Sequence record: NC_019411.1 | Reading direction: 5' to 3' (one strand) | DNA: 64,000 bases | Shown: piece by piece, positions 1 through 64,000 of the stretch | How the letters are laid out: each line of letters starts with the position of its first letter | Numbering within the stretch: position 1 is the first letter of the stretch | Notes under the pieces: model-generated | What the model was told of the DNA's origin: nothing | The model's database searches: none | Seen by the model: only the letters and a program-made list of their open reading frames with translations | Program-made: the position numbers and the translations under genes

Positions 1-2
1 GG

Positions 3-779
3 GCTCTGGGCGAAGTTTTGTGGGACTACTATGACTTGCATTATTTCAAGCGCAAGCGGTCCGAGTGGAAGTACCAAAGATTTGCTTTGGTTTATCAACA
101 ACTTGCCGACGCGGCCTCGGACACCTCCATCGCGTCCAAGTTTCAGACCTACGATCACCTGCCCCACCTGGAGCCGAAGGTGCTCAAGGCCCGGCTTGAC
201 GCGGGTCACGCCGACGAGCGCGGGCGGCCGATTCCGGACCGCAAGGAGCACTTCCGGCGGGTGGTGGTCAGCGTCGACTCGGCCAACAAGCCCGGCGCCC
301 GCAACGACTACAGCGTCGCCCAGGTCTGGGGGGAGACCCACGCCCGCAAGCACTACCTGATCTACCAGGAGCGCAAGAAGGTCGACATCACCGGCCTGAC
401 CGAGATGATCGAGCGGGTGGCCAAGCGCTACGAGGTCGACGCCATCCTGGTCGAAGACAAGGGCAACGGCACCGCCTACATCCAGGCTCGGGGCCAGACC
501 GACAGCCAGCGGCGGCTCGCCCCGGCCCCGATCGAGGCGATCCAGGTCCCGAGCACCTATTCCAAGGAGTTCCGCTTCAACGAGATCGTCCCGATGATCG
601 AGGCCGGCGAGGTCTTCCTGCCGGGCAAGGCCCCGTGGCTCGACCTGCTGATCCGCGAAATCGGTCAGTTCCCCGAAGGCGCCCATGACGACCAAGTCGA
701 CGCCATGACGCAGTACCTCCGCTGGGCCAAGTCCAAGCGCACGCGGTTCGGCGCGCGCAAGGTCGGCTCGATGGGCTGA
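3..779 (+). CDS. terL: Terminase large subunit, C-terminal RNase H-like nuclease domain (5'-partial)
   Basis: Frame is open to the window edge; VSVDSA, LVEDKGNG and C-terminal FPEGAHDDQVDAMTQ motifs typical of Terminase_6C. Confidence 0.9.
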   Translation, partial: ALGEVLWDYYDLHYFKRKRSEWKYQRFALVYQQLADAASDTSIASKFQTYDHLPHLEPKVLKARLDAGHADERGRPIPDRKEHFRRVVVSVDSANKPGARNDYSVAQVWGETHARKHYLIYQERKKVDITGLTEMIERVAKRYEVDAILVEDKGNGTAYIQARGQTDSQRRLAPAPIEAIQVPSTYSKEFRFNEIVPMIEAGEVFLPGKAPWLDLLIREIGQFPEGAHDDQVDAMTQYLRWAKSKRTRFGARKVGSMG

Positions 780-852
780 CGAGGCCCGTTAACCACGTTT
801 GTTAACCTCCGCCGGGGCCTTAACCCTAACACGGCGAGGGTTAACAGGTCCA

Positions 853-1005
853 GGGACCCTTCGAAATTAACCTTTCGGGGACCCTGGGAAATCGACAGAC
901 GGGGACCCTGGCCATTTTCCGGCTGGGGACCCTGCCAAATTCATCGCCGGGGACCCTCCGAAATTCATCTCTGGGGACCCTGGCGAATTCAGAGCCGGGG
1001 ACCCT
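853..1005 (+). repeat. Tandem array of 7 GGGACCCT cores, 24-25 bp period
   Basis: GGGACCCT at 853, 878, 902, 926, 950, 974, 998, with A/T-rich variable spacers. Confidence 0.9.
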
Positions 1006-1013
1006 GGCGAATC

Positions 1014-1217
1014 ATGGAGCCGACGATGGCCGGATTTCTCAACCTGATCCCGAACCTCGCGCCGTTCGCGCTTTGGGGCGTCCTCCTCTGGATCGCCGCC
1101 GAGGTGGTCTGGAGCGTCTGCCTCTGGGTCTACGGCCTGCGGACCCTGTTCAAGCTGCACCGCGACGATCTGGCCGAGGCGATCAGCTTCGAGCGGGCCT
1201 TGAGCCCCTTCGACTAG
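1014..1217 (+). CDS. Small membrane protein
   Basis: 67 aa with a hydrophobic segment FALWGVLLWIAAEVVWSVCLWVY. Confidence 0.6.
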   Translation: MEPTMAGFLNLIPNLAPFALWGVLLWIAAEVVWSVCLWVYGLRTLFKLHRDDLAEAISFERALSPFD

Positions 1218-1300
1218 GCGCGGCCTGCCGACCTAAGTCACGGACTGTAGGTTTCATGACAAGGTGGATTATTCCACAACGAAATCAAAGGCTTATCGCC

Positions 1301-1549
1301 ATGTCGATCCGCGCGTTCCTCCACGATCTGGCTGTCCGCTTCGTCGTTTTGGGGTGGATTTTTGCTCAAAAACCCCAGAAATGGGCTCCAAAAGGGCATA
1401 ATTTTCAGCCCATCCCGCCGGCCCAGGTCGAGCGGCAGGACCTCCGGGGGCGCGTGCTACTCCTGAGGAGCTTCGGCGTCCTCGCCGCCGCATGCACAAC
1501 CATGGGCCTGTGTCAATACCTGCTCTGGCGCCGCGCGGCCATGTCATAG
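1301..1549 (+). CDS. Small membrane protein
   Basis: ATG 1301 in frame with track ORF 1073..1549; hydrophobic segments at both ends; start uncertain. Confidence 0.5.
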   Translation: MSIRAFLHDLAVRFVVLGWIFAQKPQKWAPKGHNFQPIPPAQVERQDLRGRVLLLRSFGVLAAACTTMGLCQYLLWRRAAMS

Positions 1550-1596
1550 ACTAGGGCTTTCGTGACAGCTTCACGATCCCGTTACCGGACAACCCC

Positions 1597-1695
1597 ATGC
1601 CTCACCTGGGTTTCTGGCTCTCCGCCGCCTGCATCGCTCTGGCCTGGGCGATCTGGGCGCTGCGGCGGCTGATCGGCCCACCACCGCCCACCTGA
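1597..1695 (+). CDS. 32-aa membrane peptide MPHLGFWLSAACIALAWAIWALRRLIGPPPPT
   Basis: Translated by hand; single TM-like segment; below the ORF-track size cut-off. Confidence 0.4.
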   Translation: MPHLGFWLSAACIALAWAIWALRRLIGPPPPT

Positions 1696-1829
1696 TACCG
1701 GCGGCGCGAGCCCGCGCCGCCGGTATCGCCCGGCCAAAGCATCATATATGAGCCCTTAACCCCTCTAAGGTCTCATATATGCGACCTTACGGCCCTCTTG
1801 ACGCCCTCGTGTTCCTCTGAACGCGGGGG

Positions 1830-1956
1830 CGTTTTGACGTCGGCGCATTTCCAACTCAACGCGCGGCCGTTTTGACGTCCGAGCGTTTTGACGCGAGCGC
1901 ATTTTCGATTCGACGGGCGAGCGTTTTGACGTCCGAACGTTTTTCAACTTGACGTC
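1830..1956 (+). repeat. CGTTTTGACG direct-repeat cluster
   Basis: Copies at 1830, 1868, 1884, 1922, plus TTGACGTC at 1949. Confidence 0.8.
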
Positions 1957-1977
1957 GTTTCATTTACCACGAGCGCC

Positions 1978-2195
1978 TTAAGGTTAACCGCCGAGCCTGG
2001 GAAGGGTTAAGGCCCGTTAACCATGTTTGTTAACCCTCAGGCCGTTAACCCATCGCCCGTTAAGGTTAACGCACCCGCCCCCATTAACCCTTAGCGTGTT
2101 AAGGTTAACGCCCCGCCCGCCAACGTTAGGGTTAACAGGCCGTTAAGGTTAACAAACATGGTTAACGGGCCAGACCGGCGTTAACCCTAACGGCC
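1978..2195. repeat. Dense GTTAAC/TTAA cluster with a 25-bp perfect inverted repeat
   Basis: GGCCCGTTAACCATGTTTGTTAACC at 2011-2035, its exact reverse complement at 2147-2171, and a 1-mismatch copy at 783-807. Confidence 0.85.
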
Positions 2196-2230
2196 GGCGC
2201 CCAGGCGTTCGCCGGCGAGCCCAGGCCCAG

Positions 2231-2270
2231 GCCCTACCGGGTATGACCTGCCGGCCATACCCGGTAGGGC
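2231..2270 (-). terminator. 15-bp perfect hairpin downstream of the minus-strand gene
   Basis: GCCCTACCGGGTATG / CATACCCGGTAGGGC with 10-nt loop; no clear U-tract. Confidence 0.5.
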
Positions 2271-2275
2271 GCGCC

Positions 2276-2533
2276 TCACGCGTCCGCGTCGGGCGACGCC
2301 GCCGCGCCGTATTCGTGGTCATTCCAGAGTATGCCCAGAATTTCGTCAGGCCCGAACGAAGGCAACAGGGTTTGCAGGGCGTCGTATGTCTCGCGAAAGG
2401 CGCTCGCGTCGTCGTCTTGCATCCAAACCGACTCCTTGCCGGCCTTGTCGCGGAACGTGTACGCCGCGCCGTTCCCGTAGCTGTCGAGGGCGAAGCGTTC
2501 GCCCTCCGAAATGCGTAGCGGTCCTGAGTACAT
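2276..2533 (-). CDS. Hypothetical protein (85 aa), divergent early gene
   Basis: ATG at 2533 with GGAG SD; minus-strand CtrA-like box at 2589-2603. Confidence 0.7.
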   Translation of the reverse strand: MYSGPLRISEGERFALDSYGNGAAYTFRDKAGKESVWMQDDDASAFRETYDALQTLLPSFGPDEILGILWNDHEYGAAASPDADA

Positions 2534-2705
2534 GGGGCGATCTCCAAGGGCGCGGGGTGCGCCGACCCGTGCAATCTGACAGCCAATTCTTAACAAAAGG
2601 TTACCGTGAGATTTTTCTTGCCGTTTACTTTTTGTTAAGAATTGGGGTCTAGTGTCCTCCTTGTCGGGGCCAGCCCCGGCGCTCTTTGACATTGTGAGGC
2701 AATCC

Positions 2706-2894
2706 ATGATTCCCCAAGAAATCCTGAATCCGCGCGAGCACTGGACTCCCGTCGCCTCGCGCGAGGAAGCCGACAAGATCGCCGCGCGCTGCACCGAAGG
2801 CGACCCCGTCGGCCGCTACTATGTCGAGCCCAAGGGCGCCGGCTACGCTGTCGCCTATGACGACGAGGCGGGCGAATTCGTCGCCTACCTTTAA
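2706..2894 (+). CDS. Early hypothetical protein
   Basis: ATG 2706 after GTGAGG; downstream of the 2624 promoter. Confidence 0.7.
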   Translation: MIPQEILNPREHWTPVASREEADKIAARCTEGDPVGRYYVEPKGAGYAVAYDDEAGEFVAYL

Positions 2895-2955
2895 CCTTTT
2901 GTTAAGACCTGACCTCTAAACAGGGGTCAGGTTCAACCCCTGGAGGCCCTGCCCC

Positions 2956-3495
2956 ATGTCCGTTATCGAAACCGCCAACCTCTCGCGCGGCCGTGTTCTC
3001 ACGGTCGAAATCGACGACTGCGCTCAAGAGCCCTACGCCGACGACAAGGGCGTGCGAATCGTCGTCCTGCATCGCCATTGGGCGAACCCCGCCGCCGGCC
3101 TGCTGGACACCGTCGAGGACGTTCAAGCCTTCGAGGCGCAGAACGCCGCGCCCGACTCCGCATGGGCGATCTTTGAGCTATGGGTGATGGACCATAGCGG
3201 CCGGACCTTCAAGGCCGGCGCGCTGGGCGCCGGAAACCCGTTCGGCGCCGGACCCTACGCGCAATGGGATAGCGGCCGGGTCGGAGTCATCGCCCTGGCG
3301 CGCGCCGAGTGGCCCGCCGCCGACCTCAAGACCGCCCAAGGCGTCGCCGACACCTACGGCGCATGGGCCGAAGGCGAGGTTTACCAATTCGTCATTTCGA
3401 ACCGCCGGGGCGACGTGCTCGACTCGTGCGGCGGGTTCTACAGCGTCGCCGAAGCCCTGGCCGCCGGCCGCGACGCCGCCAAGGTGAAGGCGTGA
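2956..3495 (+). CDS. Early conserved phage protein (DHSG...WDSGxVG...GEVY...DSCGGFY motif family)
   Basis: GGAGG SD; motif pattern recalled from phage/MGE hypothetical proteins. Confidence 0.75.
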   Translation: MSVIETANLSRGRVLTVEIDDCAQEPYADDKGVRIVVLHRHWANPAAGLLDTVEDVQAFEAQNAAPDSAWAIFELWVMDHSGRTFKAGALGAGNPFGAGPYAQWDSGRVGVIALARAEWPAADLKTAQGVADTYGAWAEGEVYQFVISNRRGDVLDSCGGFYSVAEALAAGRDAAKVKA

Positions 3496-3686
3496 GGGTC
3501 GCCCGCGAAAGCTTCGCCGTGTTCTGGACCCGCCCCGGCTGGCGCGTCCAGTTTCACGCCGACATGAAACGGGCGCTGTACCCGACCGCCAAGGCCGCCG
3601 CCGACGCCTTCGCCGCCATGTTCCCGGCTGATCAGGTCAAGAGCGTGCGCGACGGTTCCGGCCGCTTCCTGGCCTTCAAGCGCTAG
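3492..3686 (+). CDS. Early hypothetical protein
   Basis: GTGA overlap with the previous stop; followed by a terminator hairpin. Confidence 0.65.
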   Translation: MRVARESFAVFWTRPGWRVQFHADMKRALYPTAKAAADAFAAMFPADQVKSVRDGSGRFLAFKR

Positions 3687-3690
3687 ACCA

Positions 3691-3722
3691 GACGCCCCGG
3701 AAAACTTTTCCGGGGCGTTTAC
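3691..3722 (+). terminator. Intrinsic terminator
   Basis: GACGCCCCGGAAAA/TTTTCCGGGGCGTT followed by a T-rich tail. Confidence 0.7.
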
Positions 3723-3795
3723 TTTTTGTTAAGGAATGGCGTCTAGTGTCCCTCTTGCCGCCGGGCAATCCCGCCCGGCCTTGGAGTTCTTCCCC

Positions 3796-4314
3796 ATGCC
3801 GGAATTTGTCCTAGATACGTCGGGCCAAGTCGCCCCGCCCGCCGCCGCCAAGCTTTGGCCGCACCCCCTGGCCTGGAATCAGTTGAGCGATTTTGCTCAA
3901 GGCTATATCGAGGCCCTGTTTTTCACCGAGTCGTCGCCGGCCTATGACCGCGCCGAATGGTTCGGCGCCGAGTGTCAAGAGGCCCTGACCGAAGGCACGG
4001 CGGACGGCAACATTCCGGGCGATGTCGGTTTTTCCGACCTCGCGCCCGACACCCTCAACCGCATCTTGAACGACTGCGCCAACTTCAAGCGCGAGCACGC
4101 CGACACCCTGGCCAAGGCCTATGACCACGGCGGCGCGGCGGGCGACTATGACGAAACCCAAGCCGGCCGCGATTACTGGTACACCCGCAACGGCCATGGC
4201 GTCGGGTTTTGGGATCGCGGACTCGGCGAGATCGGCGAGGCCCTGAGCAAGGCCGCCCGCTACAGCGAGCAAAACGCCTCTTTCGAAGAGGACGGAAAAG
4301 TCTACCTGTTTTAA
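3796..4314 (+). CDS. Early conserved phage protein (YWYTRNGHGVGFWDR motif family)
   Basis: GGAG SD, ATG 3796; motif recalled from phage early regions. Confidence 0.75.
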   Translation: MPEFVLDTSGQVAPPAAAKLWPHPLAWNQLSDFAQGYIEALFFTESSPAYDRAEWFGAECQEALTEGTADGNIPGDVGFSDLAPDTLNRILNDCANFKREHADTLAKAYDHGGAAGDYDETQAGRDYWYTRNGHGVGFWDRGLGEIGEALSKAARYSEQNASFEEDGKVYLF

Positions 4315-4406
4315 CCTTTTGTTAAGACTTGGCCTCTAGGGTCGAGTTGTCCCGGCGCCGGGGCTGGAAACCCCGGCGCGTCCATTCCGTGAAAGGAATC
4401 CATACC

Positions 4407-5159
4407 GTGTCTTTTGGTCAATTCTCCGCCGACGCCCGCGCCCCGCTGTCGAAAGCCGCCATGCTGGACGCCCTCCCCGCCGCCCGCCGCGACGCTCTGG
4501 TCAAGTCCAGCAAGCCGGCGCGCAACACCCTCGATTACACGACGTCGGACGGCGTGCGCCGCGTGCGCCTGCATGACACCGACGTCCTGACCTTCCATGT
4601 CAACGGCGCCGTCGAGATCAACACGGGCGGCTGGAATACCCTCACCACGCGCGACCGCATCAACGCTTTCGCCCCGCCTCACGTGCGCGTCTACAGCGAC
4701 AAGGGCCGCGCCGTGGTTCACGCCTTGCCGGCCGGCGCCAGCGCCGTCACGTGGTCCAGCCCCGCCGCGTCCAAGCCGTTCGCCAAGCGCGCCACCGTCC
4801 ACCCGGACGGCCGAATCGAAGTGGACGCCACCGTCAAGGAACTGGAGGCGATTCCTAGCCTCATCCGCCGCTATCTGGAGGCCTTCAAGGCCGGTTTCCC
4901 GTTCAACTCGTCGGGCGACCCGTGGATGACGCCCGGCGCCCTCGTCGCCCCTGAAACGGCCCTGGATTGGCTGGGCGCCGACAGCGGCAAGCCGTACCTG
5001 TTCGACTCGATCCTGTTTCACGCCCATGTCGCGGCCGGCCTTACCGAAGAGGGCGCGGCCGGCTACATGCGCGACCTCTTCCGCCACCCGGCGCGGCTGG
5101 ATAAGTTCCACCTCGGCCGCATCCGGCGTTATCTCAAGCGCTGCTTGCGCGACGCCTAA
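4407..5159 (+). CDS. Early conserved phage protein (INTGGWNTLTTRDRINA motif)
   Basis: AAGGA SD, GTG 4407; start uncertain. Confidence 0.7.
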   Translation: MSFGQFSADARAPLSKAAMLDALPAARRDALVKSSKPARNTLDYTTSDGVRRVRLHDTDVLTFHVNGAVEINTGGWNTLTTRDRINAFAPPHVRVYSDKGRAVVHALPAGASAVTWSSPAASKPFAKRATVHPDGRIEVDATVKELEAIPSLIRRYLEAFKAGFPFNSSGDPWMTPGALVAPETALDWLGADSGKPYLFDSILFHAHVAAGLTEEGAAGYMRDLFRHPARLDKFHLGRIRRYLKRCLRDA

Positions 5160-5167
5160 GACCCTCC

Positions 5168-5200
5168 GGCCGCGCCTCCCCTGGCGCGGCCGTTCTTTTT
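5168..5200 (+). terminator. Intrinsic terminator
   Basis: GGCCGCGCC/GGCGCGGCC followed by GTTCTTTTT. Confidence 0.75.
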
Positions 5201-5289
5201 CCGTGTACGCGTTAACTTGTTGTTAAGACTTTATCCGCTAGTGTCCCTTTGCCGGCGCACTTCCGCGCCCTCACCTGGAGATTTTCCCC

Positions 5290-5910
5290 ATGGTCCGCCT
5301 GATCAAAGCCAAGACCGCCGCCGAACAAGCCGAAGCCCTCGCCAGCCTGCGCAAGATGATCAAGCCGGGCGACACGGTTTATCCCGTGCTGCGCCACGTC
5401 TCGACCTCCGGCATGTTGCGGGTCATTGACCTGATTATCCCGGTCACCGTCACCCAAACCGACACCTTGCCGGCCGATGCGCGCGGCTTCAAGATCGGCG
5501 TTCAAGCCTATGCGACCCCGCCGGAACGCAACGCCCCCCGCGCCTTCTCAACCGGTACGGTTTCGGCTTTCGACGCCGACACCGTGACCATTACCTATCA
5601 GGCCACCGCCGACGGCCGGGGCGACGCGGAGTCGGTGACGTGGCCCCGTGGTCAGGTCAAGTTCTACCGCAAGAGCACGCGCCCCGGCGTCCGCTCGATC
5701 GGCTGGCTTGCCGCGAAGGCCATGGGCGACACTTTCGACGCCGACCGCCAAGGAATCAAGGTCGGCGGGTGCGGGATGGATATGGGCTTTCACCTCGTTT
5801 ACAGCCTGGGCCGCACCTTGTGGCCGAAGGGGACGAAAAAGCCCCATGGCTCGCGCAATGGCGAGCCCGACCGCGACGGCGGTTATGCGCTGAAACATTC
5901 CTGGCTTTAA
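5290..5910 (+). CDS. Early conserved phage protein (LRHVSxSGM...GCGMDMGFHLVY family)
   Basis: GGAG SD; recognisable motif family, function unknown. Confidence 0.75.
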   Translation: MVRLIKAKTAAEQAEALASLRKMIKPGDTVYPVLRHVSTSGMLRVIDLIIPVTVTQTDTLPADARGFKIGVQAYATPPERNAPRAFSTGTVSAFDADTVTITYQATADGRGDAESVTWPRGQVKFYRKSTRPGVRSIGWLAAKAMGDTFDADRQGIKVGGCGMDMGFHLVYSLGRTLWPKGTKKPHGSRNGEPDRDGGYALKHSWL

Positions 5911-5988
5911 CTTTTTGTTAAGAGTTTAGCCGCTAATGTCTCCTTGCGGCCGGGCAATCCCGCCCGGCCGCACTGGAAAGCCAAGCCC

Positions 5989-6261
5989 ATGACCCGCGCT
6001 CAAGCCCTCGCCGAAATGAACGCCCTCCCCGGTATCATCGCCTCTTTCGAGCGCGAGACGGGCGAATATCGCGTCACCCTGCGCTTTGGCCCCCTGCCGG
6101 GCGGCCGGGGCGCTCAAGAGTGGATGCACAAGCGCCGCGAAGCCGTCGCCAGCTACAGCGACGACAAGGCCGACGCCCTGGCCACCGCCCGCGACATGTC
6201 GGCCCGTTGGGAAGCCATGACGCCCGCGCAACGTGATCACCTGTACCGCCACCCCGCGTAA
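5989..6261 (+). CDS. Early hypothetical protein
   Basis: ATG 5989 downstream of the 5907 promoter and a 5' hairpin. Confidence 0.7.
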   Translation: MTRAQALAEMNALPGIIASFERETGEYRVTLRFGPLPGGRGAQEWMHKRREAVASYSDDKADALATARDMSARWEAMTPAQRDHLYRHPA

Positions 6262-6325
6262 CCCTTCCTTAAGACCTCGCCGCCTAGGGTGGCGGGGTCA
6301 TCAACCCCCGCAAGGATCGCCCGAC

Positions 6326-6604
6326 ATGCGCAAGCCCCTCACCCAAGAGCAAAAGGCCCGCCGCCGCGCCCAACGCCGCGCCGCCCGCCTCGCCTGGAGC
6401 GACGAACGCCGCGCGGCCGAATACGCCCGCCAATCGCGCTTTTTCCTGATGATCGCCGAACGCGCCCAAGCGGCGGGCGACGCCAAGGAAGCCGCCCGCC
6501 TCGCCACCGTCGCCCAACGCAAGGTCACTAACTGGCGCATGGCGCAAGCCTGCGCTCGAATCAACGCCCTGGCGGTTCACGCCTGGGCTTCCGTCGCCGC
6601 CTAA
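6326..6604 (+). CDS. Early Arg/Ala-rich basic protein
   Basis: AAGGA SD, ATG 6326. Confidence 0.7.
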   Translation: MRKPLTQEQKARRRAQRRAARLAWSDERRAAEYARQSRFFLMIAERAQAAGDAKEAARLATVAQRKVTNWRMAQACARINALAVHAWASVAA

Positions 6605-6616
6605 GGAGCCGCAACC

Positions 6617-6940
6617 ATGCCCCCGATGACTCACCCTCACGCCCTGGCCTTGATCGCGCTCGCCGAAAAGGTCTTGCCCCTGACCCGGCTGGACCCGCTG
6701 GACCAGCGCGCCGCCGCTGTCGACCTGATCGGCGATCTTTACAGCCTCGCCGACTCCATCGACGCCACCGCCGGCCACTTGGTCGAGGCCGTCAACGGCG
6801 CCTTGCGCGACGGCTGCGAGGGTTACGCGCCCAAGAGCCGCGCCGCCGCCGCTGTCGCCACCGTCCGCGCCGACGAACTGCGCTCCGCCCTGGAAGCGTA
6901 CACCGAAGCCGCCGCCCTGGCCCTGCCGAAGGTCGCCTAA
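6617..6940 (+). CDS. Early hypothetical protein
   Basis: AAGGAG SD. Confidence 0.75.
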   Translation: MPPMTHPHALALIALAEKVLPLTRLDPLDQRAAAVDLIGDLYSLADSIDATAGHLVEAVNGALRDGCEGYAPKSRAAAAVATVRADELRSALEAYTEAAALALPKVA

Positions 6941-6943
6941 GCC

Positions 6944-7612
6944 ATGTCGCAACGCTACCGCCTCGCGCCCTCCGCCCGCGTCTCCAAGACGCTTTCGGAC
7001 CTGCTTTATGCGGCGTCGGAAGTCGTCGCCACGGCGGCGCAATATGAGACGACGCCCGCCGGTCAAACCAAGCTCGCCAAGATGCGCGGCGACCTGATCA
7101 CCGAAAGCGCCGGCGCCCTTGTGCGCAAGCCGCCTAGCGCCGTCCTCGCAACCCTCGTTTGGGTTGTCGAACTGGCGCAAGCCCGCGCCACGGAAAACGA
7201 CTTCGGCAACGCTCAAGAGGCGCTGGACGAACACGACGCCTTAGCGTTCGTCGCCGATTGGCTGGAAGCCGAAGGCGTGGACGTGAGCGACATTCGCGGC
7301 GCCGCGCCCTCCGCCGAAGCCTTGGCCGAACTGGTCGCCCGTCGCGACGCCGAACAAGAGGCGCTGGACGCCCTAGAGCGCCCCGTTCCCCTCATCGCGT
7401 CGGATAAGGCCTATGCGCTTGCCGAAGTCTTCGGCGGGCTGATCCCGGCCGCCCTGGCGCTGGGCTATGAATTCCACGTCAGGCCCGACGGGCTCGCCCC
7501 GCCGCACTACGTCAGCCGCAACGGCGTTCCCGTCGCCGCGTACTACGCCGACAAGGAAGCGCTCGCGCTGGACACCCTCGCCATTCACATTGACCAAGCC
7601 AAGGAAGCCTAG
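6944..7612 (+). CDS. Early hypothetical protein
   Basis: Tightly packed operon, typical GC3 bias. Confidence 0.75.
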   Translation: MSQRYRLAPSARVSKTLSDLLYAASEVVATAAQYETTPAGQTKLAKMRGDLITESAGALVRKPPSAVLATLVWVVELAQARATENDFGNAQEALDEHDALAFVADWLEAEGVDVSDIRGAAPSAEALAELVARRDAEQEALDALERPVPLIASDKAYALAEVFGGLIPAALALGYEFHVRPDGLAPPHYVSRNGVPVAAYYADKEALALDTLAIHIDQAKEA

Positions 7613-7615
7613 ACC

Positions 7616-8326
7616 ATGACCGCCCCCGCCCTGACCCGCGCCGCCGCCCTCGAAGCCCTGGAAATCGCCCGCGCCAACCTCGCCGCCGGTCCTGCCCTGG
7701 CCAAGGCCGCCGACGGCGTGACGAATGTGTGTCACTTCGCCCTGACCCGCGCCGCCATGCTCAAGGCCGCCAACATGATCGCCGCCGCCGCCCCGGCGCT
7801 GGACCTGGGCGCCGTCTCGACGGCTGATCTTATCGCCGAACTCTACCGCCGCCCCGTGGCGCTTTGCGTGTTCGAAGCCGCCGACGTGTTGAGCGAGGCG
7901 CCCGGCGCTTTCGACGACGCCGACGACGCGGGCCAATGGCTGGCGAGCAAGTCCAGCTATATCGGCGACGCGATGAGCGGCGCCGGCTGGGACTCGGTGC
8001 GCTATCACCTGACCGCCGACGGCCGGGCGACCGATGACGACGAGGAAGCCGACGACGAGGGCGACGCCCTCCCCGTCGCCGTGACCTTGGAGCAAGGCGA
8101 CGCGGTCCCCGTGGTCGGGCGCTTCGCTACCGTGGCGGAGGCTGAAACCTTCCTGGCGTCGCCGATCCGTGATCAAGCCGCCCTGGAGGCCGGCCGCTAC
8201 GGTATCGACGCGCCGCACGGCGTGGCCAGCGACGACGACGCCGTGACCCTGGCGCGGCGCCTGGGCTGGGCTGGCGTGGCGAACGCGGCCGAAGCCTTGC
8301 GCTTCCTGGCCAAAATCGAGCCTTAA
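7616..8326 (+). CDS. Early hypothetical protein
   Basis: Tightly packed operon. Confidence 0.75.
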   Translation: MTAPALTRAAALEALEIARANLAAGPALAKAADGVTNVCHFALTRAAMLKAANMIAAAAPALDLGAVSTADLIAELYRRPVALCVFEAADVLSEAPGAFDDADDAGQWLASKSSYIGDAMSGAGWDSVRYHLTADGRATDDDEEADDEGDALPVAVTLEQGDAVPVVGRFATVAEAETFLASPIRDQAALEAGRYGIDAPHGVASDDDAVTLARRLGWAGVANAAEALRFLAKIEP

Positions 8327-8604
8327 GCCCGCCTAAGTCATCAAACCGACCGTCTATGACTTGTCACCGGCCGAACTCTTGCCCGGTGACAGTCTGGGCA
8401 AGTAAAGCTCACTCTTGATTTTATGACTTAGCGCAAAAGATTGAAATTGCTCGAAAAATTCCTCGAAGCTCACAAAGTCGTTTTCTGGCTGCTTTTGCTG
8501 GCCTGTTTGTGGCGCTTTTAACGGTTTGTTAACCCCTGGCCCTCTAGGGTCGAATTCCCGGCGCGGCAATCCCGCCGCCCGGCCTTCCTTCGGAGCTTCT
8601 GATC

Positions 8605-9051
8605 ATGTTCGCTTCCGTGACCCTCCCCGCCCATGACGCCCAAGGCCTGAGCCTCGAAACCGTCCACATGGTTTTCGCCCGTGAACTGGCGCAACACTTC
8701 GACCACGTGATTTCCGCCCCCGTGGTCGAAAGCTGGACCGACGAGGACACCGGCGCCGTGCAAGAGCAAGCCGCCGTCTGCTTCACCGTTTCGGCGACCC
8801 CGGCCGCGTGGGAAGCCAAGGGCGGGCGCCTCGCGCGCCGGCTGGAAAACCTCGCCGCGCGCTATGCCGCCGACTGCGACGCCCCGGCCCTGACCGTCAC
8901 CCACTGCGACGGCTCGACGGTCTATGTCGGCGCTCTGGAAGCCCTGGCGCGCCCCGCCCCGGTGCAAGGCCCGACCCGCGACGCGGACCCGGCTTTCCTC
9001 CCCCGCCAGCGCGAGGACAAGGCCGCCCGCTTCGATCGCCTGACCGCCTAG
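8605..9051 (+). CDS. Early hypothetical protein
   Basis: GGAG SD; downstream of the 8518 CtrA box. Confidence 0.75.
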   Translation: MFASVTLPAHDAQGLSLETVHMVFARELAQHFDHVISAPVVESWTDEDTGAVQEQAAVCFTVSATPAAWEAKGGRLARRLENLAARYAADCDAPALTVTHCDGSTVYVGALEALARPAPVQGPTRDADPAFLPRQREDKAARFDRLTA

Positions 9052-9068
9052 CCCCTGGCCTTCCCCCT

Positions 9069-9101
9069 AGCGCACCGCCCCTAGAAAGGCGGTGCGCTTT
9101 T
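9069..9101 (+). terminator. Intrinsic terminator
   Basis: AGCGCACCGCC/GGCGGTGCGCT followed by TTT. Confidence 0.75.
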
Positions 9102-9194
9102 CTGTGTCTGTTTACTTGTTGTTAAGGAATAGCCTGCTAGTGTCCCCTTGTCGGCGGACGCATCCCGCGCCCGCCCCTTTCTGGATCGCTCCCC

Positions 9195-9587
9195 ATGGCT
9201 CGCCCCTCTGACCTGCTCAACGTCAACGCCGCCCGCGTCCTGGCTTGCCTTGAGCCTATCGCCGCCGCCGCTAAGACCGCCCCGGCCGCCGACCGCGCCG
9301 CCCTTTCCTACCTGCTCGACGCTGGCGAGTATGTCGCCGCGTGGCGCCGCAACCTCACGGAAACCGACCGCCGCAAGGCCTATGGCGCGGCCTGCGCCGC
9401 CGAAGCCCTGGCGCTCGCTAACGCCTATCAGCCCGCCACCCTGCAAGGCGGCGCCGTCCGCCGCGCGCTGGGCGCCTATGCCGCCGCCCTGAAGGTCCTG
9501 CTAGACGGGGAGCCGGTCAAGGCGGTGCGCGCCGCCGAAGGCGCGGCGCTTTCGGTCCGCGCTCGCTACGCCAACACCCGCCTTTAA
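9195..9587 (+). CDS. Early hypothetical protein
   Basis: Downstream of the 9111 promoter; stop codon lies inside the next CtrA box. Confidence 0.75.
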   Translation: MARPSDLLNVNAARVLACLEPIAAAAKTAPAADRAALSYLLDAGEYVAAWRRNLTETDRRKAYGAACAAEALALANAYQPATLQGGAVRRALGAYAAALKVLLDGEPVKAVRAAEGAALSVRARYANTRL

Positions 9588-9641
9588 CCTCTTGTTAACA
9601 CCCCCCGGCTATGGTCGGGGGGTCGCAAGGAGACACCCGAC

Positions 9642-9836
9642 ATGACCCGCCCCGGCCCCGCCTCGCTCCTGACCCCGCAAGCCCGCTTCTCGTCGCCGCG
9701 CGTCCTGATCCTTCCGGGCGCGGCTCCCATGCCGATTCGCCAGCCGCGCGGCCTTTGCGCCGTCGAGTGCGTCGCCCTTGGCGTGACGCTGGGCGCGGCG
9801 CTCTACCTCGCCGCCCGCGTGTTCGGTCTGGTCTGA
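9642..9836 (+). CDS. Early small protein with C-terminal TM segment
   Basis: AAGGAG SD; hydrophobic C-terminus. Confidence 0.7.
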   Translation: MTRPGPASLLTPQARFSSPRVLILPGAAPMPIRQPRGLCAVECVALGVTLGAALYLAARVFGLV

Positions 9837-10281
9837 CCAGACCCCCGCCCGCCCCCGGTCGGACCGGTCGGGGGTGTGTCCCATAATGACACACCCCCCG
9901 CCACCTAGTATCTTTTTTGATTCGGAGGGACCCAAAGGCCCCCTACGTTAACCATTTTTGGCGGCGCCCCCCGGCGCCTACGGATCATTTTGAAAAATCG
10001 CGTTGACAAAACCAGCGATCAACGTCAAGGATCGTGACGTCGAGCAGCCCCGCCCGACACGGGCGGCCCGCCCCCATTCGCCGCCCGACGGCCCCATCTC
10101 CGACGTCCACCGGGGGTGGGGCCTTTTCATTTTCCAGCCAGGGGACCCAAGGCCCCCTGGCTTTGTAAATCGGACCGCCAAAAGGTCCCTCCAAAAATTT
10201 TCAAAACCAGAAACGCCCGGTTGACACTTCCAGACTTGGCTTCTAAGTGTTGCGCGACGACACGCAATCGAGGAGCCCGTC

Positions 10282-11028
10282 ATGACCGACGACATCACCA
10301 ACGCCACCCCCTACCACAAGTTCACGCCCTACGACTGGCGCGGCTATATCGAGTTCCCGGCCACGGTCGATCTGGCCAAGCTGGTCCAGACCGTCTACGC
10401 CCGCTCGACCCCCAGGGGCCTGGGCTTCCTCCACTTCACCCCCGGCGATCTGGACGAGGGCCGCGTCACCACCGCCATCTATGACGCCCAGGAGCGCTTC
10501 ACCGAGGCCGAAGCCCAGTCGGCGCTCGACTTCAACGGCGAGCCCCGCGACAGCCGTCACCGCTTCTTCGACTTCGATTATGTCGACGGCCGGGCGGTGA
10601 AGTTCAACCTCTACCGCGACCTCAACGATCGCCGCTTCTACTGCGAACTCGACTGGTACGACCATTCCGAGTACGACGTCTTCGATCTGGTCGCCACCCT
10701 GCGCGACCTGTCCGACGACGCCACCAAGGCCTATCTCGACGCGGTCGCCGCCGCCAAGGCCCAGAAAAAGGCCGACGAGTTCGCCGCGACCGAAGCGCGC
10801 GCCCTCCTCTTGGTCCGCGCCCTGAAAAACGTCATGGGCGGCTCGGAGACCATCCCCCGCGAGGAGTTCTATCGCCGCTACGGCGGCAAGCCGAGCGTCA
10901 TGTACGCCGCCGACGCCCAGGATCGCCCCTATTTCGACTACGCGTTCAACCGGGACCACACCATTGTCACCGTCCGGCCGGACGAGGGCGGCGAGGCCCT
11001 CTACGCCCGCGACGCCGTCCCGGCCTGA
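10282..11028 (+). CDS. Hypothetical protein
   Basis: GAGGAG SD; TTGACA promoter at about 10222. Confidence 0.8.
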   Translation: MTDDITNATPYHKFTPYDWRGYIEFPATVDLAKLVQTVYARSTPRGLGFLHFTPGDLDEGRVTTAIYDAQERFTEAEAQSALDFNGEPRDSRHRFFDFDYVDGRAVKFNLYRDLNDRRFYCELDWYDHSEYDVFDLVATLRDLSDDATKAYLDAVAAAKAQKKADEFAATEARALLLVRALKNVMGGSETIPREEFYRRYGGKPSVMYAADAQDRPYFDYAFNRDHTIVTVRPDEGGEALYARDAVPA

Positions 11029-11032
11029 TCCC

Positions 11033-11260
11033 ATGAGCGACGAACGCGGCCCCGGCCACACCCATTTCTACGCCTCCGAGGACGGCAAGCACGTCATGCG
11101 CTGCCTGAACAACGACCCGGCCTGGGTCAATCCGGTCGTCCATGACGAGGCCCCGCTGCCGGCCTGGAAGATCGCCGTGATGTTGCAGGACGCCTATAAT
11201 CTTGGCAAGCGCGAGCAGCAGGAGATCATCCGCCGCGCCCTTGGAGTTCCCGGACGATGA
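11033..11260 (+). CDS. Hypothetical protein
   Basis: ATG 11033; stop overlaps the next start. Confidence 0.65.
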   Translation: MSDERGPGHTHFYASEDGKHVMRCLNNDPAWVNPVVHDEAPLPAWKIAVMLQDAYNLGKREQQEIIRRALGVPGR

Positions 11261-11931
11261 CCGAACTGACCCTTGGCGAGCGCTATGCGCGGGAGGCCCT
11301 GGCGGTCGCCCTGTTTGGCCAGCGCCGCACGTCCTCGTCGATCGGCGGCGCGCCGGCCTCGCTCTGGCACGAGATCGCGCCCCAGCAGCGCGGAAGCTGG
11401 CGCGAGCAGGCCGATCGCCTCGTCGCCGAGCAGGGCGGCGACGCCACGGCCGTCACCAAGGACCAGACTCGCATCCTGGAGCCCTGGGAGGCGGCGCTGA
11501 AGGCCCTGGCCGACGGCAAGGACCCCGACGACTACTACGGCGGCGATGACCACCGCGCCGATCGCCCCATCGCCTCCTACTACCGCACCACGGTCACCTA
11601 CGACTACGCCCTGACCGACGAGACCCTGCTGAAGGCCTGGGCCAGCGCCGAGCGTCAGGGTCTTTCCCTGCCGGCCTTCCCGGAAGACGCCTTCTCGGGC
11701 GCGGCGATCGACGAGACCAAGTTCCGCACCCTGACCGCTTGGGAGGCGGCCGTCATGGCGGTCACCCAGTACGACAAGGCCGAGCGCTTTGACGCCTACC
11801 GCTTCAAGGTTCCGTTCGAGTTCCGGTTCACCGCCCAGACCCTGGCGGAGTTCAACGACCTGCTGACCGCCGCTGATGAGCAAGCCCTGCCCAGCCGCGC
11901 GCCGGCCGACAACAAGAGGTACCCCGCCTGA
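11257..11931 (+). CDS. Hypothetical protein
   Basis: ATGA-coupled operon. Confidence 0.75.
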   Translation: MTELTLGERYAREALAVALFGQRRTSSSIGGAPASLWHEIAPQQRGSWREQADRLVAEQGGDATAVTKDQTRILEPWEAALKALADGKDPDDYYGGDDHRADRPIASYYRTTVTYDYALTDETLLKAWASAERQGLSLPAFPEDAFSGAAIDETKFRTLTAWEAAVMAVTQYDKAERFDAYRFKVPFEFRFTAQTLAEFNDLLTAADEQALPSRAPADNKRYPA

Positions 11932-12203
11932 TGCGCCGTCTCGCCATCCTGACCCTCGCCGCGATCGCCCTGACCGCCTGCGCCGAGCAGACCAAGGTGG
12001 ACGATCAGGTCTACGCCACGCTGGAGAACGGCTGCGTCGTCCACAAGATCGTCCGCCAGGAGAAGGGCAGCATGTTCGTCGAGGAGGTCTATACCACCGT
12101 CTGCCCCAACGGGGCGACCCGGACGGAGTGGGAGACGACCAAGATGGTCGGCAAGACGGTGACCGTCGAACGGCACGCCACCGAAACTCCGGCGACGCGC
12201 TGA
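11931..12203 (+). CDS. Lipoprotein
   Basis: Signal peptide MRRLAILTLAAIALTA-C with lipobox. Confidence 0.75.
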   Translation: MRRLAILTLAAIALTACAEQTKVDDQVYATLENGCVVHKIVRQEKGSMFVEEVYTTVCPNGATRTEWETTKMVGKTVTVERHATETPATR

Positions 12204-12287
12204 TGACCGCCGCCCTGACCCTCTCGCGCCGCTTCACCCCCACCGACCTCTCCGACGCCATCGAAGACTTCAACCCGTAGGCGTATC

Positions 12288-12659
12288 ATGAGCGTAAACT
12301 ACCATATCGAGCGCGCCGTCCGGGCGCCGGAGAAAGGCTTCGTCCAGGTCCGCCACATCGGACAGTGGGCCAACGGCCGTTTCCTCTTCCAGGGCGCGAC
12401 CTTCCGGACCACGCGGGCGTGGCGCGACCATCTCCGGACCCTGACGGACGACGAGCGCATCGCCAGCGAGAACGGCGTGGTCATGAGCCCGAGCGAGTTC
12501 TGGAACATGGTCGGCCAGACCCTGGCCAACGACACCACGCTCGACTACGCTCTGAACGTCGCCCAGGGCTTCGAGCAATACAGCCTCGCGCGCGGCTTCC
12601 TGGAGGGTCGCTTCTGGATGGACGGTCCCTTCGCCTTCACCAGCAACGAGTTCCATTGA
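12288..12659 (+). CDS. Hypothetical protein
   Basis: Operon context, codon bias. Confidence 0.7.
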   Translation: MSVNYHIERAVRAPEKGFVQVRHIGQWANGRFLFQGATFRTTRAWRDHLRTLTDDERIASENGVVMSPSEFWNMVGQTLANDTTLDYALNVAQGFEQYSLARGFLEGRFWMDGPFAFTSNEFH

Positions 12660-13084
12660 TGCCCGGATTTTTCGCCCGCCTGCTTTACCGGATCGCCGGC
12701 GTCGCCCCGATTAGCACGCCGAAGACCGCCGCCCTGGTCGCGGCGGTCTGGTGGACGACCCGGATGAATATCGAGGCGGCCGTCGACCCCGGCACGAGCG
12801 ACGCCGAAAAGCTCCAACTGGCCGACGCCTTCCAGGACGAGCTTTGCCGGCTGGTCGACGGGCGCCTGCGGCGGATCGGCAAGCGTTCCGAGGGGCTGTC
12901 GATCGACTTCGACTACACGCCCGACCCGCTTCTGGCCGAGGCCTTGCGCAAGGCCGGCGTCTCGCGCAGCGTCTGGAGCGACCTGTGGCTCAACAAGACC
13001 CGCATGGTCGTCCAGTCCCACCAGATCAGCGTCAAGCCCGGACTGGCCGGGCAGCGCTACACCATCCCCATCGGAGAGGCCTGA
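12659..13084 (+). CDS. Hypothetical protein
   Basis: TGATG coupling at both ends. Confidence 0.7.
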   Translation: MPGFFARLLYRIAGVAPISTPKTAALVAAVWWTTRMNIEAAVDPGTSDAEKLQLADAFQDELCRLVDGRLRRIGKRSEGLSIDFDYTPDPLLAEALRKAGVSRSVWSDLWLNKTRMVVQSHQISVKPGLAGQRYTIPIGEA

Positions 13085-13386
13085 TGCCCTACTACCGCAA
13101 GAAGCCCGTCGTGATCGAGGCGATCACCTTCGACGAACTCGTCGCCCACGGGATCGCCGAGTACAAGGCCGGGCGCGGGAACTACGTCAACGGCATGCCC
13201 TGGTCGTTCGACTACAAGGGCCAGCGGGTCACCCACGAGGACGACGACACCTATCTGATCCCGACCCTGGAGGGGACCATGACCTTCAGCCGGGGCGCGA
13301 TGCTGATCACCGGCGTCCAGGGCGAAGTCTACCCGTGCGCGATGGACATCTTCGAAGCAACCTACGAGCGCGTGGAGGCTCCGTGA
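13084..13386 (+). CDS. Conserved phage protein (KKPVVIEA...IPTLEG...GEVYPC..DIF family)
   Basis: Widespread phage motif pattern. Confidence 0.75.
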   Translation: MPYYRKKPVVIEAITFDELVAHGIAEYKAGRGNYVNGMPWSFDYKGQRVTHEDDDTYLIPTLEGTMTFSRGAMLITGVQGEVYPCAMDIFEATYERVEAP

Positions 13387-13652
13387 GCAAGTCCCAGCCG
13401 AGCAAGGCCGAACTGATGGCGGTCGGCGAGCGCAAGCACGAGACTTGCCGCTACGGCCGGCTGACCGAGATGTGGACCACCGACCTCGTCACCAACAAGG
13501 AGACGGCGGGCGTGGCGCCGCTCTGCACCTTCGACCCGCCCGGCGACCTCCCGCCGGCCCTCAAGCGGGTCTGGGGCGGCATCATCGATCTTGACCGCGA
13601 CTGCGCCGTCTGCCTCGCCCACCGCGAGGTCCCGCTGGAGCCCCTGCCGTGA
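13383..13652 (+). CDS. Cys-containing hypothetical protein
   Basis: GTGA coupling. Confidence 0.65.
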   Translation: MSKSQPSKAELMAVGERKHETCRYGRLTEMWTTDLVTNKETAGVAPLCTFDPPGDLPPALKRVWGGIIDLDRDCAVCLAHREVPLEPLP

Positions 13653-13939
13653 AAACCTGGGACCACCGCGTCTTCTGTCCCTGCGGCCACAACGACGAGC
13701 ACTATGGCGGCGATCCGGCCCTGGCCGGGTACTGGTACAAGAACGACGTCTGTCCCCGCTGCGCCACGCGCGGCGATCGCTGGCGCGTCTTCACTGTCCG
13801 CTGGGTCTCGCTGGCCAAGCTCTGGGCGCCGTGGACCTGGGGCCGGGGCTATTGGGAGGCCGACACCGGCGAGGCGCGCAAGCCCCTGACCGAGGTCTGG
13901 CCGGTGCTTGCCGGCAAGGAGGTGGTCCATGCCGACTGA
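13649..13939 (+). CDS. Putative Zn-ribbon protein
   Basis: CPCGH...CPRC. Confidence 0.65.
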   Translation: MKTWDHRVFCPCGHNDEHYGGDPALAGYWYKNDVCPRCATRGDRWRVFTVRWVSLAKLWAPWTWGRGYWEADTGEARKPLTEVWPVLAGKEVVHAD

Positions 13940-14297
13940 CGCCTTGGTCAAGGTCTGGACCTACGACAAGGCCCCGCGCTACCGCGCCAAGCGGGTCATG
14001 CGCATGGAGCACCACGCCGCCCCGAGGCCCGTCTGGGTCGTCGGCCGGCGCCTGCCGCTCCCCTGGCTCAATCTCTACTGGCCGCTGCGCTACTGGTATG
14101 TCGAGTTTGGCGAGAAGCCCGTCAAGCTCGCCGCCGAGTTCAGCACCGCCGAGGCCGCTGCCAAGTTCATCACCACCCAGCCGGACTTCTTCCCCCATCG
14201 CCCGGCCGTGCGGCTGGACGCCGTCCATTACTTCACCGAGCGGGGTGATCCGGCCATCCTCGGCGAGCCAAAGCCCCGCAAGGAGCGTGTCTTTTGA
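13929..14297 (+). CDS. Hypothetical protein
   Basis: GGAGG SD, ATG 13929. Confidence 0.65.
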   Translation: MPTDALVKVWTYDKAPRYRAKRVMRMEHHAAPRPVWVVGRRLPLPWLNLYWPLRYWYVEFGEKPVKLAAEFSTAEAAAKFITTQPDFFPHRPAVRLDAVHYFTERGDPAILGEPKPRKERVF

Positions 14298-14959
14298 GCA
14301 TCCGGATCGGCGAGCGCCACCTCGAATACACCACCGACAAGGTCTACTGGCTCCCGCGCGGCTATTCCAAGCGGAGCGGCCGGTACGTCTACCCGCACCA
14401 CGGCTGGTCGTGGACTGAATGGCGCTCGGAGGTCACTGACACCTACGAGACCCTGGAGCGCGCCCAAAGCGCCATCTCCGGCGGCTATCTCAAGGACATG
14501 ATCAAGTCCCAGGAGATCGTCGACATCGTCATCCTCCAGGTCCGCACGGTCCGGGAGATCGTCGAGGACCGCACCATCGTGGCCCATGATCTCGCCGGCA
14601 AGCCGCTCGACCGGGCCGAGCCGTCGGTGAGCGCCCAGGACCATGTCCTGGAGCCGGGCGCCTATGTCTTTCTCAACTATGACGGCGATGCGGACCCGAC
14701 CACCTACGCGGTCTACGGCAAGGTCCTGGCCATCCATGATGACCGCGTCAGCCTCTGGGTGATCAACGGGGCCTGGACCATGGTCCTGACCGCCGCCGAC
14801 GGGACCTTGCGGGTCGCCCCTGACAGCCACGGCCCCGCCGGGCGCGAGGTCTTCATCCTCTATGCCGGCGAGCCGCCCAATCCCTTGACCGGGTCGGACT
14901 TCTACACCGACCAGTTCAACGCCTATCTCAAGTTGCGCGGCCTGCAAGACGCCGCCTGA
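14294..14959 (+). CDS. Hypothetical protein
   Basis: TTGA coupling. Confidence 0.7.
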   Translation: MSIRIGERHLEYTTDKVYWLPRGYSKRSGRYVYPHHGWSWTEWRSEVTDTYETLERAQSAISGGYLKDMIKSQEIVDIVILQVRTVREIVEDRTIVAHDLAGKPLDRAEPSVSAQDHVLEPGAYVFLNYDGDADPTTYAVYGKVLAIHDDRVSLWVINGAWTMVLTAADGTLRVAPDSHGPAGREVFILYAGEPPNPLTGSDFYTDQFNAYLKLRGLQDAA

Positions 14960-14967
14960 AGGACAAC

Positions 14968-15582
14968 ATGACCGACTCGCCCCTTCACCCGACCGACCGC
15001 GCGATCCTCGACCTCCTCCAGGAGGAGGCCGCCGAGACCCTGCTGGAATTCGCCCCGGTGATCGGCCGGCTGATCAAGATCGCCTCCAAGGTCAAGCGCT
15101 TTGGCAACGGGACCAACCCGTTCGATCCAGGCGCCAAGCCCAATCTCGAACTCCTGGAGGACGAGATCGGCGATCTGGAGGCCCTGGTCGACCTCCTGGC
15201 CGAGCGGGGCCTGATCTCGCGCGAGCGGATCGCCGCGCGCAAGGTCTGGAAGCGCGGCATGCTCAAGACCCACAAGACCCTGCCGCCGGACGCCTTCTCG
15301 GTCGAGAACCTCCCGCCGCTTGGCGCCGTGCCGGGCCTTGACCTGGACCCGTCCAACCCCATTGTCGCTTTGGCGGCTGACGTCCGCACCGGCGGCTATA
15401 CCGCCCTCTTCGGCGGCCACGCCCCCTCGGCCGAGCCGCCCGCGCCGGGCAAGCCGCTCTACATCCGCTACATCAACAGCCAGTCGATCCACTCCAACCG
15501 CTTCCTGTCCTGGGAAGAACTGAGCAGCGCCGACCGCCAGCGGTGGAACGACGCGGCCAAGGCCGGCAAGATCGCCCCGTAA
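14968..15582 (+). CDS. MazG-like nucleotide pyrophosphohydrolase domain protein (N-terminal half)
   Basis: LQEEAAE...KVKRFG...LEDEIGDLEALVDLL resembles the all-alpha NTP-PPase EXXE/EXXD signature. Confidence 0.55.
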   Translation: MTDSPLHPTDRAILDLLQEEAAETLLEFAPVIGRLIKIASKVKRFGNGTNPFDPGAKPNLELLEDEIGDLEALVDLLAERGLISRERIAARKVWKRGMLKTHKTLPPDAFSVENLPPLGAVPGLDLDPSNPIVALAADVRTGGYTALFGGHAPSAEPPAPGKPLYIRYINSQSIHSNRFLSWEELSSADRQRWNDAAKAGKIAP

Positions 15583-15592
15583 CGAGGACCCC

Positions 15593-16153
15593 ATGACCCA
15601 GCTTCTCCCCGACACCCTCTATGTGACCTCCCACGAGGGTCCCGAATACAGCGCCACGACCCAAGAGGGCCTGCCCGGCGCCGTGCGCTACACCCGCTTC
15701 GACCACGACCAGCACATCAAGGCCGCCAAGATGCTCCTGGCCGGCGCGACGATCCACGAGGCCCACGGGCAGTACGGCATCGCCGCCGGCCTGAAGGCGG
15801 CCGTGACCGAGGCTGGCGTCAACATCGTCGGCGAGGCCACCGACATCCTCAAGGCCCAGGAACTGACGATCGCCCAGTTGCGCCGCCAGCGCAACGACCT
15901 CCTGGTCGCCAACAACCACTATCTGGCCGACGCCCGCGCGGCGCGGGCCGGCGAGCCGTCCCCGCCGGTGACCCCGGAGGTCGCCGACGCCATCCGGGCG
16001 ATCGGGATCGACGCCCTTCAGCGCAAGGCCAAGGACTACCTGGAGGACTACGAGTACCGGGGCGAGTTCGGGACCTTCCAGCCCGGCCCGCAGGAACGGA
16101 TCGTGCTCGACGATCTCCTGCAAGGCTTCCTGGCCCTGATCACCGAGGCCTGA
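15593..16153 (+). CDS. Hypothetical protein
   Basis: GAGG SD. Confidence 0.7.
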   Translation: MTQLLPDTLYVTSHEGPEYSATTQEGLPGAVRYTRFDHDQHIKAAKMLLAGATIHEAHGQYGIAAGLKAAVTEAGVNIVGEATDILKAQELTIAQLRRQRNDLLVANNHYLADARAARAGEPSPPVTPEVADAIRAIGIDALQRKAKDYLEDYEYRGEFGTFQPGPQERIVLDDLLQGFLALITEA

Positions 16154-16154
16154 C

Positions 16155-16382
16155 ATGGACGAAGCGGCCATCCGAGAGGAATTCGAGCGCCGGATGTTGA
16201 CGCTGATGCGCAACGCCCCGCCCGGCTATGTCCAAGCCGCGCTGGAACGCCGCCCGGATGGACGCTACGTCCAGATGACCATCCAGCGCAACTACCGTCA
16301 CTTCCGGATCGGCTTCGAGATGGGCTACATCGCCCGCGCCAAGGACGACGCCCTGAAGGGCATGAAGAAGGCGAAACGATGA
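16155..16382 (+). CDS. Hypothetical protein
   Basis: Operon packing. Confidence 0.65.
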   Translation: MDEAAIREEFERRMLTLMRNAPPGYVQAALERRPDGRYVQMTIQRNYRHFRIGFEMGYIARAKDDALKGMKKAKR

Positions 16383-16594
16383 CTCCCTACGCCTACTACC
16401 TTCCGGCCCTGCGGCGGATTCGGCACGCGCTGCACGATATCCGCGATCGCGGCATCCGGTCCTGGGCCGCGATCCAGTACAAATTCCTGGAGAACCGCCT
16501 GCGGGATCAATGCCCGACGGAGGCCGACATCGCCAACCTCGAACTGCACATGACCGATGAGGATCGTGCGCGCGGACAACCGGCGGCGGCATGA
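16379..16594 (+). CDS. Hypothetical protein
   Basis: ATGA coupling. Confidence 0.65.
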   Translation: MTPYAYYLPALRRIRHALHDIRDRGIRSWAAIQYKFLENRLRDQCPTEADIANLELHMTDEDRARGQPAAA

Positions 16595-16809
16595 TCCCCT
16601 ACGATCTGCGCCAGCAGCATGACGAATGGGGCAACGCCGAGCACCTCCTGTCGCCGCTCGACGCGGGCAAGCTGCGCGACAACGACTGGCGCCGCGTCTC
16701 GGGCGATTGCGTCTGCGCGGTCTGTGGCAAGCTCTACTACGACCACCCGCCCGTCCTGGGCGCGCTCTGGCTCAACCGTATCTGCGATGGGAACTTGGTG
16801 AAGCTCTGA
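16591..16809 (+). CDS. Putative Zn-binding protein
   Basis: CVCAVCGKLYYDH...C; ATGA coupling. Confidence 0.65.
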   Translation: MIPYDLRQQHDEWGNAEHLLSPLDAGKLRDNDWRRVSGDCVCAVCGKLYYDHPPVLGALWLNRICDGNLVKL

Positions 16810-16964
16810 TGAAGGACGAAAAAGACATCAAGGACGCCTTCGCCCTGATCGGGGTGATCGCGCTGATTATCATCCTGTCGACGGTCTTTCTCGGGGTCGC
16901 GCGGCGCTATGGCTGGACCGAGCCGAACCTCCCACCGCCTGAGGTCTTGAGGACCATTCGATGA
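16809..16964 (+). CDS. Small membrane protein
   Basis: TGATG coupling; FALIGVIALIIILSTVFLGV. Confidence 0.6.
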   Translation: MKDEKDIKDAFALIGVIALIIILSTVFLGVARRYGWTEPNLPPPEVLRTIR

Positions 16965-17161
16965 CCGAGCCACGCCTCTCTTACTGCACTGTCCGCATCG
17001 GCGTCCTTCCTGATGGTGATATCGAGTATCATCTGGAGTGCCGCTTCGAGGATGGCCAGAAATACGCGGCCGTGAAGGTTGATGGCGGTCATGAGCGCCT
17101 TGCTCATCGGATCGCTGAGTTCCTAAACCTGGGGGCGGAGGTGTATGATGGCCAACCCTGA
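16961..17161 (+). CDS. Hypothetical protein
   Basis: ATGA coupling. Confidence 0.6.
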   Translation: MTEPRLSYCTVRIGVLPDGDIEYHLECRFEDGQKYAAVKVDGGHERLAHRIAEFLNLGAEVYDGQP

Positions 17162-17354
17162 CGGCGTTCTGATCAAGACCTGGGAGGTCCACTGCCGGGC
17201 CTGCCAGGAACCCTATCTGGGCATCCGGGGCGACATGTCCCAGGCCCAGGCGGAGCTTCGCAAGATGGGCTGGCGCACGCGCGGCGGGCGCTGGGTCTGC
17301 GCGGTCTGCGAGCCGGGCGTGCCGATCGGCCACCGGTGGACAGATGAGCCCTGA
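17148..17354 (+). CDS. Putative Zn-finger protein
   Basis: CRAC...CAVC; GGAGG SD. Confidence 0.6.
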   Translation: MANPDGVLIKTWEVHCRACQEPYLGIRGDMSQAQAELRKMGWRTRGGRWVCAVCEPGVPIGHRWTDEP

Positions 17355-17445
17355 ATGACTTACCTGTCGTCCATATAGGGCCATTACGCCTTACCTGTAA
17401 GGCGCCCGGAAATGGGCTAGTCGCGGTCACGCGCCCTCTGGAGGG

Positions 17446-17649
17446 CTACTTTTCCATGAATTTCCGCACCTGGAGGTAGCGCCCGAGCAGGTCGTGTAGC
17501 ACCTCGGCCTCCCGGAGCGTGATGATCTGCTCGCCCAGCGAGGTCGGCCCCTCCAGGGCGACCAGTACCTGATCGTCGACCGCGTCTTCGATCGTCACCA
17601 CGATGGGATTGCCAAGTTCGTTGACGAAGGCCTTCTGAAGCTGTCGCAC
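17446..17649 (-). CDS. Hypothetical protein
   Basis: AAGGAG SD, downstream of the BTLCP gene. Confidence 0.7.
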   Translation of the reverse strand: MRQLQKAFVNELGNPIVVTIEDAVDDQVLVALEGPTSLGEQIITLREAEVLHDLLGRYLQVRKFMEK

Positions 17650-17653
17650 GTCG

Positions 17654-18409
17654 CTACTCCTTGAGGTAGCCGGCGGCGATCGCCTCGGCCCTGGTGTTGG
17701 CTTTGCTCAGGACCGAATAGCCCCGCGCCTGGATGAAACGGACGTCCTCGTAAAGCTGGACCTCCAGCTTGCCGTCGAGCGCGATGCGCCCCAGCCGGAC
17801 GGGCGAGGCCACGAATGGCGCCGGCTCGCCGTCCTTCCAGACGTTGACCTCGACCTCGCCGCGATCGGCCGTCGCCACCACCAGCGAGGCGTGGCCCCCG
17901 ATCCAGTTGGGGTTCCAGATTTCCAGCCACATCGTGTCGCCGCCCGCGCCGGCGTCGGCCAAACGGCGCGCCAGCGTCAGGGCGTAGTCCTCGCAGTCGC
18001 CGCAGAAGGCGTTCTCGGCCCAGAAATCACCCTGTTGGTACATCGTGCGGTCAGAAGTGTACTGAAAAGTGCTTCTGAGCGCCTTGTCTTGCTCAAAAAC
18101 CTCCGAAAATGCCAATTTTCGACCCTTTCTGACCTCGCAGAGGGGATTTTTGGCCCATTTTTCGCAGAAAATCCGCAGATCGGGGATCGCCACCGCCACT
18201 TCGCCGCCATAATCGGGCGTTTCGCCGCCCGAGCCGCTGGATTTGGGGTCGGCGGGGCATTGGTGGTCGACGGCGGCCGGCGCGGTGACGAACGGGAGGT
18301 CCTGGCCCGGCGCGGCGAGGGAAAGAGCGTTCCAGGCGAACCAGCCCAGGCCGCCAAACAGGATCGTTGCGATCGCGACGACGACAAGCCAGAAACGCAT
18401 GATCGACAC
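17654..18409 (-). CDS. Transglutaminase-like cysteine protease (BTLCP/LapG-like) with N-terminal membrane anchor
   Basis: GDCEDYAL and GHASLVVAT motifs; hydrophobic N-terminus. Confidence 0.7.
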   Translation of the reverse strand: MSIMRFWLVVVAIATILFGGLGWFAWNALSLAAPGQDLPFVTAPAAVDHQCPADPKSSGSGGETPDYGGEVAVAIPDLRIFCEKWAKNPLCEVRKGRKLAFSEVFEQDKALRSTFQYTSDRTMYQQGDFWAENAFCGDCEDYALTLARRLADAGAGGDTMWLEIWNPNWIGGHASLVVATADRGEVEVNVWKDGEPAPFVASPVRLGRIALDGKLEVQLYEDVRFIQARGYSVLSKANTRAEAIAAGYLKE

Positions 18410-18827
18410 CCCTTAAGTGTCATTAACCATGACACAAGATGTCGTGAATCGCAACATTCGCGCATAAGAAGAGCCCCGCCTGTCGTGATTCCAGGCGGGG
18501 CTCGTGCTGCTTAGGAGAAACAGAAGAGAAGAGGTCGATCCCTGGGTGGCGGATCAACCTCTCGACAGTTTACTTGAGCATACGGGTCTCCTTCCTTGGT
18601 CTGGTCTGTCTGGCGGCCTTGAACGGCCCCTTGTGAAGATTTGAAGCTAAACCGGCAACGAAACGGCGTCAAGACCTAAATGTGCTGATTCACGACTTCG
18701 AATGTCGTGAATCTTGACAACCGGGCGTTAACCATGCCATTTTCCCGCCTACCTGCCCCACCGGTAGGGCCTCCAACGTCAACTTGGGGAGGATGCGTGC
18801 GTCCTCCCCTCCTTCTCCGGGCGCCGC

Positions 18828-20726
18828 ATGGCCGGTCAGACGCCGAACTCCCTGAACATCTCGCGGGTCGCCCGCGCGACCTCGCAGGCCATCTATCTGG
18901 TCACCCATCCCGAGTACCAGCACTGGCGCTCGGAGTGGACCAAGCTGCGTGACGTCCTGGCGGGTCAGCGCGAGATCAAGCGCAAGGGCGAGGCCTATCT
19001 GCCGGCCATGAAGGGCGCCGACAAGGACGACTACAAAATCTACCTGGAGCGGGCGACCTTCTTCAACATGCTCGCCCAGACGCGCGATGGCATGACCGGC
19101 ATGGTCTTCCGCCGCGACCCGTCGATCAAGAACCTGCCGCCCAAGTTCAAGGACGCCGTGCGGCGCTTCGCCAAGGACGGCTCCTCCCACGCCACCTTCG
19201 CCAAGGCGGTCCTGTCGGACCAGTCGGGCATTGGCCGCTACGGCGTCCTGGTCGACGTCACCGATTCCCCGGTCCGCAACGCCCAGCCGTCGAGCTTCGC
19301 GGTCGGCTACGCGGCCGAGAACATCCTCGACTGGGACGAGGTGGTCGACACCGCCGGCTTCTATGTCCCCAGCCGCGTTCTGCTGCGCGAATTCGTCCGC
19401 GACCTGCGCTGGAAGAGCGATATCGAGCCCCTGACCACCGCCAAGGCCCGCAAGGCGCGCGCCGAGGCCCTGGCGTCCGGCTCCTCGTCCAGCCCCCTGG
19501 TGCGCCAGACCGCCCGCACGCTGGGCGGCTACAGCTACATCACCGTCTACCGGGAACTGAAGCTCGAAGAGATCGAATGGCCGTCCGGCGAGGTCAAGCC
19601 CGCCTACGTCCAGTACCTCTACGAAGAAGACCCCGAGTCGACGCCGATCGCTCGCCTCGTCCCCAATGTCCGGGGCGAGCCGCTCGACTTCATCCCCTTC
19701 AAGTTCTTCGGCGCCTCGGGCAACACCGCCGACGTCGAAAAGCCGCCGCTGCTCGACATCTGCGACCTCAACCTGTCGCACTACCGCACCTACGCCGAAC
19801 TCGAATACGGCCGCCTGTTCACCGCCCTGCCGGTCTATTACGCGCCGGGCACCGACAGCGAGGGCACGGGCGAATACCACATCGGCCCGAACATGGTCTG
19901 GGAAGTCCCCCAGGGCTCCGAGCCCGGCATCCTGGAGTACACCGGCCAGGGCCTGAAGGCCCTCGAAACCGCCCTCAACGACAAGGAGCGGCAGATCGCC
20001 GCGATCGGCGGCCGGATGATGCCCGGCGCCTCCAAGTCGGTGTCGGAGAGCAACAACCAGACGACCCTTCGCGAGGCCAACGAGCAATCGCTGCTCCTCA
20101 ACATCATCCAGGCCTGCGAGGCGGGGATGACCGACGTCGTCCGCTGGTGGCTGATGTGGCGCGACGTGCCGCTCGCCGAGACCGAGAACCTGCGCTACGA
20201 GATCAACACCGACTTCCTGTCGACGCCGATCGGCGCGCGCGAGATGCGGGCGATCCAGCTTATGGCCAACGACGGCCTGCTGCCCGATCCGGTCTTCTAC
20301 GAGTACATGCGCAAGGCCGAGGTCATCTCCTCGGACATGACCTTCGAGGAGTTCCAGGAACTGCGCGCCGATCCGGATTCGTTCATCAACAACCCGGACG
20401 CCCAGGCCCGCCAGCGCGGCTTCACCAACCGCAGCCAGGAACTCGAACAGACCCGCATGGCGCGCGAGGCCGACTTCACCCAGCAGAAGATCGACATCCA
20501 GGAGCGCGCCGTCGCCGTCCAGGAAGGTCACGCCGAAGTCGCCCACGCCGTCGGTTCGACCTCGGTTTCGGCCTCCCGCAAGCTGGGCGATCCCGAGCAG
20601 GCCAAGCCCGCTCAGGCCGAGGCCGCCCAGATCGCCAATCAGCGCCGTCAGATCAGCAACGCCGCCAAGACCCCGCCGGCGGCGCCGGGCGCTCCCCCCG
20701 CCCCGAACCCGAGGACCGCCCGATGA
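18828..20726 (+). CDS. Portal protein (DUF4055-type)
   Basis: 632 aa; HPEY...W..lRD, YLP, Y..YL.RA.F.N and LNLSHYR motifs; first large gene of the head module. Confidence 0.85.
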   Translation: MAGQTPNSLNISRVARATSQAIYLVTHPEYQHWRSEWTKLRDVLAGQREIKRKGEAYLPAMKGADKDDYKIYLERATFFNMLAQTRDGMTGMVFRRDPSIKNLPPKFKDAVRRFAKDGSSHATFAKAVLSDQSGIGRYGVLVDVTDSPVRNAQPSSFAVGYAAENILDWDEVVDTAGFYVPSRVLLREFVRDLRWKSDIEPLTTAKARKARAEALASGSSSSPLVRQTARTLGGYSYITVYRELKLEEIEWPSGEVKPAYVQYLYEEDPESTPIARLVPNVRGEPLDFIPFKFFGASGNTADVEKPPLLDICDLNLSHYRTYAELEYGRLFTALPVYYAPGTDSEGTGEYHIGPNMVWEVPQGSEPGILEYTGQGLKALETALNDKERQIAAIGGRMMPGASKSVSESNNQTTLREANEQSLLLNIIQACEAGMTDVVRWWLMWRDVPLAETENLRYEINTDFLSTPIGAREMRAIQLMANDGLLPDPVFYEYMRKAEVISSDMTFEEFQELRADPDSFINNPDAQARQRGFTNRSQELEQTRMAREADFTQQKIDIQERAVAVQEGHAEVAHAVGSTSVSASRKLGDPEQAKPAQAEAAQIANQRRQISNAAKTPPAAPGAPPAPNPRTAR

Positions 20727-21049
20727 GCTACCTCCTGTCGCCCTACAAGGCCCCCGCGCCCGAAGTGGTCGCCGCCCACGCCAAGACCCTCCTGGCCGAG
20801 CAGGGCTACGCCGCCCGCGAGGACCTGATCGGGCGCTGCCAGGAAGCCAGCGTTGATCTGGCCCGCACCGCCGGGCTGAACGCGGCCGAAGCCGCCGAGG
20901 TCGGCGAGGAGATCGCCGGCTTGCAGCGTCTGATCGCCGAACTGGTCGCCACCCAAGCCAAGCTGGAGGCCGAGGGCCGCAGCGCCTACGAAGCCGCCGC
21001 CCTCAACGCCGCGACGGCCGTCTATCTGTCGCGCGGCCTGACGCCGTAA
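20723..21049 (+). CDS. Hypothetical coiled-coil protein
   Basis: ATGA coupling to the portal gene. Confidence 0.7.
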   Translation: MSYLLSPYKAPAPEVVAAHAKTLLAEQGYAAREDLIGRCQEASVDLARTAGLNAAEAAEVGEEIAGLQRLIAELVATQAKLEAEGRSAYEAAALNAATAVYLSRGLTP

Positions 21050-21068
21050 CCCTAGCTTGTAGAGTAAC

Positions 21069-21248
21069 ATGCCCTCGCGCTACGATTCCCTTGAAGACCT
21101 GATGCATGACCTCGATCACGAGGGCATCGTGGACGATGGCTTTGGCGAACTGGACGAGGAGGACCTATCCCTTCTCGCCCCGCCGGGCAAGAAGACCGCG
21201 CCCGCGCCGGCCGCCAAGAAGCGGGGCCGTCCCAAGAAGGCGACCTGA
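21069..21248 (+). CDS. 59-aa acidic protein with C-terminal AT-hook-like KRGRPKK
   Basis: Hand translation MPSRYDSLEDLMHDLDHEG...AAKKRGRPKKAT; TGATG coupling to the next gene. Confidence 0.6.
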   Translation: MPSRYDSLEDLMHDLDHEGIVDDGFGELDEEDLSLLAPPGKKTAPAPAAKKRGRPKKAT

Positions 21249-21487
21249 TGCGCCACACCTCCGCCCGCTGGAACGTCCTGACCGTGCGGCTGGACGACAC
21301 CGCCCACTGGGTCGACGAGGTCGACGTGACCATCACCGACCTGGAGACGGGCGAGCATCCGCGCGGCGAGGACGGCGAGTTCCTCCCGATCCTGGCGGCG
21401 ACGCCCGAGACCATCACCCTCTACAACGGCCATGCCATCGCCGGCCGCTACGAGATCACCTCCAGCCTTGAGGCGCCTTGTGTCTGA
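21248..21487 (+). CDS. Hypothetical protein
   Basis: Coupled operon. Confidence 0.65.
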   Translation: MRHTSARWNVLTVRLDDTAHWVDEVDVTITDLETGEHPRGEDGEFLPILAATPETITLYNGHAIAGRYEITSSLEAPCV

Positions 21488-21668
21488 GACGACCCTGATC
21501 GGCGATCCGAACGCCGAGCGGACCATCGAGGTCCTGGCCATGCACCCTGACGAGGCCGCGAGCTTCGTCCCCACGCCCGAGCAGGCCGCCAAGATCGCCT
21601 CGGGCGACATGATCATCGGGATCATCCGCTACGGCCCGCCGCCCCAGGACGGTCTCGTCGGCGGCTGA
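21480..21668 (+). CDS. Hypothetical protein
   Basis: GAGG SD, GTG start. Confidence 0.55.
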   Translation: MSETTLIGDPNAERTIEVLAMHPDEAASFVPTPEQAAKIASGDMIIGIIRYGPPPQDGLVGG

Positions 21669-21741
21669 TGTGATGTCGTGAATCTTGACACGCCATGTCA
21701 GGTGTGATGACGTAGCCCTCGTTAACCACGAGGGCTTTTCC

Positions 21742-21999
21742 ATGACCACCGCCGTCGACATCCAGGCCGCCGGGCACAACCTGATCGTCTACCTGACGGA
21801 CATCTATGTCGTCGACGGCGAAGCCCAGGAGCGCGACTCCATCGAGTTCGTCCGCAAGGGCGCCAAGCGCACCTTCCACGTCCATCAGACCCGTGATCTC
21901 TACGTCACCGAGGTCCGGGACGCCGAAACCGATCTCAACGCGCTGATCGATGCTGGCGACGAGGCTGCGGCCCGCCAGTACATCCTCGACGCGTCCTAG
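21742..21999 (+). CDS. Hypothetical protein
   Basis: Downstream of the 21675 promoter; GAGG SD. Confidence 0.7.
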   Translation: MTTAVDIQAAGHNLIVYLTDIYVVDGEAQERDSIEFVRKGAKRTFHVHQTRDLYVTEVRDAETDLNALIDAGDEAAARQYILDAS

Positions 22000-22187
22000 T
22001 TTGTAGCGGCGCCGATTGCCCAGCGGGCGCATGCCGGACACGCGCTGGGAACCAAATCGGCCGCGATGCGCGCGAGGGCTTTTTTGATGCAGGCCTAGCG
22101 CGTCAACAGGTGGCGCCGGCCTCTGGCTTCCAGGGGTTCCTTTCAACCTGAATCGCGGCAAGTCCGGGCTCCTTTCCCGAGGGCTCT

Positions 22188-22772
22188 ATGAGCGACGATT
22201 TCGACAAGCGTTTCGACGAGAAGAAGGCGGCCCTCGACGGCGCCGCGCGGGGCCAGCTTTCGCTCCCCTTCCCTGGATCGTCCTCGGCCTCGGCCGAGGA
22301 GTTGATCCGCCGCTTTTCGTCGCTCAACCCCACCCCGCTGCCGCCGTTCGTGCTGGGCGCGGCCGTCAAGCTGTCGGACACGCCCATCCAGCCCGCGCCG
22401 CGCGAGGGTCATGCCGACGAGGTGTTCATCGACCTGCCGTTCGATCACAAGACGGTGTCCGACTGCAAGGCCAAGTTCGTCGACGACAAGAAGGCCTTCC
22501 AGGGCTTTCCGGGCGAGCCGGTCGAGGAAGCGGCGCCCAAGATCACGATCCAGGTCTACCTCAAGAACGGGCAGGTGCGCGAGTACGACGTCGACACCCA
22601 GGCCGCCGCCCGCGAGCACGCCTTCGAGATCATCCAGACCGGCTATCGCGCCGTCGACGAGGCCGATCCCTGCACCCTGACCCACTGGCCGCCGCACGAG
22701 ATCAAGAAGGTCAAGCTCAAGGCCGCCAAGCCGTGGACGACCCAGTATTTCGACCGCGTGCGGGGCACCTGA
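22188..22772 (+). CDS. Hypothetical protein
   Basis: GAGG SD, strong codon bias. Confidence 0.75.
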   Translation: MSDDFDKRFDEKKAALDGAARGQLSLPFPGSSSASAEELIRRFSSLNPTPLPPFVLGAAVKLSDTPIQPAPREGHADEVFIDLPFDHKTVSDCKAKFVDDKKAFQGFPGEPVEEAAPKITIQVYLKNGQVREYDVDTQAAAREHAFEIIQTGYRAVDEADPCTLTHWPPHEIKKVKLKAAKPWTTQYFDRVRGT

Positions 22773-23005
22773 TGACCCCGACCGAAGCCGTCATCGCCCG
22801 GATCGAGTCCGGCGAGCCCTTCACCTATCACACCCTGAGCGTGATCAACGACGCGGCGGGCGGGAACGAGGCGCGCGACCGGCTGGCCGACCGCACCATC
22901 CAGAGGTATCGCCGCAAGGGCTGGATCACCTTCACCCGCGAGGGCCGCTACGTGGTCTGGCGTCCGACGCCGGCCGGCGCCGCCCAGTTCAACCTCCAAG
23001 CTTAG
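22772..23005 (+). CDS. Hypothetical protein (possible winged-helix)
   Basis: TGATG coupling. Confidence 0.6.
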   Translation: MTPTEAVIARIESGEPFTYHTLSVINDAAGGNEARDRLADRTIQRYRRKGWITFTREGRYVVWRPTPAGAAQFNLQA

Positions 23006-23015
23006 GAGCCCGTCC

Positions 23016-23399
23016 ATGTGCGTTGTTTCCGCCGTGATGGACTACGGCCGCCGGCAATGGCCCGACCTGATGGGGCCGGGCGGTCCGACCATCGTGCCGG
23101 GCGTGGATCAGCCCTGGTTTGAGATCGTCTCGCCCGGCCTGCCGCCGGCCCCGGTCCATCCCCAGCCCAAGGTCCCGACCCGCGCCGAGATCGAGGCCTT
23201 CCGCCGGCTGGTCCAGGCCGCCAACGAGTTCGATGAGAAGACGGGTCAGCCGCACTGCGAGGACCCCGAGAAGATCAAGCTGCTCGACGCGATCAACAAG
23301 CTGGCCGATCGCCTCGACGCCATCGAAAAGCGTCTCGCCGCCCAGGACAGCGCCGACGCCGAGGACGCGGCGGCGATCACCGCCTCGGTCAAGACGTGA
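23016..23399 (+). CDS. Conserved phage protein (MCVVSAVMDY...DCEDPEK type)
   Basis: AGGAG SD. Confidence 0.7.
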   Translation: MCVVSAVMDYGRRQWPDLMGPGGPTIVPGVDQPWFEIVSPGLPPAPVHPQPKVPTRAEIEAFRRLVQAANEFDEKTGQPHCEDPEKIKLLDAINKLADRLDAIEKRLAAQDSADAEDAAAITASVKT

Positions 23400-23638
23400 G
23401 CGTCTTCGATCTCCCGGCCGACGGCTTTGATCGCCGCAAGCCGCTCTACCGGGTCTTCAACATCGACGGCGAGAAGCAGTGGTGGACGGTGATCGCCGCC
23501 CTCAACGCGCCGGGCCGCCGCTGCACCAAGCAGGAGGCCATGGGCTGCGAGGACTATGTCGCCGCCCATGCCTGGGCCGAGCATTTCTGGAACTGTTACG
23601 CCGCCACTGGCAAGGCGACCATCTACGAGAGCACGTGA
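23396..23638 (+). CDS. Hypothetical protein
   Basis: GTGA coupling. Confidence 0.65.
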   Translation: MSVFDLPADGFDRRKPLYRVFNIDGEKQWWTVIAALNAPGRRCTKQEAMGCEDYVAAHAWAEHFWNCYAATGKATIYEST

Positions 23639-23922
23639 TGAAACTCACCGTCAGCGGTCAGGACATGAGCGGGACCGAGACCGTCTATCTGATGCTGGTC
23701 CCCCGCGTGGGCGTGCGCCTGGAGAGCGACAAGCCCGTCACCCTGACCTTCGATCCGCTGCCCGGCGCGGCCGGCGCCGTCAGGGTCGATCCCAAGACCC
23801 CCCTGACCCTGGCCGAGAACCCCAAGCCGAGCGAACTGCGGCTGCTGCCGGCCGGCGCCGAGCAGGTCTTCTACCTCAACGCCAATGGCCGCTGGATGGT
23901 GACCTTCCGGGAGGAGCCGTGA
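23638..23922 (+). CDS. Hypothetical protein
   Basis: TGATG coupling. Confidence 0.65.
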   Translation: MKLTVSGQDMSGTETVYLMLVPRVGVRLESDKPVTLTFDPLPGAAGAVRVDPKTPLTLAENPKPSELRLLPAGAEQVFYLNANGRWMVTFREEP

Positions 23923-24158
23923 AACCGGCCCAGCCCATGCCCAACGGCATGCCGTTCGGGCGCGACGGCTTTCCTCGCGTCGAGAAGATCGACGCGGTGC
24001 GCAACATCGTCACCTTCCATACCGGCGAGACGTCCCCGATCACCAGTTACCTCGCCGGCGGCGAGGAGGTCGGCAACCCGCTGCGCGCCCAGGTCATCGT
24101 CTGTGGCCCCTATCGCGGCAAGTGGCTGGTCATTCCGGTCGAGGAGGGCGACATTTGA
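23919..24158 (+). CDS. Hypothetical protein
   Basis: GTGA coupling, GGAGG SD. Confidence 0.6.
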   Translation: MKPAQPMPNGMPFGRDGFPRVEKIDAVRNIVTFHTGETSPITSYLAGGEEVGNPLRAQVIVCGPYRGKWLVIPVEEGDI

Positions 24159-24394
24159 GCCGGCCCCGCAGCGTCACCGAAGTCCTCTGCGACGACTTCC
24201 GCGCCCTCCTGACCACGGGCTTCTACGTCACCGACGAGCATGGCGAGGTCCATGGGCCGGGCACCCCGCTGGGCGACGCGGCCCTGGCGGCGACCAAGGC
24301 GTGGCGCGGCGATCTCTGGAAGGCCTTCCGCCCGATCGACGACAGCATGTGCCCGGTCCGCGTCCACGAGCGCGAAGCCGCCAAGCGTCCGTGA
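24155..24394 (+). CDS. Hypothetical protein
   Basis: TTGA coupling, GGAGG SD. Confidence 0.6.
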   Translation: MSRPRSVTEVLCDDFRALLTTGFYVTDEHGEVHGPGTPLGDAALAATKAWRGDLWKAFRPIDDSMCPVRVHEREAAKRP

Positions 24395-24762
24395 CCCACC
24401 GTCCCTCGGCCTATCTCCGGACCCCGCCGATGCGCTATCCCGGCCCTTCCGGCTTCGACGAACGGCTGCACCGGGCCGACGGTCGCCCGACGCGGCTTTT
24501 GGTCGCGCCGCATCTGGCCTGGGCGCTCCACCAGCTACGGCGCTATGGTTCGCCGATCGACTGGCTCTTGCCGGCGACGCGCGAGGGCCTCGCCGCGCCG
24601 GGCGATCGTCCGTTCGGCCAGAAGACGGTGCGTCTCAAGCTCGGGCGCCGGCGGCTGACCCGCCTGGGCGACTACCTCGAATACATGCAGTTCGCGAGAG
24701 ACGCGGACCTTGCAACCTACAGGCAATGGCTGGAGGAGACGCCGATTTTTCCGGTGTCGTGA
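24391..24762 (+). CDS. Hypothetical protein
   Basis: GTGA coupling. Confidence 0.6.
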   Translation: MTHRPSAYLRTPPMRYPGPSGFDERLHRADGRPTRLLVAPHLAWALHQLRRYGSPIDWLLPATREGLAAPGDRPFGQKTVRLKLGRRRLTRLGDYLEYMQFARDADLATYRQWLEETPIFPVS

Positions 24763-24822
24763 TTCTTGACACCCTATGTCGTCTGTGGTGACATCCGCTC
24801 GTTAACCATGACGGGCTCCCCG

Positions 24823-25170
24823 ATGATCCGCCTGACCAAGTCCCAGCACTACACCAACACGGCCGAGAACGACCGTAGCTGGTACCTGGACCCGACCCTG
24901 AAGTTCGAGGTCCATGCCCTTCCGATCGTGGCCGAGGGGCAAAAGTGCGGCTATCCGTCGGCGGGCGCCCTGGTCTGTATGAATGGCGAGGCCCACTATG
25001 TCGACGAGGACGTCGACACCATCCTGACCCTGATCAAGATCGCCCGCGCCCCGCACCTCTACCCCCTGCAAGACTCGAACGGTCGCCTGATCAATCGTGA
25101 CGCCTTGATCTATCTGGGCTTCTCGAACGGCGCGTTCGACTACGGCCTGATGAGCGGGGTGGACGCGTGA
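24823..25170 (+). CDS. Hypothetical protein
   Basis: Downstream of the 24756 promoter; start 24808 or 24823. Confidence 0.65.
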   Translation: MIRLTKSQHYTNTAENDRSWYLDPTLKFEVHALPIVAEGQKCGYPSAGALVCMNGEAHYVDEDVDTILTLIKIARAPHLYPLQDSNGRLINRDALIYLGFSNGAFDYGLMSGVDA

Positions 25171-25847
25171 TCGGCAACCTCATCGCGCTTCGTCAGAACG
25201 AAGCCCTGGCCCTGGCGCGCGGCGTGCTGTCGAGCCCCGATCCGGTCGGTCACATCACCCGCAAGCTGGCCCAGGCCCTGGTCGACGAAGCCGCGCTCTA
25301 CGAGGACCGGCGCCTCGCCTTCATGCACCCCTCGATCCTCTGCGCCAACGGCGAGTATTACGATTTCACCGATCCGGACGCCTTTTCCTGGGACATCGAG
25401 GTGATCGCCGCCGGCCTGCGCGCCCCGCGCTTCACCGCCCAGACCCGGAGTCTCGGGACCTATTCGATCCTCCAGCACTCGGTCCTGGCCAGCTACATCG
25501 TCCCCAAGGGCTTCGAACTGGAGGCCCTGCTGCACGACGCCCAGGAGAGCGTGCTCGGCGACAAGGCCACGCCGTTCAAAATCCTCCTGCCCGACTACAA
25601 GCACTACGAGGACGCGGCCGAGCGCGCCGTGCGGCGCAAGTACGGCCTGCCCGAGACGATGTCGCGCGAGGTCAAGCACGCCGACGTCGTCATGCTCGCC
25701 ACCGAGAAGCGCGACATCATGCCCAACCCCGAGGACGAGTGGGAAATGCTCAGGGATATCAAGCCCTTGGACTTCCCGATCGAGGTCTGGGACGTCGAGC
25801 ACGCCCGCAAGGTCTTCCTCGAACGCTTCGCCGATCTGACGGCCTGA
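25167..25847 (+). CDS. HD-domain phosphohydrolase (YfbR/5'-deoxynucleotidase-like)
   Basis: YSILQHSVL...EALLHDAQE..LGD...P.K signature. Confidence 0.8.
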   Translation: MIGNLIALRQNEALALARGVLSSPDPVGHITRKLAQALVDEAALYEDRRLAFMHPSILCANGEYYDFTDPDAFSWDIEVIAAGLRAPRFTAQTRSLGTYSILQHSVLASYIVPKGFELEALLHDAQESVLGDKATPFKILLPDYKHYEDAAERAVRRKYGLPETMSREVKHADVVMLATEKRDIMPNPEDEWEMLRDIKPLDFPIEVWDVEHARKVFLERFADLTA

Positions 25848-25886
25848 CGTCCGCTCCTGACGTAGAACGATACGAGAACATCCGCT

Positions 25887-26411
25887 ATGCGCAATGTCAC
25901 CCTCACCCTGGATGGTCCGATCGCCGTCGGCAAGTCGCGGCTGCTGCGCACCATCGCCTTCGCCCTGGAGAAGACCTATCCGGGCAAGTTCGCCTTCACT
26001 GGCGACGTGGTCGACTGCGCGCCCCTGGCGGTCAACACCATCGAGCCGATGACCATCACCGTGGTCGAGAAGACCGACGGCCGCGCCTATCCCGCGACCC
26101 AGGCCGCGCTCCTGAGCGCCGAGACGGCGCGCGAACTGACCGCCGGCCTGACCAGCGACGAACTCGTGGCCGAAATCTCCAAGGCCGTCGGCGCCGCCGC
26201 TCGCGCCGGCCTGAGCCGCGCGGTGATCGGCAAGGACATCGTGCGCGGGGTCTCCGACTGGAACGGCGACGCCAACGACACCGTGATCGGCCGGGCCGCC
26301 AAGCAGGCGCGCGCCGCCGGCTACGCGGTCAAGAAGGGCATGGATGGCGACCTCGTCATCGAGTGGAAGACCAAGGTCGCCCCGCCCTTCGCCGGCTATC
26401 TGGATCGCTGA
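25887..26411 (+). CDS. Hypothetical protein with N-terminal P-loop-like GPIAVGKS
   Basis: Walker A-like motif near the N-terminus. Confidence 0.6.
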   Translation: MRNVTLTLDGPIAVGKSRLLRTIAFALEKTYPGKFAFTGDVVDCAPLAVNTIEPMTITVVEKTDGRAYPATQAALLSAETARELTAGLTSDELVAEISKAVGAAARAGLSRAVIGKDIVRGVSDWNGDANDTVIGRAAKQARAAGYAVKKGMDGDLVIEWKTKVAPPFAGYLDR

Positions 26412-26415
26412 GCCG

Positions 26416-26619
26416 ATGTCGACCCGCATCCAGCCGCATGACCTTCGCCTCCAGTCGGCGATCGCCGACTTTCACGAGCGCAACCTGATGTGCCCGGAGC
26501 CGGACTGCGACTGGGGCGTGATCGAGACCGGGGAAGAGGACCCCGACACCTGCATCCCCATCACCAAGACCTGTCCGGTGTGCGCCGGCCGGGGCTTCCT
26601 GCCGAAGAAGGCCGCCTGA
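26416..26619 (+). CDS. Zn-finger small protein
   Basis: CPEPDC...CPVCAGRG. Confidence 0.65.
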   Translation: MSTRIQPHDLRLQSAIADFHERNLMCPEPDCDWGVIETGEEDPDTCIPITKTCPVCAGRGFLPKKAA

Positions 26620-27677
26620 TGACCGACATCTACGCCCCCGATCTCTGCATCTACCACGGCAACTGCGCCGACGGGTTCACCGCCGCCTGGGCGGTCTACC
26701 GCCGCTTCGAGGGCGCGGTGCAATTCCTGCCCGGCGTCTACGGCCGCCAGATCAGCGACGACGTCGTGCTGGGCCGCCACGTCCTGCTGGTCGACTTCTC
26801 CTTCAAGAAGGAGGAGTTGAAGCGCATCGCCCAGATCGCCGCCTCGGTGACCATCATCGACCACCACAAGTCGGCGGCCGAGGACCTCAAGGACTTCATC
26901 GTCTCCGAGGCGCTGATGGACCTGACCCCGGCCGAATACGCCGAACTCTGCCATTTCGCCGGGCGCCTGCCGATCCGCGCCCTGTTCGACATGGACCGCT
27001 CGGGCGCGGGCATGACCTGGGACTTCTTCCACCGCGCCACCCCGCGCATGAAGATCATCGACTATGTCGAGGACCGCGACCTGTGGCGCTTCAACCAGGA
27101 AGGCTCGCGCGAGGTCTCGGCCTACATCTTCGCCCACGACTACCGCTTCGACAACTGGGACGCCCTGGCCGGCGAGATCGAGATCGACCTCCCGACGGTG
27201 ATCGCCGCCGGGGCGGCGATCGAGAAGAAGCACCACAAGGACATCGCCGAGCTTCTGCGCCAGACCCAGCGCGAGATGATCATCGGCGGCTACCGCGTGC
27301 CGGTCGCCAACATGCCCTACACCCTGGCCAGCGACGCGGCCAACAAGATGGCCTCCACCCCGCGCGCCGACGGCACCCTGCCGGCCTTCGCCGCCTGCTA
27401 CTTCGACAACAACGCCGGCAAGCGGGCCTTCTCGCTGCGGGCGATCGACGGCGGCGCCGACGTCTCGCAGATCGCCAGCCAGTACGGCGGCGGCGGCCAC
27501 GCCAAGGCCGCCGGCTTCTCGGCCGACCAGGGCTGGGAGGGCGAGGGCGACGAGGCCTATGACGCGTGGCTCAAGACCAGGGTCGCCGCCAGCATCGCCG
27601 AGCTTGAGGCCGGCAAGGGCATCCCCGGCGAACTGGTCGAGGTCGAGTTCGCCAAGCGTCGGGCGGGGACGGCGTGA
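26619..27677 (+). CDS. DHH-family phosphoesterase (DHH + DHHA1)
   Basis: YHGNCADG, LVDFS, IIDHH and C-terminal GGGHAKAAGF motifs. Confidence 0.85.
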   Translation: MTDIYAPDLCIYHGNCADGFTAAWAVYRRFEGAVQFLPGVYGRQISDDVVLGRHVLLVDFSFKKEELKRIAQIAASVTIIDHHKSAAEDLKDFIVSEALMDLTPAEYAELCHFAGRLPIRALFDMDRSGAGMTWDFFHRATPRMKIIDYVEDRDLWRFNQEGSREVSAYIFAHDYRFDNWDALAGEIEIDLPTVIAAGAAIEKKHHKDIAELLRQTQREMIIGGYRVPVANMPYTLASDAANKMASTPRADGTLPAFAACYFDNNAGKRAFSLRAIDGGADVSQIASQYGGGGHAKAAGFSADQGWEGEGDEAYDAWLKTRVAASIAELEAGKGIPGELVEVEFAKRRAGTA

Positions 27678-27850
27678 CCGAGACCCGCACCCGGATCGCC
27701 AAGGCCGTCCACACCCTCGTCAAGGTGCTGACGGCCCCCGACGTCCCCGACGAACTGACCAAGAAGCTCGTCCTCGAAAACATCAAGCGCGCCCGCTGGG
27801 AACTCCAGGAGATCGAGCGCATCTGTCAGCAGGAGATCGCCGGTGGCTGA
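27674..27850 (+). CDS. Small hypothetical protein (58 aa)
   Basis: GTGA coupling; hand-translated. Confidence 0.6.
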   Translation: MTETRTRIAKAVHTLVKVLTAPDVPDELTKKLVLENIKRARWELQEIERICQQEIAGG

Positions 27851-28319
27851 TCTGACGCTCAATGTCGACGCCCTGCCGGCTCCGCCCGAGCCTCCGGCCT
27901 ATGATTTCCGGGACGATCACAACCTCGTCCCCCGCGCCCGGATGATCGCCGACGGCCTCCTGGCCGGCCGACACATCCTCCATGGCGACGAGCACACCCT
28001 GGCGCGCGCCGTGATCGTGCTGCTGGAGGAGCGGGAGAAGAAGGCCAATTCGCCCTGCACCCTGATCGTCGTCGAGGGCGTGGTCGAGCGCGATCGGCTG
28101 CAAAAGCTGCTCGACCCGACCACCAAGGCCTTCCACGTCATCACCCCGATGCAGCGCGGCGACGCCACGCGGGGCCGGCGCTATGCGGCGATCTTCGTCC
28201 GCTATCCCTCGGCCGCGTGGTTCGACGCCAAGAACGTCGAGACCCACCAGTTCCAGGCCTGGGAACGCGAGCACCTTTTTCCCCGCCTCCTCAAGGGCGG
28301 TCACTTCCAGCACATCTAG
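27843..28319 (+). CDS. Hypothetical protein
   Basis: GGAG SD. Confidence 0.65.
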   Translation: MADLTLNVDALPAPPEPPAYDFRDDHNLVPRARMIADGLLAGRHILHGDEHTLARAVIVLLEEREKKANSPCTLIVVEGVVERDRLQKLLDPTTKAFHVITPMQRGDATRGRRYAAIFVRYPSAAWFDAKNVETHQFQAWEREHLFPRLLKGGHFQHI

Positions 28320-28325
28320 GACCCC

Positions 28326-28490
28326 ATGCAACAGCCTGAAACCATCACCGTCGACGTCCAGCCGGCCGAAGTCCCCGCCCCCAAGCCGCGCCCGCGCGCC
28401 AAGGTCCATGAGCCCCAGCGGTTCAACACCTTCAAGGCCGCCCTGTTCGGCACCACGTCCCTGATCCAGATCACCCGCTACGCCGGATGA
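28326..28490 (+). CDS. Small hypothetical protein (54 aa)
   Basis: AGGA SD; ATGA coupling to the next gene. Confidence 0.55.
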   Translation: MQQPETITVDVQPAEVPAPKPRPRAKVHEPQRFNTFKAALFGTTSLIQITRYAG

Positions 28491-28756
28491 ACCCCTCCCG
28501 CCGCCGCGCGATGCTGGCCCAGATTGAGACCTGCAAGCAGTCGAGCTTGGTCGTCGAGGAGGCGACCAAGCACTGGCGGCGCGATTACGAGGCCTATCAC
28601 CACGTGATGGTCTCCGGGCAGGTGGGGCGCTATTCCGAGGAGGCCCTGAAGGCGCTTACCCTTCAAGCCTCCGCCACCTACGAGGCGCTCTTGGACGCGC
28701 TCCGTGTACACGCCAATAACCTCGAACGCCTGCGTTCGCTGCGAGGCCATTTCTGA
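28487..28756 (+). CDS. Hypothetical protein
   Basis: Coupled operon. Confidence 0.65.
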   Translation: MNPSRRRAMLAQIETCKQSSLVVEEATKHWRRDYEAYHHVMVSGQVGRYSEEALKALTLQASATYEALLDALRVHANNLERLRSLRGHF

Positions 28757-29196
28757 TGCGCTACTACCTCGACACCGAGTTCAACGGCTTTGGCGGGGAA
28801 CTGATCTCCCTGGCCCTGGTCCGCGAGGACGGCAACTGGCTCTATCTGATCTACGAGACGACCCAGCCGATCGATCCCTGGGTCGCCGAGAACGTCATGC
28901 CGATCCTGCACCTGCCGGGCCTGCTGCCGATCCACGTCAACCAGGAGGCCGGGGCCGAGTTCATCGCCCACTTCCTGGCCGGCGACGACGCCGTCGAGAT
29001 CATCACCGACTGGCCCGACGACATCCGCTATTTCTGCCAGTCGATCATCTCCGGACCGGGCATGATGTCGCGCCTCGTCCCGAGCCTGAAGTTCTCGATG
29101 ATCCGCGCCGACGCCTACCCGACCACCTTGCCGGGCGCGGTGCAGCACAATGCCGTCTGGGATGCGCGCGCCCTGCGCCACCTCATGCTGTCGTGA
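28756..29196 (+). CDS. DEDDh 3'-5' exonuclease (RNase AS/Rv2179c-like)
   Basis: YYLDTEF, ISLALV, ITDWPDD, HNAVWDA motifs. Confidence 0.75.
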   Translation: MRYYLDTEFNGFGGELISLALVREDGNWLYLIYETTQPIDPWVAENVMPILHLPGLLPIHVNQEAGAEFIAHFLAGDDAVEIITDWPDDIRYFCQSIISGPGMMSRLVPSLKFSMIRADAYPTTLPGAVQHNAVWDARALRHLMLS

Positions 29197-29726
29197 GGCC
29201 CACGGCTCGGCGCCGGCGTAAGAAGCCGGCGCGCAACTTCCGGATGATGGCGGCGACCTCGACCACGAGCGTCGCCACGCACCGAACCTATCCGGGCAAG
29301 CTGATCGCCCCGGCGCCGGGCCACTGCCGCTGGTGTACTGGCCCCATCCTCAAGCCGGACGGCTCGATCAACCGCCGCAAGACCTTCTGCTCGCAGGTCT
29401 GCGTCTCCCACTACCTGCTGCGCGCCGATCCCGCCGAGATGCGCCGCCACGTCTTCTTCCGCGACCAGGGCGTCTGCGGGATGTGCAAGAAGCGTTGGCT
29501 CTACCTTGACGATAGTGGATGGCAGGCCGACCACATCGAGCCTCTCTTCCTGGCGTTCGGCGACCTCTCCTACTGGGAGCCGGAGAACGTCCAGGTCCTC
29601 TGCACCGACCCGTGCCACAAGCAAAAATCGGCCGACGACATGCGCAAGTACGGCTTCGTGCTCAAGCTGACCCGTGAGCGCAAGCAGCCCGAAAAGCGGC
29701 GGCGGTTAGCCGAAAGACTATCTTGA
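29193..29726 (+). CDS. HNH endonuclease with N-terminal Zn-binding motifs
   Basis: RDQGVCGMC...ADHIEP...NVQVLCTDPCH..K. Confidence 0.8.
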   Translation: MRPTARRRRKKPARNFRMMAATSTTSVATHRTYPGKLIAPAPGHCRWCTGPILKPDGSINRRKTFCSQVCVSHYLLRADPAEMRRHVFFRDQGVCGMCKKRWLYLDDSGWQADHIEPLFLAFGDLSYWEPENVQVLCTDPCHKQKSADDMRKYGFVLKLTRERKQPEKRRRLAERLS

Positions 29727-29884
29727 GTCAAGCGCGATCTGTCGTGAATCTTGACATTCGGCGAATTTTTTGCTAGGTTCCCCAGCATCCCGATAGAGGT
29801 TGGCATATCCCGACGCCGCCAGCCGTCTCGCAACGCGACGGGTCGTCGCCCATACCACGGGGTCCGTGGGAAGAGAGAAACTGT

Positions 29885-30676
29885 ATGCCTGTTCTGTCCT
29901 ACGATACGCTCGACATGGTCCCCGAGGGCCTGCGCGAGTTCGCAAAGCAAGTCGACGGCAGCGAGAAGTTCCAAGTGAACGTCGTCAGCGCCGCGAAGAT
30001 CGACGAGTTTCGCGACAACAACATCAAGATTTCGAAGGAGCGCGACGCGCTCCTGGAGAAGGTGGCCCGGCTGGAGCCGATCGTCGGCGAAGACCCGGAC
30101 GCCTTCAGCGCCAAGCTGACGGAACTGCAAGCGATCGCCCAGCGCGTCGCCGACGGTGACCTGAAGGAAGGCCGCGCCCTCGAAGAAGCGCTCCAGAAGC
30201 GCACCGAGGAGATGCGGAAGCAGTACGACGACCGTCTTCAGCAGACGGGCAAGGAACGGGCCGCGTGGCAGGCCAAGCACGATGAACTGGAGCGCCGGTT
30301 CAAGCAGTCGCTGGTCAGCAACGCGATCACCGCCGCCGCGATGGCGCAGGGCTCGGGCATCGACCCGACCGCGATCACCGAGGTGGTTCGCTCGGGCCTG
30401 GACGTGTTCAAGGCCGACGATCAGGGCCGTCTGACCCCCTATGTGGGCGACGCTCCGCTCTACGGCGCCGACGGTGTCACGCCGATGACGCCGAAGGAAT
30501 GGCTGCAAAAGCTGAAGGAGGAGAAGCCGTTCTTCTTCCTCAACAGCAGCGGCGGCGGCGCCGGCGGCGACAAGACCAAGACGGTTCACGGCGTCACGCC
30601 GGAGCGTCTGAAGGGCATGTCGGCGGCCGAGCGTCTGGCCATCGCCAATGGCGAGAAGTCGGCGCGGCTGCGCTAA
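29885..30676 (+). CDS. Capsid scaffolding/assembly protein
   Basis: Coiled-coil, acidic, W...LK.EKPFFF...SGGG motif; directly upstream of the major capsid gene. Confidence 0.7.
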   Translation: MPVLSYDTLDMVPEGLREFAKQVDGSEKFQVNVVSAAKIDEFRDNNIKISKERDALLEKVARLEPIVGEDPDAFSAKLTELQAIAQRVADGDLKEGRALEEALQKRTEEMRKQYDDRLQQTGKERAAWQAKHDELERRFKQSLVSNAITAAAMAQGSGIDPTAITEVVRSGLDVFKADDQGRLTPYVGDAPLYGADGVTPMTPKEWLQKLKEEKPFFFLNSSGGGAGGDKTKTVHGVTPERLKGMSAAERLAIANGEKSARLR

Positions 30677-30940
30677 GTCACGAAACCCTGGTTTCGTGAT
30701 CTGATCTAGGCCCCTCGGGGCGGAGTTGCCGGGCTCTCTTGCAAAAGCCCGGACCGATTTCGCCCGCACGGGCCAGAGCTTGAGCGCCGATCCTGGCGAT
30801 CGCTCGAACAAGTCAAGTCATGAAACCCTGGTTTCGTGACAAGAGAATTCCCTCGGTGACGGCCGGTCGACCGAGGGGCAGACCGAGACGGGGTCCGTCT
30901 CTCAACCAGACCGGTGCGAACACCAAAGAGGAGCAAGCCA

Positions 30941-31876
30941 ATGGCTGCTGTGACCCTGCTGCAAGCGTCCGAAATGGCGCTCGGCAACGACGAAGTCAAG
31001 CGCGCCGCGATCATCGAGCTTTTCGCGACGCCCGACATCCTGCGCGTGATCCCGTTCCTGGACATCCAGGGCGGCGCGTACACCTACCTGCAAGAAGGCC
31101 AGCTCTCGGGCGTCGCCTTCCGGGGTATCAACGAGTCCTACGACACGTCGACCGGCGTGATCAACCCGCAAGTCGAGCGCCTGCGCATCGTCGGCGGCGA
31201 CCTGGACGTCGACAAGTCCCTGCTGAAGACCCACGGCGCCAACGTGCGTTCGCAGCAGGAGCGCATGAAGGTCAAGGCCCTGAGCCTGTACCTCGCCGGC
31301 AAGATCATCAACGGCGACTCGGAAGCCGACCCCCGCGAGTTCGACGGTCTGCGCAAGCGCATCACCGGTTCGCAACTGTTCCCGGCCGGCGCGACCGCTG
31401 GCGGTGACGCCCTGTCGCTGGCCGTCCTGGACGAAGCCATCGACGCGGTCGACGGTGCGACCCACCTGATCATGTCGAAGCGCATGCGTAACCTGCTCGC
31501 GCAGTCGGCCAACAACCCCAACGTCACCGGCTACGTGTCGTGGGAAAAGGACGAGTTCGGCATGCGCGTGATGCGCTACGCTGACCTGCCGATCCTGGTC
31601 ACCGACTACGACGACAAGAACCAGCAGGTCATCGACTTCAACGAAGCCTGCCCTGGCGGCGGCTCGGCGGTCGGCACCTCGATCTACGTCGTCAACATCG
31701 GCGACGAAGGCGTGGTCGGCCTCCAGAACGGCGTCATGGAGATCGAAGACCTCGGCGAGATCGACGCCAAGCCGGTTCTGCGCACCCGCGTCGAATGGCT
31801 GGTCTCGCTGGCCGTCCTGAGCGGTCGCTCCGCCGCTCGCGTCTGGGGCATCAAGAAGGCCGCCGTCACCCGCTAA
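30941..31876 (+). CDS. Major capsid protein (HK97-like fold)
   Basis: GAGGAG SD at ATG 30941; 311 aa; IPF..I.G.AY.Y..E..L.GVAFR..N, GGDLDVD and EFDGL motifs; strongest codon bias in the window. Confidence 0.85.
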   Translation: MAAVTLLQASEMALGNDEVKRAAIIELFATPDILRVIPFLDIQGGAYTYLQEGQLSGVAFRGINESYDTSTGVINPQVERLRIVGGDLDVDKSLLKTHGANVRSQQERMKVKALSLYLAGKIINGDSEADPREFDGLRKRITGSQLFPAGATAGGDALSLAVLDEAIDAVDGATHLIMSKRMRNLLAQSANNPNVTGYVSWEKDEFGMRVMRYADLPILVTDYDDKNQQVIDFNEACPGGGSAVGTSIYVVNIGDEGVVGLQNGVMEIEDLGEIDAKPVLRTRVEWLVSLAVLSGRSAARVWGIKKAAVTR

Positions 31877-31952
31877 GGGTGATGGCTCAGGGGGCTCCGG
31901 CCCCCTGACCTTCCTGGTCCTCTCCACCCCCATCTAAGCAGGAAATCCCCAG

Positions 31953-32399
31953 ATGGAATCCAAGATTCGTCACCAGTACGACGCGCTCCTGGCGCTTCAG
32001 CCGGTCGGCACCGCTGCGGTGACCGCCGACGGCTCGTCCGTCAACGCGGTGGACATCTACCGCATCGCCAACGGTCGCGGCGACGTCGCCGGCCGCTACG
32101 GCATCGGTTCGTTCGACATCGTGTTCTACTTCAAGTCGGCCGTCACCGGCGGCGCGACCCCGGAGACCTACACGATCAACGTCGTGACCACCGACGCCGA
32201 CGGCGCCAACCCCGTGGTGCAGGAGACCTTCACGGTCGAAAGCACCATGATCGGCGACCCCTACGTCCTGGCCTTCCACCCGGCCACGCTGAAGCTGAAG
32301 GACGCCGACGCCGCCAAGGTGAAGCTGACCATCGACGTGGCCGGCACCGCGCCGTCGCTCGACTTCTACGCCTTCGTGGCCCCGCACTCGCACCAGTAA
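31953..32399 (+). CDS. Minor capsid/decoration protein
   Basis: 148 aa right after the MCP, high-expression codon bias; position matches recalled phiCbK gene order. Confidence 0.65.
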   Translation: MESKIRHQYDALLALQPVGTAAVTADGSSVNAVDIYRIANGRGDVAGRYGIGSFDIVFYFKSAVTGGATPETYTINVVTTDADGANPVVQETFTVESTMIGDPYVLAFHPATLKLKDADAAKVKLTIDVAGTAPSLDFYAFVAPHSHQ

Positions 32400-32434
32400 T
32401 GGGCGAGCCGGGTTCCCGGCGTTTGGTCAAAGTC

Positions 32435-32467
32435 AACCCCCGGACCGAGGTCCGGGGGTTTTCTTTT
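32435..32467 (+). terminator. Intrinsic terminator after the capsid genes
   Basis: AACCCCCGGACC/GGTCCGGGGGTT followed by TTCTTTT. Confidence 0.85.
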
Positions 32468-32591
32468 GGGTGCTGCGGCCCAGAAATGTCGTGAATCTTG
32501 ACACAAGGGCCGTTTCATGCCAGAAGTCAAGTCTCTTTTGAGCGCGGCGTTGAAGGGCCGTGCCGGTCTCCCCCGAAACGGAAAATCCCCC

Positions 32592-32975
32592 ATGAGCAAC
32601 AAGAACCTCGTGCCCGTCTACTCGCCGGAAGGCAAGAAGGAACTGCACACCCGCCTGAACGCCTACGACCTCGTCAATGGCGCGGGCTGGACCTGGAAGC
32701 CGGGTGTCGAGACCACGCCGGCCGCGATCCCGCCCTACCGCGCTCCGCCCGTCGGCGCTGAGCCGGCCCAAGCCGTGCTGGACCGCGCCGGTCACCGCAA
32801 CGACCGCACCCTGACCGAGGTGGTTGGCGCCGATGACGCCGACGCTGATCTGGACGCCGCCGAGGACGAAGTCGTCGAGGACGCCGCCGACGAGGCTCCG
32901 GTCGCCGAAGAAGCCCCCGCCGCTCCTGCCGCCCCGGCGGCGCGCGGTCGCGGCCGCAAGCCCACGGCGGCCTAA
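32592..32975 (+). CDS. Hypothetical protein with acidic low-complexity tail
   Basis: ATG 32592; ends ARGRGRKPTAA. Confidence 0.7.
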   Translation: MSNKNLVPVYSPEGKKELHTRLNAYDLVNGAGWTWKPGVETTPAAIPPYRAPPVGAEPAQAVLDRAGHRNDRTLTEVVGADDADADLDAAEDEVVEDAADEAPVAEEAPAAPAAPAARGRGRKPTAA

Positions 32976-32978
32976 GCC

Positions 32979-33260
32979 ATGGTGGAACTCGGCTACTTCA
33001 GCAAGACCTGGGTGGTGGACGTCACTGCTGCCTCCGACGTCTTCGCCAATCCCGGCAACGGGCAGACCTTCATGCTGCGCGCCGACCGCAAGATTCACAT
33101 CGCGCGGTCGGTGGACAACAACGCCGAGGCCACCACGGGCGACTGCCTCCTCCTGGCCGACGAGCCCGCCAGCTTCGCTATGGAAGTCGGCGGCTCGATT
33201 GCCTTCATCCTGGCCGACGGCGAGACCGACGGCAAAATCTTCATCACCCAGGTGAACTAA
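32979..33260 (+). CDS. Putative virion structural protein
   Basis: Beta-rich, in the structural operon. Confidence 0.65.
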   Translation: MVELGYFSKTWVVDVTAASDVFANPGNGQTFMLRADRKIHIARSVDNNAEATTGDCLLLADEPASFAMEVGGSIAFILADGETDGKIFITQVN

Positions 33261-33263
33261 GCC

Positions 33264-33656
33264 GTGGCGAACCAGTCCTACAAGCTGCACGACGTGATCA
33301 TCGCCTACGTCAAGGCCAGCAACCCGGAACTCGGGCTGCTGACCGCCGCTCCGAACCCGGACGGCACCGGCGTGGTCGAGCCCAACAGCGTCTACGGCTA
33401 CGGACGTCAGCCCATCACGTTCGGCACGACCGTGCGCATGACCGGCGTCGACGCCGGCAAGTCCTCGATCTCCAACACCGTGCCGATCGTCTTCGGCCCG
33501 ACCGTCACCGACGGCTGGCCGACGGTCACCCACTGGGGCGTGTTCGACGAGAACGGCGACCTGCTCGACTATGGCCCGCTGCCGGCGACCCGCACCCTGC
33601 CGGTCGGCGACTCTATCTCGTTCGGCGTGGGGGCGGTGCAACTCCGCTACGCCTAA
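33264..33656 (+). CDS. Putative virion structural protein (fibre/filament-associated)
   Basis: YGRQPITFG...WPTVTHWGVFD...GD.L.YG pattern seen in phage structural proteins. Confidence 0.65.
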   Translation: MANQSYKLHDVIIAYVKASNPELGLLTAAPNPDGTGVVEPNSVYGYGRQPITFGTTVRMTGVDAGKSSISNTVPIVFGPTVTDGWPTVTHWGVFDENGDLLDYGPLPATRTLPVGDSISFGVGAVQLRYA

Positions 33657-33659
33657 GCC

Positions 33660-35603
33660 ATGGCCCGCGTCTGGACCGCACGCGCTGGCGCCCTGGTCCG
33701 CTCCGAAGCGGTCCTGGTCTCCAATCTCCAGCAGGCGACCGAGTTCGTCGGCGAGATCGCGTTCGACGCCACCCTCAAGCCCTATTCGGGGCAGTCCTCC
33801 ACCATCGTCGCCGAGTTCGGCCTCGATGGCGACTCGGTCTGGTGGCCGGGCTATCCGGTCGCGTTCGATCCGCCGTTCCTGATCATCGGCGAGTTCGGGC
33901 TGAGCCTGTCGAAGGGCGCCTCGTCGATCTTCCCGTTCGAGTTCGACCGGGGCATCGACGACAAGACCTCCCTGGTCCAGGCCCTGAACGACGCCGGCTA
34001 CACGGGCGGCGGGGGCGGCACGCCCTTCGATGACAGCTTCGACATCGTCCTGAGCGACGGCGACGAGGATGTCTCGCAAGGCGCACTGGACCTCACCGGC
34101 CTGTCGGTCGGCGAGTCGATCGTCAATCTCGACGTCCTGCTCGGCAAGCTGATCCCGCCGATGCCGCCGGCCTTCCCGAACGGCACCCTGTCGATCAGCA
34201 ACACCGCCGGCAACGACCCGCGACTGGCGAGCGGCTTCACCGACAACATCGGCTCGGGCCTGACGGCGGGGACCTCGGTCACCCGCATCACCGCCACCGG
34301 CGTCTCGACCTTCGCCTTCAACGACGTCGGTCCGGGCAATGACGGCGTCCTCCAGGCCCTGCTCAATGGCGCGGTCGCCGCCACCCGTACCCTGACCGGC
34401 GCCGACGAGGGCAACTATTCGGGTCTGGTGATCGCCGACCAGAAGGACTACCCGACCGACCGGCCGGGCTTCTGGAAGTCGATGGACGTCAGCCTCAACC
34501 TCCTGGCGGTTCCGGTCGGGGTCGACAAGATCAGGCTCAATCATACGGCGGCGGGCCAGACCAACGAGGTCGTGTTCATCCGTGACACCCTGACGGCGAC
34601 CCCGACGGTGACGGCCGGCAGCGTGGTGCAGGAGACCGCCGGAACCCTGGCCTATTCGTCGAGCGTGCCTCACTACGGGACGGGCGCCACCCTGACGGTG
34701 GGCATGTCCTACAACAACATCGCAGGGGAGACCTATTACGGCGGCGCGGACCCGGTGTCCATCTCCGGCTCCAACTCGATCATGACGACCAAGACGCTGA
34801 GCTACGGCGCCATTGGCTTCACCACGCCGTTCGCGCGCAACACCACCGCCGCCCAGGCCATCACGCCCCAATCGGTCGCCATCGACGGCACCAACGTCCA
34901 CACCTCGGGCGTGATCCAGGGCACGGCGCGCAACGTCAACGGGGCCTCGGCCACGGCGACCCTGTCGTCGACGGTGATCCTGGTCAAGCGAGGCACGGCG
35001 ACCGGCAAGCTCGACGAGCTTTCGATCCCGGTCACGGGCATGGGCTCCACCCCCAACGGCCTCAACGCCATCCGGGTGGGCCTGGGCGCGGGCGACACCC
35101 CGGCCGGCACGCCTCAGTCCTGGGATCAGACGGCGGCGCTCGCCTCGCATGAAGCGGCGGTCGTCGCCGGCATCATGGGGCACAACCAGAACAACTACGC
35201 CACCGGCTACCTCCCGGTGGGTCCCAACCTCTCGGTGGGCCGCACCGGGGCGCAGTACGTCACCCTGTCGTTCAAGCGCGCCTCGCGTTCGACGTTCCGG
35301 ATCGCCATCACCGGGTCCTACGCGGGCTGCTGGATCAAGCTGCCGGGCGTCTCGGACGTCCAGCCCAACGCCCCGAACGGCTGGTGGAATGGCTTCCAGG
35401 CCTATGATGGCGCCGGCATCCCCGGCGAGGCCGGCGACCCGAACGCCGGCTGCGCGCTCGGCGCGGTCATGACCGGAGCCTCCGGGACGTTCCAGATGAC
35501 CTTCGGTACGGAGTCCTCGACCAACGCGACCAACAACGAAATCCTGGTCCGCTTGAAGTTCAACGCGGGCCAGAGCCTCACGGCTCTGTCGTTCACGAGC
35601 TAA
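33660..35603 (+). CDS. Putative virion structural protein (candidate head-filament component)
   Basis: 647 aa, Thr/Gly/Ser-rich and beta-rich. Confidence 0.65.
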   Translation: MARVWTARAGALVRSEAVLVSNLQQATEFVGEIAFDATLKPYSGQSSTIVAEFGLDGDSVWWPGYPVAFDPPFLIIGEFGLSLSKGASSIFPFEFDRGIDDKTSLVQALNDAGYTGGGGGTPFDDSFDIVLSDGDEDVSQGALDLTGLSVGESIVNLDVLLGKLIPPMPPAFPNGTLSISNTAGNDPRLASGFTDNIGSGLTAGTSVTRITATGVSTFAFNDVGPGNDGVLQALLNGAVAATRTLTGADEGNYSGLVIADQKDYPTDRPGFWKSMDVSLNLLAVPVGVDKIRLNHTAAGQTNEVVFIRDTLTATPTVTAGSVVQETAGTLAYSSSVPHYGTGATLTVGMSYNNIAGETYYGGADPVSISGSNSIMTTKTLSYGAIGFTTPFARNTTAAQAITPQSVAIDGTNVHTSGVIQGTARNVNGASATATLSSTVILVKRGTATGKLDELSIPVTGMGSTPNGLNAIRVGLGAGDTPAGTPQSWDQTAALASHEAAVVAGIMGHNQNNYATGYLPVGPNLSVGRTGAQYVTLSFKRASRSTFRIAITGSYAGCWIKLPGVSDVQPNAPNGWWNGFQAYDGAGIPGEAGDPNAGCALGAVMTGASGTFQMTFGTESSTNATNNEILVRLKFNAGQSLTALSFTS

Positions 35604-35612
35604 GGGGCGGCC

Positions 35613-36311
35613 ATGGCGATCAACAGCACTGAACTCGTCGACCGGCTGATCAAGCTGGTCGCCTTCGGGGTCACCAAGACCGGCAAGGCCTCCGACAAGA
35701 CCGGCTCCAACGAGTCGATCCCCTCGCCGACCGTGGTGTTCCCCGAGAACATCTGGAACGAGAAGGCGCTGCTGCCGGCGACGCCGCCGACGGCCGACAC
35801 GCCTCAGGTCAAGGTCTATTCGGGCGCCACGCGCATCCGGGCGACCGCCGACCCGACCGCCCAGCCCAACGAGACGTGGCTGGCGACCTCGACCTACGGG
35901 ACGCCGTCGACGCGGCTGACCAATTTCATCGCTCCCTCGGTGGGCGGCTCGGGCTACGCGGCCCGCGTCTTCATCGGGGACCCCAACACCGGCCCGGCGG
36001 CCCGTATCTTCCCCGACACCACGGGCGAGGAATGGACCTTCGACTATATCGCCGGCGTCCTCAACTTCCCGACCGCCGTGCCGGGCTCCAAGACCGCCAC
36101 GATCGGCACGGGGTCCGTCAGCATCGCGGCCAACGGCATCTATCTCGAACTCTACCGCTACATCGGGGCCACCGGCGGCGGCGGAGGCGGGGTCGACCCC
36201 GGCAGTCTCGGCACCATGGCCTACCAGGACGCCGACGCAGTCGACATCACCGGAGGCGACATCAGCAACGTCGTCTTCACCAACGTCACCATCGACGGTG
36301 GAACCTTCTAA
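35613..36311 (+). CDS. Putative virion structural protein
   Basis: C-terminal GTMAYQDADAVDITGG motif, common in phage fibres. Confidence 0.65.
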   Translation: MAINSTELVDRLIKLVAFGVTKTGKASDKTGSNESIPSPTVVFPENIWNEKALLPATPPTADTPQVKVYSGATRIRATADPTAQPNETWLATSTYGTPSTRLTNFIAPSVGGSGYAARVFIGDPNTGPAARIFPDTTGEEWTFDYIAGVLNFPTAVPGSKTATIGTGSVSIAANGIYLELYRYIGATGGGGGGVDPGSLGTMAYQDADAVDITGGDISNVVFTNVTIDGGTF

Positions 36312-36330
36312 CCCCCAGGAGCCCTGAACC

Positions 36331-36747
36331 ATGGCCTCTCTCGTCTACAACTCCATGCTGCACGATCTGGTCAATGGCGACATCGCCTTTGACACCGACA
36401 CCTTCAAGGTGATGCTGGTGACCTCGGCCTACACGCCGAACAAGGACACCCACACCCGCAAGAACCAAGTCACCAACGAAGTGACCGGCGCGGGCTACAC
36501 CGCTGGCGGGCAGACCTCGGCCGTGACCATCACGCCCGACACCGCCAACGACCGCGAGGACCTGTCCTTCGCCACGGTCACCTGGACCAGCGCCACCATC
36601 ACCGCCCGCGCGGCCGTGATCTACAAGGACACCGGCACGGCCACGACCTCGCCGCTGATCGCCTATGTCGACTTCGGCACGGACGTGTCGTCGACCAACG
36701 CGAACTTCGCCGTGTCGTTCTCGTCGCCGCTGCGCTTCCAGAACTAA
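36331..36747 (+). CDS. Putative virion structural protein
   Basis: DTFKVMLVT...GY.AGG...WT.ATITAR.AVIY...L.AY.DFG family; similar in type to 33264..33656. Confidence 0.7.
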   Translation: MASLVYNSMLHDLVNGDIAFDTDTFKVMLVTSAYTPNKDTHTRKNQVTNEVTGAGYTAGGQTSAVTITPDTANDREDLSFATVTWTSATITARAAVIYKDTGTATTSPLIAYVDFGTDVSSTNANFAVSFSSPLRFQN

Positions 36748-36820
36748 GCCCTAAGTCACGATCCCAGAGGATCGTGACTTAGTCCGCCTCCTCGTCTCCG
36801 CCGCCTCAAGGGTCTTCGCG

Positions 36821-39800
36821 TTGGTCGATATCGTCGCCGGCACGCCTGTGTCCGTCTCCTATTCGGGGGCGTCGACGACCTATGTCGCGGCGGAAACGGG
36901 CCTGATGACTGTCCACCTGTGGGGCGGTGCGGGCGCGGGCGGCTATTACGCCAACGGCGCAGGCAACCCCAACAAGTACGGTGGCGCCGGCGGCTACGCC
37001 ACGCTCAACTTCCTGGTCCAGGAAGGCGACGTCCTGACGATCGAGGTCGGCCAGGGAGGGCAGGTCCCCACCGGCTCGGGCACCACGGTAACGGCGGGCG
37101 GCTCCGGCGGCTGGCCCGATGGGGGCTATGGGGGTAAGTCGACTAGCGCCTGGGTTGGCCTGGGCGGTGGCGGTGGCTCGACCCGTCTCTACCGCAATGG
37201 CGAACTGATTGGCGTCGCCGGCGGCGGCGGCGGCGCGACCGGCTTCTACCACGGCGGCAACGGCGGCGGCATGGTCGGTTTGGCCTCGGCCGACGCCTCC
37301 TCGGGCGCGGGCGGCACCCAGAGCGCGGGCGGCACCGCCGGCTCGGGCACCCTGGCGATCCAGACCGGTCTAGGATTCCAAGGCGGGCGCGGTGGCGCGA
37401 CCGCCTCGACCGCCCACGCTTATGCCGGCGGTGGCGGCGGCGGCGGGCTCTATGGCGGCGCCTCCAACGGCGGCGGCTCCGGCGCGCACGGATCGGGCGG
37501 CGGCGGCTCGGGCTATATCAACCAGAACCTCCTCTACTCTGGCCGTCTCCAGGCGGGCCGCATCGACGCGCTCGGCGTGCCGTTCGATGTCGCCGGCATC
37601 CGCCCGGCCGGCGTCGCCGAGGGTGGCACGGGTCCGACGGTCGCGAGCACCGGCTGGGGCTCGATCACGCCGGGCGGCGACGGTTTCGCCTATCTGTCCC
37701 TCACCTCCGTGGCCTCGGCGACGGCCTTCCCGACCTCGGGTACGACCACGCTGGCCTATAGCGGCTCCCGGCAGGTCTACACGGTCACCCAGCTTTCCAC
37801 CGTCGACATCGAGATGTGGGGCGGCGGCGGCGGCGGCGGCTTCTACACCTCTGGCGGGGCCTCGCCGCGCTATGGCGGCGCGGGCGGCTACACCAAGTTC
37901 ACCAAGGTCCTGTTCCCCGGCGATATCGTCGAAATCGAGGTCGGTCAAGGCGGTCAGGCCCCGACCGGGGTCGGCGGCAATATCGGCGGCTTTGGCGGCT
38001 GGCCCAACGGCGGCGACGGCGGACGCTCGTCGGTTAACTCCGCCACCAACATGGGCGGCGGCGGCGGCTCGACCAACATCTATGTCAACGGACGTCTGCT
38101 CGGCGTCGCCTCGGGCGGCGGTGGCTCGACCGGTTTCTACAACGGCGGCAATGGCGGGGGCAAGTGGGGTCTTGCCGACGCCGCCGCCGCATCCGGCACG
38201 GCGGGCACCTGGGCGCGGGACAACAGCACTGGCACGGGCCTGGGGCGCGGCTTCTTCCTGCGCGGCGGCCATGGCTCGCCCAACGAATCGCGTGACGTCG
38301 CCCATCCCAACGCGGGCGCGGGCGGCGGCGGCGGCTACTGGGGCGGCGGCGGCGCGCGCGGCGGCTCGGGCACCCACGGCGCGGGTGGCGGCGGCTGCGG
38401 CTTCATCAACGGCGACCTGACCTGGAACCGCGACTATCAATGGGGCACGCAAGGCACCGGCCAGCCCTATACGGGCGGGGCCTACACTAGCGGCGTGGCC
38501 GTCGGCGGCACCAGCGGCAATACCGCCGGCTCGACGACCAATGGCGGCGACGGCCAGATCGTCTTCACCGTCACGGCCGCCAGCACCACGACCCTGCCGT
38601 CCGACAAGAACGCGCTGACCTATAGCGGCGCGGTCCAACACTATGTCGTCCCCACCGCCGGCGTCATTGACCTGAAGATGTGGGGCTCGGGCGGCGGCTC
38701 GGCCGTGCGTTCCACCGGCACGCCGGGACGTGGCGGCGGCGGCGGCTGCACGCAGGTTCCCTTCATCCCGATCAAGCCGGGCGATATCGTCACGTTCGCC
38801 GTGGGGCAAGGCGGCCGAGGCGCGGTCGACGCCAACTCCATCTCGCCCGGCGGCTGGCCCAACGGGGGCTATTCGGGTCCGTCGGCCTCGGCCGGCGGCG
38901 GCGGCGCCAGCCTGTGCTACCTCAATGGCGAGCTAGTCGCGGTCGCCGGCTCCGGCGCGGGCGCGGGCATCTCCAACGGGGGTTTCGCCGGCGGCGCGGC
39001 CTCGTGCGATCCGGGCTACGTCAACTTCACCTCCCACGGGGGCACCCAGACCACGGCGGGCTGGTGCCCCACGCGTGTCCTCGAAGGCACCACCTACGGC
39101 ACCTACATGCTGGGCGGCGATGGCCAGATCGACGGCGTCGCCCCCAACAACGTCAACGTCAATACCGGCGGCGGCGGCGGCGGTGGCTACTATGGCGGCG
39201 GTGGCAACGCCACCAACTCCAGTCGCTATTGGGGCGGCGGCGGCGGCTCGGGCTACATCAACCCGAAGTTCGCTGGCACCATCATTGGCGCGACCAGCGT
39301 CAACGCCGCCAACAACACCGATCCCGACTATGTCGCAGGCGTCGGCGTCGCGGGCGTCGGCTCGACGACCTACGCCAATCCCGTCACCAACGGCGGCGAT
39401 GGCCGGATCGTCTTTACCTATGACACGCCGCCCAATCTGGTAGAAAGCCTGACCACGGCGGTGCCCGTCGACGGGGCGGTCAAGACCTACATCGTCGGCG
39501 CCGACGGTGATCTCGTCCTCGACCTGTGGGGCGGCGGCGGCGGCGCGGCGACCATTCTGGGCGGCGGTGGCAGCGAGCGCGGCGGCGGCGGCGGCTATGT
39601 CGGCGGCACCTATCCGGTCACCGCCGGGCAGGTCATCCGGTTCTATAATGGGCGCGGCGGCGGCGGCGGGGTCTATACGAGTGGCACGGCCACGGCGCTG
39701 GTGGGGACCGGCGGTCCAAGCGGCTGGCCCGATGGCGGTGCAGGCGGCTATTATGCCGGCGCGGGATCGAATGGCATCCTGGCGGGCGCTGGCGGCGGCT

Positions 39801-42800
39801 CCTCGCGTGTCTATGTCGACGACCAACTGATCCTCGTGGCCGGTGGCGGCGGCGGCGGCGGCGCGGGCACCACCACGACCACGCCGGGCGGCGGCGGCGG
39901 CTCGACGGGCGGCGACTCCGATGCGCCTGCGGGCCGCAACTTCGGGGCCACTCAGGCACGTGGCGGCTATAACTCCAACCGTCCGACCGATACGGTTTCG
40001 TCGGGTGGTCTCTTCCGAGGCGGCGCGGGCTATCTCTCGGGTGGTTCAAGCAGCATCAGCGCTCAATCGGCGGGCGGCGGCGGCGGCGGCGGCCTATTTG
40101 GCGGCGGCGGCTCGGGTAGCTCGGTCACCTATATTGGGGGCTCGGGCGGTTCCGGGTTCATCTTCGACGGGCTGGTGGTCTCGAAGAAGGACCCCTATCG
40201 CGCCGATGTCATCGCCCAGATGTCCTTCGAGTCCGGCGCGGTCGTCGCCGACGGGCGAGTGTGTGAAATCCAGCCGATCGACACTCCGCCGACGGCGGTC
40301 ACCACCTCGCCCAAATATGGAGCCTATTGCGGTAACTATCCTGGCAGCGGTCATAGCACCATGCCCGTGCCGGCCTTTGGCCTGCAAAACTTCACGATCG
40401 AGGCGTGGTTCAATCCGTCCTCGCTCGGCAACGGGGTTCTCTTTGCCTATGGCAACAGCGGTGTCGGCGGTTTTTCGCTGCACTACGCTTCCACCACGCT
40501 TTACCTGCGCCACAATGGCGACGCCGCCACCGATGTAACTTGGGCTGACACGGGCCGCACCGCCAATGTCTGGGCGCACTATGCCGTCGTCCGCGACATG
40601 GCCGGCACGCGCGTCTACAAGGACGGCCGGCTGGTTATGTCCTATGCCAACTCGATTGGCACGACCTTCACCGCCACCCAACTGACCCTGGCTAACTATA
40701 CCGGAGCCTCGGGGGCCAGCACGCGCTTTTCGGGCCGGATCGACGAGTTCCGCGCCACCCTGGGCGCGTGCCGGTATGTCAAGCCGTTCGTTCCCTCGTC
40801 GTTCGCGGCGCCCCTGTCGACCCCGCTCCCGACCCTAACGACCATCACCCAGGCCCCGCAGGGCTCGTCGGGCAACGCCGCCAATAATACCGATACGAAC
40901 TATATCGCTGGACGCGGCGTCGGCGCTCAGACGCGCCAGACCGCCGGCACCGCCCCGTCGGGCGGCGATGGTCAGATCAGTTATTTCATCGCCACCTCGA
41001 CCATCTCGGCGTCCGGGCCGATCGGCACGGTCACGGTCTCGGGCCTGACCGACGCCGCCGCCGGCGCCTTCTATCCCCTGCCCGGCGTGGGCTCGGTCGT
41101 CGTCGAGCCCTACACGGGCGCACGCGTCAACTACGAGGTCACCGAGGCCGTCGGCGCGCGAATCAAGGTCGAGATGTGGGGCGGCGGGGGCGGCGGCAGT
41201 TCGGCCAACACCGCCCTGACCACCAATGGCGGCGGCGGCGGCGGCTATACGGTCATCGAACTTGATCTCGTCCAGGGCGATCGGATCACCGTCCAGACGC
41301 CGTCGGGTGGCGCGGGCGGCGTCAACGCCGGTAGTGGCTCGGCGATCAACCTCGGCGGCTATCCCGACGGCGGCGATGGTTATCGTCCGGCCTTCACGGC
41401 GCTCAACTGCGGCGGCGGCGGCTCGGCGCGCCTGTGGGCGCAAGGCAATCTAGCGGCGGTCGCTGGCGGCGGCGGCGGCGCGGCCTATGGCGGCGGCGGC
41501 TATGACTTCCCTGGCGGCGCGGGCGGCGGCAACCTCGGCGGTCCGGGCGCCTATGATGGCGTCAACGCTCCCTTCCCCAATGGCGGCGGTACCCAGATCG
41601 CCGGCGGCGCGGGCACGGCGAACGGTTTCAATGGAGCCTCGCTGCAAGGCGGGCACGGCGGCGTCACTCCCAGCGTCGCCAACAACGGCTGCGGCGGCGG
41701 CGGCGGTTATTACGGTGGCGGCGGCGGCGGCGCCTATAAGGCGGGCGGCGGCGGCTCGGGCTACGTCAACACCGGTCTGCCGGGCTACCGCACGGGCTCG
41801 ACTACGGGCGGCTCTGGCAACCTGCCGGCCGGCATGTCTTCGCCTAACTACGTCTCGGGCATCGGCGTCGGCTCGAACGGCAAGGGTGGGGCGTTCACCA
41901 ACGGCGGCAATGGCCGGATCGTCATTTCGGTCATCACCCCGACGCCGGGCAATGCGTCGGGTTCGATCGGCACCGTCAACGTCTCGGGTCTGGACGAGTT
42001 CGGCCTGCTGATCGGCGTTCCGACGGGTGATCTCGACACCATCGATGTCGTGGTTCCGGTCGGGCAATCGGGCCAGCCCGGTTTCGCCGAAGGCCCGCTG
42101 ACCACCATCGGCGTGGGTCCGGCTGAGACGATCCCCCAGGCCCAGGCCGTCGTCATCGTTCCGATCAACGATCAGACCTCGATCCTGATCGAGCCGCCGA
42201 TCAACGCGCCGCTGGAGGTCCCTGGCGAAGGGATCGGCGAACTTGACACGATCCTCGTCTCGCCGTTCGATTCGACCCAGACGGCCGGCGTCGCCTTCGA
42301 TGCGGCGGACGTGCCGACCATCACCCTGGTCGCCCCCGAGGCCGAAGCGGTCGAGATTCCGCCGGTCCTGACGTCGGGCGACATCGGCACGGTCATCGTC
42401 ACCGCGCCCGAGGCGACCACCCAGGTCATCCCGCCGGTCGAGACCAGCGGCGACATCGGCACCATCACCGTCGTGACGGTGACGGGCGAGGCGTCGTGGA
42501 ACAACAACGTCTCGGCCTCGGGCGACATCGGCACGATCATCGTTACCGTGCCCGACGTCGTGGCCGTGGGCGACGATCTGGCCGAAGGGCTGATCGGCAC
42601 GATCACGGTGATCGCGCCCGAGGGCGTGGCGCTCCAGGACGCCAATGTCGCGGCCGACATCGGCACCATCTCGGTCTATCCGATCGAAGGCGGTCAGCCG
42701 GGCGACGCGGTCGGCGACATCCCCTATATCCAGGTGGTCACGCCGGGCGCGACGGTTAACGCCTCGTCGGGCGACGACATCTCGCTCTACGCCGACATCG

Positions 42801-45214
42801 GCACGATCTACGTCCTCCAGGTTTACGGCCAGGGCTTCTGGATTTCCGAGGACAACTACGTCCACGCCCTGCCCGATCCGCTGATCGTCACCACCACCGC
42901 GCCGGAAGGTTCGGCGCGAGGCGACGTCCATATCGTCCAGGTCCTGCCGACCATCGTCGTCACCCCGCCGGCCCCGGCCGCGACGGGCGAGGGTTTTGTT
43001 GACGGTTACACGGGCGACTTCATCATCCTGGTCGACCCGCCGGTTCCGCTGACGGAACTGAACGCGAACGTCAACGTGGCGATGCCGCCGCCGATCGTCA
43101 TCAATGGCAATGACGCGGAAACCTCGCTCGACGTCACGATCCCGTTCAGCGATACGGCGGTGTTCGTCTCCGGTCCCGAGGCCCTGGGCCTGGGCTTCCA
43201 TGGCGGCGAGATGGGGCCGCCGATCCTGGTCACGCCGCCGGAAGGCGGGCCTGAGATTTCGGTCGAAATCTTTGTTGACCCCGGCACGATCCTGGTGGAG
43301 GCCCCGCGCTTCCACTACATCCCGCCGATCACGGTGCTCCCGCCTGAAGGGGTGGCGCTGGACGCGCACTCGGCCGAGGCCTCCGGCGATCTGGGCACCA
43401 TCACCATCGGGGTCCCGACTGGCGGCTATCAAGCCAACGTCGCCATCAACCTGCCGCTGCCGACGATCTTCGTCAATGTCCCGCAGGTCGTGGTCTTCGC
43501 CTCGGTCGCCGTCTCGGGTGACGTCGGGACCATCACGCTCACGCCGCCTGACGCCACGCTGACGGCGGGCGTCGATGCGTCGTTCGCCCTGCCCGGCCCG
43601 ATTGTCGTCTCGACGCCCGAAGCCACGGCGACGGCGGGCTCCTCGGCGGCGACGTCCGGCGCCCTGGGCACGATCACGATCACGCCGCCCGAGGGTTTGG
43701 TCTCGACCGGCACGGCGGCGGCGACCTCGGGCGCGATTGGCACGATCGTCGTGTCGCCGTTCGACGGCAGCGTCTTCATCTCCTATCCGGGCAATGCGTC
43801 TGGCGCGATCGGTACGATCATCGTCACCCCGCCGGCGGCGAGCCTCACCCACGGGCACGACCTGTCGATCGCCCTGCCCGGCCCGATTATCATCACCGCG
43901 CCTGAGGCTCAACCTCAGGCGGGCGCGACGGTCTCGGGTGATATCGGCACGATCATCGTCACCCCGCTCGACGGGCATGCCACCGGCGATACCGTCCTGG
44001 CTTCGGGGGATATTGGCACGATCGTCGTCTCCACCCCGGACGGCGAGGCGACGGGACGTGGTCTGGGCTCGGGTGCGATCGGCACGATCGTCATCACCCC
44101 GCCGGCCGCGACCCTGACGGCGGAGGCCAACAAGGCGGTCGCCCTGCCCGGCCCGATCATCGTCACCCCGCTGACCGGCGTGGGTCAGGTCCCCGCTGCG
44201 GCGGCGGGTGATCTGGCGACGATCACGATCACCAGCGTCCCCGAGGCGACGCTGTCGATCGGCCAGGACATTTCGGGCCAGATCGGAACCATCACGGTCA
44301 CCCCGCCCGAGGCGTTCCCGCAAGGCTCGGTGTTCGTCGATCCGACCGACGAGATGGTCGTGCAGCTTCTGCCGCCGCAGGCCATCCTCTTCCAGGAAGC
44401 CACGGTCATCGTCGGCTTCCCGACGGTCTACCTGATCGCGCCCGAGGCCATCACCTATTCGCTGGCCGAGTTCGCCTCGATCACCTTGCTGCCGCCGGAC
44501 GCCTATGTCGACGTCCCGCTGCCGCTGGGCAAGAACCGCATCCGCTATCGCCGCAACAACACCGCCGGGCTCGCTCCGACCAGCCTGCGGCCCAACGAAA
44601 TCGCGCTGAACGAGACCGACGGCCTGCTGTTCACGCGTGACGGGTCCGGCGCGGTCAAGGCCACGCCGCTGGGCTTCCTGACCGGCGCGGGCGTACCCCC
44701 GCCGGTCACCGACAACGGCAAGGTCCTGTCGGGCGGCCTGTCTTGGGAAACGCCCAACACCCGCTATCTCCTGCCGGTGCGCAACGCGCCGCCGGCTGGC
44801 ACGCGCATCGCCCTGGGCGAGGGCGTGGTTGGCGTTACGACCTTCACCCCGACGGTCGACGTCACCTACACGCGTCCGTTCTTCGTGGCCAAGACCATCG
44901 ACATCCAGGCGCTGTCGGTGGATGTGGTGGGCGCCGCCGCCGCCACGGCCGAACTGGGCCTGATCGGCTGGTCCCTGTCGGGCGTGCCCGGCGCGACCCT
45001 GGCGCTCGGTACGGTTAGCACCGCGACCACCGGCATCAAGACCGCGACCGGCACGGCCGTGACCTTGACGCCGGGCTGGTATGCCTCCACCTTCAAGGTC
45101 ACCGGCGCGGCGGGGGCGGCGTTCCGGGCTCCGACCGCACCGACGGCGATCGCGCCGGACTTCACCGTGACGCCGGGCGCCCCGGCGCCGGTCATGGCTG
45201 ACCTGGAGGCCTAA
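36821..45214 (+). CDS. Giant glycine-rich fibre/adhesin-like protein with LamG (concanavalin A-like) domain; candidate head-filament protein
   Basis: 2797 aa; five Gly-rich modules; LamG motifs FTIEAW, WAHYAVVR, RVYKDG, FSGRIDEFR at about 40390-40780; repeated SGDIGTIxV units. Confidence 0.8.
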   Translation: MVDIVAGTPVSVSYSGASTTYVAAETGLMTVHLWGGAGAGGYYANGAGNPNKYGGAGGYATLNFLVQEGDVLTIEVGQGGQVPTGSGTTVTAGGSGGWPDGGYGGKSTSAWVGLGGGGGSTRLYRNGELIGVAGGGGGATGFYHGGNGGGMVGLASADASSGAGGTQSAGGTAGSGTLAIQTGLGFQGGRGGATASTAHAYAGGGGGGGLYGGASNGGGSGAHGSGGGGSGYINQNLLYSGRLQAGRIDALGVPFDVAGIRPAGVAEGGTGPTVASTGWGSITPGGDGFAYLSLTSVASATAFPTSGTTTLAYSGSRQVYTVTQLSTVDIEMWGGGGGGGFYTSGGASPRYGGAGGYTKFTKVLFPGDIVEIEVGQGGQAPTGVGGNIGGFGGWPNGGDGGRSSVNSATNMGGGGGSTNIYVNGRLLGVASGGGGSTGFYNGGNGGGKWGLADAAAASGTAGTWARDNSTGTGLGRGFFLRGGHGSPNESRDVAHPNAGAGGGGGYWGGGGARGGSGTHGAGGGGCGFINGDLTWNRDYQWGTQGTGQPYTGGAYTSGVAVGGTSGNTAGSTTNGGDGQIVFTVTAASTTTLPSDKNALTYSGAVQHYVVPTAGVIDLKMWGSGGGSAVRSTGTPGRGGGGGCTQVPFIPIKPGDIVTFAVGQGGRGAVDANSISPGGWPNGGYSGPSASAGGGGASLCYLNGELVAVAGSGAGAGISNGGFAGGAASCDPGYVNFTSHGGTQTTAGWCPTRVLEGTTYGTYMLGGDGQIDGVAPNNVNVNTGGGGGGGYYGGGGNATNSSRYWGGGGGSGYINPKFAGTIIGATSVNAANNTDPDYVAGVGVAGVGSTTYANPVTNGGDGRIVFTYDTPPNLVESLTTAVPVDGAVKTYIVGADGDLVLDLWGGGGGAATILGGGGSERGGGGGYVGGTYPVTAGQVIRFYNGRGGGGGVYTSGTATALVGTGGPSGWPDGGAGGYYAGAGSNGILAGAGGGSSRVYVDDQLILVAGGGGGGGAGTTTTTPGGGGGSTGGDSDAPAGRNFGATQARGGYNSNRPTDTVSSGGLFRGGAGYLSGGSSSISAQSAGGGGGGGLFGGGGSGSSVTYIGGSGGSGFIFDGLVVSKKDPYRADVIAQMSFESGAVVADGRVCEIQPIDTPPTAVTTSPKYGAYCGNYPGSGHSTMPVPAFGLQNFTIEAWFNPSSLGNGVLFAYGNSGVGGFSLHYASTTLYLRHNGDAATDVTWADTGRTANVWAHYAVVRDMAGTRVYKDGRLVMSYANSIGTTFTATQLTLANYTGASGASTRFSGRIDEFRATLGACRYVKPFVPSSFAAPLSTPLPTLTTITQAPQGSSGNAANNTDTNYIAGRGVGAQTRQTAGTAPSGGDGQISYFIATSTISASGPIGTVTVSGLTDAAAGAFYPLPGVGSVVVEPYTGARVNYEVTEAVGARIKVEMWGGGGGGSSANTALTTNGGGGGGYTVIELDLVQGDRITVQTPSGGAGGVNAGSGSAINLGGYPDGGDGYRPAFTALNCGGGGSARLWAQGNLAAVAGGGGGAAYGGGGYDFPGGAGGGNLGGPGAYDGVNAPFPNGGGTQIAGGAGTANGFNGASLQGGHGGVTPSVANNGCGGGGGYYGGGGGGAYKAGGGGSGYVNTGLPGYRTGSTTGGSGNLPAGMSSPNYVSGIGVGSNGKGGAFTNGGNGRIVISVITPTPGNASGSIGTVNVSGLDEFGLLIGVPTGDLDTIDVVVPVGQSGQPGFAEGPLTTIGVGPAETIPQAQAVVIVPINDQTSILIEPPINAPLEVPGEGIGELDTILVSPFDSTQTAGVAFDAADVPTITLVAPEAEAVEIPPVLTSGDIGTVIVTAPEATTQVIPPVETSGDIGTITVVTVTGEASWNNNVSASGDIGTIIVTVPDVVAVGDDLAEGLIGTITVIAPEGVALQDANVAADIGTISVYPIEGGQPGDAVGDIPYIQVVTPGATVNASSGDDISLYADIGTIYVLQVYGQGFWISEDNYVHALPDPLIVTTTAPEGSARGDVHIVQVLPTIVVTPPAPAATGEGFVDGYTGDFIILVDPPVPLTELNANVNVAMPPPIVINGNDAETSLDVTIPFSDTAVFVSGPEALGLGFHGGEMGPPILVTPPEGGPEISVEIFVDPGTILVEAPRFHYIPPITVLPPEGVALDAHSAEASGDLGTITIGVPTGGYQANVAINLPLPTIFVNVPQVVVFASVAVSGDVGTITLTPPDATLTAGVDASFALPGPIVVSTPEATATAGSSAATSGALGTITITPPEGLVSTGTAAATSGAIGTIVVSPFDGSVFISYPGNASGAIGTIIVTPPAASLTHGHDLSIALPGPIIITAPEAQPQAGATVSGDIGTIIVTPLDGHATGDTVLASGDIGTIVVSTPDGEATGRGLGSGAIGTIVITPPAATLTAEANKAVALPGPIIVTPLTGVGQVPAAAAGDLATITITSVPEATLSIGQDISGQIGTITVTPPEAFPQGSVFVDPTDEMVVQLLPPQAILFQEATVIVGFPTVYLIAPEAITYSLAEFASITLLPPDAYVDVPLPLGKNRIRYRRNNTAGLAPTSLRPNEIALNETDGLLFTRDGSGAVKATPLGFLTGAGVPPPVTDNGKVLSGGLSWETPNTRYLLPVRNAPPAGTRIALGEGVVGVTTFTPTVDVTYTRPFFVAKTIDIQALSVDVVGAAAATAELGLIGWSLSGVPGATLALGTVSTATTGIKTATGTAVTLTPGWYASTFKVTGAAGAAFRAPTAPTAIAPDFTVTPGAPAPVMADLEA

Positions 45215-45217
45215 GAC

Positions 45218-45886
45218 ATGCCGACCAACATCAACATGCCGCCGGACTCCACCCTGCTGGCGGACATCCTGCTCAATGGCGGGGCGGGCGCGCCGGCGGA
45301 CCTGGAGGACGGCGAACTCTACATCGACGAGGCGGGCCGCACGCTCTATGTCGAGACCGTGGTCGGCGTCCAGCCTATCCCACTCGACGTCGGCTATGTC
45401 CCGCGCCGCCCCAGCGGCACGCCGCTCGACTACGTGGTCAACAAGACCGAGACTGGCGCCGAGTGGGGGCCGCTGGACGGCGGTGCGGGCGGCTCGCCGT
45501 TCGATGCGGCCGAGTTCCGCATCCCCGGCTTGGCTCCCACGGGCCTGGACACGGTCGTCATGCCCGGTGCCTCCGGAGGCCTGGGACTGTTCGAGATGCC
45601 GATCCAGGACGTGCTCCTGAGCATCCGCGTACACGCCTCTGCGGGCGCGGGGTCCGTGACCGTGGCGCTCTACCCGTTCAACGGCTCGCTCGGCTCGCTG
45701 ATCTTCACCCAGACCCTGACTTTCGCCGCCCCCGAGTCCCAGGTCGTGCCCGTGTCCCAGCCCCTGACGCCGGGCATCTACGCCTGGGTCTGGACCGGGA
45801 CCGATGGCTTGACCCTAGATGCGGTCAAGGGCTCGCTCCCGTGGGCGACGCGCGAGCAAACCCATCCCGTGGCGATGAAGTTCTAA
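45218..45886 (+). CDS. Fibre-tip-like protein, paralogous to the C-terminus of the giant protein
   Basis: LEDGELYIDE motif plus C-terminal LTPGIY beta domain. Confidence 0.65.
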   Translation: MPTNINMPPDSTLLADILLNGGAGAPADLEDGELYIDEAGRTLYVETVVGVQPIPLDVGYVPRRPSGTPLDYVVNKTETGAEWGPLDGGAGGSPFDAAEFRIPGLAPTGLDTVVMPGASGGLGLFEMPIQDVLLSIRVHASAGAGSVTVALYPFNGSLGSLIFTQTLTFAAPESQVVPVSQPLTPGIYAWVWTGTDGLTLDAVKGSLPWATREQTHPVAMKF

Positions 45887-45888
45887 CG

Positions 45889-46665
45889 ATGGCGATCCAG
45901 AACCCCCATTCCACCACGCCCGGCACCATGCCGCACCTGACGCCCGGCGAGATCGGCGTCAACAAGGCCGACGACATCCTCTGGTTCCGCTCGCAGGGGC
46001 GCCGCGTGCCAATCATCCTGAGCGATCTTGACCGCGCCCCGCCGGCGGACGGCTATGTCGGCGCTCCCCTGACTCTGGTCGACGGCGCGCCGGCCTGGAA
46101 TGTCAAGCTCTTGCCGTCCTCGATCGTCTCCGGCGCGGTCAAGGTCGATCTCCCGCCCGCCGCCGGCCTGCACGCCGTGCCGAGCGTCCTGCTCCAGGGC
46201 CTGGGGGCCGATCGCGTCCTGGCGACCAATGATCTGGACCTCACCCCCTTCTATGTCCGCTCCGACTCCATCACCCTGACCCATCTGGCCTTCAGCGTGC
46301 GCTCGGCCGGCGCGCCGGCCATGCGCGTGGGGATCGTCGACAGCTTCGGCGTCGTCCAGGCCGACATCCTGGTCGCCGCGCCGGTCGTGGGCGCCAATGT
46401 CGTGGCCCTCTCGCCGGTCCTGACCCTCCAGCGCGGCGTCTACCGCACCATCCTGGCGACGACCGGGGCGGTGACGGTGGGGATCGCCACCGGCGCGCGC
46501 ATGGAACAGGGCTGGGACATCATCGCCGACGCGCCGTCGTTTATCCGGGGCTACAGCGGTAGCAAGAACACTGGCGGCGGCATCGGGAGCCTGCCAGCGC
46601 TCACCCCGCGCCGCGACCCCGCGCCGGGCCAGGATCACGCCGTCCTCCTGCGCTGGACGGCGTGA
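45889..46665 (+). CDS. Fibre-tip-like protein, paralogous to the C-terminus of the giant protein
   Basis: ATG 45889; LTPGEIGVN motif and TPFYV...LQRGVY domain. Confidence 0.65.
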   Translation: MAIQNPHSTTPGTMPHLTPGEIGVNKADDILWFRSQGRRVPIILSDLDRAPPADGYVGAPLTLVDGAPAWNVKLLPSSIVSGAVKVDLPPAAGLHAVPSVLLQGLGADRVLATNDLDLTPFYVRSDSITLTHLAFSVRSAGAPAMRVGIVDSFGVVQADILVAAPVVGANVVALSPVLTLQRGVYRTILATTGAVTVGIATGARMEQGWDIIADAPSFIRGYSGSKNTGGGIGSLPALTPRRDPAPGQDHAVLLRWTA

Positions 46666-46727
46666 ATCTTGACACTCGGTCGAAATGCGGTTAACCTGCG
46701 CGCTCATCTGGAGTTTCGAGCGCCATC

Positions 46728-46994
46728 ATGGCCGAGCTTGTCCGCATCTATCACCCCGAGACGAACGAGCCGTTCGACGTGATCCCGTCGACCGCCGAAC
46801 GTCTGCGCCTGGGTCAAGGTCTGGACGGTCTGGTGTGGCTCTCGCAGCCCTTCTCCCGCGCCGCTGCCGAAGAGCCGGCGCCGGAAGCCCCCAAGGGGCG
46901 AGGTCGTAAGCGCGTCGCCGCGCCCGTCTCGGACGAAGCCGAAGACGATGGCTGGCGTGACGCGCCGACCGAGGACGCTTCCGAAGCCGCGTAA
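46728..46994 (+). CDS. Hypothetical acidic protein
   Basis: GGAG SD; KGRGRKR tail resembles 32592..32975. Confidence 0.7.
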   Translation: MAELVRIYHPETNEPFDVIPSTAERLRLGQGLDGLVWLSQPFSRAAAEEPAPEAPKGRGRKRVAAPVSDEAEDDGWRDAPTEDASEAA

Positions 46995-47038
46995 GGCGCT
47001 TCCCCGTCCACTCTGCTGAAATTCGGTCTCAGTCCCAT

Positions 47039-47114
47039 GTCGGTCTAGCTCATGGGGTAGAGCGGCGGTCTCCAAAACCGCGCGTGGCAGGTTCGAGTCC
47101 TGCGACCGGCGCCA
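47039..47114 (+). tRNA. trnW: tRNA-Trp (CCA)
   Basis: Cloverleaf, loop CTCCAAA, TTCGA T-loop, CCA end. Confidence 0.9.
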
Positions 47115-47119
47115 TTTCC

Positions 47120-47194
47120 GCGTCCATCGTATATGGGTTATTGCTTCGCGTTGCCAACGCGACGAACCGGGTTCGAGTCCCGGTGGACGCTCCA
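47120..47194 (+). tRNA. trnG: tRNA-Gly (GCC)
   Basis: Loop TTGCCAA, CCA end. Confidence 0.9.
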
Positions 47195-47200
47195 ATCCAG

Positions 47201-47274
47201 GCGGATATAGCTCAAAGGGAGAGCTACTGCCTTCCAAGCAGAAGATGCGGGTTCGAGCCCCGCTATCCGCTCCA
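47201..47274 (+). tRNA. trnG: tRNA-Gly (TCC)
   Basis: Loop CTTCCAA, CCA end. Confidence 0.9.
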
Positions 47275-47295
47275 AAATTTTCTTCCACGACAAGC

Positions 47296-47324
47296 TTGAC
47301 AGCCGCCGAGATTTGTGAGAGCCT
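47296..47324 (+). promoter_or_regulatory. Sigma70-type promoter of the Glu/Asp tRNA unit
   Basis: TTGACA-N17-GAGCCT; shares TTGTGAGAGCCT with the 48092 promoter. Confidence 0.6.
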
Positions 47325-47333
47325 TCAACCATT

Positions 47334-47396
47334 ATGACGCACCTCCTGACCCGTTACGAACGCGAGGCCACCGGCCTCGATACCACCACCGCCTAA
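47334..47396 (+). CDS. Putative leader peptide MTHLLTRYEREATGLDTTTA
   Basis: ATG near the predicted +1; stop lies inside a hairpin followed by TTTT (47373-47423). Confidence 0.5.
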   Translation: MTHLLTRYEREATGLDTTTA

Positions 47397-47430
47397 AAGC
47401 GGTTCTGGTAACCGAGGCCTTTTGTCATGT

Positions 47431-47508
47431 GGCCCGGTCGTCTAGCGGTTTGCAGGATTCGTGACTTTCAATCACGAGAGCGGAGTTCGAGTCTCCGTCG
47501 GGCCTCCA
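47431..47508 (+). tRNA. trnE: tRNA-Glu (TTC)
   Basis: Loop CTTTCAA, CCA end. Confidence 0.9.
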
Positions 47509-47531
47509 CCCCCAAAGCCTCCTCTGAGCTT

Positions 47532-47606
47532 GGTGCGTTCGTATATCGGTCAATACTCCGGATTGTCGATCCGGCAAGAGGGGTTCGATTCCCCTACGCA
47601 CCGCCA
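47532..47606 (+). tRNA. trnD: tRNA-Asp (GTC)
   Basis: Loop TTGTCGA, CCA end. Confidence 0.9.
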
Positions 47607-47617
47607 GGGCTTTCCCA

Positions 47618-47776
47618 ATGCCGCTTCAGTCGGGTTCGAGCGACGCCGTCGTCTCGCACAACATCGCCAAGCTGATCGACGAGGGCTACTCCAGGGAGCA
47701 GGCCGTGGCGATCGCTCTCTCCCAGGCGCGCAAGCCGCGCCGTCCGAAGGTCTCGCGCGGCTCGCGCCGGCGCTGA
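47618..47776 (+). CDS. Small basic phage protein (MPL..GSS..VVS.NI..LI.EGY...[10 protein letters not shown] type)
   Basis: Hand-translated 52 aa; recognisable small phage family. Confidence 0.7.
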
Positions 47777-47846
47777 CCTCGCCTCGCTAAAGCACCCCAG
47801 GTTCCCGGCCTCGTCGTGAGGCCGCCTGCGGTCGCGCGAGGCTTCC

Positions 47847-48071
47847 ATGACCTTTCTTGATCTTCGTTCGCAGTCGAGCACCGCGCTCCTGCGCCATGTG
47901 TCTTCCCGATCCCCGATGGCGGAAGCGGCTCGCACCGAGTTGCTGACCCGAGGCCTCGTCCCGCTCCTCACGCGGCACAACGGCTGGCGCCTCGCCCCGA
48001 GCGAGCCCTTTCCGCAGCATCTCATCCCGCGCCCCGATCCGCTCGCGAGGTTCACGTGGCGGGCGGGATGA
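47847..48071 (+). CDS. Hypothetical protein
   Basis: GAGG SD, 74 aa. Confidence 0.5.
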   Translation: MTFLDLRSQSSTALLRHVSSRSPMAEAARTELLTRGLVPLLTRHNGWRLAPSEPFPQHLIPRPDPLARFTWRAG

Positions 48072-48091
48072 AGATTTTTCTCACGCCGTGC

Positions 48092-48120
48092 TTGACATCC
48101 GTCTGAAGTTGTGAGAGCCT
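48092..48120 (+). promoter_or_regulatory. Sigma70-type promoter of the P/T/K/L/H/A/S tRNA operon
   Basis: TTGACA-N17-GAGCCT. Confidence 0.65.
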
Positions 48121-48214
48121 GTCCAACGTCACGGATCACGACACTCCTCGGAGTGCAAAAGCGCGATCCTTCGTTATTCCCTGGACGCCAGCGGGCGTCC
48201 GTTCGAGAGCCATC

Positions 48215-48352
48215 ATGTTCGCCTTGTCGCATAACAGCCTGAGCACGAAAGCCGCCTCCCCGGCGTCGCTTTCGCTTGCCCTGCTGGCGACGGCCACGAA
48301 GCCCTCGACCAAGCCGACCACCTCGGCCTCGCACTCGACGGATCACCTCTAA
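48215..48352 (+). CDS. Attenuator leader peptide MFALSHNSLSTKAASPASLSLALLATATKPSTKPTTSASHSTDHL
   Basis: 41 of 45 residues are P, T, K, L, H, A or S, the amino acids of the 14 downstream tRNAs. Confidence 0.8.
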   Translation: MFALSHNSLSTKAASPASLSLALLATATKPSTKPTTSASHSTDHL

Positions 48353-48417
48353 GGTATCTCGTCTCGGGTGCAGGCCTTGGAGCCGCACCCGCTACCAACA
48401 TCCTGTTGACCTAGCGC

Positions 48418-48454
48418 AAGGCGGCTCCCAGCAAGGAGACCGCCTTTTCTTTTT
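48418..48454 (+). terminator. Attenuator terminator ahead of tRNA-Pro
   Basis: AAGGCGG-CTCC / GGAG-A-CCGCCTT followed by TTCTTTTT. Confidence 0.85.
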
Positions 48455-48466
48455 CGCGTTGATCAT

Positions 48467-48542
48467 CGGGGTGTAGCTCAGTCGGTAGAGCGCTCGGTTC
48501 GGGACCGAGAGGCCGTGGGTTCGAGTCCCGCCACCCAGACCA
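48467..48542 (+). tRNA. trnP: tRNA-Pro (CGG)
   Basis: Loop TTCGGGA; G2-A71 mismatch; CCA end. Confidence 0.85.
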
Positions 48543-48549
48543 ACGCCAT

Positions 48550-48624
48550 CGGGATGTAGCTCAGCGGTAGAGCGCGCGGCTGGGGGCCGCGAGGCCGCAG
48601 GTTCGAGACCTGCCACCCCGACCA
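48550..48624 (+). tRNA. trnP: tRNA-Pro (GGG)
   Basis: Loop CTGGGGG; CCA end. Confidence 0.85.
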
Positions 48625-48629
48625 ACAAT

Positions 48630-48702
48630 GCTGCTGCGCCTGGATCGGCGCCGGCCCCTTGGTATGGGGAAGTAGAAGGTTCAATTCCTTCCGGCAGCAC
48701 CA
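48630..48702 (+). tRNA. Atypical tRNA-Thr (GGT)
   Basis: GCTGCTG/CGGCAGC acceptor with G1-C72 and C2-G71; CCCC-TTGGTAT-GGGG arm; compact D region; ACC codons in the leader. Confidence 0.6.
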
Positions 48703-48707
48703 ACAAC

Positions 48708-48777
48708 GCCGATGCCTCTAGGAGGACACGTCTTTCGTAATGACGTCAGGTGGGTGCGATCCCCACTTTCGGCTCCA
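48708..48777 (+). tRNA. Atypical tRNA-Thr (CGT)
   Basis: 70 nt; loop TTCGTAA; T-loop TGCGATC; very short D arm; ACG codons in the leader. Confidence 0.55.
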
Positions 48778-48812
48778 TCAAGATGATCAAGGAGAGATCA
48801 GACGAAACAAAT

Positions 48813-48899
48813 GGATGTGTCACCTCAGTGGCGAGAGGACCGGGCTCTTAATCCGGCAGCGAAAGCTCATCGTGGGTTCGAGTCCCACCACATCCTCCA
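48813..48899 (+). tRNA. trnK: tRNA-Lys (CTT) with long variable arm
   Basis: Loop CTCTTAA; variable arm AGC-GAAA-GCT; 87 nt. Confidence 0.85.
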
Positions 48900-48906
48900 A
48901 CAATAT

Positions 48907-48996
48907 GCACGAGTGACCCGAGCGGCGAAGGGCGTCGACTTTTAATCGACTGGGCGTCCAGCCTCACCGAGGGTTCGAGTCCCTCCTCGTGCTCCA
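48907..48996 (+). tRNA. trnK: tRNA-Lys (TTT) with long variable arm
   Basis: Loop CTTTTAA; variable arm GGGC-GTCCA-GCCT; 90 nt. Confidence 0.85.
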
Positions 48997-49002
48997 AGAT
49001 GT

Positions 49003-49088
49003 GCGAAAGTGGCGGAACAAGGTAGACGCACCGGTCTCAGGTACCGGCGGCTTCGGTCATGAGGGTTCGAGTCCCTCCTTTCGTACCA
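49003..49088 (+). tRNA. trnL: tRNA-Leu (CAG)
   Basis: Class II fold, loop CTCAGGT. Confidence 0.9.
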
Positions 49089-49095
49089 ACGACAT

Positions 49096-49180
49096 GCCGG
49101 TCTGGCGGAAATGGCAGACGCAGTGGCTTCAAGTCCCACCGCCTTCGGGCGTCCCGGTTCGATGCCGGGGACCGGCACCA
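49096..49180 (+). tRNA. trnL: tRNA-Leu (CAA)
   Basis: Class II fold, loop TTCAAGT. Confidence 0.9.
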
Positions 49181-49186
49181 CCATGA

Positions 49187-49274
49187 TGCGAAGTGGCGGA
49201 ATTTGGTAGACGCACCGGCATGAGAGGCCGGCGCCCTTCGGGGCGTGAGGGTTCGAGTCCCTTCTTCGCGACCA
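49187..49274 (+). tRNA. trnL: tRNA-Leu (GAG)
   Basis: Class II fold, loop ATGAGAG. Confidence 0.85.
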
Positions 49275-49287
49275 AAGACGAGATTAT

Positions 49288-49359
49288 GCCGGCCGGCGCA
49301 GGCGCGCGGGGGAGGTTGTGTCCCTCCTTGGCTCAGTTCGATACTGAGGGTCGGTTCCA
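49288..49359 (+). tRNA. Atypical tRNA-His (GTG)
   Basis: GCCGGCC/GGTCGGT acceptor; GGAGG-TTGTGTC-CCTCC arm; CTCAG-TTCGATA-CTGAG T-arm; poor D arm; CAT/CAC codons in the leader. Confidence 0.55.
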
Positions 49360-49364
49360 GTTAC

Positions 49365-49435
49365 GGGGTATGCGCAGGGCGCAGGCATCCTTTGCAAGGA
49401 AGTCGGGGTGGGTTCGAGTCCCACATACTCCACCA
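49365..49435 (+). tRNA. Atypical tRNA-Ala (TGC)
   Basis: G3-U70 and A73 Ala identity elements; loop TTTGCAA; short D arm. Confidence 0.65.
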
Positions 49436-49439
49436 ACAC

Positions 49440-49527
49440 GGTAGGTTGGCTGAGAGGCCGAAGGCGCCCGTTTCGAAAACGGGAGAACCGCAAGGTTCCG
49501 TGGGTTCGAATCCCACACCTACCTCCA
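49440..49527 (+). tRNA. trnS: tRNA-Ser (CGA)
   Basis: Class II fold, loop TTCGAAA. Confidence 0.9.
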
Positions 49528-49531
49528 ACAT

Positions 49532-49619
49532 GGATGTATGGCTGAGAGGCCGAAGGCGCCCGCTTGGAAAGCGGGTGAACCGCAAGGTTCCGTAGGTTCG
49601 AATCCTACTGCATCCGCCA
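49532..49619 (+). tRNA. trnS: tRNA-Ser (GGA)
   Basis: Class II fold, loop TTGGAAA. Confidence 0.9.
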
Positions 49620-49623
49620 ACAT

Positions 49624-49710
49624 GGTAGGTGGTTCCGGCCTGGGGCCGGACCCGGTTGCTAACCGGCCGGAGCCGCAAGGCTTGGGGTTCGATTCCTCCT
49701 CCTACCGCCA
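49624..49710 (+). tRNA. trnS: tRNA-Ser (GCT), probable 8/4 fold with extended D stem
   Basis: Loop TTGCTAA; GGTAGGTG/CTCCTACC acceptor; GGGG/CCTC T stem; TCCGGC/GCCGGA D stem. Confidence 0.8.
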
Positions 49711-49750
49711 ACATCTCCCAGGCCTATAGCCTGGGAGGGTTTGGACATAA

Positions 49751-50239
49751 TCAGGCGTGGTTCGGAAACTCGGCGATCTCAATCCCAGGCGAGGCGCTGA
49801 CGACCAACCAGTAAGCTCCGGTCCAGCGCAAGACAACCGCAGGCGGATAGGCCGGGGCCAAGGGGGTGAGCACGGATGCCGGATCGGCGACGATAGAATC
49901 GGGCAACGGAACGATCAAGGCTGGACCGGTTTTCGCCGCCGCAGGATCACCATAACCGGAAGCGAAGACGGGGGTCTGAACGCCAGCGTCAGCCAATATG
50001 CCGAGGATAATAGGCATAGCTAAGGGCGCACTCTGCGGAGCATGTGTCCCACGAGAGAATGTGATGAAAAGTTCGTCTCCTACTTCCTTCGCGGCAGTAA
50101 GGAATCCATATCTTGCGGCATAGTCGGCTGCTCCGAATTCAGGAGAGACTTGGCTTACGAGATGGACGCGCTGCTCTCCGTTCGGGTTGACGATTTGAAT
50201 CGAAGCCTCAATACCTCGGTTCATCGTGATTGCGGTCAT
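49751..50239 (-). CDS. Hypothetical protein inserted antisense in the tRNA array
   Basis: 162 aa; GGAG SD; lower GC3 than its neighbours. Confidence 0.65.
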   Translation of the reverse strand: MTAITMNRGIEASIQIVNPNGEQRVHLVSQVSPEFGAADYAARYGFLTAAKEVGDELFITFSRGTHAPQSAPLAMPIILGILADAGVQTPVFASGYGDPAAAKTGPALIVPLPDSIVADPASVLTPLAPAYPPAVVLRWTGAYWLVVSASPGIEIAEFPNHA

Positions 50240-50313
50240 AAGTATCTCCAGCGGCTGGATGCCGCAGTGCGATACCTAAAGTCGAGTTTTCGACGTGTCC
50301 AGCCCCTTTGAAG

Positions 50314-50560
50314 TTGACACCCGCGACGCGGCCTGTCATACGTCACGACAGAGCGAACACCCCCCGGCCGGGTTTGTTGTCATACCGGGTCGTCACGCCC
50401 CGTCGGGGCTCTAGTAGCTCTTCGTGTGGAGTTTTCCGCCTCCCTCCCAGACAAGGAGGCGGACCCAACCAACATCGCGATCTCCCGTGATCGTCGGCGA
50501 CGGGCGCCGTCAGAGACCTTTGCCTGCGCGGCTCCGCTGCGGCCCTGGTCTCGTCCCGAC
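50314..50560 (+). ncRNA. Candidate structured ncRNA unit
   Basis: TTGACA promoter at 50314, several hairpins, no ATG ORF, CCA-like ends at 50471 and 50560. Confidence 0.35.
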
Positions 50561-50581
50561 CAAATTTTTTCGTCGTGGTGC

Positions 50582-50610
50582 TTGACACTGCGAAACTGTT
50601 CTGCTAGGGT
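50582..50610 (+). promoter_or_regulatory. Sigma70-type promoter of the Y/F/V/I/Q/N/R tRNA operon (leaderless mRNA)
   Basis: TTGACA-N17-TAGGGT (GCTAGGGT); leader ATG at the predicted +1 (50618). Confidence 0.7.
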
Positions 50611-50617
50611 TCACGTC

Positions 50618-50716
50618 ATGAGCAAGACCTATCGTCAATTTGTGCGCCAGATTCAGGTCGTCCGGAATATCCGGGCGGGCCGCTCGCGCATGGCTGACGA
50701 AGGGTTCAGGGACTAG
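50618..50716 (+). CDS. Attenuator leader peptide MSKTYRQFVRQIQVVRNIRAGRSRMADEGFRD
   Basis: Codons 5-19 are exclusively Y, R, Q, F, V, I, N, the amino acids of the 12 downstream tRNAs. Confidence 0.8.
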   Translation: MSKTYRQFVRQIQVVRNIRAGRSRMADEGFRD

Positions 50717-50746
50717 GTCCCACACCACGCTCAACCAGCTTTCGAG

Positions 50747-50783
50747 AGGCCCGCCTGGAAACCCCAGGCGGGCCTTTTCTTTT
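50747..50783 (+). terminator. Attenuator terminator ahead of tRNA-Tyr
   Basis: AGGCCCGCCTGG/CCAGGCGGGCCT followed by TTTCTTTT. Confidence 0.9.
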
Positions 50784-50816
50784 CCACTTTCGATCACGGA
50801 GATCACCAACAGACAC

Positions 50817-50901
50817 GGATGCTTAAAGCTGGAGGGCTCCAGCCGGGGACTGTAAATCCCCTCTCTTCGGAGGAGTGGTTCGATCCCACAAGCATCCACC
50901 A
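50817..50901 (+). tRNA. trnY: tRNA-Tyr (GTA), probable 8/4 fold with 6-bp D stem
   Basis: GGATGCTT/AAGCATCC acceptor; GTGG/CCAC T stem; GCTGGA/TCCAGC D stem; loop CTGTAAA. Confidence 0.8.
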
Positions 50902-50906
50902 ACCAC

Positions 50907-50982
50907 GGACTCGTAGCTCAGCAGGTAGAGCGCCGGCTTGAAACCCCGGAGGTCGGAGGTTCGATTCCTCCCGTTTCCACCA
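50907..50982 (+). tRNA. trnF: tRNA-Phe (GAA)
   Basis: Loop TTGAAAC; two acceptor mismatches. Confidence 0.85.
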
Positions 50983-50987
50983 ACAAC

Positions 50988-51063
50988 GCCCGATGAGCCA
51001 GATGGGAAGGCGCCGCCGTGACATGGCGGGATTGAGAAGGTTCGATTCCTTCATCAGGCACCA
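50988..51063 (+). tRNA. trnV: tRNA-Val (GAC)
   Basis: Loop GTGACAT. Confidence 0.85.
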
Positions 51064-51065
51064 AT

Positions 51066-51141
51066 GCAAGTGTAGCTCAGTCGGTAGAGCAGCGGACCGA
51101 TAATCCGCCTGTCCCTGGTTCGAGTCCAGGCATTTGCACCA
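51066..51141 (+). tRNA. trnI: tRNA-Ile (GAT), C33 variant
   Basis: Loop CCGATAA. Confidence 0.85.
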
Positions 51142-51148
51142 ATTCTGA

Positions 51149-51223
51149 TGTGGCATAGCTCAGGGGTAGAGCGCGCGCTTGATAAGCGTGAGGTCGGGGG
51201 TTCGAAGCCCTCTGCCACTACCA
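51149..51223 (+). tRNA. trnI: tRNA-Ile (GAT)
   Basis: Loop TTGATAA; U1-U72 mismatch. Confidence 0.85.
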
Positions 51224-51256
51224 GTTTCCAGGCCGGCGGAGATGCGCCGAACCTGA

Positions 51257-51332
51257 TGGCGTTTAGCATAGTGGGAGTGCAGGGGTGTCACATACCTCGA
51301 TCGAACTGGTTCGATTCCAGTAACGCCAACCA
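51257..51332 (+). tRNA. trnV: tRNA-Val (CAC)
   Basis: Loop GTCACAT. Confidence 0.85.
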
Positions 51333-51337
51333 AATGT

Positions 51338-51411
51338 TGAGGGTTCGTCTAACGGTAGGACGGCTGGGTCTGGTCCAGCTAATCTAGGTTCGAGTCCTAG
51401 CCCCTCATCCA
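51338..51411 (+). tRNA. trnQ: tRNA-Gln (CTG)
   Basis: Loop GTCTGGT. Confidence 0.85.
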
Positions 51412-51418
51412 AGTTTGT

Positions 51419-51492
51419 TCTCGGGTGGTCTAATGGTAAGACATCTGGTTTTGGTCCAGAGGATTGGGGTTCGATTCCTTGGCCGAGAACCA
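51419..51492 (+). tRNA. trnQ: tRNA-Gln (TTG)
   Basis: Loop TTTTGGT. Confidence 0.85.
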
Positions 51493-51507
51493 ACTACTTG
51501 AGTTTAT

Positions 51508-51582
51508 TCCAGTCAATGCACAAGGTGTGCAGCGGCACTGTTAATGCCTGTGAGCCCGGTTCGATTCCGGGGTCTGGAGCCA
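51508..51582 (+). tRNA. trnN: tRNA-Asn (GTT)
   Basis: Loop CTGTTAA. Confidence 0.85.
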
Positions 51583-51608
51583 ACACGCCGGCCTCGGCCG
51601 GCACATGC

Positions 51609-51691
51609 GCCCTGGTAACCGAGGGGGATTACGAATCCCTTAGTCGTAGCAGGAGTTGAAAAGGGTGGTTCGAATCCACTCCAGGGTGCCA
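51609..51691 (+). tRNA. D-armless tRNA-like RNA, anticodon ACG (Arg)
   Basis: GCCCTGG/CCAGGGT acceptor; GGGA-TTACGAA-TCCC arm; about 24-nt extra region; canonical T-arm; CCA end. Confidence 0.5.
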
Positions 51692-51698
51692 AATTCAT

Positions 51699-51781
51699 AG
51701 CGCGCAGGCCGAGCAGGATCATCGTCAGGCGTCGCCCTCCGAAGGCGAAGAGGCCCGGTTCGAGTCCGGGGCGCGCTGCCA
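51699..51781 (+). tRNA. trnR: tRNA-Arg (CCG) with enlarged D loop
   Basis: Loop CTCCGAA; 17-nt D loop. Confidence 0.8.
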
Positions 51782-51784
51782 TCC

Positions 51785-51862
51785 GCGCGGGTAGCTCAAT
51801 GGACCCAGAGCAGCCGTCTTCTACACGGTGGGTTGGGGGTTCGAGTCCCTCCCCGCGCGCCA
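51785..51862 (+). tRNA. trnR: tRNA-Arg (TCT)
   Basis: Loop CTTCTAC. Confidence 0.9.
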
Positions 51863-51865
51863 AAC

Positions 51866-52200
51866 TTGACGGGCGATGTCGAATCGCCCAGGATCAAACC
51901 GTAGGCCTCTTCCCGTGGGCCTGACATATACGTCCGCCAGCACTGCCATTCCGCGTCAGCGGGCGCGGCGCGAGGAGGGTTAACCCCTCGTTGTCGTGCA
52001 GCCGGGTGGTGTGGACGTCCCAACGTGATCTTCGAACGCGGCATGCCGTGGAGGGGTGATCGGATGGCGAACCAAGGGACACCTTCTTATCCTGGCCTGG
52101 GCCGCATGGGGCTCCGCTGGGAGAAACGGCCTGACCCGACCGGAGGTGCGTCCAGGATGCCGGCTCTCCATGCCAGAGTCTCGTGGACTAGGGTCTGAAA
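51866..52200 (+). ncRNA. Candidate structured ncRNA at the end of the tRNA operon
   Basis: About 330 nt with several hairpins, a long-range GGCATG/CATGCC stem and no convincing ORF. Confidence 0.35.
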
Positions 52201-52219
52201 TTTTTCTGGCGCTGATGTG

Positions 52220-52351
52220 TTGACACTCCTCGGAGGCTCGTCTAAAACCAGCAGCGTCAGAGCGGCGTTGGACCACGAGGTCCGCCGCGAGCTTCTGCGT
52301 TGTCGTCAGGAACGGCCCGCCAGCAATCCCGCTGGCGGGTCGTTTCGTTTT
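52220..52351 (+). ncRNA. Candidate ~95-nt sRNA (promoter, hairpin, terminator)
   Basis: TTGACA-N17-TAAAAC; GCGGC..GGACC/GGTCC..GCCGC hairpin; terminator AACGGCCCGCCAGC/GCTGGCGGGTCGTT followed by TCGTTTT. Confidence 0.45.
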
Positions 52352-52471
52352 GGGCGCAATGCGACGTTCAGTCCAACCATGGGTAGTGTCATGAATCTTG
52401 ACTTTCGGCGCTTATTCCGGTAGCTTTCCCGACATCAGCAAACGCTCACAAGTCGGGGACCGAGAGCCGTC

Positions 52472-52888
52472 ATGTCGCAAGACCACAACGGCTCGTCCTC
52501 GGGCCAAGAACGCATCTACCAGAAACTGGATGAGCTTGGCTCCATGCACGCGCGCACCCGTGAAGATATTGCCCGCATCCAGGAGATGATGCGAGCGGTC
52601 GGTTCGTCGCAGGAGCGGATCGAAAAGCGCCAGGACCATTTCGAGCGCGAAATCTGGCGTGAGATGGAAGACCGCGCCGCGCGCACGAGCGCCCAACTCG
52701 ACGAGATCAAGAGCCACACCAACCTGCGCATCGAGGAGATCGAGGCCAAGGTCGACACGATCCGCGAGGAACGGATCGCCGAGAAGGCCCAGTGGCGCGG
52801 CCCCGAGAAGGCCATCGCCGCCCTGGTCGCCGTCGCCGGGGCCATCGCCGCCTTCGCCACGATCCTCACTTTCCTGAAGGGACACTAG
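52472..52888 (+). CDS. Coiled-coil protein with C-terminal membrane anchor (holin-like/XhlA-like topology)
   Basis: Heptad-rich body; AIAALVAVAGAIAAFATILTFL tail; function not established. Confidence 0.6.
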   Translation: MSQDHNGSSSGQERIYQKLDELGSMHARTREDIARIQEMMRAVGSSQERIEKRQDHFEREIWREMEDRAARTSAQLDEIKSHTNLRIEEIEAKVDTIREERIAEKAQWRGPEKAIAALVAVAGAIAAFATILTFLKGH

Positions 52889-52995
52889 GACTTATAGTCA
52901 AGCTTGGGTGCCTGCGGCCAGAAGTCGCGCTTCTTGACACCCGATCTGGGCCGGCATAACCATAGGGCCATCGTTCCTGGGTGGAGTTTTCCCTA

Positions 52996-53202
52996 ATGGC
53001 TGTCGCGCTTACTGTCGTCTCGGTTGAGACCGAATCTACCATCCAAGGTGTTGATCCCGACGCGGCGCATGTCCGCCTGATCGAGGTCCTGCATACCGCC
53101 GCAGAAGCGGGTCTTGGGGAAATGACGTTGGAAGTCAAAGCGGAGATCGCGGCGCTGCTCCAGCAGGCGTCCGTGGAACTCTCCCACTGCCGGCCGGTGT
53201 AG
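52996..53202 (+). CDS. Hypothetical protein
   Basis: GGAG SD. Confidence 0.55.
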   Translation: MAVALTVVSVETESTIQGVDPDAAHVRLIEVLHTAAEAGLGEMTLEVKAEIAALLQQASVELSHCRPV

Positions 53203-53236
53203 GGGTCCCGTAAATCGCCATCCCAGAGGGAGCGAC

Positions 53237-54103
53237 GTGTCCGAGTCTGCTGAGTTCAACCCGCTCGACCAAAATCAGTTCCCTCCTCGCCTCACCAAGG
53301 CTGCTGCGCGACAGGCGCGGCGCCAGGAGCGCAGCCAGAAAAAGGACCCCACGGCCAACAAGCCGAACTACAAGGCGCTCGAAGCCAAGACCGAACGCCA
53401 ACGGCGCTATATCCAGGCCCTTAAGGCTGGCGAAAGCGTCATCGCCATTGGGGGAGCCGGCACGGGGAAGACCTACATCCCGTCCCGGCTCTTCGCCAAG
53501 AAGCTGATCGAGGCGAAGATCGAACGCCTGATCATCGCCCGCGTCACCGCCTCGCGTCCCAAGCACGCCCTGGGCTTCCTGCCCGGCAAGCTGGAAGCCA
53601 AGCTCGCCCCGTGGCTCGTCCCGGTGATCGAGGGCGTCAAGGCTGAAATGAACGCCCAGACCTACACGCAGTTGCAGGAGGCCGGCAAGATCGAGTTCGC
53701 CTCGTTCGAGCACATGCGGGGCCGGACCTTCGCCGAGTGCTGCGTCCTCCTCGACGAGGCGCAGAACGCCGACTACAAGGACCTGAAGATGGTCCTGACC
53801 CGCTGGGGCGAGAACGCCCAATACGCGGTCACCGGCGACGTCGACCAGATCGACGTCGACGATTCGGGCCTGGAGACGGTCGTCGACATTGTCGAGACCC
53901 ACGACATCCCGATCCACGTGATCGAGTTCACCGACGAGGACGTCGTCCGCTCGCCCATGGCCAAGGCCTGGGTCAAGGCGTTCTCCGCCCACGAGGGCAA
54001 GGACGGGCGGACGCGGCGCTTCCATCGCCCCACTGTCAGGAATCTTGACGTCCTGCCGGCTTTTATCGATAATGGCCGAGTCACGAAACCCGTGGCGTCG
54101 TGA
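53237..54103 (+). CDS. phoH: PhoH-like P-loop ATPase
   Basis: GGAGTGKT, LGFLPG, HMRGRTF, LLDEAQN, TGDVDQID, VVRS motifs. Confidence 0.92.
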   Translation: MSESAEFNPLDQNQFPPRLTKAAARQARRQERSQKKDPTANKPNYKALEAKTERQRRYIQALKAGESVIAIGGAGTGKTYIPSRLFAKKLIEAKIERLIIARVTASRPKHALGFLPGKLEAKLAPWLVPVIEGVKAEMNAQTYTQLQEAGKIEFASFEHMRGRTFAECCVLLDEAQNADYKDLKMVLTRWGENAQYAVTGDVDQIDVDDSGLETVVDIVETHDIPIHVIEFTDEDVVRSPMAKAWVKAFSAHEGKDGRTRRFHRPTVRNLDVLPAFIDNGRVTKPVAS

Positions 54104-54120
54104 CAAAGACGTAGCGCACC

Positions 54121-54642
54121 ATGGCCTTCACCTTCGTTGTTGAGACTGGCGCCGGAGACCCGGCTGCGAACTCGTACTGCGACGTGCAGTTCGCGGACGA
54201 CTATATCTACGCCAACGTCTACGCCAACACCGCCTGGGACGCGCTGGATCAGGACGGCAAGGAACGCTTCCTGGTCCGGGCGTCCAAGTACCTCGACCGC
54301 TCGATCGCCTGGGCCGGGGAGAAGGTCGATGAGGATTCCGGCCTGCGCTGGCCGCGCACCGGGGTCTATGACGTCGACGGCTTCCTGATTCCCAGCGACG
54401 CGATCCCGCAGCAACTCATGGAGGCCACCGCCGAGATGGCGGCGGCCCTCATGAACAACGACTGGACCTCGCCGCAGACCACGCGCGGCATGAAGGAAAT
54501 CCAGGTCGACGTCATCGAACTGAAGTTCGACAGCGAAATCCAGCGCGGCTCCATGCCCGACATCGTCATGTCGATCCTCGAAGGTCTGGGGGTCGTCAAG
54601 ACCGGCACCCGTCCGGCCTTCAAGAAGATCATTCGCCACTAA
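54121..54642 (+). CDS. Head-tail adaptor (DnaT-like/gp15-type)
   Basis: VETG.G...ANSY, L.RA..YLD, L.WPR, IP.QL..A..E.A motifs. Confidence 0.7.
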   Translation: MAFTFVVETGAGDPAANSYCDVQFADDYIYANVYANTAWDALDQDGKERFLVRASKYLDRSIAWAGEKVDEDSGLRWPRTGVYDVDGFLIPSDAIPQQLMEATAEMAAALMNNDWTSPQTTRGMKEIQVDVIELKFDSEIQRGSMPDIVMSILEGLGVVKTGTRPAFKKIIRH

Positions 54643-55034
54643 TGGCCCTCGAAGCCTTCATCCGTTCCCAGGTCGTCATCGCCTTCAACCAGCTTGACGA
54701 CATCGCCAAGCGCTGGACCTACGTCCAACGCTCGGGCGATCCGGTGCGCGATGTCGAGAGCGGCGTGACCACCTATCCCTCGACCGAGATCGTCATTCCC
54801 AAGGCGGTCAAGGTGCGGTTCAAGAAGGACGAGAAGGACGCCCACGGCCAGACCCTGGTGGGCGAGAAGGTCCTGTTCCCCCGCGTCTATCTGCCGGGCG
54901 ACTTCGAGACCGCGACCTCCGACTACCTCGTCGACCAGAACGACATCATCTGGGAGATCATCAGCGACCTGGGCGACCCGGCCTCGGCGCTGGCGATGTT
55001 CCAGGTCCGCAGCACGCGGAAGAAGACCCCGTGA
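54642..55034 (+). CDS. Head closure/stopper protein
   Basis: Position in the neck module; beta-rich, 130 aa. Confidence 0.6.
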   Translation: MALEAFIRSQVVIAFNQLDDIAKRWTYVQRSGDPVRDVESGVTTYPSTEIVIPKAVKVRFKKDEKDAHGQTLVGEKVLFPRVYLPGDFETATSDYLVDQNDIIWEIISDLGDPASALAMFQVRSTRKKTP

Positions 55035-55504
55035 AGTCGGGCGGAGCCAAGCTCAGCTTCTACACCGACGGGAACCTGGAGGCGGCGTTCAAGCGCTTCT
55101 TCGCCACCGCCGAGAAGCGCTATGACGAGCGGGCCGATCGCCTGCTGATCAAGCTGAACGAACTGATCCTGGCCCGCACCCCGGTGTGGGAAGGCGACAC
55201 CATCCACAACTGGCGCTGGTCGACGCGCGCCCCTGACATGCGCCACGAGGCCCCGCTCGACAACGGCGATCCTGGCCGCACGAGCGAGATGGACCTGGGC
55301 CAGGAGCCGCGCCGCCGCGTCAACGAGACGCGCCCCCGCCAGTCGCTGGCCGGCGCCCTGCGCGCCAAGGAACCGATCGACATCTATCTGACCAACACCG
55401 CCGAGAGCGCGGTCGATCTCGAATATGGCCTGCTCCCGACCAGGGCGCAGAGCCGAAACAAGATGGGGATGGTCCGAATCTCGATTAAAGAGGTGTTCGG
55501 ATGA
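55031..55504 (+). CDS. Tail completion protein (HK97 gp10-like)
   Basis: TPVWEGD....W and IYLTN.AE....LEYG motifs. Confidence 0.65.
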   Translation: MKSGGAKLSFYTDGNLEAAFKRFFATAEKRYDERADRLLIKLNELILARTPVWEGDTIHNWRWSTRAPDMRHEAPLDNGDPGRTSEMDLGQEPRRRVNETRPRQSLAGALRAKEPIDIYLTNTAESAVDLEYGLLPTRAQSRNKMGMVRISIKEVFG

Positions 55505-55575
55505 TCCCCGCCTTCATCATCCTGCCGCGCGTCTATCTCGCCGCGTGGCTGTCGTTCTGGCTGGGAGAGGACTGA
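55501..55575 (+). CDS. 24-aa hydrophobic peptide MIPAFIILPRVYLAAWLSFWLGED
   Basis: ATGA overlap upstream and TGATG overlap downstream. Confidence 0.45.
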   Translation: MIPAFIILPRVYLAAWLSFWLGED

Positions 55576-56030
55576 TGCTCGAACATGACATGCTCCGGCA
55601 AGTCCTGGAGCAGCAGGCCGTCGCCGCCGCCCCGACGATCGGGCTGAAGCTGAACTTCGACAACTCCGAATTCGTCCAACCCAAGGACGGCGCCCACTGG
55701 GCTGAGTTCTGGGTCCAGACCGGCAACACCGTGCCCTGTGAGGTCGCCGGCCCGCGCGGCTACGAAAAGACCTCGGGTCTGATCCAGTTCACGCTCAAGG
55801 CCCCCGAGGAAGAGGGCAACGGCGCGATCCTCAAGAAGGCCGGCGCGCTCAAGAAGGTCTTCAACCGTCGCCAATGGGTCGTGGCGCCGGACGGCTATGT
55901 CACCCTCGACCCGATCTCGGTCCAGTCGCACGGCAAGCCGATCGACGGCTTCTATAATGTCGTGGTCTGGGCGACCCTCTGGTTCTACCACCGCGATCCC
56001 GACGCCGACGATCGCTGGATTCGCGGTTGA
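55575..56030 (+). CDS. Tail terminator protein (DUF4128-like)
   Basis: GAGAGG SD; N..F..P, G..QFT...P...G motifs; directly before the tail tube gene. Confidence 0.7.
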   Translation: MLEHDMLRQVLEQQAVAAAPTIGLKLNFDNSEFVQPKDGAHWAEFWVQTGNTVPCEVAGPRGYEKTSGLIQFTLKAPEEEGNGAILKKAGALKKVFNRRQWVVAPDGYVTLDPISVQSHGKPIDGFYNVVVWATLWFYHRDPDADDRWIRG

Positions 56031-56173
56031 CCGCGTCTTTCACGCCGGCTAAGGTCGTGAATCTTGACATTTCCCAAAGTCTAGGGTAGGGTCACCACAC
56101 TTGCGATGCAGGGCCGGGTCGGCACGCTCGCTGACCCCCTTTTGTCACAAAACCGTGGATTGGTGACCTGCCC

Positions 56174-58006
56174 ATGGCTGCATCGTTCTTCGCCGACTCC
56201 AACCGCGCGCGGATGCGCTACATCAAGGAGAACAACGTTGTCTGGGGCGTGACCCCCGCCAGCGGCGTCTCCCGTGAACTGCGGTACACCGGCTCCACCG
56301 TCAACGCCCAGAAGGACACGACCCTCTCGGAAGAAATCCGTGCTGACCGCATGGTGTCCGAGATCGTCGAGGTCGCCGCGCGCACGACGGGCGAAATCAA
56401 CATCGAATTCTCGGCCGGCTCGCACGACGACCTGCTGGAAGCCTTCATGTACGGCGCCTGGACGCGCCCGATGACCTTCGACTCGGTCCAAGGCGTCTCG
56501 CTCGAATGGGCCGACACCGACACCCTGTACGTCAAGGGCAAGAACGTCACGCCCTACTTCTTCGCCGGCCGCCGCGTCCGTACCCAGGGCTTCATCAACG
56601 TCGCCAACAACGGCTACTGGCAGATCGACACGATCACCTTCAACGCCGGCGCCAACCGCACCGAGATCAACATGTCGACGTCGACCGCTGTCGCTGAGCG
56701 CGGCACGGCCTACTCGGCGCTCTACGACGCCAACGACGTCATCGTGCTGAACAACACCGCCATCCGCGCCGGTACCGGCGGCGAGGCGGCGTTCGACTCC
56801 AACGGCACCAACGCCTTCGCTGCGGCGATCGCGGCGGGCCAACTGTCGGTCGGCCAGAAGATTTTCGTCGAAGGCCTGGGCTTCGAGACCGGCACGGTCG
56901 TCCTGGCTGGTCTGCCGACCGCCGGCGCCCGCGTCCAGATCAGCGACGGCGTCAAGACGGTTCCCTTCCAGTTCGGCGGTTCGGCGGCTCAGCCGACCGT
57001 GGTCGTCGCCCTGGGCGCCGACGAGACGGAGACCGCTCAGAACCTCGCCGACGCGATCAACAAGCTGCGCGTGCGCAAGCAACTGGAAGTCGGGGCCTCG
57101 GCCGCGACCGGCACCGTGACCCTGCGCAACCTGCTGGTCACCGGCGGCTCGATCATCGAGACCGTGGCCGACGCCAACGTCACCGTGACCAACTTCTCGG
57201 GCGGCGATGCCTCGCTGCGCGGCGTGTTCACGATCGAAGCGCTGACCGACGACAAGATCACCGTCAACCCGGCGCCCGCGACCCTGGCCAACACGACGGC
57301 TAAGGTCAACATCAAGGGCTCGATGCTCCGTAACCCGTTCGACCCGGACGTGATCACGGCGCAGTCGTTCACCTTCGAGACCGGCTTCGAGGACGTCGAC
57401 CAATACTACCTCGCCGACGGCATGCGGATCGGCACGGTCGCGCTGAACATCGCGGCCAACTCGATCCTGACGGGCTCGTTCGGTCTGCAAGGCCGCGCCT
57501 CGACCCGTCAGAACACCTCCAAGCTCGGCGAAGCGCCCTACACCGCGCTCCAGACGACCGCGACGCCCGTGGCCAACGCCACCGTCAACGTCGGCAAGAT
57601 CGCCATGAACGGCGAAGAACTGTCGACCGCCGTGCAGTCGATCGCCATCAACGGCACGAACAACCTGCGTGACCAGATGGCCGTGGGCTACAAGTTCCCC
57701 GCCGGCATCGGCGCGGGCCGCATGGAAATCTCCGGCTCGCTGGTCGCCTACTTCGCCGACGGCAACCTGTGGGACAAGTTCATCAACCACGAGACCGTCT
57801 CGGTGAGCTTCCCGCTGACCGACGTGCTGGGCAACCACTACGAGTTCACGATCCCGGCGGCGAACTTCTCGACCGACACCGTGAACCCGGCCGGCGGCAA
57901 CCAGGACATCATGGAGAACCTGGAATACACCGCCAAGCGCGACCCGGTCACCGACTGCCAGTTCCAGATCGACCGCTACTCCTCGATCTTCGCGAACACG
58001 AACTAA
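56174..58006 (+). CDS. Major tail tube protein (extended, 610 aa)
   Basis: N- and C-terminal phage_tail_2-like segments (SEEIRADR; GR.EISG....YF...L...F.N) flanking inserted beta domains. Confidence 0.8.
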   Translation: MAASFFADSNRARMRYIKENNVVWGVTPASGVSRELRYTGSTVNAQKDTTLSEEIRADRMVSEIVEVAARTTGEINIEFSAGSHDDLLEAFMYGAWTRPMTFDSVQGVSLEWADTDTLYVKGKNVTPYFFAGRRVRTQGFINVANNGYWQIDTITFNAGANRTEINMSTSTAVAERGTAYSALYDANDVIVLNNTAIRAGTGGEAAFDSNGTNAFAAAIAAGQLSVGQKIFVEGLGFETGTVVLAGLPTAGARVQISDGVKTVPFQFGGSAAQPTVVVALGADETETAQNLADAINKLRVRKQLEVGASAATGTVTLRNLLVTGGSIIETVADANVTVTNFSGGDASLRGVFTIEALTDDKITVNPAPATLANTTAKVNIKGSMLRNPFDPDVITAQSFTFETGFEDVDQYYLADGMRIGTVALNIAANSILTGSFGLQGRASTRQNTSKLGEAPYTALQTTATPVANATVNVGKIAMNGEELSTAVQSIAINGTNNLRDQMAVGYKFPAGIGAGRMEISGSLVAYFADGNLWDKFINHETVSVSFPLTDVLGNHYEFTIPAANFSTDTVNPAGGNQDIMENLEYTAKRDPVTDCQFQIDRYSSIFANTN

Positions 58007-58156
58007 GGGCTTAGTCACGATTCCCCCGAATCGTGACAGCCCCACCCGCTTCCCCCGATAGACCAAAGTCCCCAGGACAGAAGTCTCAGCGCTGAGCAGG
58101 GCCGCCCGGAAATCGGGGCCGGGCGGCCCACCCTCCCCGATACGGAACCCCCGAAC

Positions 58157-58585
58157 ATGACCGACAAGATCAAGATCGACATGCTGGACCTCTTCTCGAC
58201 CGATCGCGAGTCGGAAGAAGCGGGCGTCTGGATTTACCTGGACGAGGCCGAGCAGACCGGTTTCAAGATTCGCGCCCTGGGCGCCAAGGCGGTCCTCGAC
58301 CTGCGCGAGGAACTGACCAAGAAGTACCAGTCTCTGATCCGCGCGGGCGGCAAGCTCCCGGACGAGAAGGTCGAGGAAATCAACCTGAAGGTCATCGCCG
58401 GCGGCGTGCTGGCGGACTGGAAGGGCATCATCGTCGGCGGCGAGGAAATCCCCTACAGCGCCGAGGCGGCCTACACGGTCCTGAGCAACCCGAAGCTGGG
58501 CAAGATGTCCGCCTTCATCGCTCAGCACTCGATGGACGCCCAGAACTATCGCGACGACGCCCGTGAGGACGCCGCAAAAAACTAA
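58157..58585 (+). CDS. Tail assembly chaperone (gpG-like)
   Basis: Between tail tube and tape measure genes; ends in the slippery sequence A AAA AAC. Confidence 0.8.
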   Translation: MTDKIKIDMLDLFSTDRESEEAGVWIYLDEAEQTGFKIRALGAKAVLDLREELTKKYQSLIRAGGKLPDEKVEEINLKVIAGGVLADWKGIIVGGEEIPYSAEAAYTVLSNPKLGKMSAFIAQHSMDAQNYRDDAREDAAKN

Positions 58586-59052
58586 CGGCGGCTCTGGAGT
58601 TCACGCTCAGCCAGAAGCACGGGGGTAGCGGGCGCGTCAAGTCGGCGGCCCGCGCCCCCAATGCCGAATCGCCTGACGACTGGCTGGCGCGGATCAAGGC
58701 TCAGAACTCCGGCCCTCCGCCGAGCGCGGACGACGAGTTCGACCTGAACGCAGAGCCGAAGGGGATTGAGCCCTATCCGGACCTCCTGTGGGTCTGGGAC
58801 GGTTTCTGGCGCCTCTCGAACAAACGCCCCAACGGCATGTCTGGCCCGATGCGGATTCCGACCTCGGAGATCGAGGCTTTCACCCGCATCCGGCGCTGGG
58901 ACTACGCCAAGAGCAACGAATTCCTGTTCTACGTCGACATGATGGACGAGGTCTACATGGCCCACGTCGCCAAGGTCCTCGAAGAGCAGGAGCGCCAGCG
59001 AGAAACCGCCGCCAACAAGCCCCCGATCCACAATAAGCGGGGCCGCCGATAG
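58576..59052 (+). CDS. -1 frameshift extension of the tail chaperone (gpGT-like)
   Basis: AAAAAAC at 58576-58582; the -1 frame from 58582 is open into track ORF 58837..59052. Confidence 0.8.
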   Translation, partial: KKLTAALEFTLSQKHGGSGRVKSAARAPNAESPDDWLARIKAQNSGPPPSADDEFDLNAEPKGIEPYPDLLWVWDGFWRLSNKRPNGMSGPMRIPTSEIEAFTRIRRWDYAKSNEFLFYVDMMDEVYMAHVAKVLEEQERQRETAANKPPIHNKRGRR

Positions 59053-59057
59053 GATCA

Positions 59058-62000
59058 ATGGACAGCGAAGCCCTCAAGCTTAAGATCGATTCCTCGCAAG
59101 CGCGTACCGACCTGGACGCGCTTGCGAAGTCCCTCGACCGCGCGTCCAAGGCCGCCGGCGCCATGCAGTCGAACCTCGCCAAGGGGGTCGACAAATCCAA
59201 CGAGGCCCTGTCGCGCGGGGCCAAGAACATCGAGAAGTTCGCCCGCGTCACGGCGGAACTCTCGAAGGTCAAGCTGTCGGGCGATCCCGCCAAGCAGTTG
59301 ACCGAATTCGCCAACGCCGTCTCGGCCGTGGCGCGCGCGCGCGAGATCAGCGCCGCCAAGCTCAATGGCCTGTCGAAGTTCGTCCAGGTCGGCGCGGCTA
59401 TCTCCAAGCTGCGGTTCACCGGCGAGTCCTTCTCGGGTCTGCACGCCCTGACCCAGGCGATGGACGAGGCCGGGCGCGCCCGCGCCGTCAGCGCCGCCAA
59501 GCTCAAGTCGTTCGTCGACTACATGGAAGTCGCCGCGCGCGCCTCGCGCCTGCGCTTCTCCTCCCAGACCTCCGAAGCCCTGAAGTCCCTGGCCAGCGCC
59601 ATGGATGCGGTCGCGCGTTCGCGCGTGGTCAGCCCCCAGAAGCTGGCGGCCTTCAAGGAACTCTTCGCCACCCTGGCCACCGCCAAGGGCGTGCCGAACG
59701 CCGGCGCGATCGCCCGCGACCTCGACACCATCGCCGGGGCCGCCTCGCGCGCCGCCAAGGCCATGGCGGAACTCAAGGGCGCGCGCTCGGGCATGGGCTC
59801 GATGCGCGCCTCGGGCGGGGCCGGCGGCGGCGGCGGGATCGCCTCGGGCGCCTCCTCGAACGTCAAGCGCTTCAACGAGGAAGTCGCCAAGGTCAAGGGA
59901 CACACCGACAACGCCTCCAAGGGCGTCGATGGGCTCGGCAAGGGCCTGGGCCTTCTGACCGGCCGCTTCAACCTCTCCTATCAGGCGGGCACGCTGTTCT
60001 CGGCGCTGTTCTCGTCCTTCACCTTCGGCCAACTGGTCAAGGGCATCTACGACACCACGGTCTCGTTCCAGAAGCTGAACAAGGCCATGCTGTTCGTCAC
60101 CGGCACCTATGCCGGCGCGCACAAGGCGACGCAGGACTTCATCGACATCTCGGTGCAACTGGGCGCGTCCGTCGAGGACAACGCCGACGCCTACTCGCGC
60201 TTCGCCATCTCGTCGGCCGCCGCCGGACTGAAGCTGGCTGACGTCAACAAAATCTACAAGTCCACCCAACTTGCCCTGACCGCCGTCGGCGCCAACAGCG
60301 AGCAGGTCGGCTACGCCTTCTACGGCCTGTCGCAGGCCATGGCGAAGGGCAAGATTTCGTCCGAAGAGTTCAACCGCCAGATCGGCGAGCAAATCCCCGG
60401 CAACGCCCAGGCGGGGGCGCGCGCCCTGTCCAAGCTGACCGGGCAGCAGAAGTCGGTCGCCGACCTCTTCGACGAGATGCGCAAGGGCACGCTCCAGTCG
60501 GCGCCGTTCCTCAAGGCCTGGGCCGACGAGATCAACCGCATGTTCGCCCCGCTGCTGCCGGAGGCCGAAAAGCGCCCTGACTTCCAACTGAACAAGCTCA
60601 AGACCGCCTTCTCCCTGTGGAAGAAGGAAGTCGGCCAGTCGCAGTTCATCGGCGCTCTGACCACCCAGTTCAAGAAGCTCTCGGACATGCTGATCGTGGT
60701 CGAGGGCGACCACTATGTCCTGACGGAGCGCGGACGCAAGCTCGCCGACTCGTTTGGCAAGGGACTGGCCCAGGCCGTCAACATTCTCGGCAACGCCCTG
60801 GCGTGGCTGGCGGACAACCTCGACAAGGTCGTCGCCGTGATCAAGGTGATCGGAGCCCTGGCGATCGGCAACGAGTTCGCCAAGTGGGGCCGGCAGGTCG
60901 CGGCCTTCGCCGACAACATGCTGGGCGTCAAGCGGGCGATCGAGGAAGTCTCGGTCGCCGAGACCACCGCCTCGGGTAAGCGCGCGGTGACCTCCAAGGC
61001 CGGGGCGGTCAACGCCGTCTCGACCGTGGCGTCCGATCGCATGGCGATGGCGACCAACCGCACCCGTAACGCGGTGATGGGCGGCACCTTCGTCGCCAAT
61101 GCGGTGGCTCCTGCCGTGCGTCAGTCGCCGCAGTTCTCGCAACTCTCCTACCTGACCGGCAACCCGACCTCGCCCACGCGGGGCGCGCCGACGTTCGGCC
61201 GCCGCCAGCCCTATACCGGCACCATGACCTTCGACGCGCGCCCGGCGGGCCGGGCCGGTGGCATGGGCGGCCTGTTCGCCGCCATGGGTTCGGGCGCGGC
61301 GACCGCCGCCACCGGAGCCTTCACGGGCCTGCGCAAGGCGCTCAACGTCCTGCCCGGCGTCGCCCTCGGCGCGGCGGTCGCCCTGGCGATCTTCGGCAAC
61401 AGCATCACCAAGCTGAACGACAAGGCCGTCTCGTACAACAACATCGCCGCCGGAGCCCTGGGCACGGCGGGCGACGAGATCGGCAACGGCATGACCGGGC
61501 TGATCAACGGCATCCGGGGTCTTTTCGGCGCCCAGCAGAAGGCCCAGGGCACCGGCGATTGGCTGGTGGACCTCTCTGCCACGCTGATCGTCTTCGGCAA
61601 GGCCATCTTCACCCTGGCGACCACGCTCGGTAAAATCCTCGGCACGCTGATGGCCAATGTCATCATCCCGTGGATCGAACTGGGCCAAAAGGTCGCTTCG
61701 GGCGACCTGAAGGGCGCGGCGGGCAAGGCCGGCGAGGTCCTGATGGGGCAGATCGGCAAGGGCAATCGCGAGCGCTGGGCCGAACTGGGTAAGGAACTGG
61801 GCAAGGACTGGGGCAAGGCCCTGGACTACGCGGGCACGCGCCAGTCGATCGTCAACGGCGCCCTGAAGTCGGCGGCCGGCGACAGCGCCGCCCAGCAGGG
61901 GGCCAACGCCGCCGAGAAGATGACCGAGGCGGCTCTGGCGCAGATGAAGGCCGCCGACCAGCAGGCCCTCGCCGCCGCCGACTTGAAGGACGCCACGGCG

Positions 62001-64000
62001 AACTTCAAGAAGGACCTGGAGCCGCTCAACTTCAACGACCTCTTCAAGCGCGCCGCCGCCCTGGCCGACGGCAGCTTCGCGCGCACCGCCGCCGCGTCCA
62101 AGCCGGGTGGCATGATGGCGCCGCCGGCCGTGGCGACGCAACAGACCGCCGCCGCCGTCAAGGCGACCATCGCCTCGATGGGCGATCGCGTGTACGCGAC
62201 GGCCGGGCAGCATCTCGGTCAGACCGAGGCCAAGGACGCCGCGTCCCTGCAAGCCTACTTCAAGGCCAACGGCGTCACCATCGATCCCAAGAAGCTCTCC
62301 TGGTGCGCGGCCTTCGTCAACGCCGTCCTGGCCCAGAACGGGCTCTCGGGCTCGGGCTCGCTGGCGGCCTCGTCCTTCAAGGACTATGGCGACGAGGTCT
62401 CGCGCACCGACGCCCGCAAGGGCGACATCGTCGTCCTCAAGCCCCAGGCGGCGGGCGCGACCGGTCACGTCGGCTTCCTCGACGGCTTCGACCGCTACGG
62501 CAATGTGCGGGTGCTGGGCGGCAACCAGGGCGCGGCCGGCGGCGGCGGCGTCAACGTCTCGACCTTCGCCTCCAATCAGGTCGTCTCCTTCCGCCGCACG
62601 GGCAGCGGCGGGGCCTCCAACTTCCTGGGCGGCGGCATCACCGAGGCCCAGGGCGAAGAAGGCGGCTCGCGCTACGAGCGCCGGATGAACGCCTTCAAGG
62701 CGCTCGGGACGATCACCGGCCAAGCCTCGCCGGCCGCCGACGCCCTGGCCGACTACCAAGGCAACCTCGAAAAGCTGCGCGACATCATCGTCTCGGAAGA
62801 GAAGCTGCTGAAGGACGTCGGGGCCGACGGCCAGTCGTTCTTCAACAAGACTAACCTGGAAGCCCTGGTCGCCGCTCAGAAGAAGTGGAACCGCTCGATC
62901 GTCGAGGCGCTCAACCCGATCGCCAAGGAAGCCCGGACCCTGTCTGAGGCCAACGACGTCCTGCAATTGCGCGCCAAGGGCCTGTCGCAGGAAGCCGACT
63001 GGCAAGAGCGTCTGACCGAACTGCGCAACTCCGGCATCAATGTCGACCTGATGCAGGATGAGGCCAAGTGGACCCAGTACCTGAACGAGTTGAAGAAGCA
63101 GGGCCTGGAGATCGACGTCAAGGCCCTGCAACTGAAGCCGGACGAACTGCGCTACCAGCAGGGTCGCGCCGAGGCGCTCCAGGCTGAACTCGACCTGACC
63201 AAGGCGCTGAACGACGCCAAGCTGGCGGGCATCGCCCGCACCGGCTCCAGCTACGACCGCACCCTGTCGGGCCTCGTCGCTGGCAAGGGCCGCGACGGCG
63301 AGACGCTCGACCAGACCCGCCAGCGTCTGGCGGGTTCGGTTGGCAGCGATGGCCGCAACGCGCTGGAGGCCCTGCAAGAGCAGGCCGGCGTGATGGAAGG
63401 CTCGCGCATGGCCGACGTCAAGGCCAGCATGCAGTCGCAGCTTGAGATCATGCGCGAGAGCGCGCGCCTCAACAACACCCAGCGCGGCATCTACGACGAC
63501 TACCGCAACATCCTGGGCGAACTGCTGAACAAGCAGGGCGCCTCGCTGAAGGAACTGCTGGACTCGGCCGACGAGGAGACCAAGCGTCTCGCCCAGTCGT
63601 TCGTCCGCGCCAAGGCGGACTTCGAAAACCCGCCCGGCTTCCAGAAGTGGGCCGACTCCCTGGAGCCGCTGAACAAGCGCCTCCAGGACATCAAGGCCAA
63701 CTTCCTCGACAACTTCTCCGGCGGCATCACCGATGCGCTGCTGGGCGAGAAGGTCGACTGGAAGGCGATGCTGCACGACACCTTCAAGCAGATGCTGCGC
63801 GCCCAGGTCGATGAGGGCCTCAAGAGCCTCACCTACAAGCTGCTCGGCCAGGGCGGCGACCAGGGCGCGGCCCAGACCCCGGAAGCCCAGGCGCTGGTCT
63901 CGGCGGCCGATGTCCAATTGCAGGCCGGCAACAGCCTGCAACAAGCCGCCGCGAGCCTGATGCAGGCGGCCCAGACCACCGCGACCGCCGGCGCGGGCGG
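59058..64000 (+). CDS. Tail tape measure protein (3'-partial) with embedded NlpC/P60-CHAP-like hydrolase domain
   Basis: ATG 59058, open to the window end; tape-measure motif LSQAMAKGKISSEEFNRQIGEQIPG near 60330; WCAAFVN...GHVGF...LGGNQ at about 62300-62530. Confidence 0.9.
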   Translation, partial: MDSEALKLKIDSSQARTDLDALAKSLDRASKAAGAMQSNLAKGVDKSNEALSRGAKNIEKFARVTAELSKVKLSGDPAKQLTEFANAVSAVARAREISAAKLNGLSKFVQVGAAISKLRFTGESFSGLHALTQAMDEAGRARAVSAAKLKSFVDYMEVAARASRLRFSSQTSEALKSLASAMDAVARSRVVSPQKLAAFKELFATLATAKGVPNAGAIARDLDTIAGAASRAAKAMAELKGARSGMGSMRASGGAGGGGGIASGASSNVKRFNEEVAKVKGHTDNASKGVDGLGKGLGLLTGRFNLSYQAGTLFSALFSSFTFGQLVKGIYDTTVSFQKLNKAMLFVTGTYAGAHKATQDFIDISVQLGASVEDNADAYSRFAISSAAAGLKLADVNKIYKSTQLALTAVGANSEQVGYAFYGLSQAMAKGKISSEEFNRQIGEQIPGNAQAGARALSKLTGQQKSVADLFDEMRKGTLQSAPFLKAWADEINRMFAPLLPEAEKRPDFQLNKLKTAFSLWKKEVGQSQFIGALTTQFKKLSDMLIVVEGDHYVLTERGRKLADSFGKGLAQAVNILGNALAWLADNLDKVVAVIKVIGALAIGNEFAKWGRQVAAFADNMLGVKRAIEEVSVAETTASGKRAVTSKAGAVNAVSTVASDRMAMATNRTRNAVMGGTFVANAVAPAVRQSPQFSQLSYLTGNPTSPTRGAPTFGRRQPYTGTMTFDARPAGRAGGMGGLFAAMGSGAATAATGAFTGLRKALNVLPGVALGAAVALAIFGNSITKLNDKAVSYNNIAAGALGTAGDEIGNGMTGLINGIRGLFGAQQKAQGTGDWLVDLSATLIVFGKAIFTLATTLGKILGTLMANVIIPWIELGQKVASGDLKGAAGKAGEVLMGQIGKGNRERWAELGKELGKDWGKALDYAGTRQSIVNGALKSAAGDSAAQQGANAAEKMTEAALAQMKAADQQALAAADLKDATANFKKDLEPLNFNDLFKRAAALADGSFARTAAASKPGGMMAPPAVATQQTAAAVKATIASMGDRVYATAGQHLGQTEAKDAASLQAYFKANGVTIDPKKLSWCAAFVNAVLAQNGLSGSGSLAASSFKDYGDEVSRTDARKGDIVVLKPQAAGATGHVGFLDGFDRYGNVRVLGGNQGAAGGGGVNVSTFASNQVVSFRRTGSGGASNFLGGGITEAQGEEGGSRYERRMNAFKALGTITGQASPAADALADYQGNLEKLRDIIVSEEKLLKDVGADGQSFFNKTNLEALVAAQKKWNRSIVEALNPIAKEARTLSEANDVLQLRAKGLSQEADWQERLTELRNSGINVDLMQDEAKWTQYLNELKKQGLEIDVKALQLKPDELRYQQGRAEALQAELDLTKALNDAKLAGIARTGSSYDRTLSGLVAGKGRDGETLDQTRQRLAGSVGSDGRNALEALQEQAGVMEGSRMADVKASMQSQLEIMRESARLNNTQRGIYDDYRNILGELLNKQGASLKELLDSADEETKRLAQSFVRAKADFENPPGFQKWADSLEPLNKRLQDIKANFLDNFSGGITDALLGEKVDWKAMLHDTFKQMLRAQVDEGLKSLTYKLLGQGGDQGAAQTPEAQALVSAADVQLQAGNSLQQAAASLMQAAQTTATAGAG

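Follow-up and report, generated by a model that had tools for sequence, protein, structure and literature searches.

The window analysed here is bases 1–64000 (64 kb) of the Caulobacter phage CcrSwift and is identical to JX100809, with the same coordinates. It carries 31 tRNA or tRNA-like genes in four blocks, ordered W,G,G / E,D / P,P,T,T,K,K,L,L,L,H,A,S,S,S / Y,F,V,I,I,V,Q,Q,N,R,R,R. This is the layout and gene order given in an earlier note on this DNA, except that its range began at 47296 and missed block 1, which starts at 47039. Default ARAGORN called 24 of the genes, with concordant Rfam tRNA matches, and relaxed settings added 5 more (Thr-GGT, His-GTG, Ser-GCT and two Arg). Cloverleaf folds were obtained for Thr-CGT (48708–48780), which is 86% identical to the Thr-CGT called by ARAGORN in Rogue, and for Tyr-GTA (50817–50901). 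The first Arg gene of block 4 is non-canonical, its anticodon being ACG, or CCT according to ARAGORN. The gene at 51508–51582 was labelled Ile-AAT by ARAGORN. We rejected this label: the loop reads CUGUUAA and the syntenic counterparts are Asn-GTT, so that the gene is most likely a tRNA-Asn. Block 1 lies directly 3' of gp077 and has no leader of its own.

Blocks 2, 3 and 4 are each preceded by a TTGACA hexamer, a short ORF and a hairpin, hereafter the E/D, P and Y units (Table 1). The earlier note had described all three as promoter, short ORF and hairpin with a U-tract; the elements are there for each block, the U-tract of the E/D unit being weak. GenBank annotates one terminator per unit, while a simple consensus scan for promoters and terminators flagged none of those of the three units. 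The E/D and P units have in common the motif CTTGACA-N13-GTGAGAG, found twice in the window against 0.32 matches expected by chance. In the leader units, the stop codon always lies inside a hairpin loop. An Rfam search of the region returned no match to a leader family or to a T-box.

Table 1. Coordinates of the tRNA blocks and leader elements in the CcrSwift window
Feature	Position	Strand	Description	Source or annotation
Block 1	47039–47274	+	tRNA-Trp(CCA), Gly(GCC), Gly(TCC)	ARAGORN, GenBank features
E/D -35 hexamer	47296–47301	+	TTGACA	
E/D leader ORF	47334–47396	+	MTHLLTRYEREATGLDTTTA, then stop	No GenBank annotation
E/D hairpin	47373–47419	+	Hairpin, then UUUUGUC; covarying pairs	GenBank terminator (47373–47419)
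Block 2	47431–47606	+	tRNA-Glu(TTC), Asp(GTC)	ARAGORN
P -35 hexamer	48092–48097	+	TTGACA	
P leader ORF	48215–48352	+	MFALSHNSLSTKAASPASLSLALLATATKPSTKPTTSASHSTDHL, then stop	gp079, phrog_12742
P hairpin S1:S2	48325–48376	+		Minimum-energy fold
P segment S3	48379–48391	+	GGAGCCGCACCCG	Folding
P intrinsic terminator	48419–48456	+	10-bp stem, then UUUCUUUUU	GenBank (48420–48444), folding
Block 3	48467–49710	+	Pro(CGG), Pro(GGG), Thr(GGT), Thr(CGT), Lys(CTT), Lys(TTT), Leu(CAG), Leu(CAA), Leu(GAG), His(GTG), Ala(TGC), Ser(CGA), Ser(GGA), Ser(GCT)	ARAGORN default and relaxed, cloverleaf folding
Y promoter	50582–50610	+	TTGACA (50582–50587), 17-nt spacer, TAGGGT	
Y leader ORF	50618–50716	+	MSKTYRQFVRQIQVVRNIRAGRSRMADEGFRD, then stop; sensor run YRQFVRQIQVVRNIR	Unannotated
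Y segment A	50656–50666	+	GGUCGUCCGGA, final sensor codons; pairs with B	
Y segment B	50670–50681	+	UCCGGGCGGGCC, codons 18–22; pairs with A or C	
Y stop-codon hairpin	50709–50721	+	GGGAC-UAG-GUCCC, stop in loop	
Y intrinsic terminator	50744–50789	+	C (50744–50758), D (50764–50778), U-tract	GenBank (50748–50774)
Block 4	50817–51862	+	Tyr(GTA), Phe(GAA), Val(GAC), Ile(GAT) x2, Val(CAC), Gln(CTG), Gln(TTG), Asn(GTT), Arg(ACG), Arg(CCG), Arg(TCT)	ARAGORN default and relaxed, cloverleaf folding

We compared the composition of the P and Y leaders with windows drawn from the CDS-like ORFs of the 64-kb window. In the P leader, 41 of 44 residues belong to the amino-acid set of its own block (P/T/K/L/H/A/S; background 0.44). 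Its longest own-set run is 35 residues, against 13 for the longest background run in 11,238 codons, and its own-set count was equalled by 0 of 100,000 random windows. All 14 anticodons of the P block have a cognate codon in the leader (P = 3e-4). The Y leader has 19 of 31 residues in its set (Y/F/V/I/Q/N/R; background 0.30), a count equalled by 68 of 100,000 random windows (P = 6.8e-4); its longest own-set run is 15, that of the background 9, and 11 of 11 Y-block anticodons find a cognate leader codon (0/100,000 windows). When amino acids were partitioned at random, 4 of 10^6 partitions matched as well as the Swift leaders. As the earlier note had stated, the P and Y sensors have no amino-acid type in common. 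Its claim that the leader codons are cognate to the anticodons of the block stands at the level of amino acids and is not supported at that of the own anticodons: on synonymous resampling, the match beyond what peptide and codon usage give was not significant in Swift (P = 0.19 and 0.12) or in eight other leaders.

The leader pattern is kept in 13 Dolichocephalovirinae phages from at least five groups and in a metagenomic contig. Alternative residue states in the Y sensor stay within the set in 14 of 15 cases, against 8 of 30 in the tail of the same ORF, and leader indels are in-frame only. In CcrSC and CcrBL9, tRNA-Trp is located in the P block and W is present in the P leader. The Erythrobacter phage XM05 has three leaders for three blocks, with a partition unlike that of Swift: 55 of its 74 leader residues fall in the set of their own block, each of the 20 amino-acid types is present in the leader of its own block, and no match this good arose in 2x10^6 random partitions. 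Similarly, 57 of 72 leader residues are in-set in the Erythrobacter phage vB_EliS-L02 and 35 of 39 in the Sphingobium phage Lacusarx (0 of 5x10^5 partitions as good in each); in Lacusarx, no leader is evident for the first tRNA block. Both the conservation of the leaders across the 13 phages and their match to the differing partitions of the three others favour the core reading of the earlier note. Two further features were seen in the Erythrobacter phages. In XM05, two blocks have a strong terminator after their first tRNA, which a simple attenuation model leaves unexplained, and an RNA-splicing ligase gene adjoins the tRNA arrays of both vB_EliS-L02 and XM05.

In the Y unit, the mRNA is probably leaderless, because the ATG of the leader lies only 7 nt past the -10 hexamer. 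The TTGAC-to-ATG distance is fixed in the 13 phages except for one additional base in CcrSC and CcrBL9. Leaderless mRNAs are efficiently translated by the Caulobacter host (PMC4117421). Alignment of the relatives showed that the A:B helix is paired in 90% of cells, with 3 pairs changed on both sides. The 12-bp antiterminator B:C is 96.2% paired with 4 compensated pairs, while versions shifted by 1–3 columns pair at no more than 54%, and the terminator helix C:D is 95.4% paired with 3 compensated pairs. The stop-codon hairpin is paired in 62% of cells, again with 3 pairs changed on both sides. When transcripts ending before D were folded, B:C formed unless the A-site was at about codons 16–26. 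When the Swift Y leader was folded at full length, the equilibrium structure contained the terminator whatever the ribosome position, so that the model for this unit relies on the kinetics of co-transcriptional folding. In most relatives, the Y terminator is followed by a second mini-ORF that has a strong Shine-Dalgarno sequence.

In the P unit, TTGACA and the leader ORF are separated by a 5' UTR of about 115 nt that is conserved. The product of this ORF is listed as a hypothetical protein, and its PHROG has no known function. The last codons of this ORF pair with the sequence past the stop codon to form S1:S2, with the stop codon in the apical loop. S3 is free in the fold while this hairpin stands, and can pair either with S2 (CGGGUGC) or with the 5' arm of the terminator, GCGGCUCC, the latter pairing being an antiterminator. 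The apical stem of S1:S2 covaries among relatives. S3 is invariant across 7 relatives and offers no covariation signal; with the S1–S5 region invariant in close relatives, the relay described below is a prediction from folding. The modelled probability of the Swift P terminator is mostly 0.0–0.3 with the A-site at codons 1–34 (0.6 at the start codon) and 0.9–1.0 from codon 35. The modelled terminators of BL57 and Rogue likewise turn on at codon 35, and that of Bambus one codon earlier, at 34. No canonical terminator follows the P leader in Colossus, PW and CcrSC.

The E/D leader contains just three E/D codons. Its core, RE.E..G.DT, is kept in most of the 13 phages, and the Bertelyviruses CcrSC and CcrBL9 retain one E and one D only. 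Its long hairpin spans the final codons of the ORF, with the stop codon at the apex, and is melted by a modelled ribosome from about codon 12 on. The U-tract, weak in Swift, is short there and in phiCbK, while the other genera have almost none, and across these phages it does not support a canonical attenuator. The E/D unit may work differently from the P and Y units.

We favour the explanation, to which we give a probability of roughly 0.7, that the P block (48092–49710) and the Y block (50582–51862) are separate transcription units, each under ribosome-mediated transcription attenuation. Host RNA polymerase would initiate at the TTGACA promoter of either unit, and a ribosome would translate the short leader, whose sensor stretch uses only the seven amino acids of the downstream tRNAs. 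In the Y unit, slow decoding would hold the ribosome on codons 5 to ~14, B would pair with the terminator 5' arm C, no terminator would form and the tRNA block would be transcribed. With fast decoding, the ribosome would cover B as C and D emerge, C:D would form and transcription would stop. The P unit would act as a relay: with the ribosome upstream, S1:S2 would stand and S3 block the terminator arm, and a ribosome at the final ~ten codons would melt S1, so that S2 captures S3 and the terminator forms. In the folding of both units, a stalled ribosome gave read-through and a finished one termination; in vivo, termination would be controlled by ribosome position. The net effect would be negative feedback, with phage tRNA synthesis rising if decoding capacity is short and falling if it is sufficient. 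The leaders would be translated, and the signal would be decoding capacity for the amino acids of the block. The central idea of the earlier note, that leader translation sets read-through into the matching tRNA block, is well supported at the sequence level for the P and Y units, but canonical attenuation is not supported for the E/D unit. The further suggestions of the note, that the blocks may be transcribed only when needed and may be linked to host tRNA-cleaving defences, are inferences.

A more specialised possibility, which we consider unlikely though the best placed of the alternatives, is a counter-defence switch that is off in a healthy host and induced specifically by anticodon nucleases or other tRNA-depleting defences. 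The stall-to-read-through logic is compatible with it, as are the tRNA-repair genes (the ligases of XM05 and vB_EliS-L02) and the tRNA set of vB_EliS-L02, 29 tRNAs of 20 unique kinds (PMC9127768). However, with 7–8 amino acids covered by each sensor, and all 20 covered in XM05, the design resembles a general sensing of capacity, whereas a nuclease would hit one or a few anticodons. Ordinary decay of host tRNAs late in infection would also give the same signal.

Classical attenuators such as the trp and his leaders answer to charged tRNA, whatever lowers its level. The same hardware could then report starvation for a group of amino acids, that is tRNA charging and not tRNA abundance or damage, and the leader match at the amino-acid and not the isoacceptor level agrees with this. 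We regard this as rather improbable: extra tRNA is no remedy for starvation, such induction conflicts with the stringent control of stable RNA, and regulated products that are themselves tRNAs better fit feedback on tRNA supply, although the sequence alone gives the same expectation for the two signals.

It is less probable again that leader translation does not control termination and instead shields the tRNA precursor from Rho or RNases, times its processing, or provides positive coupling, so that tRNA synthesis would require ongoing translation. Under such a role one could accommodate the P units of Colossus, PW and CcrSC and most E/D units, which have no canonical terminator, the invariable position of the stop codon in a hairpin loop, and the mini-ORF past the Y terminator of most relatives; a ribosome melting the E/D hairpin would give positive coupling. 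Yet the strong Y terminator and its covarying in-ORF antiterminator would be needless for protection or processing alone, and the restriction of the sensor to the amino acids of the block would be left unexplained. That the ORFs are ordinary small proteins or untranslated, with a composition match arising by coincidence or as a by-product of RNA structure, is already very unlikely: gp079 is hypothetical with a PHROG of unknown function, and small ORFs beside tRNAs in phage Moby and a Leu-rich ORF in vB_EliS-L02 have no such match, so that tRNA-adjacent ORFs can be unrelated to tRNAs, but equal matches are as rare as given above in Swift and absent from at least 5x10^5 partitions in three other phages, in-set substitutions are confined to the sensor part of the ORF, indels are in frame and leaders follow differing partitions in differing lineages.

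Attenuation by leader translation, as favoured here, has close parallels in the trp, his, leu, thr and ilvGMEDA attenuators of enterobacteria, which likewise have a promoter-proximal short ORF rich in regulatory codons and exclusive terminator and antiterminator helices between which ribosome position decides. Segments A, B, C and D of the Y unit correspond to 1, 2, 3 and 4 of the trp scheme, and sensing of more than one amino acid is likewise a property of the thr and ilv leaders. However, those attenuators regulate biosynthetic enzymes and the phage units tRNAs; the phage leaders cover 7–8 amino acids each (all 20 together in XM05), and the units are viral with a probably leaderless mRNA. 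In the pheST attenuator of E. coli, the read-out depends on the cognate tRNA. There, with the pheM leader, and in Caulobacter, where a leader peptide lies upstream of trpS (PMC4117421), leader translation also controls a component of the translation machinery, but this is the aminoacyl-tRNA synthetase of one amino acid and not a block of 12–14 tRNA genes. T-box riboswitches similarly tie the state of a specific tRNA to terminator read-through before translation-related genes; they bind uncharged tRNA directly and need no ribosome or ORF, whereas the phage units have a coding leader.

Phage tRNA arrays have been discussed as compensation or counter-defence, and for CbK-like phages the idea has been raised that their tRNAs offset the loss of the host's translation machinery as it is degraded in late infection (PMC9127768). 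The cargo is the same here, a large tRNA set near PhoH with repair genes nearby in relatives. In that literature, the tRNAs are cargo, whereas we propose a feedback sensor over their transcription. In agreement with the earlier note, our literature search found no previous description of a leader-peptide feedback sensor or attenuator controlling phage tRNA transcription. If the proposal is true, the phage makes these tRNAs when ribosomes decode their amino acids slowly.

The sequence of the window is identical to that of CcrSwift JX100809 (Shapirovirus, Dolichocephalovirinae), with the same coordinates. Default ARAGORN finds 24 tRNA genes within 47039-51862, in agreement with the Rfam tRNA model; at a relaxed threshold the program also calls Thr-GGT, His, Ser-GCT and two Arg genes. 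Two further genes are recovered as cloverleaf folds, Tyr-GTA (50817-50901) and Thr-CGT (48708-48780), the latter with 86% identity to the Thr-CGT called by ARAGORN in phage Rogue. The gene at 51508-51582 is named Ile-AAT by ARAGORN, yet it has the loop CUGUUAA and occupies the position of Asn-GTT in the relatives. A non-canonical tRNA-like gene lacking a normal D arm lies at 51609-51691; its loop (CUACGAA-type, UUACGAA in Swift) shows ACG in a covarying stem-loop, while relaxed ARAGORN prefers CCT. Taken together, ARAGORN, Rfam and the cloverleaf folds confirmed the block order proposed in the earlier note: W,G,G / E,D / P,P,T,T,K,K,L,L,L,H,A,S,S,S / Y,F,V,I,I,V,Q,Q,N,R,R,R. The GenBank record omits eight of the tRNA or tRNA-like genes, several of them non-canonical: Thr x2, His, Ser-GCT, Tyr, Asn and Arg x2. 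Both tRNA-Lys genes measure 87-90 nt and carry a long extra arm, an unusual form for a Lys tRNA. Swift has a 162-aa ORF on the minus strand (phrog_28405, no Pfam match) between the P and Y blocks (the 14 genes from Pro on and the 12 from Tyr on). The gap at this site is about 600 nt shorter in phiCbK, so the ORF is probably an insertion.

Blocks 2, 3 and 4 had been described as each starting with a TTGACA promoter, a short ORF (hereafter the leader) and a hairpin with a U-tract. All three are indeed preceded by TTGACA, a short ORF and a terminator hairpin annotated in GenBank, but the U-tract of the E/D unit is weak in Swift and weak or absent in relatives. All three units escaped a simple promoter and terminator consensus scan of the window, owing to poor -10 boxes and to stems that extend into the U-tract; they were delimited by direct reading, GenBank TransTermHP features and folding. 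The P leader, gp079, is the only leader ORF annotated in GenBank, and its PHROG is of unknown function. Across the 13 Dolichocephalovirinae phages compared, the ATG start is kept in 13/13 Y and 13/13 E/D leaders, and the P leader starts with ATG in Caulobacter phages and GTG in Brevundimonas phages. The position of the stop is conserved and indels within the leader ORFs are all multiples of three, i.e. in frame.

The distance from TTGACA to the ATG is fixed in the 13 Y leaders, save for one additional base in CcrSC and CcrBL9. In the Erythrobacter phages XM05 and vB_EliS-L02 and the Sphingobium phage Lacusarx, a near-consensus -10 box ends exactly 7 nt 5' of the ATG. Given both spacings, these mRNAs are probably leaderless, and in Caulobacter the translation efficiency of leaderless mRNAs equals that of leadered ones (PMC4117421). 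In the E/D and Y units a few bases at most separate the predicted transcription start from the leader, whereas the P leader follows a conserved 5' UTR of about 115 nt that contains hairpins of its own. In all three leaders the stop codon sits in a hairpin loop and the last sense codons form the 5' arm; these hairpins carry compensatory changes in relatives, and the same layout is seen in XM05 and Lacusarx leaders. Most relatives also have a second mini-ORF directly 3' of the Y terminator, with a strong Shine-Dalgarno sequence (AGGAGAT), a short spacer and an ATG, encoding MNNGG*, MTGGD* or MTGG*; in Swift and phiCbK this ORF is degenerate. The mini-ORF might serve as a second checkpoint or bring ribosomes onto read-through transcripts. 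Another TTGACA and a conserved structured stretch (e.g. hairpin GCCUCCCUCCCAGACAAGGAGGCGGA) lie upstream of the Y promoter; the stretch could represent a decayed tRNA or a small RNA.

Coordinates and properties of the leader units and associated features. Positions are those of the window unless a related locus (L number) is named; own set, the amino acids of the tRNA block downstream; helix values are cells paired and pairs changed on both sides in the 13-phage alignment.
Feature	Position	Details
TTGACA, E/D unit	47296	
TTGACA, P unit	48092	
TTGACA, Y unit	50582	
E/D leader ORF	47334-47396	
P leader ORF (gp079)	48215-48352	41/44 residues in own set (background frequency 0.44); longest own-set run 35 (background maximum 13)
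Y leader ORF	50618-50716	19/31 residues in own set (background frequency 0.30); longest own-set run 15, YRQFVRQIQVVRNIR (background maximum 9)
Intrinsic terminator, P unit	48419-48456	
Intrinsic terminator, Y unit	50744-50789	
Y helix A:B (apex of long hairpin)		90%; 3 pairs
Y helix B:C (antiterminator, 12 bp)		96.2%; 4 compensated pairs
Y helix C:D (terminator)		95%; 3 pairs
Stop-codon hairpins	47373-47419, 48325-48376, 50709-50721	
P leader 5' UTR	48098-48214	
Structured stretch upstream of Y promoter	50315-50580	further TTGACA at 50315
Degenerate mini-ORF, Swift	50790-50816	
Mini-ORF between Y terminator and tRNA-Tyr, relatives		L003, L004, L005, L006, L015, L008, L013, L021 (metagenomic contig)
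Genes missing from GenBank	48630-48780, 49284-49360, 49624-49710, 50817-50901, 51508-51781	
tRNA-Lys genes	48813-48899, 48907-48996	
162-aa ORF	49751-50239 (- strand)	
tRNA-Trp shift and P leader, CcrSC and CcrBL9	L009 6582-6701, 8170-8242; L014 6516-6635, 8113-8186	
XM05 leader MRFVVAFMNNPAPAIMVPAVEARVGDGGTAF		Pro, Pro, Met, Val, Ile, Asn, Val, Ala; 19/30 own-set residues
XM05 leader MTYGFTKRDRREGDERGFTS		Lys, Lys, Gly, Gly, Asp, Glu, Glu, Arg, Arg, Phe, Arg; 14/19 own-set residues
XM05 leader MFTQTALHLLTQTPLYCQWQYSCSSL		Ser, Tyr, Leu x3, Thr, His, Gln x2, Ser, Cys, Trp; 22/25 own-set residues

We compared the P and Y leaders with a background of 11,238 codons from CDS-like ORFs within the window, using 100,000 random windows. 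No random window equalled the own-set count of the P leader (0/100,000), and 68/100,000 equalled that of the Y leader (P = 6.8e-4). The sensors, i.e. the leader stretches drawn from the block's own amino-acid set, share no amino acid between the P and Y units, as the earlier note had stated. When the 18 amino acids supplied by the tRNAs were randomly assigned to blocks, 4/10^6 assignments matched as well, conditional on both peptides. The leader codons had also been proposed to be cognate to the block's own anticodons. Such codons are present for 14 of the 14 P-block anticodons (P = 3e-4) and 11 of the 11 Y-block anticodons (0/100,000 windows), but not beyond what peptide and codon usage give. 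Sensing at the anticodon level is therefore unproven, as synonymous-codon resampling gave P = 0.19 and 0.12 in Swift and 0.3-1.0 for eight leaders of other phages. No match to the leaders was obtained in Rfam or Pfam.

Conservation of the leaders in relatives, a point on which the proposal depended, held: 13 phages share the composition pattern. All three leaders, and the division into four blocks, are found again in Shapirovirus, Poindextervirus, Colossusvirus and Bertelyvirus as well as in four Brevundimonas phages (Gurke, Kikimora, Bajun and Bambus), and IMG/VR yielded a single new contig, metagenomic and viral, with a Y-type leader and block. P leaders consist of 84-95% P/T/K/L/H/A/S in every phage despite strong sequence divergence, and Y leaders have an in-set run of 14-15 residues in all phages but CcrBL9 (run of 9). 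Among 11 distinct Y leaders, 14 of the 15 alternative residue states in sensor columns 5-18 fall within Y/F/V/I/Q/N/R, while the tail of the same ORFs, serving as an internal control, has 8/30 in the set, which is the background rate. This difference supports selection on composition. A three-codon insertion in Ccr10 adds in-set residues only.

The block partition is almost constant within Dolichocephalovirinae, the one change concerning tRNA-Trp. In CcrSC and CcrBL9 this gene lies at the end of the P block, a Trp codon is found in the P leader, and block 1 is Gly, Thr. This covariation in Bertelyvirus is only suggestive, since only one event is involved and the Bambus tail contains W as well. 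More distant phages with different partitions allowed the leader content to be compared with the tRNA set as the earlier note had suggested, and random-partition tests indicated that the leaders track the partition in all three of them. In XM05, 20/20 amino-acid types are found in the leader of the block holding their tRNA, and none of 2x10^6 random partitions equalled its total of 55/74 own-set residues. The corresponding values are 57/72 for vB_EliS-L02 and 35/39 for Lacusarx, each with 0/5x10^5 matching partitions; in the Lacusarx leader MFTQTTLLTQCHYWQLLSSSSL, 20/21 residues belong to its own set. The tail of the first XM05 leader, GDGGTAF*, resembles that of the CbK-type (Dolichocephalovirinae) Y leader, DGGT.I*, so that this seems to be a homologous leader whose sensor was altered as the block content altered. 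Small ORFs beside the tRNAs of Stenotrophomonas phage Moby, used as a negative control, had no composition match, and the first Lacusarx tRNA block has no evident leader. A Leu-rich ORF 5' of tRNA-Leu(UAA) in vB_EliS-L02 was rejected, as its CTN codons are non-cognate and its product resembles a membrane peptide.

Two XM05 blocks have a strong intrinsic terminator after their first tRNA (L022 1-2120, L023 1-4300, both XM05 loci), which the simple model leaves unexplained. The same phage has an alpha-type two-piece tmRNA downstream of the tRNA array, and about 97 nt repeated at both ends of the record, including a tRNA-like gene (Arg-TCT according to relaxed ARAGORN). Leaders of S/Y/L/T/H/Q/C/W blocks (L022 and the related loci L024 and L025) show a greater variety of synonymous codons than their peptide and the codon usage of the phage predict (P = 0.001, 0.0007 and 0.04); among the leaders resampled, unusually many different codons occur only in S/L/T/Q-type leaders. 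These leaders may sample many isoacceptors rather than the phage's own alone.

We then considered whether the RNA can switch; all structural conclusions were drawn from thermodynamic folding and alignment counts. The Swift Y leader transcript folds at -84.1 kcal/mol (z = -6.2 vs shuffles) into a long hairpin with helix A:B at its apex, a small hairpin whose loop contains the stop codon, and the 15-bp terminator C:D followed by a U-tract. The last sensor codons make up segment A (GGUCGUCCGGA), and codons 18-22 segment B (UCCGGGCGGGCC). As B is a near-copy of D, it is able to pair with C. The arms of B:C are about 70 nt apart, and their pairing drops to 54% or less when slid by 1-3 columns. In CcrSC, B, C and D are altered in concert (UCGGACGGGCC / GGCCCGUCCGA / UCGGACGGGCC), and in Colossus a U-A replaces a G·U pair in B:C. 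In transcripts ending just before D, a shortening that mimics co-transcriptional folding, B:C has a probability of 0.7-1.0 unless the modelled A-site is at about codons 16-26 (9/9 phages). Full-length transcripts at equilibrium switch clearly in Bajun and CcrSC only, where the terminator is at 0-0.2 with the A-site at codons 4-14 and at 0.8-1.0 beyond; brief terminator dips occur in the Y units of Rogue, Gurke and Bambus. The full-length Swift Y leader at equilibrium forms the terminator at every ribosome position, with no switch. Its stable terminator always wins at equilibrium, so the Swift model depends on co-transcriptional order.

In the P unit, folding predicts that S1 (the last ORF codons, from 48325) pairs with S2 (post-stop, to 48376) with the stop codon in the loop. 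With S1:S2 formed, S3 (GGAGCCGC) pairs with the 5' arm of the terminator (GCGGCUCC). Masking of a ribosome footprint in silico frees S2, which captures S3 and lets the terminator form. Accordingly, the modelled terminator probability in Swift is mostly 0.0-0.3 (0.6 at the start codon) while the A-site is at codons 1-34 and rises to 0.9-1.0 from codon 35; the same step is found in BL57, Rogue and Bambus, with higher and more variable upstream values. On this modelling, a stall anywhere in the sensor run would give read-through and completion of the ORF would give termination, and the P and Y units would switch with the same sign. Segments S1-S5 are invariant in seven relatives beside a variable sensor part, which fits a functional switch, the S3:S4 pairing being a folding prediction. 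Compensatory changes in the P unit occur only in the apical stem around the stop codon and in the small hairpin between S3 and S4. No canonical terminator was found 3' of the P leader in Colossus, PW and CcrSC.

The E/D unit is not counted as a demonstrated attenuator. Its leader ORF is conserved (core RE.E..G.DT) but has only two Glu codons and one Asp codon in Swift. The 3' end of the ORF forms a covarying hairpin with the stop codon at its apex; behind it, Swift and phiCbK have a short U-tract (UUUUGUC), which is nearly missing from the other genera. A modelled ribosome from about codon 12 onward melts this hairpin, so that translation would favour read-through, a logic unlike that of the P and Y units. 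XM05, vB_EliS-L02 and Lacusarx have homologues of this leader that are full K/G/D/E/R/F sensors, so the CbK-type E/D leader looks like a reduced form of such a sensor.

The best-supported reading is ribosome-mediated attenuation, which would exert negative feedback on decoding capacity for two groups of seven amino acids. The units combine a recurrent architecture, a composition match that is conserved and covaries with the blocks, and alternative helices. On this reading the leaders would be translated, termination would be controlled in vivo, and the signal could be the abundance or integrity of tRNA, e.g. during late-infection decay of host tRNA or nuclease attack. More broadly, we put at roughly 0.6 the probability that large phages of Alphaproteobacteria (the Caulobacter and Brevundimonas Dolichocephalovirinae, XM05, vB_EliS-L02 and Lacusarx) control their own tRNA complement through multi-amino-acid leader-peptide attenuators. 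Each block would be transcribed in proportion to how slowly its amino acids are decoded, and the three XM05 leaders would jointly monitor all 20. Alternatively, tRNA charging could be what is sensed; that the product is the tRNA itself makes feedback on supply the more plausible of the two. The units may possibly have a counter-defence role. We give low weight to a protective or processing role of leader translation, and likewise to a coincidental composition match.

Ribosome-mediated attenuation of this kind would work by the same mechanism as the trp, his, thr and ilv leaders and pheST. The Y unit has the four-segment logic of the trp attenuator, and the Swift model needs co-transcriptional order, as trp does. 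Classical leader attenuators regulate genes for amino-acid biosynthesis or synthetases, whereas the phage units precede 14 and 12 tRNA genes. Cmscan of 46000-53000 (E <= 1) gave no match to the Rfam leader families (His_leader, Leu_leader, Thr_leader, Trp_leader and others) or to the T-box, but only tRNA and tRNA-Sec hits and weak chance matches to unrelated families. The earlier note knew of no description of leader-peptide attenuation of phage tRNA operons, and for phage tRNA arrays we found neither leaders nor attenuation mentioned in the searchable full text, a scope outside which most subscription journals lie. The genome papers of phiCbK (PMC3556154) and vB_EliS-L02 (PMC9127768) mention neither.

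That the leader's amino-acid set equals that of the downstream block is a simple rule, statistically overwhelming and found in several phage genera, and it can be searched for in all phage genomes. The usual view of phage tRNA genes is that of passive cargo, there to tune codon usage or to make up for lost host tRNAs. If the leaders are attenuators, the phage gauges decoding speed for each amino-acid group and adjusts tRNA synthesis accordingly. It would constitute the first case of tRNA genes controlled by attenuation, and a homeostat of translational capacity encoded by a virus; it would extend a textbook mechanism to stable RNA genes, with far more amino acids per sensor than in any known leader. 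The leaders would be compact natural sensors of translational capacity, reusable as reporters. They would also offer a handle on when and why phages express tRNAs, including under host defences that cleave tRNA.

Follow-up and report, generated by a model that had tools for sequence, protein, structure and literature searches.

The window analysed here, a stretch of 64,000 nt from sequence record NC_019411.1, stems from Caulobacter phage CcrSwift. It holds, in this order, a putative promoter, a leader ORF, a strong terminator and an array of tRNA genes, the first of which, tRNA-Pro, begins 11 nt past the terminator end. The features of this locus are as follows.

48070-48118, plus strand: putative promoter, from sequence and conservation
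48070-48081, plus strand: UP-like A/T-rich tract of the putative promoter
48092-48097, plus strand: -35 element TTGACA of the putative promoter
48110-48118, plus strand: extended -10-like element TGTGAGAGC of the putative promoter
48125-48214, plus strand: 5' UTR of about 90 nt with two conserved hairpins
48141-48154, plus strand: first 5' UTR hairpin CACUCCUCGGAGUG, from sequence and conservation
48183-48200, plus strand: second 5' UTR hairpin GGACGCC-AGCG-GGCGUCC, from sequence and conservation
48205-48209, plus strand: SD-like GAGAG
48215-48352, plus strand: leader ORF (leader A), 45 codons with ATG at 48215, annotated as gp342 (phrog_12742, function unassigned)
48325-48338, plus strand: segment A, GGCCU-C-GCACUCGA, the last leader codons, pairing with B
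48339-48363, plus strand: stop hairpin, enclosed by A:B
48364-48376, plus strand: segment B, UCGGGUGCAGGCC, pairing with A (ON) or C (OFF)
48379-48391, plus strand: segment C, of which GCACCCG (48385-48391) pairs with B and GGAGCCGC (48379-48386) with D
48390-48416, plus strand: middle hairpin, in the C-D loop
48420-48456, plus strand: intrinsic terminator, annotated in GenBank as rho-independent, with the loop between D and E
48420-48428, plus strand: segment D, GGCGGCUCC, terminator 5' arm
48435-48444, plus strand: segment E, GGAGaCCGCC, terminator 3' arm
48445-48454, plus strand: U-tract UUUUCUUUUU following E (U-tract region to 48456)
48467-49710, plus strand: tRNA array, 14 genes, from ARAGORN and alignment

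The leader ORF and its tRNA array

With default settings, ARAGORN reported 10 tRNAs in 48467-49619, and a relaxed search added Thr-GGT (48630-48702), a tRNA-His and Ser-GCT (49624-49710). The remaining gene, Thr-CGT (48708-48779), was recognisable only through alignment to relatives and carries a G at the conserved T-loop position 55, so that it may be impaired in Swift; 13 of the 14 matching tRNAs originally predicted are therefore firm and one is doubtful. The array reads Pro-CGG, Pro-GGG, Thr-GGT, Thr-CGT, Lys-CUU, Lys-UUU, Leu-CAG, Leu-CAA, Leu-GAG, His-GUG, Ala-UGC, Ser-CGA, Ser-GGA and Ser-GCU, i.e. exactly the seven amino acids of the leader set (P/T/K/L/H/A/S). Several non-canonical tRNAs are absent from annotated records. 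The published absence of Ser tRNAs in Rogue-type phages did not hold: Rogue, BL10 and BL57 carry three non-canonical Ser tRNA-like genes after tRNA-Ala.

The leader ORF translates as MFALSHNSLSTKAASPASLSLALLATATKPSTKPTTSASHSTDHL. Exactly as had been claimed, M1, F2, N7 and D43 are its sole residues outside the set, and codons 8-42 form a run of 35 consecutive in-set codons; 41 of the 44 residues after Met belong to the set. This run is the longest over the six frames of the 64 kb, with a runner-up of 17, and the composition signal is confined to one frame. In the long ORFs of CcrSwift, the seven amino acids have a share of 0.449 and the best 35-residue window contains at most 27 of them. The leader offers cognate codons for 14/14 tRNAs of its own array (35 of 44 codons being cognate), compared with 1/11 tRNAs and 1/44 codons for the neighbouring array, and judged against random 44-codon gene windows this gives P=3e-4 for the coverage and P<2e-5 for the cognate-codon count.

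A mere compositional fluke in a GC-rich intergenic region is thus exceedingly improbable. Spurious long ORFs are common in such DNA, e.g. the 264-codon antisense ORF at 47594-48388, but several independent tests, both empirical and analytical, gave probabilities of 1e-4 to 1e-9, and the pattern recurs in sister modules and in distant phages, where the relatives' leaders fit their own tRNA sets. We treated the antisense ORF itself as spurious, considering that it is unannotated in every relative and has an off-frame, Arg-rich composition.

Tuning at the codon level was dropped. The original prediction had codon choice following the anticodons, and all 14 tRNAs do find a cognate codon, but synonymous codons drawn at random according to the codon usage of the phage reach full coverage in 21% of cases, i.e. 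synonymous choice fits the anticodons no better than chance (P=0.21 for leader A, 0.19 for leader 3 of a sister module described below). Therefore, the lack of CTA, TTA, TCA, ACA and CCA reflects ordinary GC3 bias, and composition together with codon usage suffices to explain the match. Six Ala codons read GCC, for which Ala-UGC is not a strict cognate.

The putative promoter, from which transcription would start near 48125, is kept in 8 phiCbK/Rogue-like phages. The window contains three matches to the pattern TTGAC-N15-21-GAGAGC, where 0.29 would be expected; two of them precede tRNA leader modules (47296 and 48092), and the third lies on the minus strand at 62294-62320. A generic sigma-70/terminator scanner called neither the promoter nor the terminator of leader A; it works with E. 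coli-like criteria, and the bulged stem escaped its rule for terminators. The gap separating the terminator from the first tRNA is too short to hold a promoter. A promoter-plus-terminator unit that has no ORF lies nearby (52220-52346). The SD-like GAGAG stands 6 nt 5' of the ATG of gp342, which is presumably translated, and SD-like purine tracts also precede the start codon in the orthologues read from Colossus, CcrSC and Brevundimonas phages.

Alternative folds of the leader RNA

The coordinates and pairings claimed for segments A to E were confirmed. A and B form a helix of 13 bp with one bulge, enclosing the stop hairpin, in which the UAA (48350-48352) lies in or next to the apical loop. 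The antiterminator pairs GGAGCCGC of C with GCGGCUCC (48421-48428) in the terminator 5' arm, and this fold is both the MFE and the centroid structure for 48320-48456. Pairing of D with E instead yields a terminator with a 9-bp GC-rich stem and U-tract (48420-48454), and the middle hairpin is formed in both states. In the MFE fold of the full-length transcript, GGAGUGC of the first 5' UTR hairpin can pair with segment A.

Using ViennaRNA with the ribosome position varied along the leader, A:B and C:D were predicted to dominate when no ribosome was present or when its A site stood at codons 2-34, and B:C and D:E once it had reached codon 36 or beyond, or the stop. The predicted probability of the terminator was 0.003 with no ribosome or an early stall and 0.88 with the ribosome at the stop, so that folding with A free or covered reproduces the switch as originally proposed. 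A comparable switch was seen in 2 of 300 dinucleotide shuffles of 48300-48419, and the folding of the leader region is unusually strong (z=-5.5). With no ribosome on it, the full-length transcript should itself be bistable according to the prediction, its MFE structure being OFF and its centroid ON.

Despite their differing sequences, Rogue, Colossus and Marchewka are predicted to alternate in the same way, as is Gurke to a marginal extent; the shift in dG(ON-OFF) was +5 to +8 kcal/mol in the first three and in Swift, and +4 in Gurke. Equilibrium folding predicted no switch for CcrSC/BL9 or Bajun. In 8 phages, the A:B helix is invariant, as is the terminator save for its loop. The stop hairpin is retained with other sequence in the Rogue/BL10 type, Gurke, Marchewka, Kabachok and Bajun, and the substitutions at codons 43-45 compensate one another within the RNA structure. 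The middle hairpin shows one compensatory change from A-U to U-A (columns 98/108) in 3 of 7 distinct sequences, i.e. RBC57, Rogue and BL10. Within the phiCbK/Rogue group, only two compensatory pairs were found, both in accessory hairpins, and A:B, B:C, C:D and D:E showed no covariation since they are invariant there. The expectation that the helices be conserved or covary was borne out by the five-segment topology, which is kept in divergent lineages, but not by covariation of the core helices in this group.

Leader evolution and sister modules

An ORF of 38-48 codons with an ATG or GTG start is kept in 13/13 Dolichocephalovirinae phages examined, and 31 of 32 amino-acid variants across these 13 CbK-like phages stay within the set. 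Among the 8 phiCbK/Rogue-like phages this holds for all 14 variants, several of which need two to three base changes, alongside only 3 synonymous variants (null probability of all variants being in the set 7e-7), and among Brevundimonas phages for 17 of 18. The swaps tolerated include S to K, A to L, K to S and T to H as well as L to P within the sole hydrophobic stretch, and the indels are of 3 or 9 nt and thus preserve the frame. Evolution of the leader peptide is constrained by composition rather than by sequence.

The more distant relatives, i.e. Colossus/PW, CcrSC/BL9 and six Brevundimonas phages, harbour ORFs of 38-45 codons with 32-38 in-set residues, by which all downstream tRNAs are covered (11/11 to 15/15). 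Across very divergent lineages the start codon, the SD-like tract and the stop codon in a hairpin loop are retained, as is the same five-segment topology with different sequences. The leader of CcrSC/BL9 has a Trp codon where a tRNA-Trp has joined the array, and the rare AAA codon occurs in exactly the 8 phages encoding Lys-UUU and is missing from the 5 without it.

It is quite improbable, in our estimate, that gp342 is a real small protein, whether a low-complexity P/T/S/A-rich or a membrane protein, lying before a leaky terminator with a merely coincidental tRNA match. Such a protein would account for its annotation as a CDS in many genomes, for the PHROG that it forms, for the recognisably conserved peptide (LSHK..., KPST...) and for residues (P, T, S, A, L) that are common in high-GC proteomes. 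Non-conservative swaps are tolerated, however, and leaving the set is not; no 35-residue window in the proteins of CcrSwift exceeds 27 in-set residues; two further leaders and that of Erythrobacter phage XM05 fit their own, different tRNA sets; and no homologue beyond these phages was found among 5.8 billion proteins, a search that returned only phiCbK-like leaders and one Logan contig identical to RBC57. A signal or membrane peptide was rejected, as changes of L to P, L to S and A to P occur in its one hydrophobic stretch.

The terminator is canonical in Swift, in Rogue-like phages and in every Brevundimonas phage examined, its GC-rich stem of 9-13 bp being followed by 8-10 U. In Colossus/PW, CcrSC/BL9 and XM05 the last hairpin has no canonical U-tract, so that the regulated step there may not be intrinsic termination. 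This raises the alternative that the folds depend on the ribosome but govern RNase P/RNase E 5' processing, precursor stability or Rho shielding, which would also suit the short distance (10-25 nt) between the last hairpin and the 5' end of the mature first tRNA and the retention of alternating helices and leader in these phages. As a general explanation we consider it unlikely, given the textbook terminators of Swift, the Rogue-like phages and all Brevundimonas phages examined and the exact overlap of the antiterminator with the terminator 5' arm.

Two sister modules in the window, at 50582-50784 and 47296-47419, likewise precede other tRNA arrays. The former contains leader 3 (50618-50716, core YRQFVRQIQVVRNIR), which employs rare codons ending in A or T and offers cognate codons to all tRNAs of its array (11/11); its RNA has a trp-like 1:2/2:3/3:4 structure with a compensatory change in the antiterminator in Bajun. 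The latter contains leader 1b (47334-47396), in which Glu and Asp codons are conserved upstream of the genes for tRNA-Glu and tRNA-Asp. Both sister leaders are unannotated in most records examined. The array of Erythrobacter phage XM05 has a differing content, i.e. Ser, Tyr, Leu, Thr, His, Gln, Cys and Trp, and its leader MFTQTALHLLTQTPLYCQWQYSCSSL, a 26-codon ORF, draws 22 of 25 codons from that very set. Leader content thus follows tRNA content, including the differing set of XM05. No leader-like ORFs were found ahead of the tRNA arrays of Ruegeria phage V10 and Rhodobacter phage RcXuper, both DSS3P8-like Rhodobacterales phages; an IMG/VR scan for more relatives returned known isolates only, and a metagenome scan gave no matches.

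These comparisons also bear on whether the element might act as RNA only, i.e. as an sRNA with its end at the terminator or as a switch set by protein, tRNA or transcription kinetics, with an untranslated frame whose composition is a by-product of RNA constraints. Nucleotide identity is 97% over 48300-48466 and 94% over the whole leader region, above the 87-88% of Swift-Rogue group aligned blocks across the wider tRNA region; together with the scarcity of synonymous variants, the strong structure, the predicted bistability without a ribosome and the ORF-less unit at 52220-52346, this gives such an element some appeal. We nevertheless judge it to have a small chance of being correct: the variable middle of the ORF has diverged through substitutions that stay in frame and in set and through 3- or 9-nt indels, the start codon, SD-like tract and stop-in-loop persist across very divergent lineages, the composition signal sits in one frame and tracks the downstream tRNA set even in XM05, and neither a T-box nor any other Rfam match was found at E<=1.

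Predicted attenuation of tRNA genes and its relation to known systems

We consider it reasonably probable, from sequence comparison and modelled folds, that the module is a ribosome-mediated, leader-peptide transcription attenuator gating the phage tRNA operon, and most computational tests, i.e. switch folding, peptide evolution, the sister modules and XM05, support this part of the original prediction. Transcription would begin from the promoter near 48092-48118, and the 45-codon leader would be translated while RNA polymerase moves on. When aminoacyl-tRNAs for Pro, Thr, Lys, Leu, His, Ala and Ser are plentiful, the ribosome would reach codon 36 or beyond, or the stop, and cover A; B:C would then form, leaving D free for E, and transcription would end 11 nt before tRNA-Pro. 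If the ribosome stalled in codons 2-34, the presumed sensing zone, or never loaded, A:B would form and the free C would capture D (GGAGCCGC:GCGGCUCC), so that no terminator arises and the 14 tRNA genes are transcribed. Since any stall 5' of A would give read-through, the ORF up to A would have to avoid irrelevant codons, which would explain the 35-codon run. The scheme presupposes that the ORF is translated and the promoter used, together with the kinetics of coupling and a response to tRNA supply; by it, the circuit would supply phage tRNAs on demand.

For Dolichocephalovirinae and at least one Erythrobacter phage, we lean slightly towards the broader reading that CbK-like phages split their tRNA genes into operons, each gated by its own codon-sampling leader as a homeostat of tRNA supply. 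Such a sensor would bear on the questions of why phages have tRNA genes and when these are expressed, offering a direct mechanism for regulated supply on demand: replacement tRNAs could be made only when host tRNAs are limiting, e.g. upon host shut-off or attack by tRNA-targeting defence nucleases. This would also be the first leader-peptide attenuation of tRNA genes, with a leader sensing more amino acids (seven) than any other known. The phiCbK genome paper (PMC3556154) lists tRNAs and predicted terminators, its Rfam analysis found no functional RNA beyond tRNAs, and the word 'leader' appears nowhere in its text; our literature search found no paper on this module or on leader-peptide attenuation of tRNA genes. 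As for annotation, gp342 and the orthologous ORFs are probably to be read as regulatory leaders instead of proteins, most records examined omit the two sister leaders, and several non-canonical tRNAs are likewise missing.

Large tRNA arrays with anticodons fitting the phage codon usage are found in T4, T5 and jumbo phages, and the CcrSwift-type array resembles these clusters in both respects. T-box elements, which are typical of Firmicutes and not of alphaproteobacterial phages, bind uncharged tRNA directly without a ribosome or ORF; the likeness lies in coupling tRNA charging to a choice between terminator and antiterminator upstream of translation-related genes, but we found no specifier loop or T-box motif here and no match to RF00230 at E<=1. 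Similarly, cmscan of 46000-53000 at E<=1 matched none of the Rfam His, Thr, Leu, Trp and Phe leader models, and only tRNAs were reported in the module.

The closest parallels in design are the enterobacterial attenuators of his, thr, leu, ilvGMEDA, pheA and trp, in which a leader rich in the sensed codons precedes a terminator and mutually exclusive helices, some leaders sensing several amino acids, i.e. thr (Thr, Ile) and ilvGMEDA (Ile, Leu, Val). The CcrSwift module shares the short leader with sensed codons, the intrinsic terminator and the mutually exclusive helices, a choice that the position of the leading ribosome makes in those operons and is predicted to make here; the classical four-segment layout of trp recurs in the sister module of leader 3. 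The comparison with a his-type switch is only a loose analogy, given that leader A has five segments and hence read-through rather than super-attenuation as its untranslated default. If our reading is true, it is this default that enables one phage-borne leader to integrate seven amino acids over about 33 codons. In E. coli, pheST is controlled through the pheM leader, where attenuation of phenylalanyl-tRNA synthetase senses a single amino acid; both systems would thus apply leader-peptide attenuation to a component of the translation apparatus, but the products in CcrSwift are tRNAs, the very molecules read in the leader. Considering that the downstream genes are 14 tRNA genes instead of biosynthetic or charging enzymes, the circuit would restore tRNA supply rather than amino-acid supply. 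In its targets the module departs from every described attenuator that we know of or found, and, if the proposed mechanism is right, it extends classical attenuation from amino-acid metabolism to the tRNA pool.

Composition of leader A and the tRNA genes behind it

The window shows 100 % identity to NC_019411 with unchanged coordinates (CcrSwift bases 1-64000). CcrSwift belongs to the phiCbK-like prolate siphophages (Dolichocephalovirinae, Shapirovirus), and the leader A module, i.e. a 45-codon ORF followed by 14 tRNA genes, is located in its tRNA region. We consider it fairly likely that this module is a ribosome-mediated transcription attenuator, in which the tRNA array is transcribed depending on whether ribosomes stall at codons that its own tRNAs read. 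The original prediction, which had proposed a leader-peptide switch with mutually exclusive helices, is supported in this interpretation by several independent computational lines. The annotated features are:

48215-48352: leader A ORF, gp342 'hypothetical protein' in GenBank, translation MFALSHNSLSTKAASPASLSLALLATATKPSTKPTTSASHSTDHL
48420-48444: terminator stem, 'predicted rho-independent terminator' in GenBank

The underlying observation, i.e. the composition, the frame-wide run and the downstream tRNAs, was confirmed. The ORF reads just as originally described, and its run of 35 consecutive codons for P, T, K, L, H, A or S (the set) is the longest in any of the six frames of the 64-kb window, the runner-up having 17. 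These seven amino acids constitute 44.9 % of the long ORFs of CcrSwift, where a 35-residue window holds a maximum of 27 in-set residues; AAA represents 6 % of the Lys codons of the phage.

Part of the remaining probability belongs to gp342 being a genuine small protein. The one family into which the peptide falls is a PHROG of unknown function, and relatives outside these phages were not found among 5.8 billion proteins. Its sole hydrophobic stretch tolerates prolines, which makes a role as a signal or membrane peptide improbable. On the minus strand, an Arg-rich antisense ORF of 264 codons (47594-48388) overlaps leader A with its promoter, as well as two genes upstream; none of the relatives has it annotated, and it is probably a GC-rich artefact.

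Behind leader A, ARAGORN detects 10 tRNAs by default, and in addition Thr-GGT, His-GTG and Ser-GCT when its settings are relaxed; Thr-CGT, with a G at T-loop position 55, is recognisable via alignment to relatives. The U-tract of the terminator ends at 48456 and tRNA-Pro begins at 48467, which leaves read-through as the sole route to the first tRNAs at least. The following non-canonical tRNAs of the window were missed by both default detection and the GenBank annotation:

48630-48702: Thr-GGT
48708-48779: Thr-CGT (G55)
~49287-49359: His
49624-49710: Ser-GCT
50806-50890: Tyr
51609-51691: Arg
51699-51781: Arg

Both tRNA-Lys genes (48813-48996) measure 87-90 nt and carry a long, class II-like variable arm, which is unusual for tRNA-Lys; homologous long tRNA-Lys genes are present in relatives, even in Ruegeria and Rhodobacter phages. 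Three Ser tRNA-like genes were also seen in Rogue, BL10 and BL57 (L002 4477-4760), Rogue having been published as lacking a Ser tRNA.

Predicted alternative folds of the leader A transcript

Folding of 48215-48445 by ViennaRNA, with the ribosome represented by 31 masked nt around the A site, reproduced the proposed helices between segments A (48325-48338), B (48364-48376), C (48379-48391), D (48420-48428) and E (48435-48444). In this scheme, A:B with C:D would give read-through (ON), and B:C with the terminator D:E would give termination (OFF). With no ribosome, or with the A site at codons 12, 20, 28 or 33, P(A:B) was ~0.97, P(C:D) 0.98-1.00 and P(D:E) ≤0.01, while a ribosome at the stop codon gave P(B:C)=0.98 and P(D:E)=0.88, as had been predicted for masked versus unmasked folds. 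When all ribosome positions were scanned, the predicted fold changed over from codon 34 to codon 36, and a switch of ≥0.5 was obtained in only 2 of 300 dinucleotide shuffles of 48300-48419 with the terminator kept.

For the 137-nt core (z=-5.5), the minimum-free-energy and centroid structures are both the antiterminated form. The 330-nt transcript is bistable, with a terminated minimum-free-energy fold and an antiterminated centroid, and in its fold a 5'-UTR segment is capable of pairing with segment A. The remainder of the probability is shared by the small protein, by an RNA-only switch operating instead of leader translation, and by alternative folds that would control processing, not termination.

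Under ribosome-mediated attenuation, an odd number of segments makes read-through the default as long as no ribosome covers segment A. Termination would require a ribosome keeping pace up to the end of the ORF, and all codons upstream of segment A would act as sensing codons. We infer that the in-set run is long and unbroken because each of these codons would sense.

Conservation of the module and of the leader-tRNA match

The module shows 94-97 % identity in Karma, phiCbK, Ccr10, RBC57, Rogue, BL10 and BL57, i.e. more than the 87-88 % of the blocks in which Swift aligns with the Rogue group over the wider tRNA region. In these close relatives, the ORF has 14 amino-acid variants and a three-codon insertion. 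All 14 variants are within the set, N7 being replaced by L, and for several (T to L, S to K, A to L, K to S and T to H) a single base change would not suffice, two or three being required; only three synonymous variants occur. Multiplying the neighbour-based null probabilities for set-restricted variants gives 7e-7. Of the predicted conservation or covariation of the helices, the former holds and the latter is not seen in the close group, since the four core helices are invariant. Two compensatory pairs are both in accessory hairpins, and the last three codons covary with their pairing partners in the stop-codon hairpin.

Distant lineages, located via tblastn with the neighbouring gp076, each have an ORF at the equivalent position, i.e. 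MTF(S/L)THKPSTLKPATGAASLAHASLLTPATSKPSLSRSL in Colossus/PW, MTRIHTTLPTAKPASTGALTLASWPASSKPLLRHSAVLA in CcrSC/BL9 and, for example, (V)TKLSHKLSLHSTAASALSTLAYAPATLSPKSPTTGGVTSATETI in a Brevundimonas phage. These leaders contain 32-38 in-set residues out of 38-44, and there is a cognate leader codon for each of the downstream tRNAs detected (11/11 to 15/15). Of the 18 amino-acid variants seen among Brevundimonas phages, 17 remain in the set; across the distant lineages, out-of-set codons are concentrated at the 3' end of the leader, corresponding to segment A and the stop hairpin. The downstream RNA differs in sequence, yet A:B, B:C, C:D and D:E are again possible. A clean U-tract is absent in Colossus/PW and CcrSC/BL9.

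Table. Energy shift, i.e. change of the ON/OFF energy difference towards termination on masking segment A
Swift: +5 to +7 kcal/mol
Rogue: +6 to +8 kcal/mol
Colossus: +5 to +6 kcal/mol
Marchewka: +3 to +5 kcal/mol
Gurke: +4 kcal/mol
CcrSC: none
Bajun: wrong direction

Leader content also follows tRNA content. In CcrSC and BL9, tRNA-Trp closes the leader A-type array and the leaders carry a TGG codon. The leader contains an AAA codon in exactly the 8 phages with tRNA-Lys(UUU) and lacks it in the 5 with only Lys(CUU), a match that probably goes back to just two or three independent events. Erythrobacter phage XM05 provides the strongest replicate; its module (L024 = PV416404, 118-357) consists of a TTGACA/TATACT promoter, a leaderless ORF of 26 codons (154-234, MFTQTALHLLTQTPLYCQWQYSCSSL) and a hairpin. 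Its array reads Ser, Tyr, Leu x3, Thr, His, Gln x2, Ser, Cys, Trp, and 22 of 25 leader codons are in its own, different set (binomial ~3e-9, background 0.30), although not all of these codons are independent because a palindromic hairpin takes up part of the ORF. The ratio of Q/C/W to K/P/A is 7:2 in XM05 versus 0:14 in Swift (Fisher P=1.5e-4). The XM05 terminator is placed after the first tRNA, not before it. Two unrelated tRNA-rich Rhodobacterales phages showed no comparable leaders.

Sister modules and comparison with known systems

Two further leader modules are present in the window:

50582-50890: leader 3 module, with promoter 50582, ORF 50618-50716, terminator 50748-50784 and tRNA-Tyr 50806-50890; array to 51862
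47296-47419: leader 1b module, with promoter 47296 and 20-codon ORF 47334-47396; then tRNA-Glu 47431 and tRNA-Asp 47532

The leader 3 ORF encodes MSKTYRQFVRQIQVVRNIRAGRSRMADEGFRD and begins no more than a few bases from the inferred start of transcription; most of the records examined, CcrSwift included, leave it unannotated, and RBC57 lists it as a hypothetical protein. Its core uses the rare A/T-ending codons TAT, CGT, CAA, TTT, ATT and AAT. The tRNAs behind it are those for Tyr, Phe, Val, Ile, Gln and Arg, with 11/11 covered and 18 of 31 codons cognate (P<2e-5). Only 1 of 44 leader A codons is cognate to the tRNAs behind leader 3, so the leader-tRNA match is specific. Brevundimonas phages, which have an added tRNA-Asn, carry two or three AAC codons in leader 3. 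The tRNA-Ile (51508-51582) has the anticodon AAT (A34), rare in bacteria, matching the rare ATT codon of leader 3.

The leader 3 RNA has a classical four-segment, trp-like 1:2/2:3/3:4 layout. The ORF contains a copy of the terminator 3' arm, CCGGGCGGGCC, which is able to base-pair with the 5' arm but is itself sequestered unless the ribosome is near codons 11-13. In Bajun, a G to A change in this copy and a C to U change in the terminator 5' arm occur together, a compensatory change that supports the putative antiterminator.

The leader 1b ORF begins at, or close to, the inferred start of transcription, and its Glu-x-Glu and Asp codons are kept in the lineages examined. The terminator hairpin preceding tRNA-Glu and tRNA-Asp has the leader 1b stop codon in its loop, so the logic of this module may differ from that of leader A.

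Two nearby units have no leader ORF. The first (50314-50480) has a conserved promoter-like TTGACA and, behind it, a highly structured, ORF-free stretch ending in a hairpin and CCAACCAACA, like the tRNA 3' ends and spacers; it may be a tRNA-like or minihelix RNA. At 52195-52346, an A/T tract and TTGACA at 52220 as promoter, together with an annotated terminator (52309-52346), enclose ~95 nt with no tRNA behind, a candidate small RNA.

For leader A, Rfam gave no match at E≤1 to families other than tRNA, i.e. neither T-box nor His, Thr, Leu or Trp leader. The phiCbK genome paper lists tRNAs and predicted terminators, found no other functional RNA by Rfam and does not mention the leaders (PMC3556154), and the infection RNA-seq paper mentions neither tRNAs nor terminators (PMC10688885). 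A full-text search returned no relevant report of leader-peptide attenuation of tRNA operons, tRNA arrays or phage tRNAs, an absence that is not proof. The mechanism class is already known; what is new is tRNA genes as the target, a leader for seven amino acids and read-through as the default.

Follow-up and report, generated by a model that had tools for sequence, protein, structure and literature searches.

The window analysed here, 64,000 nucleotides in length, corresponds to bases 1-64000 of Caulobacter phage CcrSwift. In this window, a leader unit is located just 5' of a cluster of 12 tRNA genes on the plus strand (50817..51862), encoding Tyr-GTA, Phe-GAA, Val-GAC, two Ile-GAT, Val-CAC, Gln-CTG, Gln-TTG, Asn-GTT, Arg-ACG, Arg-CCG and Arg-TCT. 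Default ARAGORN missed the genes for Tyr, Arg-ACG and Arg-CCG and called the Asn gene as Ile(aat) with a shifted anticodon. Employing relaxed ARAGORN, annotated homologues and folding, we placed Tyr-GTA at 50817-50901, Asn-GTT at 51508-51582, Arg-ACG at 51609-51691 and Arg-CCG at about 51699-51781, all on the plus strand. The leader unit is conserved in 18 phages of Dolichocephalovirinae, representing 7 clades, and the Tyr/Phe/Val/Ile/Gln/Asn/Arg identities follow the leader terminator in all 7.

The promoter proposed in the initial annotation was found where it had been described: TTGACA (50582-50587), a spacer of 17 nt, TAGGGT (50605-50610, inside GCTAGGGT) and, 7 nt further downstream, the ATG at 50618, all on the plus strand. 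The pattern TTGACA-N17-TANNNT occurs 4 times in the window, always on the plus strand, against an expectation of 0.03. By the E. coli consensus the -10 hexamer is weak (3/6 matches to TATAAT), and a generic promoter/terminator scan called neither the leader promoter nor the leader terminator. In the 18 phages, TTGAC is invariant and lies 30 (31) nt 5' of the ATG (TTGAC-N30/31-ATG in 18/18), while the spacer sequence itself drifts; a -10-like hexamer is positioned 7 nt 5' of the ATG in every clade (TAGGGT, TAGCTT, TATAAG, TAAAAG, TAAATG, TAGACA or GACACA). Directly upstream of the promoter, a hairpin followed by T6 (50546..50570, plus strand), reported as a terminator-like site in the generic scan, probably insulates the leader unit from upstream transcription. 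With this geometry, host RNA polymerase would start at or next to the A of the ATG and produce a leaderless mRNA. The claim that such mRNAs are common in Caulobacter agrees with the literature, in which they are frequent and well translated (PMC4117421).

From this ATG, a putative leaderless leader ORF of 32 codons (50618..50716, plus strand) encodes MSKTYRQFVRQIQVVRNIRAGRSRMADEGFRD; it is open, with 31-32 codons, in 18/18 phages, and thus supplies the short ORF expected of a ribosome-mediated attenuator. Codons 5-19 (50630..50674) specify only Y, R, Q, F, V, I and N, as the initial annotation had noted, and this set is exactly that of the 12 downstream tRNAs. The run is the longest of its kind in the window in six frames, the runners-up (13 and 12 codons) both being Arg-rich; in-set runs of at least 15 codons are expected 0.0015 times, and 200 block shuffles produced none longer than 12 codons. 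In-set codons, cognate to the downstream tRNAs, account for 15/15 in Swift, 14-15/15 in all clades and 14/14 in Rogue, in which one codon is absent. Codons 5-14 (50630-50659), the effective stall window in the masking model described below, read Y R Q F V R Q I Q V and include several rare synonymous codons. The rarity suspected at first is real: the share of the synonymous family is 8% for TTT, 7% for ATT, 11% for CGT, 15% for AAT and 21% for CAA. The match between these codons and the downstream anticodons also holds, but it is a near-automatic consequence of amino-acid membership, and the point made about AGG at codon 31 and Arg(TCT) had to be dropped, the codon being CGG in phiCbK and Ccr10. 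The 32-aa product showed no match to Pfam or PHROG at E <= 1, a result of little weight for so short a query.

An alignment with the leaders of related phages, proposed earlier as a check, showed that spacing, frame, stop position, in-set composition and r2:r3 complementarity (see below) persist across 7 clades despite sequence drift. The phiCbK counterpart of the leader lies at 51305-51503 of JX100813. The stretch from +1 to the terminator is retained in all Dolichocephalovirinae searched, always directly 5' of the same array. Indels inside the ORF are of 3 nt only, and those after it are of 1-4 nt. In codons 5-14, entropy was 0.79 at the third position versus 0.33 and 0.33 at positions 1 and 2. 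In the last 8 codons, every codon position varies; nevertheless, the stop codon stays 30-34 nt 5' of the terminator. In the sensor columns, where clades differ by changes such as F to N, Q to R and I to Y, alternative residues belong to the set in 13/16 cases versus 8/27 in the remaining peptide, and only 23% of single-base nonsynonymous neighbours are in set (binomial P about 1e-6, uncorrected for phylogeny). Outside the subfamily, blastn with the tRNA array returned only single-tRNA similarities. A 21-base pattern of invariant positions retrieved only the seven known isolates from IMG/VR and nothing from metagenomes; a structural pattern (r2...r3...r4 plus TTTT) likewise retrieved only known isolates from IMG/VR. 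The latter gave 33 matches in metagenomes, which we rejected as ordinary gene ends with terminators and no leader ORF; one of them had a downstream tRNA, a lone tRNA-Lys.

Three mutually exclusive helices can be drawn in the leader transcript, and each retains its pairing through compensatory changes. Between the ORF and the tRNA genes there is an intrinsic terminator (50748..50783, plus strand; annotated in GenBank), with an 11-bp G+C-rich stem (50748-50774, -25.7 kcal/mol) and a 5-nt loop followed by TTTTCTTTT. It is 99.3% paired across the phages, with compensatory change at 3 pairs; phiCbK and RB23 have only a short U-tract. The antiterminator is formed by r2 (50671..50686, CCGGGCGGGCCGCTCG), whose first 11 bases match the terminator 3' arm CCAGGCGGGCC at 10/11, and r3 (50743..50758), which serves either as the antiterminator 3' strand or as the terminator 5' arm, so that the two helices exclude each other; both strands lie on the plus strand. 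As the initial annotation had claimed, 15/16 positions pair, one G-U included. The r2:r3 duplex of Swift has a free energy of -32.6 kcal/mol, compared to -18.3 +/- 2.6 in 1000 shuffles, none of which was as good. Over 15/15 phages the duplex ranges from -29 to -33 kcal/mol (0/1000 shuffles as good), r3 in the same place is the best partner of r2, and 90.6% of positions are paired with compensatory change at 3 pairs.

The third helix, an anti-antiterminator (1:2; 50626..50706, plus strand) absent from the earlier reading, pairs the sensor codons (50626-50650) with 50683-50706 and encloses a 9-bp inner hairpin (50658-50666/50670-50678) that holds the 5' half of r2. The helix overlaps the sensor codons and, on folding, is predicted to sequester r2 when no ribosome is stalled. 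Its architecture appears in the minimum-free-energy folds of 13/15 phages (exceptions, BL57 and SC), with z-scores of -4.0, -2.7 and -2.3. RNAalifold on a MAFFT alignment recovered the inner hairpin and the terminator but not the outer 1:2 stem, because in Colossus- and Brevundimonas-type phages its register is offset by 3 nt. When the outer stem was scored with explicit structures in two registers, 87% of cells were paired versus 33-50% in slid controls, with compensatory change at 5-6 pairs. With this clade-dependent register, 1:2 is less strongly supported than the other two helices. We also found a small hairpin missed before, GGGAC-UAG-GUCCC (50709..50721, plus strand), with the stop codon in its loop. 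A hairpin at or beside the stop codon is present in the minimum-free-energy folds of 14/15 phages with differing sequences, the BL9 hairpin lying downstream of the stop. Within 46000-53000, Rfam gave no leader family (Trp_leader, His_leader, Thr_leader, Leu_leader, Phe_leader and others) and no T-box at E <= 1. The only Rfam overlap was a sub-threshold Hrs10 match on the opposite strand.

To place a ribosome on these structures, we used a masking model that is thermodynamic, not kinetic, with the A site positioned codon by codon. A transcript ending 5' of r4, the terminator 3' arm, was computed to fold into the antiterminator. With the A site on codons 5-14 of Swift, the advantage of the terminator decreased from ~10-16 to ~1-5 kcal/mol, and it became negative for at least one masked codon in 10/14 phages other than Swift. 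Masking at codon 15 or beyond, or at the stop, produced no such shift toward the antiterminator. In the model, then, a stall frees r2, with an absent or terminating ribosome not favouring 2:3, for codons 5-14 only (15/15 phages). The proposal that a stalled ribosome leaves the antiterminator strand free would hold for these codons but not for codons 15-19, at which the ribosome would cover that strand. At equilibrium the terminator state wins at every ribosome position in Swift, so the model has to invoke co-transcriptional kinetics. For SC and BL9, terminator and antiterminator come out approximately equal in stability even without a ribosome.

The leader is thus likely a trp-type, leaderless, ribosome-mediated transcription attenuator ahead of a tRNA operon, feeding decoding speed back onto tRNA transcription. 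The initial annotation, in which a leaderless leader peptide mirrored the downstream tRNAs and an antiterminator competed with the terminator, gained strong comparative evidence from the 7 clades; from the parts, their conservation, covariation and geometry, we infer where transcription starts, that the ORF is translated and that read-through is regulated. A 70S ribosome would translate the 32-codon leader, in which codons 5-14 can all be read by tRNA species encoded downstream. If the ribosome is absent or fast, the sensor codons and the inner hairpin would hold r2 and its 3' flank in 1:2; r3 would then pair with r4, the terminator would form and transcription would stop at about 50783. Slow decoding at any sensor codon would leave a stalled ribosome on the 5' strand of 1:2 and r2 free to capture r3 before r4 is made. 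No terminator would form, and polymerase would enter the 12 tRNA genes. The new tRNAs would speed up decoding and restore termination, a net negative feedback that would match tRNA supply to demand. Amino-acid starvation would not be relieved by extra tRNA, so the physiological signal is uncertain.

The attenuator may be real and translated and yet report general translation or coupling capacity, such as ribosome availability after host takeover or a (p)ppGpp-slowed polymerase, instead of the supply of these tRNAs, the in-set codons being a by-product of history or RNA constraints. We consider this unlikely. With seven amino acids, mostly represented by 1-4 codons each, the sensor would be broad, not sharp, and codons 15-19 are also in set, yet sited where a stalled ribosome masks r2 and, in the model, unable to signal. 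Stems and an A/U-rich loop do dictate part of the composition; in codons 15-19 these RNA constraints explain it in part, CGG/GTC lying in stems and N, I, F or Y resulting from the A/U-rich loop. Against this reading, 6/7 alternative states in codons 5-14 are in set even where the residues are chemically unrelated (F to N or Q to R), and rare synonymous codons such as ATT are invariant among the phages. In addition, the amino acids of Leader A (described below) overlap with none of these seven and correspond, independently, to the separate tRNA cluster behind it.

It has also to be considered that the ORF is the gene of a small, basic, functional protein and that promoter and terminator serve this gene, the tRNAs being transcribed by constitutive leak-through and the r2 complementarity having no regulatory role. 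In some deposited records (RBC57, S2L and the Bambus group), the ORF does carry a hypothetical-protein annotation, and the N-terminal half of the peptide is fairly conserved. The C-terminal third, in contrast, varies freely at all codon positions, and no Pfam or PHROG family was found; a peptide that folds or binds a partner would not be expected to undergo replacements like F to N, I to N or Y, and R to Q. Over codons 15-24, nucleotide conservation tracks base pairing, not amino acids (R/L/H at codon 22, R/H/C at codon 24), and the r2:r3 pairing shows covariation; moreover, no promoter was seen in the 33 nt from the terminator to tRNA-Tyr. A protein-coding role in place of attenuation is thus very improbable. 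Covariation by itself would suit an untranslated RNA switch with tRNA or some other molecule as its direct ligand, or a stable sRNA set free by termination, the ORF being incidental; among other alphaproteobacteria, an action in trans of terminated attenuator RNAs is reported for rnTrpL of Sinorhizobium (PMC6614838). The fixed promoter-ATG distance, the conserved frame and stop position, the 3-nt-only indels and the third-position periodicity all speak for translation, and neither a T-box nor any other Rfam model matched the leader strand at E <= 1. We regard an untranslated element as highly improbable, although the terminated leader could have a role in trans alongside attenuation.

As a putative translated attenuator, the CcrSwift leader resembles E. 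coli trpL, hisL, pheL and leuL, in which a short ORF with regulatory codons is followed by helices 1:2, 2:3 and 3:4, the last being the intrinsic terminator; as in trpL, a stall in region 1 would free region 2. Unlike in these systems, the leader mRNA would be leaderless and the sensor consists of 10-15 single codons for seven amino acids in place of a run for one amino acid. The stop codon lies between r2 and r3, not on r2 as in trpL, which leaves the terminating ribosome off r2 and makes blocking of 2:3 by a fast ribosome less evident. The targets are tRNAs, not biosynthetic enzymes: classical attenuators control amino-acid biosynthesis, transport or synthetase genes, and since those here are 12 tRNA genes, the leader is classified as a new variant outside every described leader family. 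Several amino acids per leader peptide are known from the ilvGMEDA (Ile/Val/Leu) and thr (Thr/Ile) leaders, where any stall leads to read-through; those, however, sense 2-3 amino acids of one branched pathway, whereas the seven of CcrSwift are unrelated and defined only by the tRNA genes that follow. Genes of the translation apparatus are attenuated according to the state of tRNA by the pheST leader (pheM) and by the T-box leaders of aminoacyl-tRNA synthetase genes; these target synthetases, and T-boxes, with no match here, bind uncharged tRNA directly without a ribosome.

For tRNA genes themselves, growth-rate control at the promoter is the textbook mode, and we know of no tRNA operon under the control of a leader peptide whose own codons serve as the test of decoding. 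A Phe-rich attenuator of the E. coli tRNA-Phe genes was considered as a precedent and discarded: upstream of MG1655 pheV there is a promoter only and no such ORF. In the literature searched on phiCbK, phage tRNA, attenuation and leader peptides, no control of tRNA genes of this kind was described. The phiCbK genome paper reported only tRNAs and terminators, and an RNA-seq paper on phiCbK infection (PMC10688885) did not discuss the tRNAs. For Deinococcus deserti, leaderless leader peptides have been postulated (PMC4007540); transcription there begins, as predicted here, right at the AUG of a short regulatory ORF 5' of a terminator. The CcrSwift leader differs in preceding a tRNA array in a phage.

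Two further leaders lie in the window, 5' of the other tRNA clusters. In Leader A (48215-48444), the ORF gp079 (48215-48352) has a 35-codon run confined to {P,T,K,L,H,A,S}. The 13 tRNAs behind the Leader A terminator serve precisely these seven amino acids; the runner-up run within this set in the window has 17 codons. The third leader (47334-47419), a short ORF with a hairpin 5' of tRNA-Glu and tRNA-Asp, contains Glu and Asp codons, with a weak match to its cluster. Tentatively, the tRNA genes (18 amino acids) in three clusters, each behind its own leader-peptide attenuator, might constitute an on-demand tRNA replacement system that raises whichever cluster is limiting according to codon-specific ribosome speed. 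Such a system could be triggered when phage codon demand outruns the host tRNAs, or when these are destroyed, be it by anticodon nucleases of the host or through the shut-off that the phage itself imposes on the host. If confirmed, attenuation of this type would constitute direct feedback from codon-specific translation speed to tRNA supply and would make large phage tRNA arrays regulated modules, not passive cargo. It would also bear on the debate over whether phage tRNAs compensate for codon usage or escape tRNA-targeting host defences, and would offer synthetic biology a natural, compact multi-codon sensor of decoding speed. By implication, the annotation of these phages misses regulatory small ORFs as well as several non-canonical tRNAs. 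Between the terminator and tRNA-Tyr, there is also a conserved GGAGATC motif (50798..50804, plus strand); Swift has no ATG there, and in most other genera the motif is the SD of a mini-ORF of 4-5 codons.

The observation of Leader B, a predicted leader ORF with RNA hairpins before the 12-tRNA array (50817-51862) of Caulobacter phage CcrSwift (Swift; the window is JX100809 bases 1-64000, with identical coordinates), is confirmed, far beyond chance. All elements listed in the initial annotation (promoter, ORF, sensor codons, complementary segments and terminator) were found in the sequence. On the plus strand the order is TTGACA (50582), a 17-nt spacer, TAGGGT, a further 7 nt and then ATG 50618, which opens an ORF of 32 codons with codons 5-19, the putative sensor, reading YRQFVRQIQVVRNIR; the terminator after the ORF is an 11-bp hairpin with TTTTCTTTT. 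GenBank has no annotation for Leader B: the record gives a predicted terminator at 50748-50774, then tRNA genes only. A generic promoter/terminator scan flagged neither the promoter nor the terminator of Leader B.

Using low-stringency blastn, we found 70-100% identity from ~50610 to ~50808 (predicted +1 to just beyond the terminator) and no conservation of the flanking sequence. The stretch is kept in every Dolichocephalovirinae genus in our collection, the 280-350-kb Caulobacter and Brevundimonas phages among them, and 17 homologous loci were compared with Swift (18 phages). In every clade, the terminator is followed by tRNAs for Tyr, Phe, Val, Ile, Gln, Asn and Arg. There are four copies of TTGACA-N17-TANNNT in the window, always on the plus strand, against 0.03 expected, and in 18/18 phages TTGAC followed by A, C or G lies 30 (31) nt upstream of an ATG opening a 31-32-codon ORF. 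The length of the promoter-to-ATG spacer is kept in the 18 phages and its sequence is not, as predicted if transcription starts on the A of the ATG. We infer from the sequence that the mRNA is leaderless and translated; Caulobacter has 375 leaderless mRNAs, translated equally to leadered ones (PMC4117421). Indels are of 3 nt only within the ORF and of 1-4 nt downstream of it. In codons 5-14, entropy was 0.79 at the third position versus 0.33 and 0.33 at the first two; codons 25-32 vary freely at all three positions, and despite this the stop codon is kept 30-34 nt upstream of the terminator stem.

The 15 sensor codons are drawn solely from the set {Y,F,V,I,Q,N,R}, which makes up 30% of phage codons. 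This run is the longest across the six frames of the window (expected number, 0.0015), and in 200 shuffles no in-set run exceeded 12 codons. Eight of the 15 are minority synonymous codons. The sensor peptide differs among clades (YRNNVRQIRVRQFNL in Colossus, YRQNVQNIRVVRFYR in Gurke, YRQNVQNIRVVRFNR in Bajun and YRQFVRQIQFVRVNR in SC), and 13 of the 16 alternative residues across the sensor columns are in-set, compared to 8/27 in the remaining columns. Among the codons reached from those of Swift by one nonsynonymous base change, only 23% are in-set (binomial P ~1e-6, uncorrected for phylogeny). Changes of the type TTT to AAC (F to N) fit poorly with a folded peptide and are expected if the tRNA reading the codon is what counts. 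A hairpin stem and A/U-rich loop contain codons 15-19, so that R, V, N, I, F and Y would be favoured there anyway; when the count was limited to codons 5-14, 6/7 alternatives were still in-set. As judged from these comparisons, the composition of the sensor is under selection.

Three mutually exclusive helices are conserved: a terminator (3:4), an antiterminator (2:3) and an anti-antiterminator (1:2). The terminator is paired in 99.3% of cells, with compensatory changes at three pairs. In the antiterminator, r2 (50671-50686) is complementary to r3 (50743-50758) at 15/16 positions; 90.6% of cells are paired (28-60% in slid controls), again with compensatory changes at three pairs, and in SC and BL9 r2, r3 and r4 (the 3' arm of the terminator) changed in concert (G to A, C to U, G to A). 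In 15/15 phages, r3 pairs better with r2 than with any other part of the leader (-29 to -33 kcal/mol), and 0/1000 dinucleotide shuffles matched the r2:r3 energy in each of the 15. The initial annotation had overlooked 1:2. In minimum-free-energy folds of 13/15 phages, the outer stem of 1:2 pairs the Tyr-Arg...Val-Arg codons with the 20 nt immediately 3' of r2, and a 9-bp inner hairpin (50658-50678) contains the 5' half of r2. This helix is 87% paired versus 33-50% in slid controls, with compensatory changes at 5-6 pairs and folding z-scores of -4.0, -2.7 and -2.3. The outer stem was not recovered by RNAalifold, because its register is shifted by 3 nt in some clades. A small hairpin with the stop codon in or beside its loop appeared in 14/15 folds, with unrelated sequences.

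A transcript truncated before r4 folds as the antiterminator, whereas the full Swift transcript folds as 1:2 plus terminator, which beats the antiterminator state by 15.6 kcal/mol. We modelled a ribosome by masking a 28-nt footprint at each A-site codon in turn. With the A site on codons 5-14 of Swift, the advantage of the terminator fell to 1.4-5.3 kcal/mol; with the ribosome at the stop codon it was at least 10 kcal/mol. The same codon window was found in 15/15 phages, and in 10 of the 14 phages besides Swift there was at least one codon at which the antiterminator became the more stable state. In this model, codons 5-14 can signal as proposed for the whole sensor, but from codon 15 onward the footprint masks r2 itself. 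Conservation, in-set composition and covarying helices support the attenuator interpretation. With the ribosome absent or fast, 1:2 and 3:4 would form and transcription would terminate; a stall on the regulatory codons would favour 2:3 and read-through into the tRNA genes. Since the tRNAs produced are those reading the sensor, the loop would be a negative feedback on decoding speed.

The window contains 24 tRNAs in three groups according to ARAGORN; membership, set by relaxed thresholds, annotated homologues and folding, is Trp, Gly, Gly, then Glu, Asp (group 1), Pro x2, Thr, Lys x2, Leu x3, His, Ala, Ser x3 (group 2) and Tyr, Phe, Val, Ile x2, Val, Gln x2, Asn, Arg x3 (group 3). An independent parallel to Leader B is Leader A (gp079, 48215-48352, MFALSHNSLSTKAASPASLSLALLATATKPSTKPTTSASHSTDHL), in which 41/45 residues belong to {P,T,K,L,H,A,S}, 35 of them consecutively (the second-longest such run in the window is 17). 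The 13 tRNAs (48467-49710) after its terminator (48420-48444) carry exactly these seven amino acids. The 5' arm of that terminator has a complement at ~48378-48386. Leader A is kept in Rogue and BL10, and BL9 has the same composition in a different sequence. The sets of Leaders A and B share no amino acid and each fits its own cluster, which argues against a generic compositional artefact.

Leader B would share its working principle with classical leader-peptide attenuators, its stall/no-stall scheme being trp logic, and is conceptually nearest to the multivalent ilv and thr leaders and the pheST leader. The defining difference lies in its target, tRNA genes, along with a sensor covering seven amino acids and a predicted leaderless start. 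For leader peptides of the leaderless kind, D. deserti offers a proposed precedent (PMC4007540). Leader B matched no Rfam leader or T-box model, its peptide matched no protein family, and the literature searched contained no account of tRNA genes controlled in this way, either in phages or in cells. Leader B is probably a known mechanism in a new form, with tRNA genes as target. E. coli pheV was considered as a precedent; its sequence does not bear this out.

At 47296-47419, TTGACA and a -10-like box (GAGCCT) precede a 20-codon ORF (MTHLLTRYEREATGLDTTTA, 47334-47396) that ends within a long hairpin/terminator just 5' of tRNA-Glu and tRNA-Asp. The ORF is identical in Rogue and BL10, with a variant, MTFSTFLFREIGSASRDTTAS, in BL9; ORF and hairpin may be a third attenuator. 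A promoter-like TTGACA-N11-TTGTGAGAGCCT occurs before this leader (47296-47324) and before Leader A (48092-48120), and a related TGTGAGACACA is found at the Leader B promoter in Colossus and PW. Adjoining the Leader B promoter upstream is an unannotated ~220-nt unit (50314-50572), bounded by a promoter-like TTGACA (50314) and a hairpin with T6 (50546-50570). It is 81-100% conserved only in Shapirovirus and Poindextervirus, has a folding z-score of -1.8 and no Rfam match, and may be a small RNA. A minus-strand 162-codon ORF (49751-50239), also unannotated in GenBank, lies between the second tRNA cluster and the Leader B region.

Seven tRNA genes, Tyr, Asn, Arg-ACG, Arg-CCG, Thr, His and Ser-GCT (50817-50901, 51508-51582, 51609-51691, 51699-51781, 48627-48702, 49284-49375 and 49624-49710, respectively), were missed by ARAGORN at default settings, by the Rfam tRNA model or by both, and the GenBank record lacks them; their D or variable regions are enlarged. 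The 2012 genome paper described Tyr and Thr tRNAs as absent from these phages. The array-final tRNA has anticodon TCT (Arg) in Swift (51785-51862) and others, and TCC, called Gly, in phiCbK (L002 2747-2824), apparently through a change of one anticodon base in a tRNA that is otherwise of the Arg type. Between the terminator and tRNA-Tyr, a GGAGATC motif (50798-50804) is conserved (also at loci L003, L007, L008, L009, L010, L011, L012, L014 and L018). In most genera it is the Shine-Dalgarno sequence of a 4-5-codon mini-ORF (MNNGG, MTGGD or MTGN, then stop), whose ATG is lost in Swift and phiCbK with the motif still there. In Colossus-type and Brevundimonas phages (L007, L008, L010-L013, L018), the leader and tRNA array are preceded at close range by a peptide deformylase gene, which is the immediate neighbour in Bajun and 1-4 genes away in the others, forming a small neighbourhood of translation-related genes.
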